A stretch of 64,000 nt of DNA from contig OZ024742.1 of the NCBI GenBank assembly GCA_964016885.1, forward strand, positions 199,144,001 through 199,208,000, read 5' to 3'. Position 1 is the first letter of the stretch. Each line of letters starts with the position of its first letter. This document shows, one piece after another, positions 1-64,000 of this stretch. The notes under the pieces are model-generated. The model searched no databases, had not been told where the DNA came from, and saw only the letters and a program-made list of their open reading frames with translations. This stretch comes from Eledone cirrhosa. Lineage: Eukaryota. Made by a program: the position numbers and the translations under genes.

Positions 1-239
1 TAAACATACTTGCAATGTTATTCTACTGTAAATTTATACAATTGTAATAAACTAAATTGAAATACAAAAAATGTTTGTGAAGTAAATTAAATATGCGTTT
101 TTTTTAAAATATTCTGCTTGTCAAGCCATGTGTTCGAACGTGATGCGTTCAAAGGGAAATAACTTCGTCTTGACTGCAATTGTTATTCTTACATTTTGTA
201 AGTCAACGCGTCAGCAAATATGGGTGTAAAAATAAAAGG

Positions 240-280
240 TACCCACAACTTTCTCAGGAATAAGTGGACGAAGAAGAAAA
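240..280 (+). mobile_element. LINE (RTE-type) 3' terminus with GAA tail
   Basis: cccacaactttctcaggaataagtggacgaagaagaa; a related copy lies on the minus strand at ~37803-37850. Confidence 0.4.
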
Positions 281-496
281 TAAAAGGTGTGAATGGAGGA
301 GGGGAAGTTAACAAATATTAGTGGAAGGGGGAGGCAACGGTTAAAGAAAGGGAAGGCTTTAAAATTTTGATGGGCTGGTGCAGGTGCCGCTCTAACGTAC
401 AGTATAATTTTGGCGGTCGGGCTTATACTTATGAAAAGCGGAACACAGCCGATTATTTTCAGAGAAGGAGAGAAAGTGATAAAAAGAGACAGAAGA

Positions 497-542
497 ATCA
501 ACCCCAGTGCTGGACAGGTGTTTTATTTTACGATCTCGATAG
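497..542 (-). mobile_element. tRNA-derived SINE fragment
   Basis: aatcaaccccagtgctggacaggtgttttattttacgatc matches the SINE body at 5297-5335 and 39045-39090. Confidence 0.5.
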
Positions 543-545
543 ATT

Positions 546-800
546 TGTAAATATCTGGATTTATCCAGTAATTATTTTTTCCACGTTCGAGAGATTTGGT
601 GGAGCTGGGCTGCTGACAGCGAAGTTCTTGTCATCGCTGGCGGCTCGCCTTACTGAGGTGTCAGTTGTCACGGTTATCAGCTGTAGTACTACTTCCCAGA
701 GTGATATGTGATGCTTGTGATGGTGCCTAATTGTTTCAGCACCTTAGCCTCGCCATCATACGTTGCAATGCTACGAGCGTATTGGCTTGCCTGAAAGTTT
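546..800 (+). mobile_element. CRE-clade (RLE-type) non-LTR retrotransposon, degenerate C-terminal endonuclease remnant
   Basis: Frameshifted translation KYLDLSSNYFF / FERFGGAGLLTAKFLSSLAARLTEVS / LFQHLSLAIIRCNATSVLAC fits the CRE C-terminal pattern KY..L...Y.F.P.A.ET.G..G...LFQR.S.AI.RGNA. Confidence 0.7.
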
Positions 801-984
801 TTCATTAATCTTTATGATGTGATGTGCGGCCGATTGTCGCACTTGGTTGTGAATTGGTGGACGTTTTTGTTTTTCTCCCCCCACCCCACCCTTTTTTCTT
901 TTTTTTTCTTTTATGCGTTTATATTTGTGTTTATCAATATTATATTTGTAAGGTTCTTCTGAATGAATTGCGAGCATTTTCTTA

Positions 985-1384
985 AACGTATTTGGACCCT
1001 GTACAGTCGAGCTTATAGCGAGAATACTGGGTTGTATGAATGTAACAAGGAATACATTGTTTGTGTGTATAATATTTAATTAACAATGGTAGATAGTATA
1101 GTTGACATGTCAAAGATGAGGATGGTAGAATGAAGCAAAGTTAGTAGTTACCGTTTTGATTGCCAGGCAAACGCGGCTGGCAGAGGACGCCTGGCTAAGG
1201 CCAGGCGCCTGTTGGCCAAATGAATGGCAGAGCCAAAATGAGAGGCTCTTGACCTGGTGCCGAAAAGGCAATGAGAGAAAGAGAGCTTAAAGTTGTTAGT
1301 TTTATAGGGCTCTGACCGGAAGTTACAGAAAGGGCCCCACTTCCCGTCCAGACGTTAATCCAAACAAGGGAGACAACCGCTACA
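985..1384 (-). mobile_element. Possible solo LTR (Gypsy/BEL-like)
   Basis: Minus strand starts TGTAGCGG, then an ETS site, a TATA-like CCCTATAAA, a pyrimidine-rich start region and an ATTAAA signal; no clean terminal CA, TSD or PBS found. Confidence 0.3.
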
Positions 1385-1720
1385 AGCTCCTCCGCAAGAT
1401 CGGAACGTCAGCGGTCCGTCTGAGGAAAGAGCCCCGTGAGGTGGGGTGTCTGTTGCAGCGGGTGTCGCTGGCAATTGTCCTCGGGAATACTTTTACGGTC
1501 TTGTCCGCCGGGCGCAGTCCCTCTACCCTAGGCCTACAGCCCAATCACCCCACCCCCTTTCCCCTCCTATTCTTTTGTGACACTAGAGTTCTTGCTATTC
1601 CCTCCCCTTCGCATGTTTTCTTTCTTTTTCTCTTTTACCGTTTTTGTTTTTTGTTTATTTTTTCCATTCTTCTCAATCTAAATTTTCTTTTTTTTCCCTT
1701 TTCTATTAAACTGTATTAAC
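1378..1720 (+). mobile_element. CRE-clade non-LTR retrotransposon 3' fragment
   Basis: YKLLRKIGTSAVRLRKEPREVGCLLQRVSLAIVLGNTFTVLS, followed by a ccccaccc/T-rich 3' UTR like that after 800. Confidence 0.7.
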
Positions 1721-1769
1721 ATGATATTATGTAACTGATTGTGCATCTGATCTATACATCGATATCAGA

Positions 1770-2460
1770 ATACTGAATGTTTACAAACCTATGCTGAATG
1801 GTTTTGACTTAACACTGTTTATCCGAACTCAAATACTATGGCATTTGTATAGTCTTGAGAGCTACAATAAACTGTCCATTGATCTCATACTCCTGCAGAC
1901 CTTTTACAACAGGTCTTGTGGAACATGGCAATATACCTTTTCAAGATTTATGAAACAAGCATACTCCTCTTAACAATACTCTCATGATTTCTGAATATTT
2001 GGTCGGCTGTGCTATGTCTGGGGCAAAAACCACACTATTTGTCAACTAGCTTGAACTCGACAATATCCCTACATCTCTTTTCCAAACACTTGGCATAGAC
2101 TTTATTAGGGAGGCATAACAAGGAGATTCCTCTATAATTGGAGCAATCTTTCTTCTCGCTTTTTGAAAATTATGATTATCACTCTTGATTACCATTGTTT
2201 AGGTGCCTTTCCAGAGACTCAAGCCACTTGGCACACACAAGTCTGCCAAAGAATATCTTCTCTATTTAAGACTTTTTAACATCTTGGGCTGAATTCCATC
2301 CTCCTCAGAGACCTTGTCACATTTGAGCTCTTTATTGCTTTGGTGACCTTAGCCTCCATGTGATTAGTCATTGCACCTCATCTGACTGAGTCTTGTAGAT
2401 CAGCAAAGAAGTCTCTTCACCTCGCCAGGATGCAATAACAAACCTGTTTTTAGATATTTT
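1770..2460 (-). mobile_element. RTE LINE (Expander/Rex3-like) reverse transcriptase fragment, degenerate
   Basis: Minus translation: VTKAIKS..DGIQPKMLKSL..VSGKAPKQW..IFKK..DCSNYRGISLLCLPNKVYAKCLEKR..CGF..STADQIF..FINLEKVY, with stops and frameshifts. Confidence 0.8.
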
Positions 2461-2502
2461 TGTTGAGTCATTACAGTCTAGTTTTATTTAAACTATATGA
2501 AT

Positions 2503-2550
2503 AACCCATGCTAGTGAGTAAGATAGACGATGATGATGATGATGATGATA
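2503..2550 (+). mobile_element. RTE 3' tail with (GAT)n
   Basis: aacccatgctag...gacgatgatgatgat, the same tail as at 57690-57740. Confidence 0.55.
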
Positions 2551-2632
2551 TGTATAATAACAATAAACTGTCATTTGTTGAACTGTTATTTATTGGATGA
2601 CAAACATTGACAAATGACAGAAAGAGTGATCA

Positions 2633-2913
2633 GACTTTCTGAAACATTTCTTCACGCTCAGAGTTGCTGAAGCATGGAACAAACTACTTGCATTAGTTGT
2701 TAACTGTCGAGACACTGCATTCTTCAAAACTTCCATGCTTCCCGGAATTTACCAACACTACACCTGATATTCTCCTCCCTACACACCCATGTTTGTGTGT
2801 ATGTATATCAAGATTCATACACTATTCACTTTCCTGACATTTGTACATTATTCTATGTACTATACCTGCACTATACAATCATTTTCATTATACAATCATT
2901 TTCATTATTATTA
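2633..2913 (+). mobile_element. CR1-type LINE 3' fragment
   Basis: FLKHFFTLRVAEAWNKL; highly similar to 39800-40093; ends in (ATT)n. Confidence 0.8.
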
Positions 2914-3284
2914 CTCCTAAAGTTCAGGTCTTCTTTCATGCCTCACTGGAATTCTATTTTTCCTGCCCAATTCAATAACAAGTCAACAGTAAAGACTTGC
3001 CGTCAATAGTTTGTCTTTTACAATGTTAGCAATGCTCTATAATAGGATGTTAAGTGTGAAGAGAATGTTTATTTATAATTGAGTAATTATTTAGGATTTA
3101 GGAGTGGTCATATTTGTAAATGTGTAAATATTTGTTTTTCTAGAAATCAATCAAACAACTTGTTGACAGAAATAGTACTACTAAGGAAAAAAAAAAAAAA
3201 ATAGTCAGACAAAGCAGATTATGTGGTTTATGTCCAAATCCTGCTGAAATCAACATTGTTTTTTTTTTTATCTTGGTGGCTGAT

Positions 3285-3380
3285 TAGTGGCAGTGGAGTG
3301 GTAGAATTGTTATAAAGTTGGACAAGATGATTTGTAATATCGGATCTAGTTCTGTACCTTCTGAGTTCAAATCACACCAA
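3285..3380 (+). mobile_element. tRNA-derived SINE 5' part, degenerate
   Basis: A-box-like tggtagaat and B-box-like ctgagttcaaatc; homologous to 38922-39015. Confidence 0.5.
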
Positions 3381-3522
3381 CTTCTGCCAAGACTTGTAAC
3401 CAGTGGATAGTAACTGCAATAGAAAAACCAATGGAAACATTCTTTAGTCCAATCTGACTAATATTCTTTTCCTTTTTTTTCCATGACAAAGATAAACAAC
3501 TTACAAAAAATGACATGTACAG

Positions 3523-3842
3523 CAGAGCCAGATTTAGACCTTGGAGGGCCCAGGGCACTTCAGGGTTTTTTTGGGGGGGTCTTCATACAGACAAAAATTA
3601 GCATACACAGCACCCCCACCCCCCACCCCCAATTTTACATATCAAAGTCAGCTGGTGCAAGTAATTGGAATGGAAAAGTTATACATATGGGTATTAAATT
3701 CCAAAAATCTAAAAATCTAACCATCCTAAAACTAAAAAGTCCAGCAGGGGGACACAAATAAATTGCTAATGCTATCACTTATGCACTCCCCTCTCCACTG
3801 CACGGAGCCAGCCCCCTTTGTCCCCCATTAAATCCAGCCCTG
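3523..3842. mobile_element. Non-autonomous DNA transposon (PIF/Harbinger-like MITE)
   Basis: Terminal inverted repeats cagagccagattta (3523) and taaatccagccctg (3829-3842). Confidence 0.6.
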
Positions 3843-3929
3843 GTGTACAGTGTTTATAAGGTGGCAAATTGGGAAACTTATTAGAAAATTGAATAAAATA
3901 TTTCACAGGATTTGTTCCAGCTCTCGATG

Positions 3930-4010
3930 CACTGAGTTCACATCCCACTGAGGACAACTTTGCTTTTCATCTTTTCGAGGTCAGTAAATAAAGTACCAGT
4001 GAAGTACTAG
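3930..4010 (+). mobile_element. tRNA-derived SINE body fragment
   Basis: ctgagttcacatccc...actttgcttttcatcttttcgaggtc...aaagtaccagt. Confidence 0.6.
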
Positions 4011-4130
4011 CTCAATTCTTCCTTTATTTCCTCTTTCGTTTACATGTATGAGCCAATCCTCTGTGATACACAATAAAAATCTAATACATGTAAACAAAAC
4101 TTCCTTGTTCTTTTGAATATATGTATATAT

Positions 4131-4830
4131 ATAAACAGAAAAAATGAAACTAAATTTCATTTCCCACTCTTAGTACGGCTGTTACTTAAATATAAGTATG
4201 TACACGTACATACATATATGTATACAGACGTACAGTAGTATGTATATATATATATAAATACATGCACACATTTATATATGTACGTATGGATTCACCGAAC
4301 ATTTATTATAATGCTCGGTGTGTTTGTAAACAAACATCCCGTATTAAGCCGTAGTGTCTAGCAACCATCGTTGCTCGTTTGCTCAACATGTACATACTTA
4401 TATTTAAGTAACAGCCGTACTAAGAGTGGGAAATGAAATTTCATTTCATTTTTTTCCGTTTATCGTTTTTGGTGGACTCGGCCGATTAACCCACTCGATA
4501 TGCAAATTGGGCTACTCAGCCGTTAATATGCATAAGGTAAGTATATACGTTCAACAATCTGGCAGGAAAGTATACGTTGCTGACGATAGCTAATAAGCTT
4601 GAAACTAGTACAGCGTTCCTTTGTCAGTGTTGAACAAATGAGCAACGATGGTTGCTAGACACTACGGCTTAATACGGGATGTTTGTTTACAAACACACCG
4701 AGCATTATAATAAATGTTCGGTGAATCCATACGTACATATATATATGTGTGTGCATGTATGTATATATATATATATACATACTACTGTACGTCTGTATAC
4801 ATATATGTATGTACGTGTACATACTTATAT
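4131..4830 (+). mobile_element. Hammerhead-containing retrozyme / Penelope pseudo-LTR-like insertion with inverted 5' segment
   Basis: 4131-4204 is the reverse complement of 4389-4463; ~4190-4388 is the reverse complement of 4628-4830; direct repeat tgtacatacttatat at 4389 and 4816; TA-rich flanks. Confidence 0.7.
4574..4616 (+). ncRNA. Minimal type I hammerhead ribozyme
   Basis: acgttg-CTGACGA-t agct aata agct t-GAAA-ctaGTA-cagcgt: stem I, intact core, stem II, palindromic ACUAGU stem III and GUA cleavage triplet. Confidence 0.8.
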
Positions 4831-5296
4831 ATATATATATATATACGCAAAAGGGATATTTAATTTGTTGGTAATTCAACAAATATATATGTTTATAACA
4901 GATTCGAAGCACTCGACAGATTTTCTGGAGTATAATATCAATGATATTAAATAAATGGAAACTATATTTATAAAACTATATTTATTCTATAATATATATT
5001 TCAAGGGTACCAAAAATCATAACCAATACCTGGGTCTCCCTAAACTGCCAAAACACAAAATATATGCGCTACAATTTATGTATCTGTTATGTTTATTGTA
5101 TATCAAAGTTTTCTTACCATTTTAGAGTACAAAGACCTAAACTAATAAGGATAAGGGTAAAGATCCCATAACTCCTTGTGGAGTCATAGGGGCACCATCA
5201 TATGACGTATCTAGGGCACTTTGAAACCTGGCAGAGCCCAACCCTCTCCATGTCTGAACACAGCTGATTTCTTTTATAGAGAAAGAATCGACCCCA

Positions 5297-5446
5297 CTAC
5301 TGGACTGGTACATTTTTTATCGATCCCAAAAGGATGAAAGGCAAAGTTGACTATGGCGGGATTTGAACTCAGAGAGCGCAATGAGGTGGGACTAATACCA
5401 TAAGCATTCTATTCGATGTCTTAACGACTCTGCCAATTGACCACCT
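5297..5446 (-). mobile_element. tRNA-derived SINE
   Basis: atcgacccc...ggatgaaaggcaaagttgac...gggatttgaactcag...ctgccaattgaccacc; reverse complement of the 38922 family. Confidence 0.8.
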
Positions 5447-5642
5447 TCTAAACTAACCCCTACAATTAAATTGACCAAATTTGGCCCCCACAATTCAGAA
5501 GGGCTTCCACTGCCCCTGATATTGACTACCTTCTTCTAATTATACATTTCATTATCCAAAATAAAATAATTTCAAGATATTGTTTGGTAATATGACAAAC
5601 CAAATGACATTTCTAGTTCTGACCACACAGTAGAGAAAATAA

Positions 5643-8600
5643 TTGTTGGTGTGGAGAGTGTGTGTTGGTGTGGGGAGTGTGTGTTGGTGTGGAGAGTGTG
5701 TGTTGGAGTGGAGAGTGTGTGTTGGTGTGGAGAGTGTGTGTTGGGGTGGAGAGTGTGTGTTGGTGTGGAGAGTGTGTGTTGGTGTGGGGAGTGTGTGTTG
5801 GTGTGGAGAGTGTGTGTTGGGGTGGAGAGTGTGTGTTGGTGTGGGGAGTGTGTGTTGGAGTGGAGAGTGTGTGTTGGTGTGGAGAGTGTGTGTTGGTGTG
5901 TGTTTGTGTGGAGAGTGTGTGTTGTGCGGGGAGTGTGTGTTGGGGTGGAGAGTGTGTTGGTGTGGAGAGTGTGTCTCTGTGCGGAGAGTGTATGTTGGTG
6001 TGTGTTGGTGTGGAGAGTGTGTGTTGGGGTGGAGAGTGTGTGTTGGTGTGGAGAGTGTGTGTTGGTGTGGAGAGTGTGTGTTGGTGTGACGAGTGTGTGA
6101 TGTTGTGGAGTGTGTGTGTTGGTGTGGAGAGTGTGTGTTGGTGTGGAGAGTGTGTGTTGGTGTGGAGAGTGTGTGTTGATGTGGGGAGTGTGTGTTGGTG
6201 TGGGGAGTGTGTGTTGGTGGGGAGAGTGTGTATTGGTGTGGAGAATGTGTGTTGGGTGGAGAGTGTGTGTTGGTGGGGAGAATGTGTGTTGGTGTGGAGA
6301 ATGTGTGTTGGTGTGGCGAGTGTGTGTTGGGGTGGAGAGTGTGTGTTGGTGTGGGGAGTGTGTGTTGGTGTGGAGAGTGTGTGTTGGTGTGGGGAGTGTG
6401 AGTGTGTGTTGGGGTGGGGAGAGTGTGTTGGTGTGGAGAGTGATTGGTGGGGTGTGTGAGTGTGTTGGGGGTGGGGGTGGGGGTGGAGAGTGTGTGTTGG
6501 GGTGGAGATTGTGGGGTGTGTGTGCCGGTGTGGAGAGTGTGTGTTGATGTGGAGAGTGTGTGTGGTGTGGGGAGTGTGTGTTGGGGTGGAGAGTGTGTGT
6601 TGGTGTGGGGAGTGTGTGTTGGTGTGGAGAGTGTGTGCTTGTGTGGCGAGTGTGTGTTGGTGTGGCGAGTGTGTTGGTGTGGGGAGTGTGTGTTGGTGTG
6701 GCCAGTGTGTGTTGGTGTGGAGAGTGTGTGTTGGTGTGGAGAGTCTGTGTTGGTGTGGGGAGTGTGGGTTGGTGTGAAGAGTGTGTGTTGGTGTGGAGAG
6801 TGTGTGTTGGTGTGGAGAGTGTGTGTTGGTGTGGAGAGTGTGTGTTGGTGTGGAGAGTGTGTGTTGATGTGGGGAGTGTGTGTTGGTGTGGGGAGTGTGT
6901 GTTGGTGTGGAGAGTGTGTGTTGGTGTGGAGATGTGTGTTGGTTCGGGGAGTGTGTGTTGGTGTGGAGAGTGTGTGTTGGTGTGGGGAGTGTGTGTTGGG
7001 GTGGAGAGTGTGTGTTGGTGTGGGGAGTGTGTGTTGGTGTGGAGAGTGTGTGTTTGTGTGGGGAGTGTGTGTTGGTGTGGAGAGTGTGTGTTGGTGTGGA
7101 GAGTGTGTGTTGGTGTGGAGAGTGTGTGTTGGGGTGGGGAGTGTGTGTTGGTGTGGGGAGTGTGTGTTGGTGTGGAGAGTGTGTGTTGATGTGGAGAGTG
7201 TGTGTTGGTGTGGGGAGTGTGTGTTGGTGTGGGGAGTGTGTGTTGGTGTGGGGAGTGTGTGTTGGTGTGGAGAGTGTGTGTTTGTGAGGAGAGTGTGTGT
7301 TGGTGTGGGGAGTGCGTGTTGGTGTGGGGAGTGTGTGTTGGGGTGGAGAGCGTGTGTTGGTGTGGGGAGTGTGTGTTGGTGTGGGGAGTGTGTGTTGGGG
7401 TGGAGAGCGTGTGTTGGTGTGGGGAGTGTGTGTTGATGTGGAGAGTGTGTTGGTGTGGCAAGTGTGTGTTGGTGTGGCAAGTGTGTGTTGGGGTGGAGAG
7501 TGTGTGTTGATGTGGGGAGTGTGTGTTGGTGTGGAGAATGTGTGTTGATGTGGAGAGTGTGTGTTGGTGTGGAGAGTGTGTGTTGGTGTGGAGAGTGTGT
7601 GTTGGTGTGGGGAGTGTGTGTTGGTGTGGAGAGTGTGTGTTGGGGTGGAGAGTGTGTGTTGGTGTGGAGAGTGTGTGTTGGTGTGGGGAGTGTGTGTTGG
7701 TGTGGGGAGTGTGTGTTGGTGTGGAAGGGTGTGTTGGGGTGGAGAGTGTGTGTTGGTGTGGGGAGTGTGCGTTTGTGTGGCGAGTGTGTGTTGGTGTGGA
7801 GAGTGTGTGTTGGTGTGGAGAGTGTGTCTTGGTGTGGAGAGTGTGTGTTCGGGTGGAGAGTGTGTGTTGGTGTGGAGAGTGTGTGTTGGTGTGGGGAGTG
7901 TGTGTTGGTGTGTGTTGGTGTGGGGAGTGTGTGTTGGTGTGTGTTGGTGTGGGGAGTGTGTGTTGGTGTGGGGAGTGTGTGTTGGTGTGGAGAGTGTGCG
8001 TTGGTGTGGGGATTGTGTGGTGGTGTGGAGAGTGTGTGTTGGTGTGGAGAATGTGCGTTGGTGTGGCGAGTGTGTGTTGGTGTGGCGAGTGTGTGTTGGT
8101 GTGGGGATTGTGTGTTGGGGTGTAGAGTGTGTGTTGGTGTGGAGAGTGTGTGTTGGTGTGGGGAGTGTGTGTTGGGGTGGAGAGCGTGTGTTGGTGTGGG
8201 GAGTGTGTGTTGATGTGGAGAGTGTGTTGGTGTGACAAGTGTGTGTTGGTGTGGCGAGTGTGTGTTGGGGTGGAGAGTGTGTGTTGGTGTGGAGAGTGTG
8301 TGTTGGTGTGGGGAGTGTGTGTTGGTGTGGAGAGTGTGTGTTGGTGTGGGGAGTGTGTGTTGGTGTGTGTTGGTGTGGGGAGTGTGTGTTGGTGTGTGTT
8401 GGTGTGGGGAGTGTGTGTTGGTGTGGGGAGTGTGTGTTGGTGTGGAGAGTGTGCGTTGGTGTGGGGATTGTGTGGTGGTGTGGAGAGTGTGTGTTGGTGT
8501 GGAGAATGTGCGTTGGTGTGGCGAGTGTGTGTTGGTGTGGCGAGTGTGTGTTGGTGTGGGGATTGTGTGTTGGGGTGTAGAGTGTGTGTTGGTGTGGAGA

Positions 8601-11600
8601 GTGTGTGTTGGTGTGGGGAGTGTGTGTTGGGGTGGAGAGCGTGTGTTGGTGTGGGGAGTGTGTGTTGATGTGGAGAGTGTGTTGGTGTGACAAGTGTGTG
8701 TTGGTGTGGCGAGTGTGTGTTGGGGTGGAGAGTGTGTGTTGGTGTGGAGAGTGTGTGTTGGTGTGGGGAGTGTGTGTTGGTGTGGAGAGTGTGTGTTGGT
8801 GTGGGGAGTGTGTGTTGGTGTCGGGAGTGTGTGTTGGGGTGGAGAGTGTGTGTTGGTGTGGGGAGTGTGTGTTGGTGTGGGGAGTGTGTGTTGGTGTGGC
8901 CAGTGTGTCTTGGTGTGGAGAGTGTGTGGTTGTTGTGGAGAGTGTGTGTTGGTGTGGAGAGTGTGTGTTGGTGTGGAGAGTGTCTGTTGGTGTGGAGAGT
9001 GTGTGTTGGTATGGTGAGTGTGTGTTGGGGTGGAGAGTGTGTGTTGGTGTGGGGACTGTGTGTTGGGGTGGAGAGTGTGTGTTGGTGTGGGGAGTGTGTG
9101 TTGGGCTGGAGAATGTGTGTTGATGTGGAGAGTGTTTGTTGTTGTGGGGAGTGCGTTGGTGTGGAGAGTGTGTGTTGGTGTGGAGAGTGTGCATTAGAGT
9201 GTGGAGGGTGTGTTGGGGTGGAGAGAGTGTGTTAGTGTGGGGAGTGTGTTTTGGGGTGGAGAGTGTGTGTTGGGCTGGAGAGTTTGTGTTGATGTGGGGA
9301 GTGTGTGTTGGTGTGGGGAGTGCGTTAGGGTGGAGAGTGTGTGTTGGTGTGGGGTGTGTGAGTTGGGTTGGGGAGTGTGAGCATGCTTGGGGAGTGTTTT
9401 GCTGTGGGGAGTGTGAGTTGGTGTGCGGAGTGAGTGTTGGGGTGGAGAGTGTGTGCTGGTGTAGAGAGTGTGTGTTGGTGTGGTGAGTGTGTGTAGGTGT
9501 GGGGAGTGTGCGTAGGTCTGGAGAGTGTGTTGGTGTGGAGAGTGTGTGTTGGTGTGGGGAGTGTGTGTTGGTGTGGAGAGTGTGTGTTGATGTGGAGAGT
9601 GTGTGTTGGTGTGGGGAGTGTGTGTTGGTGTGGGGAGTGTGTGTTGGTGTGGGGAGTGTGTGTTGGTGTGGAGAGTGTGTGTTTGTGAGGAGAGTGTGTG
9701 TTGGTGTGGGGAGTGTGTGTTGGTGTGGGGAGTGTGTGTTGGGGTGGAGAGCGTGTGTTGGTGTGGGGAGTGTGTGTTGGTGTGGGGAGTGTGTGTTGGG
9801 GTGGAGAGCGTGTGTTGGTGTGGGGAGTGTGTGTTGATGTGGAGAGTGTGTTGGTGTGGCAAGTGTGTGTTGGTGTGGCAAGTGTGTGTTGGGGTGGAGA
9901 GTGTGTGTTGATGTGGGGAGTGTGTGTTGGTGTGGAGAATGTGTGTTGATGTGGAGAGTGTGTGTTGGTGTGGAGAGTGTGTGTTGGTGTGGAGAGTGTG
10001 TGTTGGTGTGGAGAGTGTGTCTTGGTGTGGGGAGTGTGTGTTGGTGTGGGGAGTGTGTGTTGGTGTGGAGAGTGTGTGTTGGGGTGGAGAGTGTGTGTTG
10101 GTGTGGAGAGTGTGTGTTGGTGTGGGGAGTGTGTGTTGGTGTGGGGAGTGTGTGTTGGTGTGGAAGGGTGTGTTGGGGTGGAGAGTGTGTGTTGGTGTGG
10201 GGAGTGTGCGTTTGTGTGGCGAGTGTGTGTTGGTGTGGAGAGTGTGTGTTGGTGTGGAGAGTGTGTCTTGGTGTGGAGAGTGTGTGTTCGGGTGGAGAGT
10301 GTGTGTTGGTGTGGAGAGTGTGTGTTGGTGTGGGGAGTGTGTGTTGGTGTGTGTTGGTGTGGGGAGTGTGTGTTGGTGTGTGTTGGTGTGGGGAGTGTGT
10401 GTTGGTGTGGGGAGTGTGTGTTGGTGTGGAGAGTGTGCGTTGGTGTGGGGATTGTGTGGTGGTGTGGAGAGTGTGTGTTGGTGTGGAGAATGTGCGTTGG
10501 TGTGGCGAGTGTGTGTTGGTGTGGCGAGTGTGTGTTGGTGTGGGGATTGTGTGTTGGGGTGTAGAGTGTGTGTTGGTGTGGAGAGTGTGTGTTGGTGTGG
10601 GGAGTGTGTGTTGGGGTGGAGAGCGTGTGTTGGTGTGGGGAGTGTGTGTTGATGTGGAGAGTGTGTTGGTGTGACAAGTGTGTGTTGGTGTGGCGAGTGT
10701 GTGTTGGGGTGGAGAGTGTGTGTTGGTGTGGAGAGTGTGTGTTGGTGTGGGGAGTGTGTGTTGGTGTGGAGAGTGTGTGTTGGTGTGGGGAGTGTGTGTT
10801 GGTGTCGGGAGTGTGTGTTGGGGTGGAGAGTGTGTGTTGGTGTGGGGAGTGTGTGTTGGTGTGGGGAGTGTGTGTTGGTGTGGCCAGTGTGTCTTGGTGT
10901 GGAGAGTGTGTGGTTGTTGTGGAGAGTGTGTGTTGGTGTGGAGAGTGTGTGTTGGTGTGGAGAGTGTCTGTTGGTGTGGAGAGTGTGTGTTGGTATGGTG
11001 AGTGTGTGTTGGGGTGGAGAGTGTGTGTTGGTGTGGGGACTGTGTGTTGGGGTGGAGAGTGTGTGTTGGTGTGGGGAGTGTGTGTTGGGCTGGAGAATGT
11101 GTGTTGATGTGGAGAGTGTTTGTTGTTGTGGGGAGTGCGTTGGTGTGGAGAGTGTGTGTTGGTGTGGAGAGTGTGCATTAGAGTGTGGAGGGTGTGTTGG
11201 GGTGGAGAGAGTGTGTTAGTGTGGGGAGTGTGTTTTGGGGTGGAGAGTGTGTGTTGGGCTGGAGAGTTTGTGTTGATGTGGGGAGTGTGTGTTGGTGTGG
11301 GGAGTGCGTTAGGGTGGAGAGTGTGTGTTGGTGTGGGGTGTGTGAGTTGGGTTGGGGAGTGTGAGCATGCTTGGGGAGTGTTTTGCTGTGGGGAGTGTGA
11401 GTTGGTGTGCGGAGTGAGTGTTGGGGTGGAGAGTGTGTGCTGGTGTAGAGAGTGTGTGTTGGTGTGGTGAGTGTGTGTAGGTGTGGGGAGTGTGCGTAGG
11501 TCTGGAGAGTGTGTTGGTGTGGAGAGTGTGTGTTGGTGTGGGGAGTGTGTGTTGGTGTGGGGAGTGTGTGTTGGGGTGGGGAGTGTGTATTGGTGTGGGG

Positions 11601-14600
11601 AGTGCGTGTTGGTGTGGAGAGTGTGTGTTGGTGTGGGGAGTGTGTGTTGGGGTGGAGAGTGTGTATTGGTGTGGGGAGTGTGTGTTGGTGTTGAGAGTGT
11701 GTGTTGGTGTGGAGAGTGTCTGTTGGGGAGGAGAGCTTGTGTTGGGGTGGTGAGTGTGAGTTGGGGAGGAGAGCTTGTGTTGGGGTGGGGAGTGTGAGTT
11801 GGGTGCAGAGTGTGTGTTGTGTGGGGAGAGTGTGTTGGTGTGGAGAGTGTCTGTTGGGGTGGAGAGTGTGTGTTCGTGTGGAGAGTGTGTGTTGGTGTGG
11901 AGAGTGTGTGTTGGGGTGGAGAGTGTCTGTTGGGGAGGAGAGCTTGTGTTGGGGTGGTGAGTGTGAGTTGGGGTGGGGAGTGTGTGTTGGGTGCAGAGTG
12001 TGTGTTGTGTGGGGAGAGTGTGTTGGTGTGGAGAGTGTCTGTTGGGGTGGAGAGTGTGTGTTCGTGTGGAGAGTGTGTGTTGGTGTGGAGAGTGTGTGTT
12101 TGGGTGGAGAGTGTGTGTTGATGTGGAGAGTGTGTGTTGGTGTGGGGAGTGTGTGTTTGTGTGGAGAGTGTGTGTTGGTGTGGGGAGTGTGAGTTGGTGT
12201 GGGTTTGGGGAGTGTGTGTTGTGGTGGAGAGTGTGTGTTGGGGTGGAGAGTGTGTGTTGGTGTGGGGAGTGTGAGTTGGTGTGGGTTTGGGGAGTGGGTG
12301 TTGTGGTGGAGAGTGTGGGGTGTGTGTGCCGGTGTGGAGAGTGTGTGCTGGTATGGAGAGTATGTGTTTGGGGATAGTGTGTGTTGGGGTGGAGAGTGTG
12401 TGTTGGTGTGGAGAGTGTGTGTTGGTGTGGAGAGTGTGTGTTGGGGTGGAGAGTGTGTGTTGATGTGGAGAGTGTGTGTTGGTGTGGGGAGTGTGTGTTG
12501 GGGTGGAGAGTGTGGGGTGTGTGTGGAGAGTGTGTGATGATGTGGAGAGTGTGTGTTGGTGTGGGGATTGTGTGTTAGTGTGGGGAGTGTGTGCCGGTGT
12601 GGAGAGTGTGTGTTGGTGTGGAGAGTGTGTGTTGGTGTGGAGAGTGTGTGTTGGTGTGGCGAGTGTGTGTTGGGGTGGAGAGTTTGTGTTGGGGTGGAGA
12701 GTGTGTGTTGTTGTGGGAGTGTGTGTCGGTGTGGGGAGAGTGTGTTGGTGTGGAGAGTGTGTGTTGGTGTGGGGAGAGTGTGTTGGTGTGGAGAGTGTGT
12801 GTTGGTCTGCAGAGTGTGTGTTGGTGTGGCGAGTGTGTGTTGGGGTGGAGAGTGTGTGTAGGGGTGGAGAGTGTGTGTTGGTGTGGAGAGTGTGTGTTGG
12901 CGTGGGGAGTGGGAGTGTGTGTTGGTGTGGGGAGAGTGTGTTGGTGTGGAGAGTGTGTGTTGGTGTGGCGAGTGTGTGTTGGGGTGGAGAGTGTGTGTTG
13001 GGGTGGAGAGTGTGTGTTGGTCTGAAGAGTGTGTGTTGGTGTGGGGAGTGTGAGTTGGTGTGGGTTTGGGGAGTGTGTGTTGTGGTGGAGAGTGTGGGGT
13101 GTGTGTGCCGGTGTGGAGAGTGTGTGCTGGTATGGAGAGTGTGTGTTTGTGGATAGTGTGTGTTGGGGTGGAGAGTGTGTGTTGGTGTGGAGAGTGTGTG
13201 TTGATGTGGAGAGTGTGTCTTGGAGTGGGGAGTGTGTGTTGGGGTGGAGAGTGTGGGGTGTGTGTGGAGAGTGTGTTTTGATGTGGAGAGTGTGTGTTGG
13301 TGTGGGGATTGTGTGTTTGGGTGGAGAGTGTGGGGAGTGTGTGCCGGTGTGGAGAGTGTGTGTTGGAGTGGAGAGTGTGTGTTGGTGTGGAGAGTGTGTG
13401 TTGGTGTGGCGAGTGTGTGTTGGGGTGGAGAGTTTGTGTTGGGTGGAGAGTGTGTGTTGGTGTGGAGAGTGTGTGTTGGTGTGGGGAGTGGGAGTGTGTG
13501 TTGGTGTGGAGAGTGTGTGTTGGTGTGGGGAGTGTGAGTTGGTGTGGGTTTGGGGAGTGTGTGTTGTGGTGGAGAGTGTGGGGTGTGTGTGCCGGTGTGG
13601 AGAGTGTGTGTTGGTGTGGGGAGTGTATGTTGGTGTGGGGATTGTGTGTTGAGGTGGGGTGTGTGTGTTTGTGAGGAGAGTGTGTGTTGGTGTGGGGAGT
13701 GTGTGTTGTGTGGGGAGAGTGTGTGTTGGGGTGGAGAGTGTGTGTTGAGCTGGAGAATGTGTGTTGGTGTGGGGAGTGTGTGTTGGTGTGGAGAGTGTGT
13801 GTTGGTGTGGGGATTGTGTGTTGAGGTGGAGAGTGTGTGTTGGTGTGGGGAGTGTGTGCTGGGCTGGAGAATGTGTGTTGATGTGGAGAGTGTGTGTTGT
13901 TGTGGGGAGTGCGTTGGTGTGGAGAATGTGTGTTGGTGTGGAGAGTGTGTGTTGGTGTGGCGAGTGTGTGTTGGGGTGGAGAGTGTGTGTTGGGGTGGAG
14001 AGTGTGTGTTGCTGTGGAGAGTGTGTGTTGGTGTGGGGATTGTGTGTTGAGGTGGAGAGTGTGTGTTGGTGTGGGGAGTGTGTGCTGGGCTGGAGAATGT
14101 GTGTTGATGTGGAGAGTGTGTGTTGTTGTGGGGAGTGCGTTGGTGTGGAGAATGTGTGTTGGTGTGGAGAGTGTGTGTTGGTGTGGCGAGTGTGTGTTGG
14201 GGTGGAGAGTGTGTGTTGGGGTGGAGAGTGTGTGTTGGTGTGGAGAGTGTGTGTTGGTGTGGGGAGTGGGAGTGTGTGTGGGTTTGGGGAGTGTGTTTTG
14301 TGGTGGAGAGTGTGGGGTGTGTGTGCCGGTGTGGAGAGTGTGTGTTGTTGTGGGGAGTGCGTTGGTGTGGAGAATGTGTGTTGGTGTGGAGAGTGTGTGT
14401 TGGTGTGGCGAGTGTGTGTTGGGGTGGAGAGTGTGTGTTGGGGTGGAGAGTGTGTGTTGGTGTGGAGAGTGTGTGTTGGTGTGGGGAGTCGGAGTGTGTG
14501 TGGGTTTGGGGAGTGTGTTTTGTGGTGGAGAGTGTGGGGTGTGTGTGCCGGTGTGGAGAGTGTGTGTTGATGTGGAGAGTGTGTGTTGGGCTGGAGAGTG

Positions 14601-17600
14601 TGGGGTGTGTGTGCCGGTGTGGAGAGTGTGTGTTGATGTGGAGAGTGTGTAGGTGTGGGGAGTGTGTGTTGGTGTGGGGATTGTGTGTTGGTGTGGGGAG
14701 TGTATGTTGGTGTGGGGAGTGTGTGTTGGTGTGGGGATTGTGTGTTGAGGTGGAGAGTGTGCGCTGGTGTGGGGAGTGCGTGTTGGTGTGGGGATTGTGT
14801 GTTAGTGTGGGGAGTGTGTGTTGGCGTGGGGAGTGCGTGTTGGTGTGGGGAGTGTGTGTGTGGGGGGGTGCCGGTGTGGAGAGTGTGTGTTGAGTGGGGA
14901 TTGTGTGTTAGGGTGGAGAGTGTGTGTTGGAGTGGAGAATGTGTGTTGGGGTGGCAAGTGTGTGTTAGAGTGGGGACTGTGATTGTGTGTTGGGGTGGGG
15001 AGTGTGTGTTGGTGTGGAGAGTGTGTGTTGGTTAGGGAGCATGAGTTGGGGTGGGGATTGTGAGTTGGGGTGGGGTGTGTGTGTTTGTGAGGAGAGTGTG
15101 TGTTGGTGTGGGGAGTGTGTGTTGGTGTGGAGAGTGTGTGTTGGGGTGGAGAGTGTGTGTTGAGCTGGAGAATGTGTGTTGGTGTGGGGAGTGTGTGTTG
15201 GTGTGGAGAGTGTGTGTTGGTGTGGGGATTGTGTGTTGAGGTGGAGAGTGTGTGTTGGTGTGGGGAGTGTGTGCTGGGATGGAGAGTGTGTGTTGATGTG
15301 GAGAGTGTGTGTTGTTGTGGGGAGTGCGTTGGTGTGGAGAATGTGTGTTGGTGTGGAGAGTGTGTGTTGGTGTGGGGATTGTGTGTTAGTGTGGGGAGTG
15401 TGTGTTGGCGTGGGGAGTGCGTGTTGGTGTGGGGAGTGTGTGTGGGGGGGTGCCGGTGTGGAGAGTGTGTTTTGATGTGGAGAGTGTGTGTTGGTGTGGG
15501 GATTGTGTGTTGGGGTGGAGAGTGTGCGTTGGAGTGGAGAATGTGTGTTGGGGTGGCGAGTGTGTGTTAGAGTGGGGACTGTGATTGTGTGTTGGGGTGG
15601 GGAGTGTGTGTTGGTGTGGAGAGTGCGTGTTGGGTAGGGAGCATGAGTTGGGGTGGGGATTGTGTGTTGGTGTGGGGAGTGTGTGTTGTGTGGGGAGTGT
15701 GTGTTGGTGTGGAGAGTGTGTTATCTGGAGAATGTGTGTTGGTGTGGAAAGTGAATGGTGGGGTGTATGAGTGTGTTGGTGTGGGGAGTGTGTGTTGGTG
15801 TGGAGAGTGTGTGTTGGGGTGGTGAGTGTGTGTTTGTGTGGGAATGTGTGTTGGGGTGGAGAGTGTGTGTTGGTGTTGAGAGTGTGTGCTGGTGTGGAGA
15901 GTGTCTGTTGGGGAGGAGAGCTTGTGTTGGGGTGGGGAGTGTGAGTTGGGGTGGGGAGTGTGTGTTGGGTGCAGAGTGTGTGTTGGTGTGGGGAGTGTGT
16001 GTTGGTGTGGAGAGTGTCTGTTGGGGTGGAGAGTGTGTGTTCGTGTGGAGAGTGTGTGTTGGTGTGGAGAGTGTGTGTTGGGGTGGAGAGTGTGTGTTGA
16101 TGTGGAGAGTGTGTGTTGGTGTGGGGAGTGTGTGTTTGTGTGGAGAGTGTGTGTTGGTGTGGAGAGTGTGTGTTGGTGTGGCGATTGTGTGTTGGGGTGG
16201 AGAGTGTGTGTTGGGGTGGAGAGTGTGTGTTGGTGTGGAGAGTGTGTGTTGGTGTGGGGAGTGTGAGTTGGTGTGGGTTTGGGGAGTGTGTGTTGATGTG
16301 GAGAGTGTGTGTTGGTGTGGGGATTGTGTGTTGAGGTGGAGAGTGTGTGTTGGTGTGGGGAGTGTGTGCTGGGCTGGAGAATGTGTGTTGATGTGGAGAG
16401 TGTGTGTTGTTGTGGGGAGTGTGTTGGTGTGGAGAGTGTGTGTTGGTGTGGAGAGTGTGTATTGGTGTGGAGAGTGTGTGTTGATGTGGAGAGTGTGTTG
16501 GTGTGGGGAGTGTGTGTTGGTGTGGAGATTGTGTGTTGGTGTGGGGAGTGTATGTTGGTGTGGGGATTGCGTGTTGAGGTGGAGAGTGTGTGCTGGTGTG
16601 CGGAGTGCGTGTTGGTGTGGGGATTGTGTGTTAGTGTGGGGTGTGCGTGTTGGCGTGGGGAGTGCGTGTTGGTGTGGGGAGTGTGTGTGTGGGGGGGTGC
16701 CGGTGTGGAGAGTGTGTGTTGAGTGGGGATTGTGTGTTAGGGTGGAGAGTGTGTGTTGGAGTGGAGAATGTGTGTTGGGGTGGCAAGTGTGTGTTAGAGT
16801 GGGGACTGTGATTGTGTGTTGGGGTGGGGAGTGTGTGTTGGTGTGGAGAGTGTGTGTTGGTTAGGGAGCATGAGTTGGGGTGGGGATTGTGAGTTGGGGT
16901 GGGGTGTGTGTGTTTGTGAGGAGAGTGTGTGTTGGTGTGGGGAGTGTGTGTTGGTGTGGAGAGTGTGTGTTGGGGTGGAGAGTGTGTGTTGAGCTGGAGA
17001 ATGTGTGTTGGTGTGGGGAGTGTGTGTTGGTGTGGAGAGTGTGTGTTGGTGTGGGGATTGTGTGTTGAGGTGGAGAGTGTGTGTTGGTGTGGGGAGTGTG
17101 TGCTGGGCTGGAGAGAGTGTGTTGATGTGGAGAGTGTGTGTTGTTGTGGGGAGTGCGTTGGTGTGGAGAATGTGTGTTGGTGTGGAGAGTGTGTGTTGGT
17201 GTGGGGATTGTGTGTTAGTGTGGGGAGTGTGTGTTGGCGTGGGGAGTGCGTGTTGGTGTGGGGAGTGTGTGTGGGGGGGGGGGGTGCCGGTGTGGAGAGT
17301 GTGTTTTGATGTGGAGAGTGTGTGTTGGTGTGGGGATTGTGTGTTGCGGTGGAGAGTGTGTGTTGGAGTGGAGAATGTGTGTTGGGGTGGCGAGTGTGTG
17401 TTAGAGTGGGGACTGTGATTGTGTGTTGGGGTGGGGAGTGTGTGTTGGTGTGGAGAGTGCGTGTTGGGTAGGGAGCATGAGTTGGGGTGGGGATTGTGTG
17501 TTGGTGTGGGGAGTGTGTGTTGTGTGGGGAGTGTGTGTTGGTGTGGAGAGTGTGTTATCTGGAGAATGTGTGTTGGTGTGGAAAGTGAATGGTGGGGTGT

Positions 17601-20600
17601 ATGAGTGTGTTGGTGTGGGGAGTGTGTGTTGGTGTGGAGAGTGTGTGTTGGGGTGGTGAGTGTGTGTTTGTGTGGGAATGTGTGTTGGGGTGGAGAGTGT
17701 GTGTTGGTGTTGAGAGTGTGTGCTGGTGTGGAGAGTGTCTGTTGGGGAGGAGAGCTTGTGTTGGGGTGGGGAGTGTGAGTTGGGGTGGGGAGTGTGTGTT
17801 GGGTGCAGAGTGTGTGTTGGTGTGGGGAGTGTGTGTTGGTGTGGAGAGTGTCTGTTGGGGTGGAGAGTGTGTGTTCGTGTGGAGAGTGTGTGTTGGTGTG
17901 GAGAGTGTGTGTTGGGGTGGAGAGTGTGTGTTGATGTGGAGAGTGTGTGTTGGTGTGGGGAGTGTGTGTTTGTGTGGAGAGTGTGTGTTGGTGTGGAGAG
18001 TGTGTGTTGGTGTGGGGAGTGTGTGTTGGGCTGGAGAATGTGTGTTGATGTGGAGAGTGTTTGTTGTTGTGGGGAGTGCGTTGGTGTGGAGAGTGTGTGT
18101 TGGTGTGGAGAGTGTGCATTAGAGTGTGGAGGGTGTGTTGGGGTGGAGAGAGTGTGTTAGTGTGGGGAGTGTGTTTTGGGGTGGAGAGTGTGTGTTGGGC
18201 TGGAGAGTTTGTGTTGATGTGGGGAGTGTGTGTTGGTGTGGGGAGTGCGTTAGGGTGGAGAGTGTGTGTTGGTGTGGGGTGTGTGAGTTGGGTTGGGGAG
18301 TGTGAGCATGCTTGGGGAGTGTTTTGCTGTGGGGAGTGTGAGTTGGTGTGCGGAGTGAGTGTTGGGGTGGAGAGTGTGTGCTGGTGTAGAGAGTGTGTGT
18401 TGGTGTGGTGAGTGTGTGTAGGTGTGGGGAGTGTGCGTAGGTCTGGAGAGTGTGTTGGTGTGGAGAGTGTGTGTTGGTGTGGGGAGTGTGTGTTGGTGTG
18501 GGGAGTGTGTGTTGGGGTGGGGAGTGTGTATTGGTGTGGGGAGTGCGTGTTGGTGTGGAGAGTGTGTGTTGGTGTGGGGAGTGTGTGTTGGGGTGGAGAG
18601 TGTGTATTGGTGTGGGGAGTGTGTGTTGGTGTTGAGAGTGTGTGTTGGTGTGGAGAGTGTCTGTTGGGGAGGAGAGCTTGTGTTGGGGTGGTGAGTGTGA
18701 GTTGGGGAGGAGAGCTTGTGTTGGGGTGGGGAGTGTGAGTTGGGTGCAGAGTGTGTGTTGTGTGGGGAGAGTGTTTGGTGTGGAGAGTGTCTGTTGGGGT
18801 GGAGAGTGTGTGTTCGTGTGGAGAGTGTGTGTTGGTGTGGAGAGTGTGTGTTGGGGTGGAGAGTGTCTGTTGGGGAGGAGAGCTTGTGTTGGGGTGGTGA
18901 GTGTGAGTTGGGGTGGGGAGTGTGTGTTGGGTGCAGAGTGTGTGTTGTGTGGGGAGAGTGTGTTGGTGTGGAGAGTGTCTGTTGGGGTGGAGAGTGTGTG
19001 TTCGTGTGGAGAGTGTGTGTTGGTGTGGAGAGTGTGTGTTGGGGTGGAGAGTGTGTGTTGATGTGGAGAGTGTGTGTTGGTGTGGGGAGTGTGTGTTTGT
19101 GTGGAGAGTGTGTGTTGGTGTGGAGAGTGTGTGTTGGTGTGGAGAGTGTGTGTTGGGGTGGTGAGTGTGTGTTTGTGTGGGAATGTGTGTTGGGGTGGAG
19201 AGTGTGTGTTGGTGTTGAGAGTGTGTGCTGGTGTGGAGAGTGTCTGTTGGGGAGGAGAGCTTGTGTTGGGGTGGGGAGTGTGAGTTGGGGTGGGGAGTGT
19301 GTGTTGGGTGCAGAGTGTGTGTTGGTGTGGGGAGTGTGTGTTGGTGTGGAGAGTGTCTGTTGGGGTGGAGAGTGTGTGTTCGTGTGGAGAGTGTGTGTTG
19401 GTGTGGAGAGTGTGTGTTGGGGTGGAGAGTGTGTGTTGATGTGGAGAGTGTGTGTTGGTGTGGGGAGTGTGTGTTTGTGTGGAGAGTGTGTGTTGGTGTG
19501 GAGAGTGTGTGTTGGTGTGGGGAGTGTGTGTTGGGCTGGAGAATGTGTGTTGATGTGGAGAGTGTTTGTTGTTGTGGGGAGTGCGTTGGTGTGGAGAGTG
19601 TGTGTTGGTGTGGAGAGTGTGCATTAGAGTGTGGAGGGTGTGTTGGGGTGGAGAGAGTGTGTTAGTGTGGGGAGTGTGTTTTGGGGTGGAGAGTGTGTGT
19701 TGGGCTGGAGAGTTTGTGTTGATGTGGGGAGTGTGTGTTGGTGTGGGGAGTGCGTTAGGGTGGAGAGTGTGTGTTGGTGTGGGGTGTGTGAGTTGGGTTG
19801 GGGAGTGTGAGCATGCTTGGGGAGTGTTTTGCTGTGGGGAGTGTGAGTTGGTGTGCGGAGTGAGTGTTGGGGTGGAGAGTGTGTGCTGGTGTAGAGAGTG
19901 TGTGTTGGTGTGGTGAGTGTGTGTAGGTGTGGGGAGTGTGCGTAGGTCTGGAGAGTGTGTTGGTGTGGAGAGTGTGTGTTGGTGTGGAGAGTGTGTGTTG
20001 GTGTGGGGAGTGTGTGTTGGGGTGGGGAGTGTGTATTGGTGTGGGGAGTGCGTGTTGGTGTGGAGAGTGTGTGTTGGTGTGGGGAGTGTGTGTTGGGGTG
20101 GAGAGTGTGTATTGGTGTGGGGAGTGTGTGTTGGTGTTGAGAGTGTGTGTTGGTGTGGAGAGTGTCTGTTGGGGAGGAGAGCTTGTGTTGGGGTGGTGAG
20201 TGTGAGTTGGGGAGGAGAGCTTGTGTTGGGGTGGGGAGTGTGAGTTGGGTGCAGAGTGTGTGTTGTGTGGGGAGAGTGTGTTGGTGTGGAGAGTGTCTGT
20301 TGGGGTGGAGAGTGTGTGTTCGTGTGGAGAGTGTGTGTTGGTGTGGAGAGTGTGTGTTGGGGTGGAGAGTGTCTGTTGGGGAGGAGAGCTTGTGTTGGGG
20401 TGGTGAGTGTGAGTTGGGGTGGGGAGTGTGTGTTGGGTGCAGAGTGTGTGTTGTGTGGGGAGAGTGTGTTGGTGTGGAGAGTGTCTGTTGGGGTGGAGAG
20501 TGTGTGTTCGTGTGGAGAGTGTGTGTTGGTGTGGAGAGTGTGTGTTGGGGTGGAGAGTGTGTGTTGATGTGGAGAGTGTGTGTTGGTGTGGGGAGTGTGT

Positions 20601-23600
20601 GTTTGTGTGGAGAGTGTGTGTTGGTGTGGAGAGTGTGTGTTGGTGTGGAGAGTGTGTGTTGGTGTGGGGAGTGTGAGTTGGTGTGGGTTTGGGGAGTGTG
20701 TGTTGTGGTGGAGAGTGTGTGTTGGGGTGGAGAGTGTGTGTTGGTGTGGGGAGTGTGAGTTGGTGTGGGTTTGGGGAGTGGGTGTTGCGGTGGAGAGTGT
20801 GGGGTGTGTGTGCCGGTGTGGAGAGTGTGTGCTGGTATGGAGAGTATGTGTTTGGGGATAGTGTGTGTTGGGGTGGAGAGTGTGTGTTGGTGTGGAGAGT
20901 GTGTGTTGGTGTGGAGAGTGTGTGTTGGGGTGGAGAGTGTGGGGTGTGTGTGGAGAGTGTGTGATGATGTGGAGAGTGTGTGTTGGTGTGGGGATTGTGT
21001 GTTAGTGTGGGGAGTGTGTGCCGGTGTGGAGAGTGTGTGTTGGTGTGGAGAGTGTGTGTTGGTGTGGAGAGTGTGTGTTGGTGTGGCGAGTGTGTGTTGG
21101 GGTGGAGAGTTTGTGTTGGGGTGGAGAGTGTGTGTTGTTGTGGGAGTGTGTGTCGGTGTGGGGAGAGTGTGTTGGTGTGGAGAGTGTGTGTTGGTGTGGG
21201 GAGAGTGTGTTGGTGTGGAGAGTGTGTGTTGGTCTGCAGAGTGTGTGTTGGTGTGGCGAGTGTGTGTTGGGGTGGAGAGTGTGTGTTGGGGTGGAGAGTG
21301 CGTGTTGGTGTGGAGAGTGTGTGTTGGCGTGGGGAGTGGGAGTGTGTGTTGGTGTGGGGAGAGTGTGTTGGTGTGGAGAGTGTGTGTTGGTGTGGCGAGT
21401 GTGTGTTGGGGTGGAGAGTGTGTGTTGGGGTGGAGAGTGTGTGTTGGTCTGAAGAGTGTGTGTTGGTGTGGGGAGTGTGAGTTGGTGTGGGTTTGGGGAG
21501 TGTGTGTTGTGGTGGAGAGTGTGGGGTGTGTGTGCCGGTGTGGAGAGTGTGTGCTGGTATGGAGAGTGTGTGTTTGTGGATAGTGTGTGTTGGGGTGGAG
21601 AGTGTGTGTTGGTGTGGAGAGTGTGTGTTGATGTGGAGAGTGTGTCTTGGAGTGGGGAGTGTGTGTTGGGGTGGAGAGTGTGGGGTGTGTGTGGAGAGTG
21701 TGTTTTGATGTGGAGAGTGTGTGTTGGTGTGGGGATTGTGTGTTTGGGTGGAGAGTGTGGGGAGTGTGTGCCGGTGTGGAGAGTGTGTGTTGGAGTGGAG
21801 AGTGTGTGTTGGTGTGGAGAGTGTGTGTTGGTGTGGCGAGTGTGTGTTGGGGTGGAGAGTTTGTGTTGGGGTGGAGAGTGTGTGTTGGTGTGGAGAGTGT
21901 GTGTTGGTGTGGGGAGTGGGAGTGTGTGTTGGTGTGGAGAGTGTGTGTTGGTGTGGGGAGTGTGAGTTGGTGTGGGTTTGGGGAGTGTGTGTTGTGGTGG
22001 AGAGTGTGGGGTGTGTGTGCCGGTGTGGAGAGTGTGTGTTGGTGTGGGGAGTGTATGTTGGTGTGGGGATTGTGTGTTGAGGTGGGGTGTGTGTGTTTGT
22101 GAGGAGAGTGTGTGTTGGTGTGGGGAGTGTGTGTTGTGTGGGGAGAGTGTGTGTTGGGGTGGAGAGTGTGTGTTGAGCTGGAGAATGTGTGTTGGTGTGG
22201 GGAGTGTGTGTTGGTGTGGAGAGTGTGTGTTGGTGTGGGGATTGTGTGTTGAGGTGGAGAGTGTGTGTTGGTGTGGGGAGTGTGTGCTGGGCTGGAGAAT
22301 GTGTGTTGATGTGGAGAGTGTGTGTTGTTGTGGGGAGTGCGTTGGTGTGGAGAATGTGTGTTGGTGTGGAGAGTGTGTGTTGGTGTGGCGAGTGTGTGTT
22401 GGGGTGGAGAGTGTGTGTTGGGGTGGAGAGTGTGTGTTGCTGTGGAGAGTGTGTGTTGGTGTGGGGATTGTGTGTTGAGGTGGAGAGTGTGTGTTGGTGT
22501 GGGGAGTGTGTGCTGGGCTGGAGAATGTGTGTTGATGTGGAGAGTGTGTGTTGTTGTGGGGAGTGCGTTGGTGTGGAGAATGTGTGTTGGTGTGGAGAGT
22601 GTGTGTTGGTGTGGCGAGTGTGTGTTGGGGTGGAGAGTGTGTGTTGGGGTGGAGAGTGTGTGTTGGTGTGGAGAGTGTGTGTTGGTGTGGGGAGTGGGAG
22701 TGTGTGTGGGTTTGGGGAGTGTGTTTTGTGGTGGAGAGTGTGGGGTGTGTGTGCCGGTGTGGAGAGTGTGTGTTGTTGTGGGGAGTGCGTTGGTGTGGAG
22801 AATGTGTGTTGGTGTGGAGAGTGTGTGTTGGTGTGGCGAGTGTGTGTTGGGGTGGAGAGTGTGTGTTGGGTGGAGAGTGTGTGTTGGTGTGGAGAGTGTG
22901 TGTTGGTGTGGGGAGTCGGAGTGTGTGTGGGTTTGGGGAGTGTGTTTTGTGGTGGAGAGTGTGGGGTGTGTGTGCCGGTGTGGAGAGTGTGTGTTGATGT
23001 GGAGAGTGTGTGTTGGGCTGGAGAGTGTGGGGTGTGTGTGCCGGTGTGGAGAGTGTGTGTTGATGTGGAGAGTGTGTAGGTGTGGGGAGTGTGTGTTGGT
23101 GTGGGGATTGTGTGTTGGTGTGGGGAGTGTATGTTGGTGTGGGGAGTGTGTGTTGGTGTGGGGATTGTGTGTTGAGGTGGAGAGTGTGCGCTGGTGTGGG
23201 GAGTGCGTGTTGGTGTGGGGATTGTGTGTTAGTGTGGGGAGTGTGTGTTGGCGTGGGGAGTGCGTGTTGGTGTGGGGAGTGTGTGTGTGGGGGGTGCCGG
23301 TGTGGAGAGTGTGTGTTGAGTGGGGATTGTGTGTTAGGGTGGAGAGTGTGTGTTGGAGTGGAGAATGTGTGTTGGGGTGGCAAGTGTGTGTTAGAGTGGG
23401 GACTGTGATTGTGTGTTGGGGTGGGGAGTGTGTGTTGGTGTGGAGAGTGTGTGTTGGTTAGGGAGCATGAGTTGGGGTGGGGATTGTGAGTTGGGGTGGG
23501 GTGTGTGTGTTTGTGAGGAGAGTGTGTGTTGGTGTGGGGAGTGTGTGTTGGTGTGGAGAGTGTGTGTTGGGGTGGAGAGTGTGTGTTGAGCTGGAGAATG

Positions 23601-26600
23601 TGTGTTGGTGTGGGGAGTGTGTGTTGGTGTGGAGAGTGTGTGTTGGTGTGGGGATTGTGTGTTGAGGTGGAGAGTGTGTGTTGGTGTGGGGAGTGTGTGC
23701 TGGGATGGAGAGTGTGTGTTGATGTGGAGAGTGTGTGTTGTTGTGGGGAGTGCGTTGGTGTGGAGAATGTGTGTTGGTGTGGAGAGTGTGTGTTGGTGTG
23801 GGGATTGTGTGTTAGTGTGGGGAGTGTGTGTTGGCGTGGGGAGTGCGTGTTGGTGTGGGGAGTGTGTGTGGGGGGGTGCCGGTGTGGAGAGTGTGTTTTG
23901 ATGTGGAGAGTGTGTGTTGGTGTGGGGATTGTGTGTTGGGGTGGAGAGTGTGTGTTGGAGTGGAGAATGTGTGTTGGGGTGGCGAGTGTGTGTTAGAGTG
24001 GGGACTGTGATTGTGTGTTGGGGTGGGGAGTGTGTGTTGGTGTGGAGAGTGCGTGTTGGGTAGGGAGCATGAGTTGGGGTGGGGATTGTGTGTTGGTGTG
24101 GGGAGTGTGTGTTGTGTGGGGAGTGTGTGTTGGTGTGGAGAGTGTGTTATCTGGAGAATGTGTGTTGGTGTGGAAAGTGAATGGTGGGGTGTATGAGTGT
24201 GTTGGTGTGGGGAGTGTGTGTTGGTGTGGAGAGTGTGTGTTGGGGTGGTGAGTGTGTGTTTGTGTGGGAATGTGTGTTGGGGTGGAGAGTGTGTGTTGGT
24301 GTTGAGAGTGTGTGCTGGTGTGGAGAGTGTCTGTTGGGGAGGAGAGCTTGTGTTGGGGTGGGGAGTGTGAGTTGGGGTGGGGAGTGTGTGTTGGGTGCAG
24401 AGTGTGTGTTGGTGTGGGGAGTGTGTGTTGGTGTGGAGAGTGTCTGTTGGGGTGGAGAGTGTGTGTTCGTGTGGAGAGTGTGTGTTGGTGTGGAGAGTGT
24501 GTGTTGGGGTGGAGAGTGTGTGTTGATGTGGAGAGTGTGTGTTGGTGTGGGGAGTGTGTGTTTGTGTGGAGAGTGTGTGTTGGTGTGGAGAGTGTGTGTT
24601 GGTGTGGCGATTGTGTGTTGGGGTGGAGAGTGTGTGTTGGGGTGGAGAGTGTGTGTTGGTGTGGAGAGTGTGTGTTGGTGTGGGGAGTGTGAGTTGGTGT
24701 GGGTTTGGGGAGTGTGTGTTGTGGTGGAGAGTGTGGGGTGTGTGTGCCGGTGTGGAGAGTGTGTGCTGGTATGGAGAGTGTGTGTTGGTGTGGCGATTGT
24801 GTGTTGGGGTGGAGAGTGAGTGTTGGTGTCGAGAGTGTGTGTTGGGGTGGAGAGTGTGTGTTGATGTGGAGAGTGTGTGTTGGTGTGGGGAGTGTGTGTT
24901 TGTGTGGAGAGTGTGTGTTGGTGTGGATAGTGTGTGTTGGGGTGGAGAGTGTGTGTTGGTGTGGAGAGTGTGTGTTGGTGTGGAGAGTGTGTGTTGGGGT
25001 GGAGAGTGTGTGTTGATGTGGAGAGTGTGTGTTGGTGTGGGGAGTGTGTGTTGGGGTGGAGAGTGTGGGGTGTGTGTGGAGAGTGTGTGTTGATGTGGAG
25101 AGTGTGTGTTGGTGTGGGGAGTGTGTGTTGGGGTTGAGAGTGTGTGTTGGTGTGGAGAGTGTGTGTTGGTGTGGAGAGTGTGTATTGGTGTGGAGAGTGT
25201 GTGTTGATGTGGAGAGTGTGTTGGTGTGGGGAGTGTGTGTTAGTGTGGAGATTGTGTGTTGGTGTGGGGAGTGTATGTTGGTGTGGGGATTGCGTGTTGA
25301 GGTGGAGAGTGTGTGCTGGTGTGGGGAGTGCGTGTTGGTGTGGGGATTGTGTGTTAGTGTGGGGTGTGCGTGTTGGTGTGGGGAGTGTGTGTGTGGGGGG
25401 TGCCGGTGTGGAGAGTGTGTGTTGATGTGGAGAGTGTGTGTTGAGTGGGGATTGTGTGTTGAGGTGGAGAGTGTGTGTTGGAGTGGAGAATGTGTGTTGG
25501 GGTGGGGAGTGTGTGTTGGTGTGGAGAGTGTGTGTTGGCTAGGGAGCATGAGTTGGGGTGGGGATTGTGAGTTGGGGTGGGGTGTGTGTGTTTGTGAGGA
25601 GAGTGTGTGTTGGTGTGGGGAGTGTGTGTCGTGTGGGGAGTGTGTGTTGGTGTGGAGAGTGTGTGTTGGGGTGGAGAGTGTGTGTTGAGCTGGAGAATGT
25701 GTGTTGGTGTGGGGAGTGTGTGTTGGTGTGGAGAGTGTGTGTTGGTGTGGGGATTGTGTGTTGAGGTGGAGAGTGTGTGTTGGTGTGGGGAGTGTGTGCT
25801 GGGCTGGAGAATGTGTGTTGATGTGGAGAGTGTGTGTTGTTGTGGGGAGTGCGTTGGTGTGGAGAATGTGTGTTGGTGTGGAGAGTGTGTGTTGGTGTGG
25901 CGAGTGTGTGTTGGGGTGGAGAGTGTGTGTTGGGGTGGAGAGTGTGTGTTGGTGTGGAGAGTGTGTGTTGGTGTGGGGAGTGGGAGTGTGTGTGGGTTTG
26001 GGGAGTGTGTTTTGTGGTGGAGAGTGTGGGGTGTGTGTGCCGGTGTAGAGAGTGTGTGTTGATGTGGAGAGTGTGTGTTGGTGTGGGGAGTGTGCGTTGG
26101 GCTGGAGAGTGTGGGGTGTGTGTGCCGGTGTGGAGAGTGTGTGTTGATGTGGAGAGTGTCTGTTGGTGTGGGGATTGTGTGTTGGGGTAGAGAGTGTGGG
26201 GTGTGTGTGCCGGTGTGGAGAGTGTGTGTTGATGTGGAGAGTGTGTTGGTGTGGGGAGTGTGTGTTGGTGTGGGGATTGTGTGTTGGTGTGGGGAGTGTA
26301 TGTTGGTGTGGGGAGTGTGTGTTGGTGTGGGGATTGTGTGTTGAGGTGGAGAGTGTGCGCTGGTGTGGGGAGTGCGTGTTGGTGTGGGGATCGTGTGTTA
26401 GTGTGGGGAGTGTGTGTTGGCGTGGGGAGTGCATGTTGGTGTGGGGAGTGTGTGTGGGGGGGGGGGGGGGGCGGTGTGGAGAGTGTGTGTTGATGTGGAG
26501 AGTGTGTGTTGAGTGGGGATTGTGTGTTAGGGTGGAGTGTGTGTGTTGGAGTGGAGAATGTGTGTTGGGGTGGCAAGTGTGTGTTAGAGTGGGGACTGTG

Positions 26601-29600
26601 ATTGTGTGTTGGGGTGGGGAGTGTGTGTTGGTGTGGAGAGTGTGTGTTCGCTAGGGAGCATGAGTTGGGGTGGGGATTGTGAGTTGGGGTGTGTGTGTTT
26701 GTGAGGAGAGTGTGTGTTGGTGTGGGGAGTGTGTGTTGGTGTGGAGAGTGTGTGTTGGGGTGGAGAGTGTGTGTTGAGCTGGAGAATGTGTGTTGGTGTG
26801 GGGAGTGTGTGTTGGTGTGGAGAGTGTGTGTTGGTGTGGGGAGTGTGTGCTGGGCTGGAGAGTGTGTGTTGATGTGGAGAGTGTGTGTTGTTGTGGGGAG
26901 TGCGTTGGTGTGGAGAATGTGTGTTGGTGTGGAGAGTGTGTGTTGGTGTGGGGATTGTGTGTTAGTGTGGGGAGTGTGTGTTGGCGTGGGGAGTGCGTGT
27001 TGGTGTGGGGAGTGTGTGTGGGGGGGTGCCGGTGTGGAGAGTGTGTTTTGATGTGGAGAGTGTGTGTTGGTGTGGGGATTGTGTGTTGGGGTGGAGAGTG
27101 TGTGTTGGAGTGGAGAATGTGTGTTGGGGTGGCGAGTGTGTGTTAGAGTGGGGACTGTGATTGTGTGTTGGGGTGGGGAGTGTGTGTTGGTGTGGAGAGT
27201 GCGTGTTGGGTAGGGAGCATGAGTTGGGGTGGGGATTGTGTGTTGGTGTGGGGAGTGTGTGTTGTGTGGGGAGTGTGTGTTGGTGTGGAGAGTGTTATCT
27301 GGAGAATGTGTGTTGGTGTGGAAAGTGAATGTTGGGGTGTATGAGTGTGTTGGTGTGGGGAGTGTGTGTTGGTGTGGGGAGTGTGTGTTGGGGTGGTGAG
27401 TTTGTGTTTGTGTGGGAATGTGTGTTGGGGTGGAGAGTGTGTGTTGGTGTGGGGAATGTGTGTTGGTGTGGAGAGTGTGTGTTAGAGTCGGGAATGTGAG
27501 TTGGGGTGGAGAGTGTGTGTTGGGGTGGATAGTGTGTGTTGCTGTTGAGAGTGTGTGTTGGTGTGGGGAGTGTGAGTTGGTGTGAAGAGTGTGTGTTGCT
27601 GTGGGGAGTATGTGTTGATGTGGAGAGTGTGTGTTGGTGTGGGGAGTGTGTGTTGGTGTGGAGAGTGTGTGTTGATGTGGAGAGTGTGTGTTGGTGTGGA
27701 GAGTGTGTGTTGATGTGGAGAGTGTGTGTTCGTGTGGGGAGTGTGTGTTGGGGTGGAGAGTGTGTGTTGATGTGGAGAGTGTGTGTTGGTGTGGGGAGTG
27801 TCTGTTGTTTTGGAGAGTGTGTGTTGATGTGGAGAGTGTGTGTTGGTGTGGAGAGTGTGTGTTGGTGTGGAGAGTGTGTGTTGATGTGGAGAGTGTGTGT
27901 TGGTGTGGGGAGTGTGTGTTGATGTGGAGAGTGTGTGTTGGTGTGGGGAGTGTGTGTTGGTGTGGAGAGTGTGTGTTGATGTGGAGAATGTGTGTTGGTG
28001 TGTGGAGTGTGTGTTGGTATGGAGAGTGTGTGTTGGAGAATGGGTGTGGGTGTGGGGACTGTGTGTTGGGGTGGGTTGTGTGGGTAGTCTGTGTTGGTGT
28101 GGGGAGTGTGTGTTGGGCTGGAGAGTGTGTGTTTATGTGGAGAGTGTGTGTTGGTGTGTGGAGTGTGTTGATGTGGAGAGTGTGTTGGTGTGGAGAGTGT
28201 GTGTTGGTGTGGGAAGTGTGTGTTGGGGTGGAGAGTGTGTGTTGGGGTGGAGAGTGTGTGTTGGTGTGGGGAGTGTGTGTTGGTGTGGAGAATGTGTGTT
28301 GGGGTGGAGAGTGTGTGTTGGTGTGGAGAGTGTGTGTTGGGGAGTGTGGAGTTGGGTGGAGAGTGTGAGTTGGGGTGGGGAGTGTGTGTAGGTGTGGGGA
28401 GTGTGAGTATGGGTGGGGAGGGTGAGTGGGGTTATGAGTGTGTGTTGTGGTGGAGAGTGTGTGTTGGTGTGCAGAGTGTGTGTTGGGTTGTGTGGAGTGG
28501 GGTGGAGAGTGTGAGTTGGGGTGGGGAGTGTGTGTTGGGGTGGAGAGTGTGTGTTGGTGTGGAGAGTGTGTGTTGGCCTAGGGAGTGGGAGTGTGTGTTG
28601 GTGTGGGGAGAGTGTGTTGGTGTGGAGAGTGTGTGTTGGTGTGGCGAGTGTGTGTTGGGGTGGAGAGTGTGTGTTGGGGTGGAGAGTGTGTGTTGGTGTG
28701 AAGAGTGTGTGTTGGTGTGGGGAGTGTGAGTTGGTGTGGGTTTGGGGAGTGTGTGTTGTGGTGGAGAGTGTGGGGTGTGTGTGCCGGTGTGGAGAGTGTG
28801 TGCTGGTATGGAGAGTGTGTGTTTGTGGATAGTGTGTGTTGGGGTGGAGAGTGTGTGTTGGTGTGGAGAGTGTGTGTTGGTGTGGAGAGTGTGTGTTGGG
28901 GTGGAGAGTGTGTGTTGATGTGGAGAGTGTGTCTTGGAGTGGGGAGTGTGTGTTGGGGTGGAGAGTGTGGGGTGTGTGTGGAGAGTGTGTTTTGATGTGG
29001 AGAGTGTGTGTTGGTGTGGGGATTGTGTGTTTGGGTGGAGAGTGTGGGGAGTGTGTGCCGGTGTGGAGAGTGTGTGTTGGAGTGGAGAGTGTGTGTTGGT
29101 GTGGAGAGTGTGTGTTGGTGTGGCGAGTGTGTGTTGGGGTGGAGAGTTTGTGTTGGGGTGGAGAGTGTGTGTTGGTGTGGAGAGTGTGTGTTGGTGTGGG
29201 GAGTGGGAGTGTGTGTTGGTGTGGAGAGTGTGTGTTGGTGTGGGGAGTGTGAGTTGGTGTGGGTTTGGGGAGTGTGTGTTGTGGTGGAGAGTGTGGGGTG
29301 TGTGTGCCGGTGTGGAGAGTGTGTGTTGGTGTGGGGAGTGTATGTTGGTGTGGGGATTGTGTGTTGAGGTGGGGTGTGTGTGTTTGTGAGGAGAGTGTGT
29401 GTTGGTGTGGGCAGTGTGTGTTGTGTGGGGAGAGTGTGTGTTGGGGTGGAGAGTGTGTGTTGAGCTGGAGAATGTGTGTTGGTGTGGGGAGTGTGTGTTG
29501 GTGTGGAGAGTGTGTGTTGGTGTGGGGATTGTGTGTTGAGGTGGAGAGTGTGTGTTGGTGTGGGGAGTGTGTGCTGGGCTGGAGAATGTGTGTTGATGTG

Positions 29601-32600
29601 GAGAGTGTGTGTTGTTGTGGGGAGTGCGTTGGTGTGGAGAATGTGTGTTGGTGTGGCGAGTGTGTGTTGGGGTGGAGAGTGTGTGTTGGGGTGGAGAGTG
29701 TGTGTTGGTGTGGAGAGTGTGTGTTGGTGTGGGGATTGTGTGTTGAGGTGGAGAGTGTGTGTTGGTGTGGGGAGTGCGTTGGTGTGGAGAATGTGTGTTG
29801 GTGTGGAGAGTGTGTGTTGGTGTGGCGAGTGTGTGTTGGGGTGGAGAGTGTGTGTTGGGGTGGAGAGTGTGTGTTGGTGTGGAGAGTGTGTGTTGGTGTG
29901 GGGAGTGGGAGTGTGTGTGGGTTTGGGGAGTGTGTTTTGTGGTGGAGAGTGTGGGGTGTGTGTGCCGGTGTGGAGAGTGTGTGTTGTTGTGGGGAGTGCG
30001 TTGGTGTGGAGAATGTGTGTTGGTGTGGAGAGTGTGTGTTGGTGTGGCGAGTGTGTGTTGGGGTGGAGAGTGTGTGTTGGGGTGGAGAGTGTGTGTTGGT
30101 GTGGAGAGTGTGTGTTGGTGTGGGGAGTCGGAGTGTGTGTGGGTTTGGGGAGTGTGTTTTGTGGTGGAGAGTGTGGGGTGTGTGTGCCGGTGTGGAGAGT
30201 GTGTGTTGATGTGGAGAGTGTGTGTTGGGCTGGAGAGTGTGGGGTGTGTGTGCCAGTGTGGAGAGTGTGTGTTGATGTGGAGAGTGTGTAGGTGTGGGGA
30301 GTGTGTGTTGGTGTGGGGATTGTGTGTTGGTGTGGGGAGTGTATGTTGGTGTGGGGAGTGTGTGTTGGTGTGGGGATTGTGTGTTGAGGTGGAGAGTGTG
30401 CGCTGGTGTGGGGAGTGCGTGTTGGTGTGGGGATTGTGTGTTAGTGTGGGGAGTGTGTGTTGGCGTGGGGAGTGCGTGTTGGTGTGGGGAGTGTGTGTGT
30501 GGGGGGGTGCCGGTGTGGAGAGTGTGTGTTGAGTGGGGATTGTGTGTTAGGGTGGAGAGTGTGTGTTGGAGTGGAGAATGTGTGTTGGGGTGGCAAGTGT
30601 GTGTTAGAGTGGGGACTGTGATTGTGTGTTGGGGTGGGGAGTGTGTGTTGGTGTGGAGAGTGTGTGTTGGTTAGGGAGCATGAGTTGGGGTGGGGATTGT
30701 GAGTTGGGGTGGGGTGTGTGTGTTTGTGAGGAGAGTGTGTGTTGGTGTGGGGAGTGTGTGTTGGTGTGGAGAGTGTGTGTTGGGGTGGAGAGTGTGTGTT
30801 GAGCTGGAGAATGTGTGTTGGTGTGGGGAGTGTGTGTTGGTGTGGAGAGTGTGTGTTGGTGTGGGGATTGTGTGTTGAGGTGGAGAGTGTGTGTTGGTGT
30901 GGGGAGTGTGTTGGTGTGGAGAATGTGTGTTGGTGTGGAGAGTGTGTGTTGGTGTGGGGATTGTGTGTTAGTGTGGGGAGTGTGTGTTGGCGTGGGGAGT
31001 GCGTGTTGGTGTGGGGAGTGTGTGTGGGGGGGTGCCGGTGTGGAGAGTGTGTTTTGATGTGGAGAGTGTGTGTTGGTGTGGGGATTGTGTGTTGGGGTGG
31101 AGAGTGTGTGTTGGAGTGGAGTATCTGTGTTGGGGTGGCGAGTGTGTGTTAGAGTGGGGACTGTGATTGTGTGTTGGGGTGGGGAGTGTGTGTTGGTGTG
31201 GAGAGTGCGTGTTGGGTAGGGAGCATGAGTTGGGGTGGGGATTGTGTGTTGTGTGGGGAGTGTGTGTTGGTGTGGAGAGTGTGTTATCTGGAGAATGTGT
31301 GTTGGTGTGGAAAGTGAATGGTGGGGTGTATGAGTGTGTTGCTGTGGGGAGTGTGTGTTGGTGTGGAGAGTGTGTGTTGGGGTGGTGAGTGTGTGTTTGT
31401 GTGGGAATGTGTGTTGGGGTGGAGAGTGTGTGTTGGTGTTGAGAGTGTGTGCTGGTGTGGAGAGTGTCTGTTGGGGAGGAGAGCTTGTGTTGGGGTGGGG
31501 AGTGTGAGTTGGGGTGGGGAGTGTGTGTTGGGTGCAGAGTGTGTGTTGGTGTTGGGTGCAGAGTGTGTGTTGGTGTGGGGAGTGTGTGTTGGTGTGGAGA
31601 GTGTCTGTTGGGGTGGAGAGTGTGTGTTCGTGTGGAGAGTGTGTGTTGGTGTGGAGAGTGTGTGTTGGGGTGGAGAGTGTGTGTTGATGTGGAGAGTGTG
31701 TGTTGGTGTGGGGAGTGTGTGTTTGTGTGGAGAGTGTGTGTTGGTGTGGAGAGTGTGTGTTGGTGTGGCGATTGTGTGTTGGGGTGGAGAGTGTGTGTTG
31801 GGGTGGAGAGTGTGTGTTGGTGTGGAGAGTGTGTGTTGGTGTGGGGAGTGTGAGTTGGTGTGGGTTTGGGGAGTGTGTGTTGTGGTGGAGAGTATGGGGT
31901 GTGTGTGCCGGTGTGGAGAGTGTGTGCTGGTATGGAGAGTGTGTGTTGGTGTGGCGACTGTGTGTTGGGGTGGAGAGTGAGTGTTGGTGTCGAGAGTGTG
32001 TGTTGGGGTGGAGAGTGTGTGTTGATGTGGAGAGTGTGTGTTGGTGTGGGGAGTGTGTGTTTGTGTGGAGAGTGTGTGTTGGTGTGGATAGTGTGTGTTG
32101 GGGTGGAGAGTGTGTTGGCGTGGAGAGTGTGTGTTGGTGTGGAGAGTGTGTGTTGGGGTGGAGAGTGTGTGTTGATGTGGAGAGTGTGTGTTGGTGTGGG
32201 GAGTGTGTGTTGGGGTGGAGAGTGTGGGGTGTGTGTGGAGAGTGTGTGTTGATGTGGAGAGTGTGTGTTGGTGTGGGGAGTGTGTGTTGGGGTTGAGAGT
32301 GTGTGTTGGTGTGGAGAGTGTGTGTTGGTGTGGAGAGTGTGTATTGGTGTGGAGAGTGTGTGTTGATGTGGAGAGTGTGTTGGTGTGGGGAGCGTGTGTT
32401 GGTGTGGAGATTGTGTGTTGGTGTGGGGAGTGTATGTTGGTGTGGGGATTGCGTGTTGAGGTGGAGAGTGTGTGCTGGTGTGGGGAGTGCGTGTTGGTGT
32501 GGGGATTGTGTGTTAGTGTGGGGTGTGCGTGTTGGTGTGGGGAGTGTGTGTGTGGGGGGTGCCGGTGTGGAGAGTGTGTGTTGATGTGGAGAGTGTGTGT

Positions 32601-35600
32601 TGAGTGGGGATTGTGTGTTGGGGTGGAGAGTGTGTGTTGGAGTGGAGAATGTGTGTTGGGGTGGGGAGTGTGTGTTGGTGTGGAGAGTGTGTGTTGGCTA
32701 GGGAGCATGAGTTGGGGTGGGGATTGTGAGTTGGGGTGGGGTGTGTGTGTTTGTGAGGAGAGTGTGTGTTGGTGTGGGGAGTGTGTGTCGTGTGGGGAGT
32801 GTGTGTTGGTGTGGAGAGTGTGTGTTGGGGTGGAGAGTGTGTGTTGAGCTGGAGAATGTGTGTTGGTGTGGGGAGTGTGTGTTGGTGTGGAGAGTGTGTG
32901 TTGGTGTGGGGATTGTGTGTTGAGGTGGAGAGTGTGTGTTGGTGTGGGGAGTGTGTGCTGGGCTGGAGAATGTGTGTTGATGTGGAGAGTGTGTGTTGTT
33001 GTGGGGAGTGCGTTGGTGTGGAGAATGTGTGTTGGTGTGGAGAGTGTGTGTTGGTGTGGCGAGTGTGTGTTGGGGTGGAGAGTGTGTGTTGGGGTGGAGT
33101 GTGTGTGTTGGTGTGGAGAGTGTGTGTTGGTGTGGGGAGTGGGAGTGTGTGTGGGTTTGGGGAGTGTGTTTTGTGGTGGAGAGTGTGGGGTGTGTGTGCC
33201 GGTGTAGAGAGTGTGTGTTGATGTGGAGAGTGTGTGTTGGTGTGGGGATTGTGTGTTGGGGTCGAGAGTGTGGGGTGTGTGTGCCGGTGTGGAGAGTGTG
33301 TGTTGATGTGGAGAGTGTGTTGGTGTGGGGAGTGTGTGTTGGTGTGGGGATTGTGTGTTGGTGTGGGGAGTGTATGTTGGTGTGGGGAGTGTGTGTTGGT
33401 GTGGGGATTGTGTGTTGAGGTGGAGAGTGTGCGCTGGTGTGGGGAGTGCGTGTTGGTGTGGGGATCGTGTGTTAGTGTGGGGAGTGTGTGTTGGCGTGGG
33501 GAGTGCATGTTGGTGTGGGGAGTGTGTGTGTGGGGGGGGTGCCGGTGTGGAGAGTGTGTGTTGATGTGGAGAGTGTGTGTTGAGTGGGGATTGTGTGTTA
33601 GGGTGGAGTGTGTGTGTTGGAGTGGAGAATGTGTGTTAGAGTGGCGAGTGTGTGTTAGAGTGGGGACTGTGATTGTGTGTTGGGGTGGGGAGTGTGTGTT
33701 GGTGTGGAGAGTGTGTGTTCGCTAGGGAGCATGAGTTGGGGTGGGGATTGTGAGTTGGGGTGTGTGTGTTTGTGAGGAGAGTGTGTGTTGGTGTGGGGAG
33801 TGTGTGTTGGTGTGGAGAGTGTGTGTTGGGGTGGAGAGTGTGTGTTGAGCTGGAGAATGTGTGTTGGTGTGGGGAGTGTGTGTTGGTGTGGAGAGTGTGT
33901 GTTGGTGTGGGGAGTGTGTGCTGGGCTGGAGAGTGTGTGTTGATGTGGAGAGTGTGTGTTGTTGTGGGGAGTGCGTTGGTGTGGAGAATGTGTGTTGGTG
34001 TGGAGAGTGTGTGTTGGTGTGGGGATTGTGTGTTAGTGTGGGGAGTGTGTGTTGGCGTGGGGAGTGCGTGTTGGTGTGGGGAGTGTGTGTGGGGGGTGCC
34101 GGTGTGGAGAGTGTGTTTTGATGTGGAGAGTGTGTGTTGGTGTGGGGATTGTGTGTTGGGGTGGAGAGTGTGTGTTGGAGTGGAGAATGTGTGTTAGAGT
34201 GGCGAGTGTGTGTTAGAGTGGGGACTGTGATTGTGTGTTGGGGTGGGGAGTGTGTGTTGGTGTGGAGAGTGCGTGTTGGGTAGGGAGCATGAGTTGGGGT
34301 GGGGATTGTGTGTTGGTGTGGGGAGTGTGTGTTGTGTGGGGAGTGTGTGTTGGTGTGGAGAGTGTGTTATCTGGAGAATGTGTGTTGGTGTGGAAAGTGA
34401 ATGTTGGGGTGTATGAGTGTGTTGGTGTGGGGAGTGTGTGTTGGTGTGGGGAGTGTGTGTTGGGGTGGTGAGTTTGTGTTTGTGTGGGAATGTGTGTTGG
34501 GGTGGAGAGTGTGTGTTGGTGTGGGGAATGTGTGTTGGTGTGGAGAGTGTGTGTTAGAGTCGGGAATGTGAGTTGGGGTGGAGAGTGTGTGTTGGGGTGG
34601 ATAGTGTGTGTTGCTGTTGAGAGTGTGTGTTGGTGTGGGGAGTGTGAGTTGGTGTGAAGAGTGTGTGTTGCTGTGGGGAGTATGTGTTGATGTGGAGAGT
34701 GTGTGTTGGTGTGGGGAGTGTGTGTTGGTGTGGAGAGTGTGTGTTGATGTGGAGAGTGTGTGTTGGTGTGGAGAGTGTGTGTTGATGTGGAGAGTGTGTG
34801 TTCGTGTGGGGAGTGTGTGTTGGGGTGGAGAGTGTGTGTTGATGTGGAGAGTGTGTGTTGGTGTGGGGAGTGTCTGTTGGTGTGGAGAGTGTGTGTTGAT
34901 GTGGAGAGTGTGTGTTGGTGTGGGGAGTGTGTGTTGGTGTGGAGAGTGTGTGTTGATGTGGAGAGTGTGTGTTGGTGTGGGGAGTGTGTGTTGATGTGGA
35001 GAGTGTGTGTTGGTGTGGGGAGTGTGTGTTGGTGTGGAGAGTGTGTGTTGATGTGGAGAATGTGTGTTGGTGTGTGGAGTGTGTGTTGGTATGGAGAGTG
35101 TGTGTTGGAGAATGGGTGTGGGTGTGGGGACTGTGTGTTGGGGTGGGTTGTGTGGGTAGTCTGTGTTGGTGTGGGGAGTGTGTGTTGGGCTGGAGAGTGT
35201 GTGTTTATGTGGAGAGTGTGTGTTGGTGTGGGGAGTGTGTTGATGTGGAGAGTGTGTTGGTGTGGAGAGTGTGTGTTGGTGTGGGAAGTGTGTGTTGGGG
35301 TGGAGAGTGTGTGTTGGGGTGGAGAGTGTGTGTTGGTGTGGGGAGTGTGTGTTGGTGTGGAGAATGTGTGTTGGGGTGGAGAGTGTGTGTTTGTGTGGAG
35401 AGTGTGTGTTGGGGAGTGTGGAGTTGGGTGGAGAGTGTGAGTTGGGGTGGGGAGTGTGTGTAGGTGTGGGGAGTGTGAGTATGGGTGGGGAGGGTGAGTG
35501 GGGTTATGAGTGTGTGTTGTGGTGGAGAGTGTGTGTTGGTGTGCAGAGTGTGTGTTGGGTTGTGTGGAGTGGGGTGGAGAGTGTGAGTTGGGGTGGGGAG

Positions 35601-37260
35601 TGTGTGTAGGTGTGGGTAGTGTGAGTTTGGGTGGGGAGTGTGAGTTGGGGTGTAGAGTGTGAGTTGTGGTGTAGAGTGTGTGTTGTGGTGTAGAGTGTGT
35701 GTTGGTGTGGAGAGTGAGTGTTGGTGTGGGGCGTCTGTGTTGGGGTGGGGAGTGTGAGTTGGGGTGGAGAGTGTGTGTTGGTGTTGGGTGTGTGAGTTGG
35801 GGTGGGGAGTGTGTTTGTGTGGAGAGTGTGTGTTGGGGTGGGGAGTGTGTGTTGGTGTAGGGTGTGTGTGTTGGTGTGGAGAGTGTGTCTTGGTGTGGAG
35901 AGTGTGTCTTGGTGTGGAGAGTGTGTGTTAGTGTGGAGAGCGTGTGTTGGTGTGGAGAGTGTGTGTTGGTGTGGAGAGTGTATGTTGGGGTGGAGAGTGT
36001 GTGTTGGTGTGGAGAGTGTGTGTTGGGGTGGGGAGTGTGTGTTGGTGTGGTGAGTGTGTTGGTGCGGGAATTGTGTGTTGGTGTGGGGAGTGTGTGTTGG
36101 TGTGGGGAGTGTGTGTAGGTGTGGAGAGTGTGTGTTGATCTGGGGAGTGTGTTTTGGTGTGGGGAGTGTGTGTAGGTGTGGAGAGTGTGTGTTTGTGTGG
36201 AGAGTGTGTGTTTGTGTGGGGAGTGTGTTGGGTGGAGAGTGTGTGTTGGTGTGGAGAGTGTGTGTAGGTGTGGAGAGTGTGTGTTGGGGTGGAAAGTGTG
36301 TGTTTGTGTGGAGAGTGTGTGTTGGTGTGGGGAGTGTGTGTAGGTGTGGGGAGTGTGTGTAACTGTGGAGAGTGTGTGTTGGTGTGGAGAGTGTGTGTTG
36401 GTGTGGAGAGAGTGTGTTGTGGTGGAGAGTGTGTGTTTGTGTGGAGAGTGTGTGTTGGTGTGGGGAGTGTGTGTAGGTGTGGGGAGCGTGTGTTGGGGTG
36501 GAAAGTGTGTGTTTGTGTGGAGAGTGTGTGTTGGTGTGGGGAGTGTGTGTAGGTGTGGGGAGTGTGTGTAACTGTGGGGAGTGTGTGTTGGGGTGCAGAG
36601 TATGTGTTGGTGTGGAGAGAGTGTGTTGTGGTGGAGAGTGTGTGTTGGGTGGAGAGTGTGTGTTAGGGTGGGGAGTGTGTTTTGGAGTGGAGAGTGTGTG
36701 TTGGGCTGGAGAGTGTGTGTTGGGGTGGAGAGTGTGTGTTGGGCTGGAGAGTGTGTGTTGGGGTGGAGAGTGTGAGTTGGGGTGGAGAGTGTGTGTTGGT
36801 GAGGGGAGTGTGTGTAGGTGTGGGGAGTGTGTGTTGGGGTGGAGAGTGTGTTGGGGTAGGGAGTGTGTGTTGGGGTGGAGAGTGTCTGTTGGTGTGGGGA
36901 GTGTGTGTTGGTGTGGAGAGTGTGTGTTGGTGTGGAGAGTGTGTGTTGGTTTGGGGAGTGTGTGTTGGTGTGGAGAGTGTGTGTTGATGTGGAGAGTGTG
37001 TGTTGAACTTGAGAGTGTGTTGGGGTGGAGAATGTGTGTGTGTGTGGAGAATGTGTGTGTATCTGTTGCTCTTGAAAGTGTGTGTATGTTTGTATATGTT
37101 GTGGCGAGTGTGTGTATATGTACGTGTTGTTGTGGAGAGTGTGTGTTGGGGTGGAGAGTGTTTGTTGGTGTGGAGAGTGTGTGTTGGGGTGGGGAGTATG
37201 TGTTGGTGTGGAGAGTGTATGTATGTATTGCTGTGGAGTGTATGTCTGTGTTGGTATAGA
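5643..37260. repeat. ~31.6-kb minisatellite; 19-bp consensus GAGTGTGTGTTGGTGTGG(A/G); roughly 1,650 units with higher-order repeats
   Basis: Tandem unit visible directly; rare variant markers recur at offsets of 455, 1505, 1829, 1984, 2439, 7072 and ~8427 bp; sharp left edge, degenerate right edge. Confidence 0.98.
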
Positions 37261-37490
37261 AGGTGTGAGACATGAAAGGAAGGTAAGACAACATCTGAAA
37301 CAAAAACATATTATTTATATTGTAAATATTTATAACTTCAATAACAAGTATAATTATTTTGACTCATAATGATGTCACTCCACAAACTAAGTGGTTTAAA
37401 AGTGTTCAAATAAATACATGTACTGTGTGTGTTTGTGTATGTGCTTGTGTGTGAGTGTGTGTTTTTATGCATGTGTGTGTGTGTTTGTTT

Positions 37491-37552
37491 GCCGGTTTAA
37501 ACAGAAAGAGGTGAGAGAATTATGGTCAGATATCGCTGGTTTAAAGGGTTAA
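37491..37552 (-). mobile_element. piggyBac-type MITE end
   Basis: Ends aaagggttaa; reverse complement matches 38212-38280. Confidence 0.6.
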
Positions 37553-38211
37553 AATCAACACTTTTGATAACAAATCACCTGAAACCACCTGAAACATTTA
37601 TAATACAAAATTGTTCATTTAAATTTGCTTATTCTTATATTATAATCATAATTTTATTTTAGAAATGTTTCTACAATAATGTTTTAATTATCAGCTTACT
37701 GATATAACTTACAAAGGCACAGCTGATGTCTGTGCCACCTAGGGCAGCCTTTGAGTTTGGCCCCAACAAAAAAAAAAAAAAAAAATCATTTTGCACAGTG
37801 ACTCTTCTTCATCTTCTTCACCCACTTATTCCTGAGAGGGTCGTGGGGGAAGAGTCCTCAAACACTCCCTCCAGCATGTGGTTAGAAAAAGTCACTGGAC
37901 AGATTTTACAGGCAAAACCAAATAGAGACCCCCACCACCACCACACACACACAGTGACTCCCTTTTAAGATTATATAGATATATAGATGTATGTTGAACA
38001 ATGAAAACAAAGAAGGTGAGGTTGAGTGCTTAATTAGCTCATTGTTTTACAATCATTTCAAAAGGTTGAATGAGCCCATGATAATATCAATATATTGATA
38101 AATCAATTGCAATTATGTGACTCCATATAATCAGTCTTGATACAACCAATCCATCTATATAATAGTTTGTATACCATTATATTACATTCACATACTTAAA
38201 TGTAGTATACT

Positions 38212-38436
38212 TTAACCATTTAGTATTTAAACCAGCTGTATCTGACCAGTATTCTCTCACCTCTTTCTGTTCAAACTGACTGGAATTGGCCGCTCATACT
38301 GACGTTAAAGTATTGTTCTCAAAATAAATATAAAAATTTCATAGATTTGACATTATGTGAGATATTATGTGACGTAAAGCATTTAACATGAAAATATAAT
38401 AGTATATATAGAGTAATGTAAATGCTAAAGGCTTAA
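38212..38436. mobile_element. piggyBac-type MITE
   Basis: TTAA-ccatttagtattta ... taaatgctaaaggc-TTAA: inverted termini with TTAA target. Confidence 0.7.
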
Positions 38437-38811
38437 ATACACTCTAAATATACTTAAACTTTAAAAGTAATATAAAAGTGATGCCAACGTTGGATAACTC
38501 TACCCACCCAACTAGCTAGTCTACAGCTTACTGATGAAAAAGTTAGTTATTTTATTAAATTTCTCCTAAATGGATGTTAAACGGCGATGATGATGATGGT
38601 TTGGTTATTTTCAAAAGTAATTGAAACACACAGGTAGTGTACTTCATTAGAAATATGGTGATAATGAAAGTGTTAAACCCATATTTATTTTTTCTTAAAT
38701 GTGTTGGGATTAAAATAAATTAGTCTGCTGATGATGTTGTCAGAGCTGTTGATGCATCTGGGAAATATATAAAGTATAGGTTTGAGGATTTTGGACAGGA
38801 GCCAGGATACA

Positions 38812-39341
38812 TTAACACTTTCATTATCATATGTTTTATGTTTTATATGATTTTCAAATCATTTTGAAAATAATTTGAAGGGATTTAGTAATATAACTTC
38901 TCATTATTAAGATGGCATTTAAGGGGGGTGGATTGGCAGTATCAATAGAGTGTTAGACACCATGCTTTGCAGAATAGAGTTACGTCTCTTTACGTTCAGA
39001 GTTCAAATCCCGCCAAGGTTAGCTTTGCCTTTCATCCTTACGGGGTCGATAAAATAAAGTACCAGTAACACACTGAGGTCGATTTAATCAACTTTCCCCT
39101 CCCCCAAAATTGGTGGCCTTGTGCCTAAATATGAAACCATTGTTAAGCTAGCATTTAGAACATAATTGAATGAAGGTTCTTACATAAAATTATGATGTAA
39201 GATAAAAACCTTACATAATATTATGTTTCAAATGTCTGCTTCATAAAAAAACCAAAACAACAACAAACAATTTAAAACAAACATTTTTTTGTATCATAGA
39301 AGCAGGGGCAGTGTCAGGCAGGTTGATATCAAGATGATTAA
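38812..39341. mobile_element. piggyBac-type MITE interrupted by a SINE
   Basis: ttaacactttcattatca ... tgatatcaagatgattaa; related ends at ~37555 and ~38676. Confidence 0.45.
38922..39137 (+). mobile_element. Near-complete tRNA-derived SINE with target-site duplication
   Basis: A and B boxes (tggcagtat, gagttcaaatcc) plus body; flanked by cattattaagatggcattta (38902) and cattgttaagctagcattta (39138). Confidence 0.85.
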
Positions 39342-39588
39342 TATGGGTTCTGCTATCCTAGAGATGCTGTATATTTTAATGAGATGTCAACTCCCCCCAT
39401 CCGATTGGAGATCTGCCACCCACTGTGGGGTGGGTGAGAGATGTATTCTCTTGTGAAAATTGGTATAGCTTTCATTATGTAAAATCTCCCCATCTTGGGG
39501 CACTTTTTTTCATGGTACTTCCCGTTTGGGTTTTTAGAGGTTAGTTTGCTCTTTGTAATGGTGAAATTTTGTTTAACTCTTAACATTG

Positions 39589-40093
39589 AATACCCTCCAT
39601 CAGGCATCTACCATACTCTGAACACCTTGCTTCCCTGGGCATGGATACATTGAAGCTCCAACGTCTGGCAACTGACTTGGTAAACACCCACAAAATTATT
39701 AACCATCTTGCCAACAACAACCCTGAGTACCTTTTTGATTTCCATGTGTCTAACACACGTGGGCATGCCCACAAAGTCAGAACACAGCACAGTTCCCATG
39801 ACTTTCTGAAACATTTTTTCACGCTCAGAGTTGCTGAAGCATGGAACAAACTACCTGCATCAGTTGTTAGCTGTCGAGACACTGCATCCTTTAAAACCAC
39901 TATGCTTCCTGAGATTCGCCAACACTACACCTAATATTCCCCCTCCATACACACGCACACATGTATATCATGACTCATACACTATTCACTTCCCTGACAT
40001 TTGTATATTATTCTATGTACTATACATGCACCTTTGACGAGTTGTAGTACACCTGAGCACTGTACACAATAATTTCATTATTATTATTATTAT
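39589..40093 (+). mobile_element. CR1-type LINE 3' end
   Basis: IPSIRHLPYSEHLASLGMDTLKLQRLATDL...TRGHAHKV...FFTLRVAEAWNKLPASVV, then 3' UTR and (ATT)n tail. Confidence 0.88.
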
Positions 40094-40424
40094 TTATCCT
40101 GTAATATAGCTGAAAATATTTAAAAACGAGTTTGTTTATTCAAAATTTACTCGTTAATTCAAACATTTATAGTGTCTCTATCAGCTGACAGATCTTTGTA
40201 AAAATTTGCAATATTGGCATAAAATCTTTCATTTTTAATGTGATGCAGTCATGGTGCTGTTTTGCACTTTTCAAGAATGCTTTACTAATGACGTTTCATG
40301 TGGTTTGGAGTTAATTTTATTGGGGAAATTTGTACAGCTAATACTGATGATATTTTTTAGCTGTCTTTGTGTGATATCTTTGACTTTTACAGTACCAGTA
40401 CAGCTTAGTACCAGGGATGTTGTA

Positions 40425-40500
40425 GACAAACTCAGAATGCTAAGGGCCTAAAGAGATGCTGCAAGACATCATGTCCGACACATTAACAAATCTGCCAATA
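40425..40500 (-). mobile_element. SINE head fragment
   Basis: aactcagaatgctaagg...gtccgacacattaacaaatctgcca resembles 5365-5440 and 46870-46945. Confidence 0.45.
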
Positions 40501-41817
40501 GAATGAATATATTCTTCTTCATGGTATTAAATTTAGCCTGACTCATCACCACCACAATCATCATCACCTCCATCGTCACCACCTCCACTACTACTATCAC
40601 CACCACCACTATTTCAGTTTATGATGATATATAGGGGATGGCATGTTGTTCTTGTTTAGTTTCCCACAGTTTTTTGGCATTGCCAGCTATTGTGGGTACA
40701 ATGTGCTCAGACCAGCTGGTATTCCTTTTTCATATCTCACTAGACTTAATAAACTCCCATGTCTTACCAGACTTGATCAATTTCCCTATTTGCCCATCGT
40801 TGCATAAGCTAAAACTTTCATGTGATGCTGAGTTGTGATTTAAGGAAGCTACAGCATGTAGCTTTGTCTAGTGTTGTATTAACCAATGGTTAAAAACTCC
40901 AGTGTTGTTGTATTCACCAATGGTTAGAATATTTAATTTTGTTGTCTTAGTGAATGGTGAGATTATTTAAGGGAAGTATCACAGTTCAAATTTTTTTAGC
41001 AGGCAAAGACATCTTGTAGGAGACTCAGTTGTAGACCACTAGAAAAATGTTTGGATAATATCCACAAGCTCATTTGGTTTCATGCTTGTGTCTCTCCAAG
41101 TTATCTGTAGATATATTTTTCTGATAGGACCTTCTAGAATGCATGTCTGAAGACTCTTCTGCCATGACCAGGACTCATATGTCATATATACAAGGATTAC
41201 TGGATATATGAACATTCATACAAACTGGGAAATTTGCATTTTGATAGATTTATAGTTTATGTTGATTACAGACACATGGAAGTGGTTAAAGATAAATATG
41301 AAATTTTAATAATTTATTTCTAATATATAATTGCATAAATGTTTAACATAGTTGTAGTAGTAGTTGCAGAAATAATAATATAAGTATGCCAGCACTTCTG
41401 GTTTGTATAAATAGTAACAGTAGCTATGATATTTGTAGAAGTAGTGGTAACAGGTTTGTTATCTTCATGCATTATGTGGGAATTTCCAGCATTTGCTTTC
41501 CTCTCATGCTTTTCTGCATTTTGCCCAAAATTCTAGCATTTTAGGAGTTCTGCATTTACATTATTTTATGTTTCGCTCCATAATTTTAGGTTCAGACATG
41601 CTTTTCTTTTATTACAAAGTTTGTAAAAAGAGACTTGCAGTTGTTGGTTTAAACAGGACCCTCTCCATTTAAAACATTTTTTTTATTAATACAAAGATCA
41701 TTTAAACAAAAAATAAAGTGAAATAGACACTTTCCAACACTATTTTATAGGAATGTCATCGTTTAGTATAATGTTAAAATCATTTAATGTAAATACAATT
41801 AATATTAAGCTACTATA

Positions 41818-42602
41818 TAGCGTTGTGCAGATGAATCTGGACTTTTTTTTATGTGGCAACAGCACTGTGACGTCACAGCATAGTGAGGTTTCGAAGGTGA
41901 CATTAGAAAGTACTATACCTCAGTAGTTATCTGGCCATTGACACGCAAGGTGCTTAGTAATCAACATGTCTTCAGAATATGATCGTCGAGCCGCTTTTAT
42001 GGAGAGCCTTTTCACTGGCCACAAAGCCAAAGAACTCATTGAATGGTTTAAATACACTAAAACCATGGTCTATGACCTTGCAAAGGCATATGGGGCCTCA
42101 GATTACAAGGTCAATTTTAGGCTAGAATGCAAGACTCATAGTTCCATCAGGACATCTGAGTTTGCCCCCGATGGCCTCCGCCTTGGTGCCAATGACTGGA
42201 TAGGGTGGCTAATGGTAGGCCCTACATCTTTCAACAAGACTCTGCCCTCACCCAAGCCTGGCTCTTTGCCAATGTGCCATACCACTGACTCGCTTCATCG
42301 CTAATTCTCTCAACTAATTTGTGTGGAGCATCTTGCAGAGGGAAGGGAACAGCAGACCCTACAACACCAAGGAGGCTATCAGGTTTGCCATGGCCAACAT
42401 GGACAGGGACACCATCGCCAAAATCTGTTCCAGCATCTGGTCCCACCTAGAGAAATTGGTGGCTACATCAAGTGATTTTTCTACCTTATATATGTGCCTT
42501 ATATTGTACCTTATATAAAGTTTCATTGAAATATATTAATTTGTTATATAAAAAAATGCTGTTTTTATTATCCATCAATTTTTCTGGATTTATCTGCACC
42601 AC
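41818..42602 (+). mobile_element. Internally deleted Tc1/mariner-superfamily transposon (DD37D/maT-like)
   Basis: TIRs gttgtgcagatgaatctgga / tctggatttatctgcaccac; N-terminal HTH-like MSSEYDRRAAFMESL..TMVYDLAK; ANGRPYIFQQDSA; FVWSILQREGNSRPYNTK..HLEKLVA; frameshifted. Confidence 0.8.
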
Positions 42603-43685
42603 AATCATCATCATCTTTTAACGTCCATCTACCACGCTTGCATGGGTTTGGATGGGAGTTTTCCCACTTGAGGCAAGATTGGTTGTCTTGCTCGTATAGG
42701 ACTGTCTGGCGGGTTTTCTACGGCTGGATGCCCTTCCTGACACCAATCACATTTACAGTGTGGACTGGGAGGTTTTTACCGTGTTACCTACACGGCTACA
42801 TTACAGCGTGGACTGTGTTTTTTTTTTGTCGTGACACCTACACGTGTGGCGGGTTTTCTACGGCTGGGTGCCCTTCCCAACACCAACCACGTTTACAGTG
42901 TGGACTGGGAGGTTTTTACCGTGTTACCTACACGGCCACATTACAGCGTGGACTGTGTTTTTTTTTTGTCGTGACACCTACACGTGTGGCGGGTTTTCTA
43001 CGGCTGGGTGCCCTTCCCAACACCAACCACGTTTACAGTGTGGACTGGGAGGTTTTTACCGTGTTACCTACACGGCCACATTACAGCGTGGACTGTGTTT
43101 TTTTTTGTCGTGACACCTACACGACCTCATTTGTTTCGGACTGGATGTTGTGGTACCAACATAACACTTCACATTTAAGGGGGTGGTGTGGATGGGGTGT
43201 AGGTAGTGGGACGGGGTGTATTTTGTTAGATGTGCCTACTGACTGTAGGTTTCGCTTTGTACTTAGGCAAGGCGGGTATTCTGTATAACTGTGTAGCCCC
43301 AAAGATCTCGGTCCAGTGACATTGTCTTGGAGAGGTGTAAGTGTGTGAGGTCGGAATTTATCAAGTCGTCCCAGGTTTTTCTGGGTCCGCCTACTCCGTG
43401 GCTACCGTCTATTTTTATTGCCCTGCACTTTGTTATACAGCTGTCGTCTTTTATGCGCATCACGTGACCGTACCAATGTAGTCTTCTTTCGAGTAAACAA
43501 CATCTGATCCCTCTTATTCCTAATTTCTCCCTTAGTTCGTTTATGCTTTGCCGTTCACATATATTACTATTACACATCCAGCGGTGCATGCAAGCTTCGT
43601 TTCTCTCCAATCTGCGCATATCCTCTCCACACAATGCCCAGGTCTCACTGCCATGTAACATTGTTGTTCGTATGCAGGCATCATA
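42603..43685 (-). mobile_element. RTE LINE 5'-truncated copy
   Basis: MLHGSETWAL...RRLHWYGHVMR...PRKTW, 3' UTR and (GAT)n tail; same family as 52391-53250. Confidence 0.9.
42707..43123. repeat. 140-bp tandem triplication within the RTE 3' UTR
   Basis: Units start at 42707, 42847 and 42987; copies 2 and 3 are nearly identical. Confidence 0.95.
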
Positions 43686-43790
43686 ATGTATGTATATATA
43701 TATATATATATATATATAACTTTGATAGGTTTCAACCAGTACTGGCCCAGGCCGTGTCTAACTTAATAGCACCACCTATATATATATATT

Positions 43791-44060
43791 TCATCATCAT
43801 CATGACCTTTTGACATTTATTTTCCATGCTTGCATGGATTAAACTGGTTGTTGTATGCTGAGACCAGACTGGTCAGGTGACCATATCCTGCATGTATGCT
43901 TCGTTTTGGCCTGGTTTCTACAGCTAGATGTCCTTCCTTATGCCACCTACTTTACAGTATGTACTGAGAGCTTTTTATCATGATTCCAGGACTACCACCT
44001 TATGTGGTGGACTGGGTTTTTTTCATCATGGTACAAGCCCTACCACCTTACAAGGTGGAC
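43791..44060 (-). mobile_element. RTE-related 3' UTR fragment
   Basis: catcatcat tail, ttttccatgcttgcatgg, tttctacagctagatgtccttcc. Confidence 0.7.
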
Positions 44061-44596
44061 AGAGTGATTTTCATCATTTGGTCAACACTACTTCATTTCA
44101 ACACTGGTGTGCTCAGTGTCCTTGATCTATTGTTGTGTCATGAGGGTGGTCTTGAAGCATGTGGATGGTGAGGTGTGCCCGGCTTTCCTTGTTGGCTTAA
44201 ATGCAATCTATATGCTACTTACAAGGGGGGGGGGGACTTATGATAAGAAAGGAGACACTGAGTCATTGCAATGACTTTGGATCAAGTTGACAGTGTCTGA
44301 CATTGTGGTGTCTGCCTGACTTTGTATGTTGCCCTAGGATGGATGGGGAAAGTATGCTTGGGGTGAGATTTTAGGTGAATCAGTCAAGTTTCATCCTAGC
44401 TTTCCTTGCTAGCATGGGTGGGATGAGGAAGAGTAAGTGAAGAATTCAGGAGTAGACTGGCAGGCAGGGATCTGAAAGTTGTTCTACCTATCTGCTTCTT
44501 CGAGTTTTGGGTGGGGGGAAGGCAGGCAAGGGGAGGGCATCGTGAGCATACTGGCAGGAAATACAGATTGTTATGGGTACAAATGAAAGAAATGAC

Positions 44597-45880
44597 CAAT
44601 CAACACATAATGTGGAAGTTGAGTATTTATATTAAAGGTTTGACTTAATCCTACACTACCTACAATTTCATGATGAAAACATGTCTAAATCATCAGGTGC
44701 ATTTGAGAAAGTAAAACAAGATGTAGAATGGAGTTTGGGAGCCATGTTGTTAAGAGCCTTCATTAGTTCATTCAGGTTATGGGGTGGTGTAGATGTGTCA
44801 GCAACAGCATGAGGAAGTTTGCATCTAAGTGGTGCCATTAATCTCAGAAGAATCCAACAACATCAGATATGTGATCTAATTTAAGTCTTGGTAGTGTCAA
44901 TGAGTCTGGTAGTTCTTCTTTGGTAGATCTGATATTGCTATTTTCATGGTGTACCTTTTCGTTTGAGCTGTCTGCCCCACACCTACATGTGAGTCTTTGT
45001 AGGATGTCTGGGACCAGTGGTTTGACATTGGCTAACAGGGCACTTCTATGGTGGCTGCAAAACGTTAGGTCACTCTTAGTCGTTGATGAAAATTGCAAAT
45101 TGTTGCATACATGCAATCCATCATGGAGGCAGGGTTGACAATGTCAGGGTGCTCTATTCAGAATGCTCCATTTGATGCTGGGCAAATGTGCCCTAGATTA
45201 TGGAGCCTCCATATGAAATAGAACAAGTCAGTAGAGGTCTCCATATGAATGTATGTGCTGGGTAAATCTACCCTTGAACTCGTTAGTTGTTAGGCTTGTG
45301 TAGTCCCTCTATAAACTGTATGGCAATGTGAAGGTAGTGCTATAGACCATGGCCTTAGGAGAGGCACTTAGAGGACAGTTAGAAAGGTTTTGGCAATTAC
45401 AACTTGGTGTGTGTCTTGGGGCTTGTGTGGGTATGTGCTTTTCCTGTTATAACATACAATGTTTGAAGCACAATTAACCATAATATTGTGTGAGTTGAAG
45501 AGCATGTGGTACTTATGACTTATGACTATATGGAAAATGTTTCCAGATTAAGGACACTGAGTTATTAACTATCTAAATTAAATAGAAGATTGAACAACGT
45601 CATTTCTCTCTTTTTAACTTTCTTAGAGGTGGGTATTTTTATAGTATGCTTTCTGTAAAGCCAGATTTCACTAATGCCTCATAGTAATGGGTTACAGCCA
45701 TGTTTGTTGGACGATACAACTAAAGCTGGGGTTGGTTGAGAATCTTATGTATATATATTGCTTCCTCATTAGGTTTGCTTACAAGAGTTTACCAATTTTG
45801 AGGTCCAGAAAGTCGACTTTGGTGAAATTGAAGGTGGCTATGATGTTTACACCAAACTGTAGAGGTTTTACTTGGTCAAC
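44597..45880 (-). mobile_element. Penelope-like element: RT C-terminus, GIY-YIG endonuclease and pseudo-LTR end; degenerate
   Basis: Minus translation: KVDFLD..KPNEEAIYIHK..YEALVKSGF..KHFPYSHKYHMLFN..CNCQNLSNCPL..MVY..YTSLTTNEFKGRFTQH..FIWRL..IKWSILNRA..CSHHRSALLANVK. Confidence 0.85.
44652..44701 (-). ncRNA. Degenerate hammerhead ribozyme in the Penelope pseudo-LTR
   Basis: tgcac-CTGATGA-...-GAAAttgtagGTA-gtgta; core and stem I present, stems II and III decayed. Confidence 0.6.
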
Positions 45881-45904
45881 CAAGGAAATCTCAGAAAAAA
45901 ACTA

Positions 45905-46050
45905 ATCTCGTATATAAGTACTATAGGCGCTGAGCTGGCCAGTCGCAGGTGTGAGCCTCGCAAGATGAAATGGCTCTTCCAGCACATCTCCCTTACCATC
46001 CTCCGGGGAAACACTTTCTTCATTCTGTCCACCGGGGCTGTGGGACCCCA
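45905..46050 (+). mobile_element. CRE-clade non-LTR retrotransposon 3' fragment
   Basis: ISTIGAELASRRCEPRKMKWLFQHISLTILRGNTFFILS. Confidence 0.75.
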
Positions 46051-46277
46051 TTTGCTCATAATACAGAGAGATGGGGAGGGAAAGAGAGATGGAGGCGATG
46101 ACGGTGGGAATTCTGCTCTTCTGAGTTTGGCTTTTCTGTGTTTGGACACATTGCACCTGTCATGTGGATCATGAGAAAGTTATATTACTAACACAGGTAA
46201 AAACTATTTGCATATAATCGATTCTTTTAGCACTAGAGTGTGATGCTGAAGTAATTGCAATTTTATTTTGTTATATA

Positions 46278-46465
46278 TACTGTATATAGTTGAATATAAG
46301 TACACACACCCCCATTTTATGTCTGAGAAATGGGCAAAAATTTAAACCCCGTTTATAAGCCAATGTAGCTAATCAATACCTTGTTTAGATGGCTTATATA
46401 AGCCAATCACCACTATTTTACCATTGGTTGCATATTCCTCGACTTATATTCAAGTATATATGGTA
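46278..46465. mobile_element. Tc2/pogo-type MITE
   Basis: TA-ctgtatatagttgaatataagt ... acttatattcaagtatatatgg-TA inverted termini. Confidence 0.7.
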
Positions 46466-46764
46466 CATATGATTGTATTTGCAATAGCCCATTTCTCTAG
46501 CTAGTTCTTATGTATAAAGTACAGCTGTAATTTTAAGGTTTAAAAATCTGTAATAGAACTATGTGTTATATACAAATAAATATTGTAATATACAAACTTA
46601 CTCTAAAGTATGTAAAAACTATAAAATAACTATTGTAAATCATGTTAATTTTTTCCAGAATTTACGACCTTTTTCCGGCAATTTCGTTCAAATTAGTTGA
46701 CAACCCTGCCGAAGTAGTAGTAGAAATAACGATAGCTGTAATAATTATCTCTACAATGACAGCA

Positions 46765-46953
46765 ATTTGAAGGGAAGGAGAAAGTTGATTAAATGGAATC
46801 CATTGCGTTACTGCTACTTTATTTCATCGACCCCGTAAGGACGAAAGACAAAACTAACCTCGGCGGGATTTGAACTCTGAACGTAAAGGGTCGTAACTCT
46901 ATGCCACAAAACATGTTTTTCGACATTCTACCGATACTGCCAAACACCACCCT
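46765..46953 (-). mobile_element. tRNA-derived SINE
   Basis: atcgaccccgtaaggacgaaag...cggcgggatttgaactctgaacgtaaag...ctgccaaacaccacc. Confidence 0.85.
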
Positions 46954-47276
46954 TATAGTATTAGTAATACTAACAATAGGGATGAAAATAAATAGTAGTA
47001 GTACTAGTAGTATTTGACAAAAACACACTGGACAAAATCTCTACTCATCCAGGACCGCACTCTACACATAGTAAAGTATGAAACACTAAAAGGTTAAAGA
47101 AAATCTATTTATAGCTAATATTATGAAACTATATAAGCATAATTTGTTTTACTTTTTACTACGTGTGTATGTGTGGGGGAAGGTTGTCTGCTAGGGAGGT
47201 GTTTTTGTCCTAGATGGAGTTTGTCCGATAGGGTGTAGGTGGGGGCTTTGTCTTGAACACTCTAAATAAGAAGAGT

Positions 47277-47966
47277 ACTTCCGGTTTGTGAAAAAGTAAC
47301 AGTAATAATAGATATAACAATAGCTGTTATAGTTATAGTATTAGAGATATAACTAATAATAAAAATGTTATAATAATAGTATAGCAATAATAATAGTTAT
47401 GAAAATACAAGTAGTATATGAATAGTAAACACTAACAACTAGTAGTTCCGGTTTGTCGAAGTAATAATATCTTCAATAACAACAACTTAACGGTAGTAAA
47501 GGTAGAATTAAATAAGTTAGTAATAATATCAATAATAATAAGAGGAATAGTAATAGTGATAATGAAAATAATGGTAACCTATTTATAGTAAACAGTAAGG
47601 TTAGAACTTCCGGTTTGTGGAAGATGTGATAGTGGTAACAGAAGTAATTGGCGTTATATCAGTAGTACAAATATAACTAGTATTAATACTAGCAAAAAAA
47701 AAAAAAATTAACAATAATAATTATAATAGTAAAAATAATAATGAAAATAATAGTAAAATATTGATTAGTAAAGTTATTAGTTCGGGTTGGTTGAATAATA
47801 ATAATAGAATTAGTGGTAGTAGAGGTAAGGTTAGTAGTAATCATAATACTATACCAAATCTGCTAAAAATAATATTACTAATAACAATGATAATGAAGTG
47901 AAATATTGATTAATGGTAAATATTTAGGTTAGTAGTTCCGGTCTGTTGAAAGCGGAAGTGACGTTC
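47277..47966. promoter_or_regulatory. Periodic ETS-type sites ending in an ETS-CRE composite; candidate promoter
   Basis: A(C/G)TTCCGGT-TGTnGAA-like motif at 47277, 47444, 47606, 47779 and 47934; GCGGAAGTGACGT at 47952. Confidence 0.45.
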
Positions 47967-48925
47967 AATTGTATATAGAGTCATTCGTTGTCTTCTGCTG
48001 CCTACTTTGACAGAGAGGACCCCTTCCAACATTTTTTTAAAAATAATCTTTTTTTCCTTTGCCTATCTTCGTTGTCTCGCTGAAACTGATAATATAAATA
48101 CACGACAGACCACAGTGAAGCCTACCTTGCTATAAACTGTACCCATTAAGGTTTAAATACACCACGAACAACAATAAAACAAGTGGAAAAGGTGAAGTCA
48201 ACATATATATACAATAGAGTATATATAAAAAAAGAGAAAAGAAACGGCTTTTGACGGTGTTTCTGTATCAACAGGAGGTGTTTCGGCATGAGTGAACTAA
48301 CTCCAGATGAGGTATGTAGGAGACTCAACTACACATACACACATATCACAAACTACAACACTAATCAACCGTTATTTTGTTACACAATACTATAAATATA
48401 TATATATATACATACACACACATTTCTATATATATACACATACACACACATTGTATTTGTTTTGCAAGATCCTTTATGTGAAATCGTGTTGAAAAAGATA
48501 TCATTTGTTGTATTATCCCAACCAAAACACACACACACACACGTATATACAAATATATATATATATATGCTTCTATTATCTTGTGCTATTACAATGTCTG
48601 TGTGGTTATGTTCTGTTGTGTGTGAGGATTCTGTCTTGGCTTCTTTGCATCTAGCTTGTGTTATGATTAAAAAGAAAAAAAGGAACACATACACAAAATG
48701 GTAAAATATGTCACTGACTCCTTTTATCCTTGCTTCTATCTGTTCAATACCAACTCTACTTCAAAGCAATTGGGCGCATATATATATATATATGGGACTT
48801 TCCTGACGGTTTCAAACGAAGGAAACACTTGTCATGTAGAAGTCATTTCTATTGTATATAAAATGTATATCATGTACCTTCTGTAATTGAGTATCTTATG
48901 TAAATGTGGTCTCTTCGGTAACCAT

Positions 48926-48962
<37 letters not shown>

Positions 48963-49189
48963 GACATATAGATGTATAGAGAGATAGGATGTTACTAATT
49001 GAGACTAGTAAGACTATTATTCAACTTAGTACTCCATAGTATCAAGTAGATTGCATATGTCATTTAAAGATATGTAAGCCTTCGGGTCAAGCTTTAAAAC
49101 CTCCAAACGGTTTTCATGCTTTAAATAATGCATACACACGCATACATATATACATATGCACAAGTGTAGGTATAAACGATAGAAAAGAT

Positions 49190-49296
49190 CAATCAACACA
49201 TAATGTGATAGTCAAGGATATTTATATTAAGTTTGACATATTTTTGCATTACCAAACGGTTTCGTGGCCGTGAATACGTTCAGCTCTTTCAAATGC
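49190..49296 (-). mobile_element. Penelope pseudo-LTR end with hammerhead-like motif
   Basis: Shares caatcaacacataatgtg..tatttatattaa..gtttgac with 44597-44645; minus strand gcat-TTGAAAGA-gctgaa cgta ttcacggc-cac-GAAAccgtttgGTA-atgc. Confidence 0.6.
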
Positions 49297-49426
49297 GTTT
49301 ATATATTTATATATGAAATGAAATTTTACAGCTGACACCTCTACAGGTTTAGCTGCCCTCCTCTGATGTTGTATCTCTCTGGTTTGTCGGTTGTTTTAAT
49401 GATGGAGCCCCAGCTCTCTCATGAAA

Positions 49427-49505
49427 AGCAACGTGAAATGAAGCGTTTTACATAAGAACACAACGCGCCGCTCGGAATTGAACCCACGACCTTCGGATCG
49501 TGAGT
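49427..49505 (-). mobile_element. tRNA-derived SINE, second family; head fragment
   Basis: Minus: aggtcgtgggttcaattcc..gcgttgtgttctt..catttcacgttgct. Confidence 0.7.
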
Positions 49506-50551
49506 AAATAAACATACAATTATGGATTTAGGTTTTAAGTTAATGAATTCCAAAAATGTTATTCTTGATGATCTAACAAGTCCTTCTGTAGTAGTTTCTT
49601 TTAGTAAACATAAACTACAACTAACTGTTATTTATTCACACCAACAATGTGTTTATATATATTTACATTGCAAGCATTATGTATTTATATATGTGTGCGT
49701 GTATTTTTGTATTATATATATATATATAGACCATATCTTGCTTTCATTCTATTTGGTTTGTTAAAGAAAAAAAATGGTTTGTCTACCCCTTTCTCTCTCT
49801 CTGGTTATTTCTCTGTGCCTCTCTCTCAACCTTCTCTCTTTCTATACCCCTCCCTCTCCTCGTTTGTCTCATCAAACGTTTCTCTTCTCATAACTGTATA
49901 TACTTAACATCTATTGTTCGGATAAAAATATGTGATTCGATCAAATTAAGATATCGATTAAATCCAATTTTTTTTTGGTTGAGCTCCATAAGGACAGGAT
50001 AAATAAAACTAACCTTTTTGATGCTTTTGTTTATTAAACAGAACGAAAAAGTAAATAGAAAAATTGCAAAAAAAAAAAGAAAAAATGGATTCATACCATT
50101 ATTCAATTTAGTACTCGTCCGTACTTGAAAAAGGTAGATAAATATATATGTATATATAAAACATGTAGGTCTGACGGTCAATCTCAAACCATTTCGTTGG
50201 TTGAATACACACATTCACGAGTCAACGAAGGGGCCCCTAACTCTAATCTGGGGATATTTTCATTTTCTTCGAGATCAATTGTCAATGATACCTAGAACAT
50301 GTTTGGTGTTATATATAACGTACAAAAAATAAAATTACCCCCTCCCCCCTTCTGTAAGTGCGTGATGTAAGGAGATTTGACTGCTATTTCTAGATGGTCA
50401 AGCCACCACGTAGAAGCTCCTTGTGTTTTCCACAGGCAAACTGGTTAGAAAACACTTGTACAGACAATGGCGGAGTCTCTACATGGTCCTAGACATGCTA
50501 GAAACAGCAGCCAAATCTTACACGACATTTATTGTTTTAAACGAGTACATC

Positions 50552-52150
50552 ACGTGGCCTGTTGGTTAGGGTGTCGGACTAACGATCTTAAGTTCGTGGG
50601 TTTGATTCTTTGAACAGGCAGTGCATTGTGTTCTTGAGCAAAATGCTATATTTCACATTACTCTTCATGATAGGACTGGGGACCCTATTAAAAGAAACAA
50701 GTAACCTTCTCTGAGATATAACTTCGTAGGAGGCCAGCCAAACCTGCGTAGGTGTGAGCTGTAAATTTCATTTCCTTTTCATATTATATAGTGTAGTACG
50801 GATATCTTGCCTGGACAGAAGAAAGGGACACACACACATATATATATATATGCTCCAAAGGTTCTAACTAATCCTCCAAAGTTCAATGGCAGTCAACATT
50901 CTCTGTATGCTGTTGCTGTTGCTGTATTGTGATCATCTTAAATAAAAGATGACTATTTGGGAACAGCAGAGAAATCTCTCCCTAGTATCATCAGCTAGTA
51001 AGATCTTGTCTCATATACCATTAAATGGCCCAGTGGTTAGGGTGTTAGAATCAGGATCATAAGGCTGTAGTTCAATTCCTGGGCCAAATGGCATGTCATA
51101 TTCTTGAGCAAGACACTTAATTTTGCATTGCTTTTAAAACACCCAAGAAACTGCCTGCGAGATGCAGCTTCTTAGGAGTCCAGCTAAATCTGCATGGGTG
51201 TGAGTTATTTTTTTAATTTCAAATCGACTTAACCAACCATTTAAATGAATTTTGATGGAATCCCAATGCAGTTTCTGTGTTTGAGGTGTAACTGACATGA
51301 TTTTTGCTTGGAGATAACCTCCATAAAACACAAGGGAATTATAGAAACTGATTTTTTCATCTAAGATTGGGTTAAATCCCTTAACCTATTACAGAGGAAG
51401 GGCATTCAGCTGTAGAAGCTATGCCCTCAAAATGGAATGTGGCTTAGTGGTTTAAGTTTAATATCTGGTAGTGCATTCTATCCTTAAGCAAGACACTTTT
51501 TCATGTTGCTCTTGTTGACTCATCTTGTAATTCTTTGGGGTGGCTTTGTCATGCTGAACCTTGCTGAGAACTATAGTCCAAGCCATGACAGCATGGAAAA
51601 CAAATGTAAAACGGTAATGATGTAGGGGAAGAGTGGCTCTAATTAATTAAAGCCATGATCTGTGATGACCTATCCAAATCCATGTGAGCATAATAAAATG
51701 AATGTGAAATGGTGATGTGACTCATTGTAAAGAAAGCATTTGAAAAATTTGGATGACCTGACAAATGAAATGGCTCAAACCTTTCATAATGGCATAAAAG
51801 GTCAAGCAAGTGTCACACCAAGATGAACTTTTTCCTAAGTTTGATATCAACAGTAGTTTCAAACTAAAAGTTATTATCTAATAAAGACACAATGACTTAA
51901 ATCTATAAATTATATATCTATGACCATGATCTTGTGAAAGGATGTGATCTAGTGGTTTGGGTTTTCAGCTCACAAAGTTGTGAGTTCAGTACCTTAAGCA
52001 AGATACTTTATTTCCTGTTGCTCCAGTTTGGTCATCTTGTAATTCAACGGGCTGGCTAAATCTTCCTGAGAACCATGTATCTGTGGAATGCTCAATCACT
52101 CATAAGTTAATTTCATGTGCAGGCTGTTGCATTGTTAGAAAAACTGGAAG
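50552..52150 (+). mobile_element. Cluster of four degenerate tRNA-derived SINEs (second family) at ~50552, 51025, 51437 and 51940
   Basis: Each has a tggcc.agtggtt-like A box and a ctt(g/a)agcaa(g/a)a..ct..tttc..gttgct core. Confidence 0.7.
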
Positions 52151-52859
52151 ACATCTCAGCAGAACTGGTAGAGGTCCAAGACATGACTGACCTATCAGCT
52201 GCTATGTTTTGTTGAAAATACTGCCTCACATTCAACTGAATTTTATCTAAATTCCACCTTCATTATATTTACCCATGCCTACAAGATTATTGACCTTACT
52301 GTCAACTTGCATTACCTCCCCCATTGCCTTTCTCAGCGTGGCTGGGGATACAACATCCTCCTTAGTATTATAAAGTGGTAGTGTTGGAGTATCATCATCA
52401 TCTTCATTTAATGCCCATTTTCCACGCTAGCATGGGTTAGATGGGAGTTGTCCCACTTCTGGCAAGGTTGGTGGGTTACCATGTCTTGCTCATATAGGAC
52501 TATCTGGCAGGTTTTCTACGGCTGGATGCCCTTCCTAACAGCAACCACATTTACAGTGTGGAACTGGGAACTTTTTACCGTGTTACCTACACGGCCACAT
52601 TACAGCGTGTACTGTGTGTTTTTTTTTGACACCTACACAATCTCGATCTCATTATCTCATTTATTTGGACTGGATGTTGTGGTACCAACTTTATAGTGAG
52701 AGGGTGGTGGTAGTGGGAGGATAGGGTAGGGGTAGTGGATTGGGGTGTATATTTGGTTAAGAGGTGCCTACTGACTGTAGGTTTCGCTTTGTACATAGGG
52801 CAAGGCGGATCTTCTGTATTACTGCGTAGTGCCAAAGATCTCGATCCAGTGACATTGTC

Positions 52860-55800
52860 TTAGAGAGGTGTAAGGTCGGAATTTATCAAATCGTCCCAGG
52901 CTTTTCTGGGTCTACCTACTCCGTAACTACCATCAATTTTGATCGCCCTGCACTTTTTTATACAGCTGTCGTCTTTCATGCGCATCACGTGACCATACCA
53001 ACGCAGTCTTCTCTCGAGTAAACAGCATTTGATCCCTCTTATTCCTAATTTCTCACTTAGTTCATTTATGCTTTGCCGTTCACGTATATTACTATTACAC
53101 ATCCAACGGAGCATGCATGCTTCGTTCCTTTCCAGTCTACGCAGGTCCTCTGCACGTAATGCCCATGTCTCACTACCATGTAGCATTGTTGTTCGTATAC
53201 AAGCATCATACAATCTGCCTTTCATTTTTAGAGAGAAACCTTTTGTGGCCAACAGCGGTATAAGCTCTCTGAACTTTTTCCAGCCCGTTCTGACTGGCTA
53301 CTGTACTTTCAGAACACCCTCAACCACTGCTGATTTTGTCACCCAGGTAACGGAAAGTGTCTACTATTTCTATAGAACCATCTGGGCAATCGAAGGGGCT
53401 TGTATCCTGTGGACACTTGCTACCTATTGCACCTGAGCATCGGCCACATATAAAGTCTACGTTCTTAGATAGTTTACCTGTGATCCCACTACATCTTTTA
53501 TGTACCCATACTTTGCATTTGGGACATAAAATTAAATTTCTGCCTACTCCTTTCCTACACACTGAGCAAGGCCATTTCCCTGAGGGTACCTGTGCCTTAT
53601 TTTCCTTTCTACAAACTAGGACTTTAGTCTTAGACAAGTTAACTTTAAGGCCTTTTGATTCTAGGCCATGCTTTCATGTTTGGAATTTCTTTTCTAGTTC
53701 AGCCATTGATTCAGGTATGAGCGTTAGCCCCCTTAGCCCTCTGTCCTTAACCCCCTCCTATTTATTATTGCCTGAAGGGCAATAATAAATAGGAGGGGGC
53801 TAAGGACAGAGCCTTTGTGAACACCAACTTTTACATTAAATTCTCAATATTCATTGTTAATTCTAACCTTACTGACTATTTCATTATACATAGCTTGTAT
53901 AGCTCTCAGAAGTCATTCATCTACACCTGGTGTTCTAAGAGCCCACCAGATAATGGAGCGGAGGACTCTGTCAAAGGTCTTTTCCAGGTCTACAAAAGCT
54001 AAGTAGAGGGGTTTACTTTTATCTAGGTACTTCTCTTGTAGTTGTACAAGGAAAAGAGCGTCTGTGGTACTTTTACCTGATACAAACCCAAACTGCATTT
54101 CATCTAGATCAATTCGCTCTCTGATTAGTTGCGCTATAACTCTTTCTGTGACCTTCATGACCTGGTCAACTAACTTAATGCCTCTATAGTTTCCTCTATC
54201 TAGAGCATCCCCTTTACCCTTGTAGCAGTTAATGATGATGCTGCTACGCCAGTCTTTTGGTATGACCCCATTCTGTATTACCTGCTTAACTATACGGGTG
54301 ACCATAGTGTGTCCCACCATACCAGATGCCTTCAACATCTCAGCAACTATCTCCGAAGGCCCAGCTGCCTTGCCTGTCTTCATATCTTTGATTGCCTTAC
54401 TTATTATACTACCTTTAACTTGCACCGCTGGTCCTTCTATTGGATCGATTTGGGGCAGACTATCTTTTTCCCACTTATTCTCCTCATTTAATAGTCTCTC
54501 GTAGTGACACTTCCAGGCTATCTTCTTATCAGCATCTGTGAGGGCAAGTAGACTGTTATCATTACGGACACATTTCTCCCCGACAATATCACGGTTTTCC
54601 TTGACACATTGCCTAGCAATCCTGAACACCTCGCGCTTTTGATCCTCACGTTGTAGAACATGCTTGAACTTTCTTTCCTCTGCTTCCCTTTTTGCAAGGG
54701 ACACTTGTCTCCTAGCTTTTCTCCTGGCCACTTGATAGTGCTCTCTACTTCCCCCATCCTGCCATACTTTCCAAGCCTGCTTTTTGGCCTTGATTGTCTC
54801 TTCCACCACCAAGTTACTCTCCTCCTGCCAATAGGTCTGCTCCAGCCACAGATTTCATCCGTTGCTTTCAGCAGGTTCACTTTCAAGAATTGCCACTGTT
54901 CCTCTATATCGCACGTCTCTAATTGCTCTTCCTTATTGTCAAAGGCATCAAGTAATAAGCTTTTAAATTTGTCACTGGCTATGGGGTCTTTCAACTTCCA
55001 TATTCTTCTCCTCAAGGTAGGCCTCCTCTGTCGTCGAGTATGTCTATTCCTGACTGTGAGGTCACTAACTACTAGGCTATGTTGGGAGGTGCATTCTTCA
55101 CAGGGGAGGGATTTAATGTTTACAACAGACACTTTGTCCCGTCTTCTAGTAAGGATATAATCTATCTGGCTGGCGTGTTCCCCTGATCTATAGGTGATCA
55201 AGTGGTTTTCACGTTTTTTGAAGTTTGTGTTACAGATAGTTAGGTTATTGGCGTCACATAATTCCAGGATTCTGAAGCCTTCCTCATTTCTATTTCCAAC
55301 CCCATAGCCTCCATGGATTCCATCATAGCCATCACTATGTTGTCCAACATGGCCGTTTAGATCGCCAGCAATAATTAGGTAGTCGCTGTCTGTTATTTGG
55401 GAGGTAGTGTGCATTAGCGTCTCATAGAACCTGTCTTTATAACGTCAAGTAGACCAGATTGGGGTGCATAAGCGGATATTATTGTCACAGTAGTTTTATT
55501 TAGAACTAGCCTTATTTTAATTATTCTATCATTTACTCTATTTACGTCGATTACCTTATCTACCCATTTTTCAACTAACATAATTCCTAGTCCACCCAGT
55601 CCGTTGTCATTTCCCACCTAGAAAAGTTTATAGCATCGTTTTTTACCCACGATGAATCTGGCATACCCCCCCCCCCCCCTCTCTCCACCTAGTCTCTTGA
55701 ATACAACAAACATCAACTTCTTTACGTTCAAGCATCTCTACAACCTCATTTGAGCGACCTTTTAATGTGCCTACGTTCATGGTACCAACTCTGAAGTTGG

Positions 55801-55945
55801 GAGGGTGGGATGGATGGGTTAGAGGGGCAGGGAGGGGTGTGGGAGACGGAATTATGTTGGTCATTCGTGTCTGAAATAGAGAGGGGTCTTTGTATTCTCG
55901 TCTTGCAGCAGGAGGTGAATTTATCTTTATCTGTGACATTGTCAT
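52860..55945 (-). pseudogene. Disrupted RTE polyprotein ORF (split across at least six ORF-track pieces; YADD region lost)
   Basis: ORF-track pieces 55643-55945, 55414-55617, 54518-55414, 53913-54812, 53320-53637 and 52860-53252 are collinear with a single RTE ORF. Confidence 0.9.
53739..53811. repeat. 34-bp fold-back inverted repeat with 5-nt loop
   Basis: ctctgtccttaaccccctcctatttattattgcc-tgaag-ggcaataataaataggagggggctaaggacagag (one mismatch). Confidence 0.95.
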
Positions 55946-56134
55946 TGAATGCTTAGACTTTGCAAATCTCCGCAGTCAACTCATCTAACAGGTCTAAACT
56001 TAAGGAGTAGTAACCGGGGCGGTAGCTTTGCTATACTGATTTATTAGGGAACTTACTAAATCCGCTGAGTTATGATTGGACCATTAGCAATGGTGGTGTG
56101 TGGGTGTGGGAGGGCGGGAAATGGGTAACTTTAA

Positions 56135-56721
56135 GAGAAGGATTTGATTTAGGAAGGGTCCAACAGAATGAGACAAATCATTTAAAAACATGTAAATATT
56201 AATTGAAAATCCGAGAGAAACAAACGGGGAATTTGAATTGTAGGCTAGCATAGCTCTGAGTTTAAAAACACTGCTCATTGGGAAGACAATGCTTACATTC
56301 TCAAATCAACAAGTCGTCCGTAAGATAATTTAGATAGATAAATTCTGTCCTTGGGAACCAGCAAGATGTATTTTATACCTGCGATCAGGCGGGGGAGGGG
56401 GGGGGGTATGAAAGAAAGAGCAAAGTGATTACAAAGTTAGGGAGCGAGATGCAGGAACGATTTAGAATAATTAATTAATAATAATACTAGCAGGATTAGA
56501 TTTAGGAGAAGGATTTGATTTAGGAAGGGTCCGACAGAATGAGACAAATCATTTAAAAAACATGTAAATATTAATTGAAAATCCGAGAGAAACAAATGGG
56601 GAATTTGAATTGTAGACTAGCATAGCTTAAGAGTTTAAAAACACTGCTCATTGCGAAGACTACGGAATATGGAAGACAATGCTTACATTCTCAAATCAAC
56701 AAGTCGTCCGTAAGATAATTT
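56135..56721. repeat. ~200-bp direct duplication (56135-56331 and 56506-56721)
   Basis: Highly similar copies; the first lacks ~17 nt between two gaagac motifs. Confidence 0.9.
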
Positions 56722-56739
56722 GGAGCACATGATGAAATA

Positions 56740-57010
56740 CACCCACCTTACTCTGACTCTGTATAATGTGGTAGTGTTGGTACCAAAATAAAATGCACCC
56801 AATCCATTTTGTAAATTGCTGTAGTACTGGCGCCATGATAAAATGCTCTCAGTATATGCTGTAAAGTGGTTGGCATTAAGAAGGGCATCCACCCGAAGAA
56901 ACTATGCCAGATTGGAATATATGAGCAACATGTGGTCTTCTGACCTTTCATAACTCAGAACGTGACAAGTCTAACCCATGCAGTCATAGAAAATACATGT
57001 AAAATGCTGA
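56740..57010 (+). mobile_element. RTE-related 3' UTR fragment
   Basis: gtaaagtggttggcattaagaagggcatcc..gtctaacccatgc. Confidence 0.7.
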
Positions 57011-57121
57011 ATATATATAAAGTACCACAACAGTTAGCAAACTATTTACTAATGTTATACTGAACTCGTCCCATGGATTGAGTGCTTTCCTTACGATGGG
57101 CATAACCTCCCAGTGTTCTAC

Positions 57122-57155
<34 letters not shown>

Positions 57156-57158
<3 letters not shown>

Positions 57159-57739
57159 AACGGCAAAGCATAAACGAATTGAGAGAGAAACTGAGCATAA
57201 GAGGAATCAAATGCTGTGCGCAGGAGAGGAGGTTGCATTGGTATGGACATGTGATTCGTATGAAGGATGACAGCTGCATAAAAAGGTGCAGAGCACTAGA
57301 AGTCGATGGAAGCCGCGGGGAGGGGAGACCCAAGAAGACCTGGGATGAGGTGATAAAAGCCAATCGTAACTAATTACACCTCTCAAAGGCGATGACACAT
57401 GACCGTGACCTCTGGTGTCATGCAGTAATCCAGAAGACCTGACCCCCCATGGGTACAAGCCGAAGCTGAAGCATATAGACAATATGCCCCCACCCCCTCC
57501 CACTGCAAAGTGGTCGTGGAGGTGCCACTGCAAAAAAGCACCTGGCCCACAGAAAAAACACCCAGCACTCACTGTAAATGAGGTTGGTGTCAGGAAGGGC
57601 ATCCAGCTGTAGAAATCAAGCCAGAATCAGTTCCCGTATAAGCAAGACATGGTCAGCCGACCGGCTACTGCCCACAACAGGACAACTCGTCTAACCCATG
57701 CTAGCGTGGAAAAACGGACGTAAAACGATGATGATGATG

Positions 57740-57740
<1 letters not shown>
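57156..57740 (+). mobile_element. RTE LINE 3' fragment with (TA)n on both sides
   Basis: CERQSINELREKL..RRLHWYGHVIRM..RPKKTWDEV, 3' UTR and gatgatgat tail; (TA)n at 57125-57155 and 57741-57767. Confidence 0.9.
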
Positions 57741-57770
<30 letters not shown>

Positions 57771-58160
57771 TTTTATATAAATTGTATTTACATAAAATCT
57801 CTTGCTCAATATCCACATGGAGCTAACAAACGATGTCAAATTATTATCCATGGTGAAATAGTGAAAGATCTTTCACCTTTTAGCTATCTTCGCAGCATCT
57901 TGTCAAACCTCTCCTGCTTACTCAAAGACTACATCACCAACTAACTATGAGTAGGCCATGCAAAGCTGGTAATAGGTTGAAACCAGATGTGAAATGTAGC
58001 CCTTCTGACTAAGCTAGTAATCAGCTCATACCAGATGTAAAATGTAGGCATCCAAAGCTGTTAATAAACTTTGAGATGAAGAATGAAGGCTCTATTTTAA
58101 AATACTTATCAAATATTCAAATATTTTATTAATTCATTGGTAAATAGATGATTATATATA

Positions 58161-58514
58161 CACCCCAACCCACTACCCTACTCCATCCTCCCACTCCAAC
58201 CCACACCACCCTTTCTCTGTAAAGTTATGTTGGTACCACAGAACATCCAGTCCAAACTAAAGAGGTTGTGTAGGTGTCATGACAAAAAAGCACCCAGTCC
58301 ATGCTGTAAAGTGGTTGTGTAGGAGACACAGTAAAAAGGCTCCCAGTCCACACTGTAAATGTGGTTGGTGTTAGGAAGGGCATCCAGCTGTAGAAAACTT
58401 GCCAGATACAGTCCTATACGAGTGAGACACAGTCACCTGATCAATCTTGCCTCAAGTGGGACAATTTCCGCCTAACCTATGCTAGCGTGGAAGATGTTAA
58501 ACGATGATGATGAT
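58161..58514 (+). mobile_element. RTE 3' UTR fragment
   Basis: Homologous to the reverse complement of 42603-43215; gatgatgat tail. Confidence 0.85.
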
Positions 58515-58555
58515 TTATGTATAGGTTACTGATCTGTGTATATATATATGTATAT

Positions 58556-58930
58556 TCATCAACATCATCATTTAATGTCCATTTTCCATGCTAGCATGTG
58601 ATAGACGGGTTGTACCGTTTGAGATGGGTCAGGTGACTGTGTCCTGCTCAGACAGATTTCTACAGCTGGATATCCTTCCTAATGCCAATCATATTTACAG
58701 TGAGTACTGGCTGCTTTTTGTCATGACTCCTACATGACCACTTTACAGTTTGAGCTGGGCACTTTTTGCCGTGTCACTATCAGGACCACTTTACAGTGTA
58801 GGCTGAAGGCCTCACTGGATGCATTTACATTGGCCTGTCTTCATGGGGGTGTATGGGAGGGTGAGGTGGGGCATATTGTATATATGCTTCGGCTTGTGTT
58901 CGTGGGAAGTCTGGTCTTCTGTATTACTGA
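58556..58930 (-). mobile_element. RTE 3' UTR fragment
   Basis: catcatcatttaatgtccattttccatgctagcatg..tttctacagctgga..; homologous to 57420-57740. Confidence 0.8.
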
Positions 58931-58935
58931 ATATA

Positions 58936-61129
<2,194 letters not shown>

Positions 61130-62059
61130 GATAAATCTACCAAGAGTTTACGGTAGTGTCCAATCCGTATGAAGAACTCAATGTATTCCGGATATCATGG
61201 AAAGAAGAGATGTAATGAAAATCCAATTTCGGTGAAAGATAAACGGTATACAGAGTCAAGATAAAATATTAAACAAATAATGAACAAACAATTCCTTATA
61301 TTAAACAAAAAAAGTTCACTATTTAACGATCGTTTCTAGGGTATATATGTGCTATAATTGGTATGCATATTTAACAGATCTATGTACAAAATTATACAAA
61401 ATTATACAAATTATCAAGATTAAATATACATACCTAACACATATATACGCCGTCTTCAGAAATAATGAAGTATATTTATTGATAATAACAACAATTCAAA
61501 ATATCAGTTCAAAATTGACCAATGAAAACACAAAGGGTTAAAAAGCAGTTTGGTGTGTGTATATACATGTAAAACCCTACACACATTTTACAATAATGTG
61601 CGTATAATATGTATGTGCATACTAAAAAGATGGATGCAAATAAAAAATTTCAAGGTTAATATCTCTGTAAGCTTAATGCGCTGATAAGAAACGCAATGAT
61701 ACTTATGTAGTCAAGCATATAAATATATTTTTTTCATACTCACACATATCAGTATAATCACACATACATGTGCGTATATATATAAATATACACATAACCA
61801 CGAACACACAAACACACACACACCCCCCCCACTCACATTTATATATGTGGATATAAAATCATAAGCAAATAGAAATTAAGTCACTCACATAAACACACTG
61901 GTACACACATTTCAAGATCAAGATACAGAAATTAGGTGGGAGGGGGGGGGGAGGGGTCAGTATTAGGTTGTCAGACAGACAGCCTAATATAAATGTATCT
62001 ATAAATTATGAAAAATAAAAAAATAAAAACAATAAAATATATTACATATAATATAATGT

Positions 62060-62240
62060 ACATACGCATACAGATATACATACACATACGTACATGTACG
62101 CGCACATAGAGATATCTACACATACATACATACACACATACCTATACTGTCATACACACACATACATTTACACGAACATACACATACACATATAAAAAGA
62201 TAAAAATACGGACACACACACGCGCAACACATACACACAT

Positions 62241-62293
<53 letters not shown>

Positions 62294-62411
62294 TATACAC
62301 ACACACACACATAGACTCATATATATATACATACACATACATATACTTATACATAAACATATATATCCCACACTCATACCACCATGAAAACACATACAAA
62401 CATCCAGATGC

Positions 62412-62454
<43 letters not shown>

Positions 62455-62555
62455 AACATACACACACGTACACATATATGCATATATACATACATATATA
62501 CACACATACACATATATATATATATATACACACACACACATAAAATACAGACATG

Positions 62556-62586
<31 letters not shown>

Positions 62587-62678
62587 TTCATTACCCTTAT
62601 ATATACACATAGTACATATACATACACAACCTCACTTATACACATATACACATAAGTTATATTACAATAATAATAAAG

Positions 62679-62719
<41 letters not shown>

Positions 62720-62858
62720 TATACACACATATACACATATACATACATACACATACATATACATACATACATACACATACATACATACATCTAAATATAA
62801 ACATATATAAATACACACATACGAATAAAGACATATATTCACACATAGACACCTATAT

Positions 62859-62917
<59 letters not shown>

Positions 62918-62992
62918 TACACATACATACACATATACATATACATACACATATATACACACGCACACAACATACAGACACACATACACACT

Positions 62993-63031
<39 letters not shown>

Positions 63032-63430
63032 GAGTGTGCGCAAATACATACATATATATACACACACACATACAAACACACACAAACACATACATATGCA
63101 TACATGCACACACACACACATATATCACATAGATACGAAGATAAACATATAAATAGAGAGACATACAAATATATACAGAACCCATATACACATACATGCA
63201 AACACGCATATACATATATACATATATACACACATATATATTCCTATATACAAGCATACACATACGCACACATATATACATATACCTACACATATATATA
63301 CCACACATTCACATACACGTACATATATAATACATATATATACATGCATATACATACATATGTATGTACAATCATATATACACACTCAATCTTACATTCA
63401 TATTTACATGCTCATATATGTATTTTTATA
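62060..63430. repeat. Complex (CA)/(TA)/(TACA) low-complexity microsatellite
   Basis: Visible directly. Confidence 0.9.
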
Positions 63431-64000
63431 TCTAGAAATAAATACCAAAAAAACTATATAGACACCCATCTACCCAAATTCATACATATACACTTACAAA
63501 AACAGATGATAATAGTATGGGGGAAAGGGGGGGGTTTGGAGAAGGGGATCAAAGTAAATATATGTTTCAAGAAACCTATAATATTTTCCATATCTTAATT
63601 CAATGTATGTTCTTACATATTTTCAATGCTAGGAAATACGAAATCTATGCATCACAAAATAAAAAAGTATACCATTAATCATATGTCAACTAAACCAAAG
63701 ATAGTCAACATATTGATTTCCAAGGTGTAAATTAGTTAGGTTTATAATATTTGAAGCAGAATTATGAAGTCAAACAGTAGTAGATTATTAATTACATTAT
63801 AACTAAATTAAAGTTAATAATAGGGAAAAGAAACCCAAATAAAAATAAAATAAAGTATTACATCGGTAGTAGCATATAAATTATATGTTAACTAAGTTAA
63901 AAATTATATATTTATTTCAATAGTATATGTTAATTAGTATATGTTAATTAGGTATACAATACATAAAGCAGATATTGTATTTCATCAATAGCATAATATA

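Follow-up and report, generated by a model that had tools for sequence, protein, structure and literature searches.

Animal non-LTR retrozymes are built of head-to-tail repeats of about 150-450 bp, and the closest described relatives of the element reported here belong to this class (Cervera & de la Pena 2020, PMC7229834). The accessible text of that paper presents short, low-GC tandem units with one canonical type I hammerhead ribozyme each and no ORF, in thousands of copies and in genomes that also hold Penelope-like elements. RNA circles are shown there for mussel, coral and axolotl. Vertebrate retrozymes (Li, Clavereau & Pollet 2026, bioRxiv 10.64898/2026.07.22.740005) are of the same class and have the same proposed Penelope partner. 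In the available sections of that preprint, which cover 35 genomes and no mollusc, the link is made by co-occurrence and by sequence likeness to pseudo-LTRs. For the Penelope-like elements themselves, the accessible part of Craig et al. 2021 (PMC8557442) gives a tail, inversion and (TA)n targets as hallmarks, the tail often being one-ended. In the anole Poseidon element PAc (Frangieh et al. 2024, PMC11167929), the tail maps between two internal start sites, both strands use the same start sites in vitro with no strand difference, and insertion is possible without cleavage. How animal retrozymes move, and how Penelope elements come to make tandem and inverted one-tailed insertions, are open fields, as far as the accessible text of these four sources goes (PMC7229834, PMC8557442, PMC11167929, bioRxiv 10.64898/2026.07.22.740005).

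The window analysed here is a 64,000-nt stretch of the Eledone cirrhosa genome. Within an (AT)n tract it holds a 427-nt unit that carries a type I hammerhead motif, next to a second arm that is inverted and 5'-truncated. We consider this insert a probable copy of a non-LTR retrozyme, made by a Penelope-like enzyme acting in trans on a likely circular RNA template; that the retrozyme was moved by Penelope-type machinery is highly probable. The family is a further member of the described animal non-LTR retrozyme class and not a truncated Penelope end. Unit coordinates (u) count from u1 = window position 4389, and the features are these:

4117..4130, no strand: left portion of the (AT)n target microsatellite (from the sequence, and from ATAT after tail ends elsewhere in the family)
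4131..4388, minus strand: inverted arm of 258 nt, 5'-truncated at u240, 3' end at the tail site u75, without a hammerhead
4131..4189, minus strand: tail u16-u75, at this insertion end only, inner boundary approximate (from the family end rule)
4389..4830, plus strand: main arm, made up of the 427-nt unit and a further 15 nt, with its 3' end at the no-tail site u15
4404..4463, plus strand: hairpin-folding internal tail copy of 60 nt, lying between the two fixed end sites
4500..4507, plus strand: octamer ATGCAAAT, a possible snRNA-type promoter element, a lead only (from conservation counts)
4549..4635, plus strand: predicted long stem extending helix I and presenting the ribozyme (from the fold against shuffles)
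4574..4616, plus strand: type I hammerhead motif, with cleavage predicted after A4610 and a helix III that is predicted to form only with a second copy
4696..4723, plus strand: hairpin (pair probability 0.99 in the circular ensemble)
4729..4830, plus strand: AT-rich segment, self-complementary and variable in length, that runs up to the no-tail site
4831..4845, no strand: right portion of the (AT)n target microsatellite (from the sequence)

This layout agrees with an earlier, sequence-only reading of the same DNA, which had proposed a 427-nt unit and an inverted copy over the unit's end-to-start junction. A 15-mer at 4389 recurs at 4816, giving the period of 427. The reverse complement of 4131-4388 runs from u240 to u427 and on to u75, spanning the junction, and BLAST finds 95.6% over 206 nt common to the inverted arm and 4628-4833. 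The two arms join 5' to 5', and their 3' ends face outward into (AT)n. The earlier reading had also taken the joined end and start as evidence of a circle. This did not carry over: the arrangement is the ordinary Penelope tail arrangement and occurs in the autonomous elements of this genome too, so the junction alone does not show a circle. Its claim that the unit has no meaningful ORF stands, with only low-complexity frames of at most 91 aa overlapping the insert, and so does the hairpin it had placed at 4696-4723.

Judged from its sequence, the unit has the make-up of a retrozyme: a putative type I motif in each unit, no ORF and no joined reverse transcriptase (RT), and a low GC content of 36% (0.361). 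Its length lies within the retrozyme repeat range, and that of a sister family slightly above it. The single ORF for RT and a GIY-YIG endonuclease that marks autonomous Penelope-like elements is absent from the unit. The likest published families, from the accessible text of PMC7229834, are the 350-390-nt family of Mytilus galloprovincialis and axolotl Rtz_353 (HHR_Amex2). The elements described here have another sequence and slightly longer units, and the fixed tail and no-tail ends, inverted arms and (AT)n targeting are not described in that text. It does mention larger target duplications, which are unreadable inside (AT)n here. Cleavage and circles have been shown for those retrozymes and are proposed for the window family. 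Newt satellite 2 and the Schistosoma hammerhead satellites are likewise hammerhead-bearing tandem repeats, but they form long blocks, whereas the present family consists of dispersed short insertions.

Around the insertion, the target flanks 4110-4133 and 4830-4853 are 88% complementary over 24 nt, and the empty site could form a hairpin; this may be chance. At a distance on either side, 3932-4006 and 5298-5372 are inverted repeat copies (76% complementary) that we take to be SINE-like. Elsewhere in the window, a 31.6-kb satellite at 5644-37222 has a 19-bp G/T-rich unit in ~1,668 copies with a GC skew >0.9, and its recurring internal variants suggest higher-order blocks. Frames of a LINE-type reverse transcriptase and endonuclease, broken and by eye RTE-like, lie at 52860-55444 (-) and 43263-43757 (-).

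The hammerhead at 4574-4616 consists of a 6-bp helix I, CUGACGA, a 4-bp helix II with a basal U.U pair, GAAA, and a helix III formed by palindromic ACUAGU, with the GUA triplet at 4608-4610. A hammerhead had been proposed at this position, and motif and fold both bear it out. Exact patterns were counted across the 3.0-Gb genome with reversed-pattern controls, and the hammerhead core pattern has 28,815 matches against 0 for its reverse, so the motif is not due to chance. The description of it as minimal was mistaken. The minimal hammerheads of Penelope pseudo-LTRs have a long helix II (7-8 bp) and a short helix I (4-5 bp), and by the definitions in the accessible part of PMC4209133 the window hammerhead, with 6 and 4 bp in helices I and II, is of canonical metazoan type I build. 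It shares its 2-bp helix III and the U.U pair at the base of helix II with axolotl HHR_Amex2, which, in the accessible text of PMC7229834, cleaves weakly alone and well as a dimer.

Covariance models gave a different answer from motif and fold: Rfam reports no hammerhead in 1-12000 at E<=5, nor in 4480-4700 even at E<=10, so the call rests on motif, fold and variation. Rfam miRNA hits were rejected as AT-tract matches with scores below gathering. As for variation, 107 of 147 units keep core and stems intact, the U.U pair is usual (146/147 units at each position), and the helix I pair 4577-4613 changes on both sides, from U.G to G.U or A-U in sister types. The circular fold of the unit has an MFE of -140.7 (z -8.4, 40 shuffles), and the unit core minus the AT tract still reaches z -6.0 (40 shuffles). 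The long stem, folded as 4545-4645, has z -2.59, with 5 of 200 shuffles equally good. The circular fold model has helices I and II but lacks the 2-bp helix III, which is what a ribozyme in need of a second copy should show.

The octamer ATGCAAAT is conserved no better than background 8-mers: it is intact in 116 of 147 units against a median of 118, and is retained in 14 of 15 sister-family units. Newt satellite 2 is reported to have an internal snRNA-type promoter (cited in the accessible part of PMC2220036), and the octamer is a candidate element of that kind only. A strong splice donor proposed at ~4537 was rejected, as T4538 is present in 118 of 147 units and A in 27, and the sister family has A.

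The family is large. The suggestion that a genome-wide search would yield tandem copies without RT was borne out by many head-to-tail arrays. A DNA search with the unit returned 960 candidates, and the 40 that were scored contain at least 43 near-full matches at 94-100%. Thirty loci, two of them overlapping, hold head-to-tail arrays, often with an inverted arm and with no common flanks. Two or more near-full units occur in 23 of 105 arms, and the unit period varies with the AT tract, at about 420-440 nt across the family. Under Li et al. 2026, whose available sections reserve "active" for retrozymes with at least two consecutive complete hammerhead units, the window copy with its single hammerhead would not count as active. 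With one ribozyme, it is probably a dead end for making circles.

One array (L168:315-5063) has ten units, alternating between 420 and 422 nt, with identical internal units. This is a sign of local expansion of a dimer after insertion. Long arrays thus grew in part after insertion, and array length is no proof of rolling synthesis. Median divergence is 2.5% within arms (95 pairs), 3.4% between opposite arms (35) and 4.8% between loci (10,601). Likeness within arrays did not separate rolling synthesis from later expansion, and identical units also occur at different loci.

A sister family, ~75-80% alike, has units of 466-511 nt, 12,458 exact matches to its own motif and the same build. Two examples (L151:840-1800 and L091:7589-9001) have the same tail and apparently the same end pattern. 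In contigs of organism B, a 301-nt piece at depth 5.6 is 3 letters off the sister family; it may be contamination and is not evidence. More distant family pieces in organism C contigs were likewise not used as evidence. Contigs of this kind came from four sequencing runs and speak for presence only. The earlier reading had called the family possibly undescribed. Its class is already described, and we found no paper on this family or on retrozyme end rules, although Repbase, Dfam and supplements may hold the family. In the accessible main text of an octopus repeat paper (PMC13282606), the words "ribozyme" and "retrozyme" are absent.

Arms of the family end at one of two sites 60 nt apart: those that reach u75 carry the 60-nt tail, and those that end at u15 lack it. 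Exact ends running into (AT)n number 3,808 at u75 and 1,568 at u15, with 0 for both reversed controls. The pairing of ends was scored in end-anchored loci that were selected for exact end matches within the first 113 Mb of one chromosome, with duplicated blocks removed. Sixty-eight loci were anchored at a tail end (35 inverted, 31 single, 2 unscored) and 48 at a no-tail end (35 inverted, 10 single, 2 unscored, 1 cut off). The far end of the 35 inverted tail-anchored insertions was no-tail in 33, tail in 0 and elsewhere in 2. For the 35 inverted no-tail-anchored insertions it was a tail in 22, none in 3, elsewhere in 5 and out of the locus in 5. With shared insertions removed, tail to no-tail far ends stand at 0/33 versus 20/3 (Fisher p 2e-12). 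Three no-tail/no-tail insertions violate a strict one-tail rule; the window copy conforms to it. The share of single arms, 31/68 against 10/48, suggests that the tail site is used first. Among loci not chosen by end pattern, ATAT follows the terminal tail end in 26 of 27 cases and the no-tail site, where the unit does not continue past it, in 16 of 20.

These footprints are Penelope-like: 5' truncation, an inverted 5'-truncated partner, a one-ended tail and insertion into (TA)n. The likeness to the endonuclease-bearing Neptune/Nematis elements, as the accessible part of PMC8557442 describes them, and to PAc extends to partial tandems, AT-rich or (TA)n targets, two internal start sites and a hammerhead in the repeat. 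The retrozyme unit differs from them in that it has no RT/GIY-YIG ORF and closes on itself, and its tail is 60 nt long versus 30-40 nt. The earlier proposal of a non-autonomous hammerhead retroelement mobilised by Penelope machinery is supported, including tandem and inverted copies that lack RT. A SINE, MITE or satellite that spread through LINE machinery or recombination, with a hammerhead-like motif arising by chance, would fit the abundance of LINE pieces, the Rfam result and the local growth of some arrays. But a poly(A) end and a fixed terminal inverted repeat are both absent, Penelope-like elements share the two internal 3' ends and the one-tail rule, and the motif is complete in its core bases, with stem changes on both sides of a pair. 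We regard this explanation as extremely unlikely.

The genome also offers autonomous elements for comparison. At least four autonomous Penelope families have RT and GIY-YIG domains (4 proteins scanned), and most have CX4CxxC ahead of GIY-YIG, a motif of Neptune/Nematis type in the accessible text of PMC8557442. Long frames, measured stop to stop, reach 938 codons in L081, 844 in L082 and 1,096 in L083; autonomous Penelope families were also seen at L084-L100 and L221-L240. The hammerhead-like motifs of these families also have the U.U pair, and their helix III is again palindromic. Three families have the U3-A8 core variant, known from the accessible part of PMC4209133, and one of the three has GCAA in place of the core GAAA. 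Their two end sites lie ~40-60 nt apart, in (AT)n. In the outward-facing pairs with both ends visible (L042, L087, L092, L096, L098), the tail is one-ended in 5 of 5. Left out of this count were L081, L093 and L097, where the second motif is internal or comes from another insertion, and the tail boundaries in two autonomous families run into simple repeats.

Could the copies then derive from an autonomous Penelope-like element, as its 5'-truncated 3' ends (pseudo-LTRs)? In tail, inversion, truncation and (AT)n target they match Penelope-like elements exactly, both those of this genome and those in the accessible part of PMC8557442, and the partner search covered 60 stretches (L041 and L093 overlapping) around 150 listed GIY-YIG matches of 10,597 candidates. 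No autonomous partner with sequence matching the unit was found in those 60 stretches, nor any pseudo-LTR match of the kind reported by Li et al. 2026; the link drawn here is the insertion footprint. Along the arrays each tail is followed at once by the next hammerhead, with a constant period, whereas the tail of autonomous families is followed by the ORF start (L081, L093). By coordinates, and with overlaps included, Penelope coding sequence is continuous with the unit in 0 of 210 anchored loci; Penelope protein fragments lie nearby in 24 of the 210, none continuous with the unit. The locus is not unique, nor are all its homologues attached to RT. Forty-one single arms share no upstream sequence except unit pieces and common repeats. 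An origin as pseudo-LTRs is very unlikely.

Two candidate partner signals were rejected. The CCGTTTAT end of L098 lies at its family's no-tail end and is absent from the family's other copies, and L092 is not a fusion, with ~90 nt of AT-rich repeat between the two elements. Of 12 matches to the U3-A8/CTAG pattern, 9 are mutated copies of the retrozyme, 2 belong to a Penelope family in which CCGG is the norm, and 1 is unrelated. In the two Penelope-family copies, L275 and L276, helix III has CTAG, the form fixed in the retrozymes, in place of CCGG; this is the change expected of CpG decay on both strands.

The predicted cut site, u222|223, allows the template to be read from the copies. If cut linear monomers had been copied, arms could not cross it. 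Among 160 arms not chosen by length, 98 cross the site in 138 passes, with 5 stops within 6 nt and 4.3 expected from the overall stop rate. All 195 arms, length-selected loci included, give 185 passes and 6 stops against 5.2 expected. A gap or indel at the site occurs in 0 of 147 units. Read-through without extra stops or scars indicates a template that is continuous across the site, either a circle or an uncut multimer, and the genomic evidence against a cut linear template, like that in favor of Penelope-type mobilisation, is unusually clear. Template jumping is known in non-LTR reverse transcriptases, and an enzyme could jump precisely from the 5' end of a cut linear monomer to the 3' end of another. 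With no excess of stops and no indels at the site, such jumping would need to be near perfect, and we find it very unlikely.

A harder question is which continuous template was used. The same enzyme could have copied the same element from a linear array transcript that was never cut; the hammerhead would then be a weak or protein-dependent leftover, and no circle would take part in transposition. Read-through at the cut site fits this equally, and helix III does not form in the monomer model. The main substrate of the anole element is uncut RNA (PMC11167929), and in the accessible sections of bioRxiv 10.64898/2026.07.22.740005 one of nine Xenopus retrozyme dimers cleaved in vitro and eight did not. 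Against it, the median arm of 378 nt is under one unit; linear copying alone should shorten the lineage, unless arrays regrow. Both families also retain the hammerhead core, and comparable mussel elements are mostly circles in the accessible text of PMC7229834. An uncut array transcript is a possible template that we take seriously but do not favor. The short median arm and the mussel circles lead us to lean somewhat toward a circular template over an uncut linear multimer.

The preferred reading, a retrozyme copied from a circle by a Penelope-type enzyme, would work as follows. Arrays of two or more units would be transcribed, paired hammerheads would excise ~425-nt monomers, and a host ligase would close these into circles. 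A Neptune/Nematis-type Penelope-like RT-endonuclease, acting in trans, would nick both strands of an (AT)n tract. Internal priming would start from u75 on one strand and, in some of the events, from u15 on the other. The two cDNAs would go round the template, stop at random and then be joined 5' to 5'.

It is tempting to go one step further, and we do so tentatively. A dimeric Penelope-type enzyme may carry out an ordered, two-ended rolling-circle reverse transcription of the ribozyme-made circle, with the first strand at the tail site, the second 60 nt upstream, and never twice at the tail. This strongly asymmetric use of start sites between the two ends stands in contrast to PAc in vitro, where the strands did not differ (PMC11167929). 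Alternatively, both strands could be primed at u75 and the tail then removed at one end.

The class is known and the one-ended tail has already been described qualitatively, so the family is a useful extension and not a new kind of system. It links retrozymes and Penelope by their footprint, beside the autonomous elements of one genome, and it yields two rules that can be checked by counting: an inverted insertion has one tail, and arms do not stop at the ribozyme site. Its ~29,000 ribozyme copies, some of them near-identical, offer a small RNA substrate for a direct test. If the proposal is true, these copies would be a genomic record of retrozyme circles as true transposition templates, and the 425-nt unit would be a minimal substrate for learning how Penelope elements make their tandems, inversions and one-ended tails.
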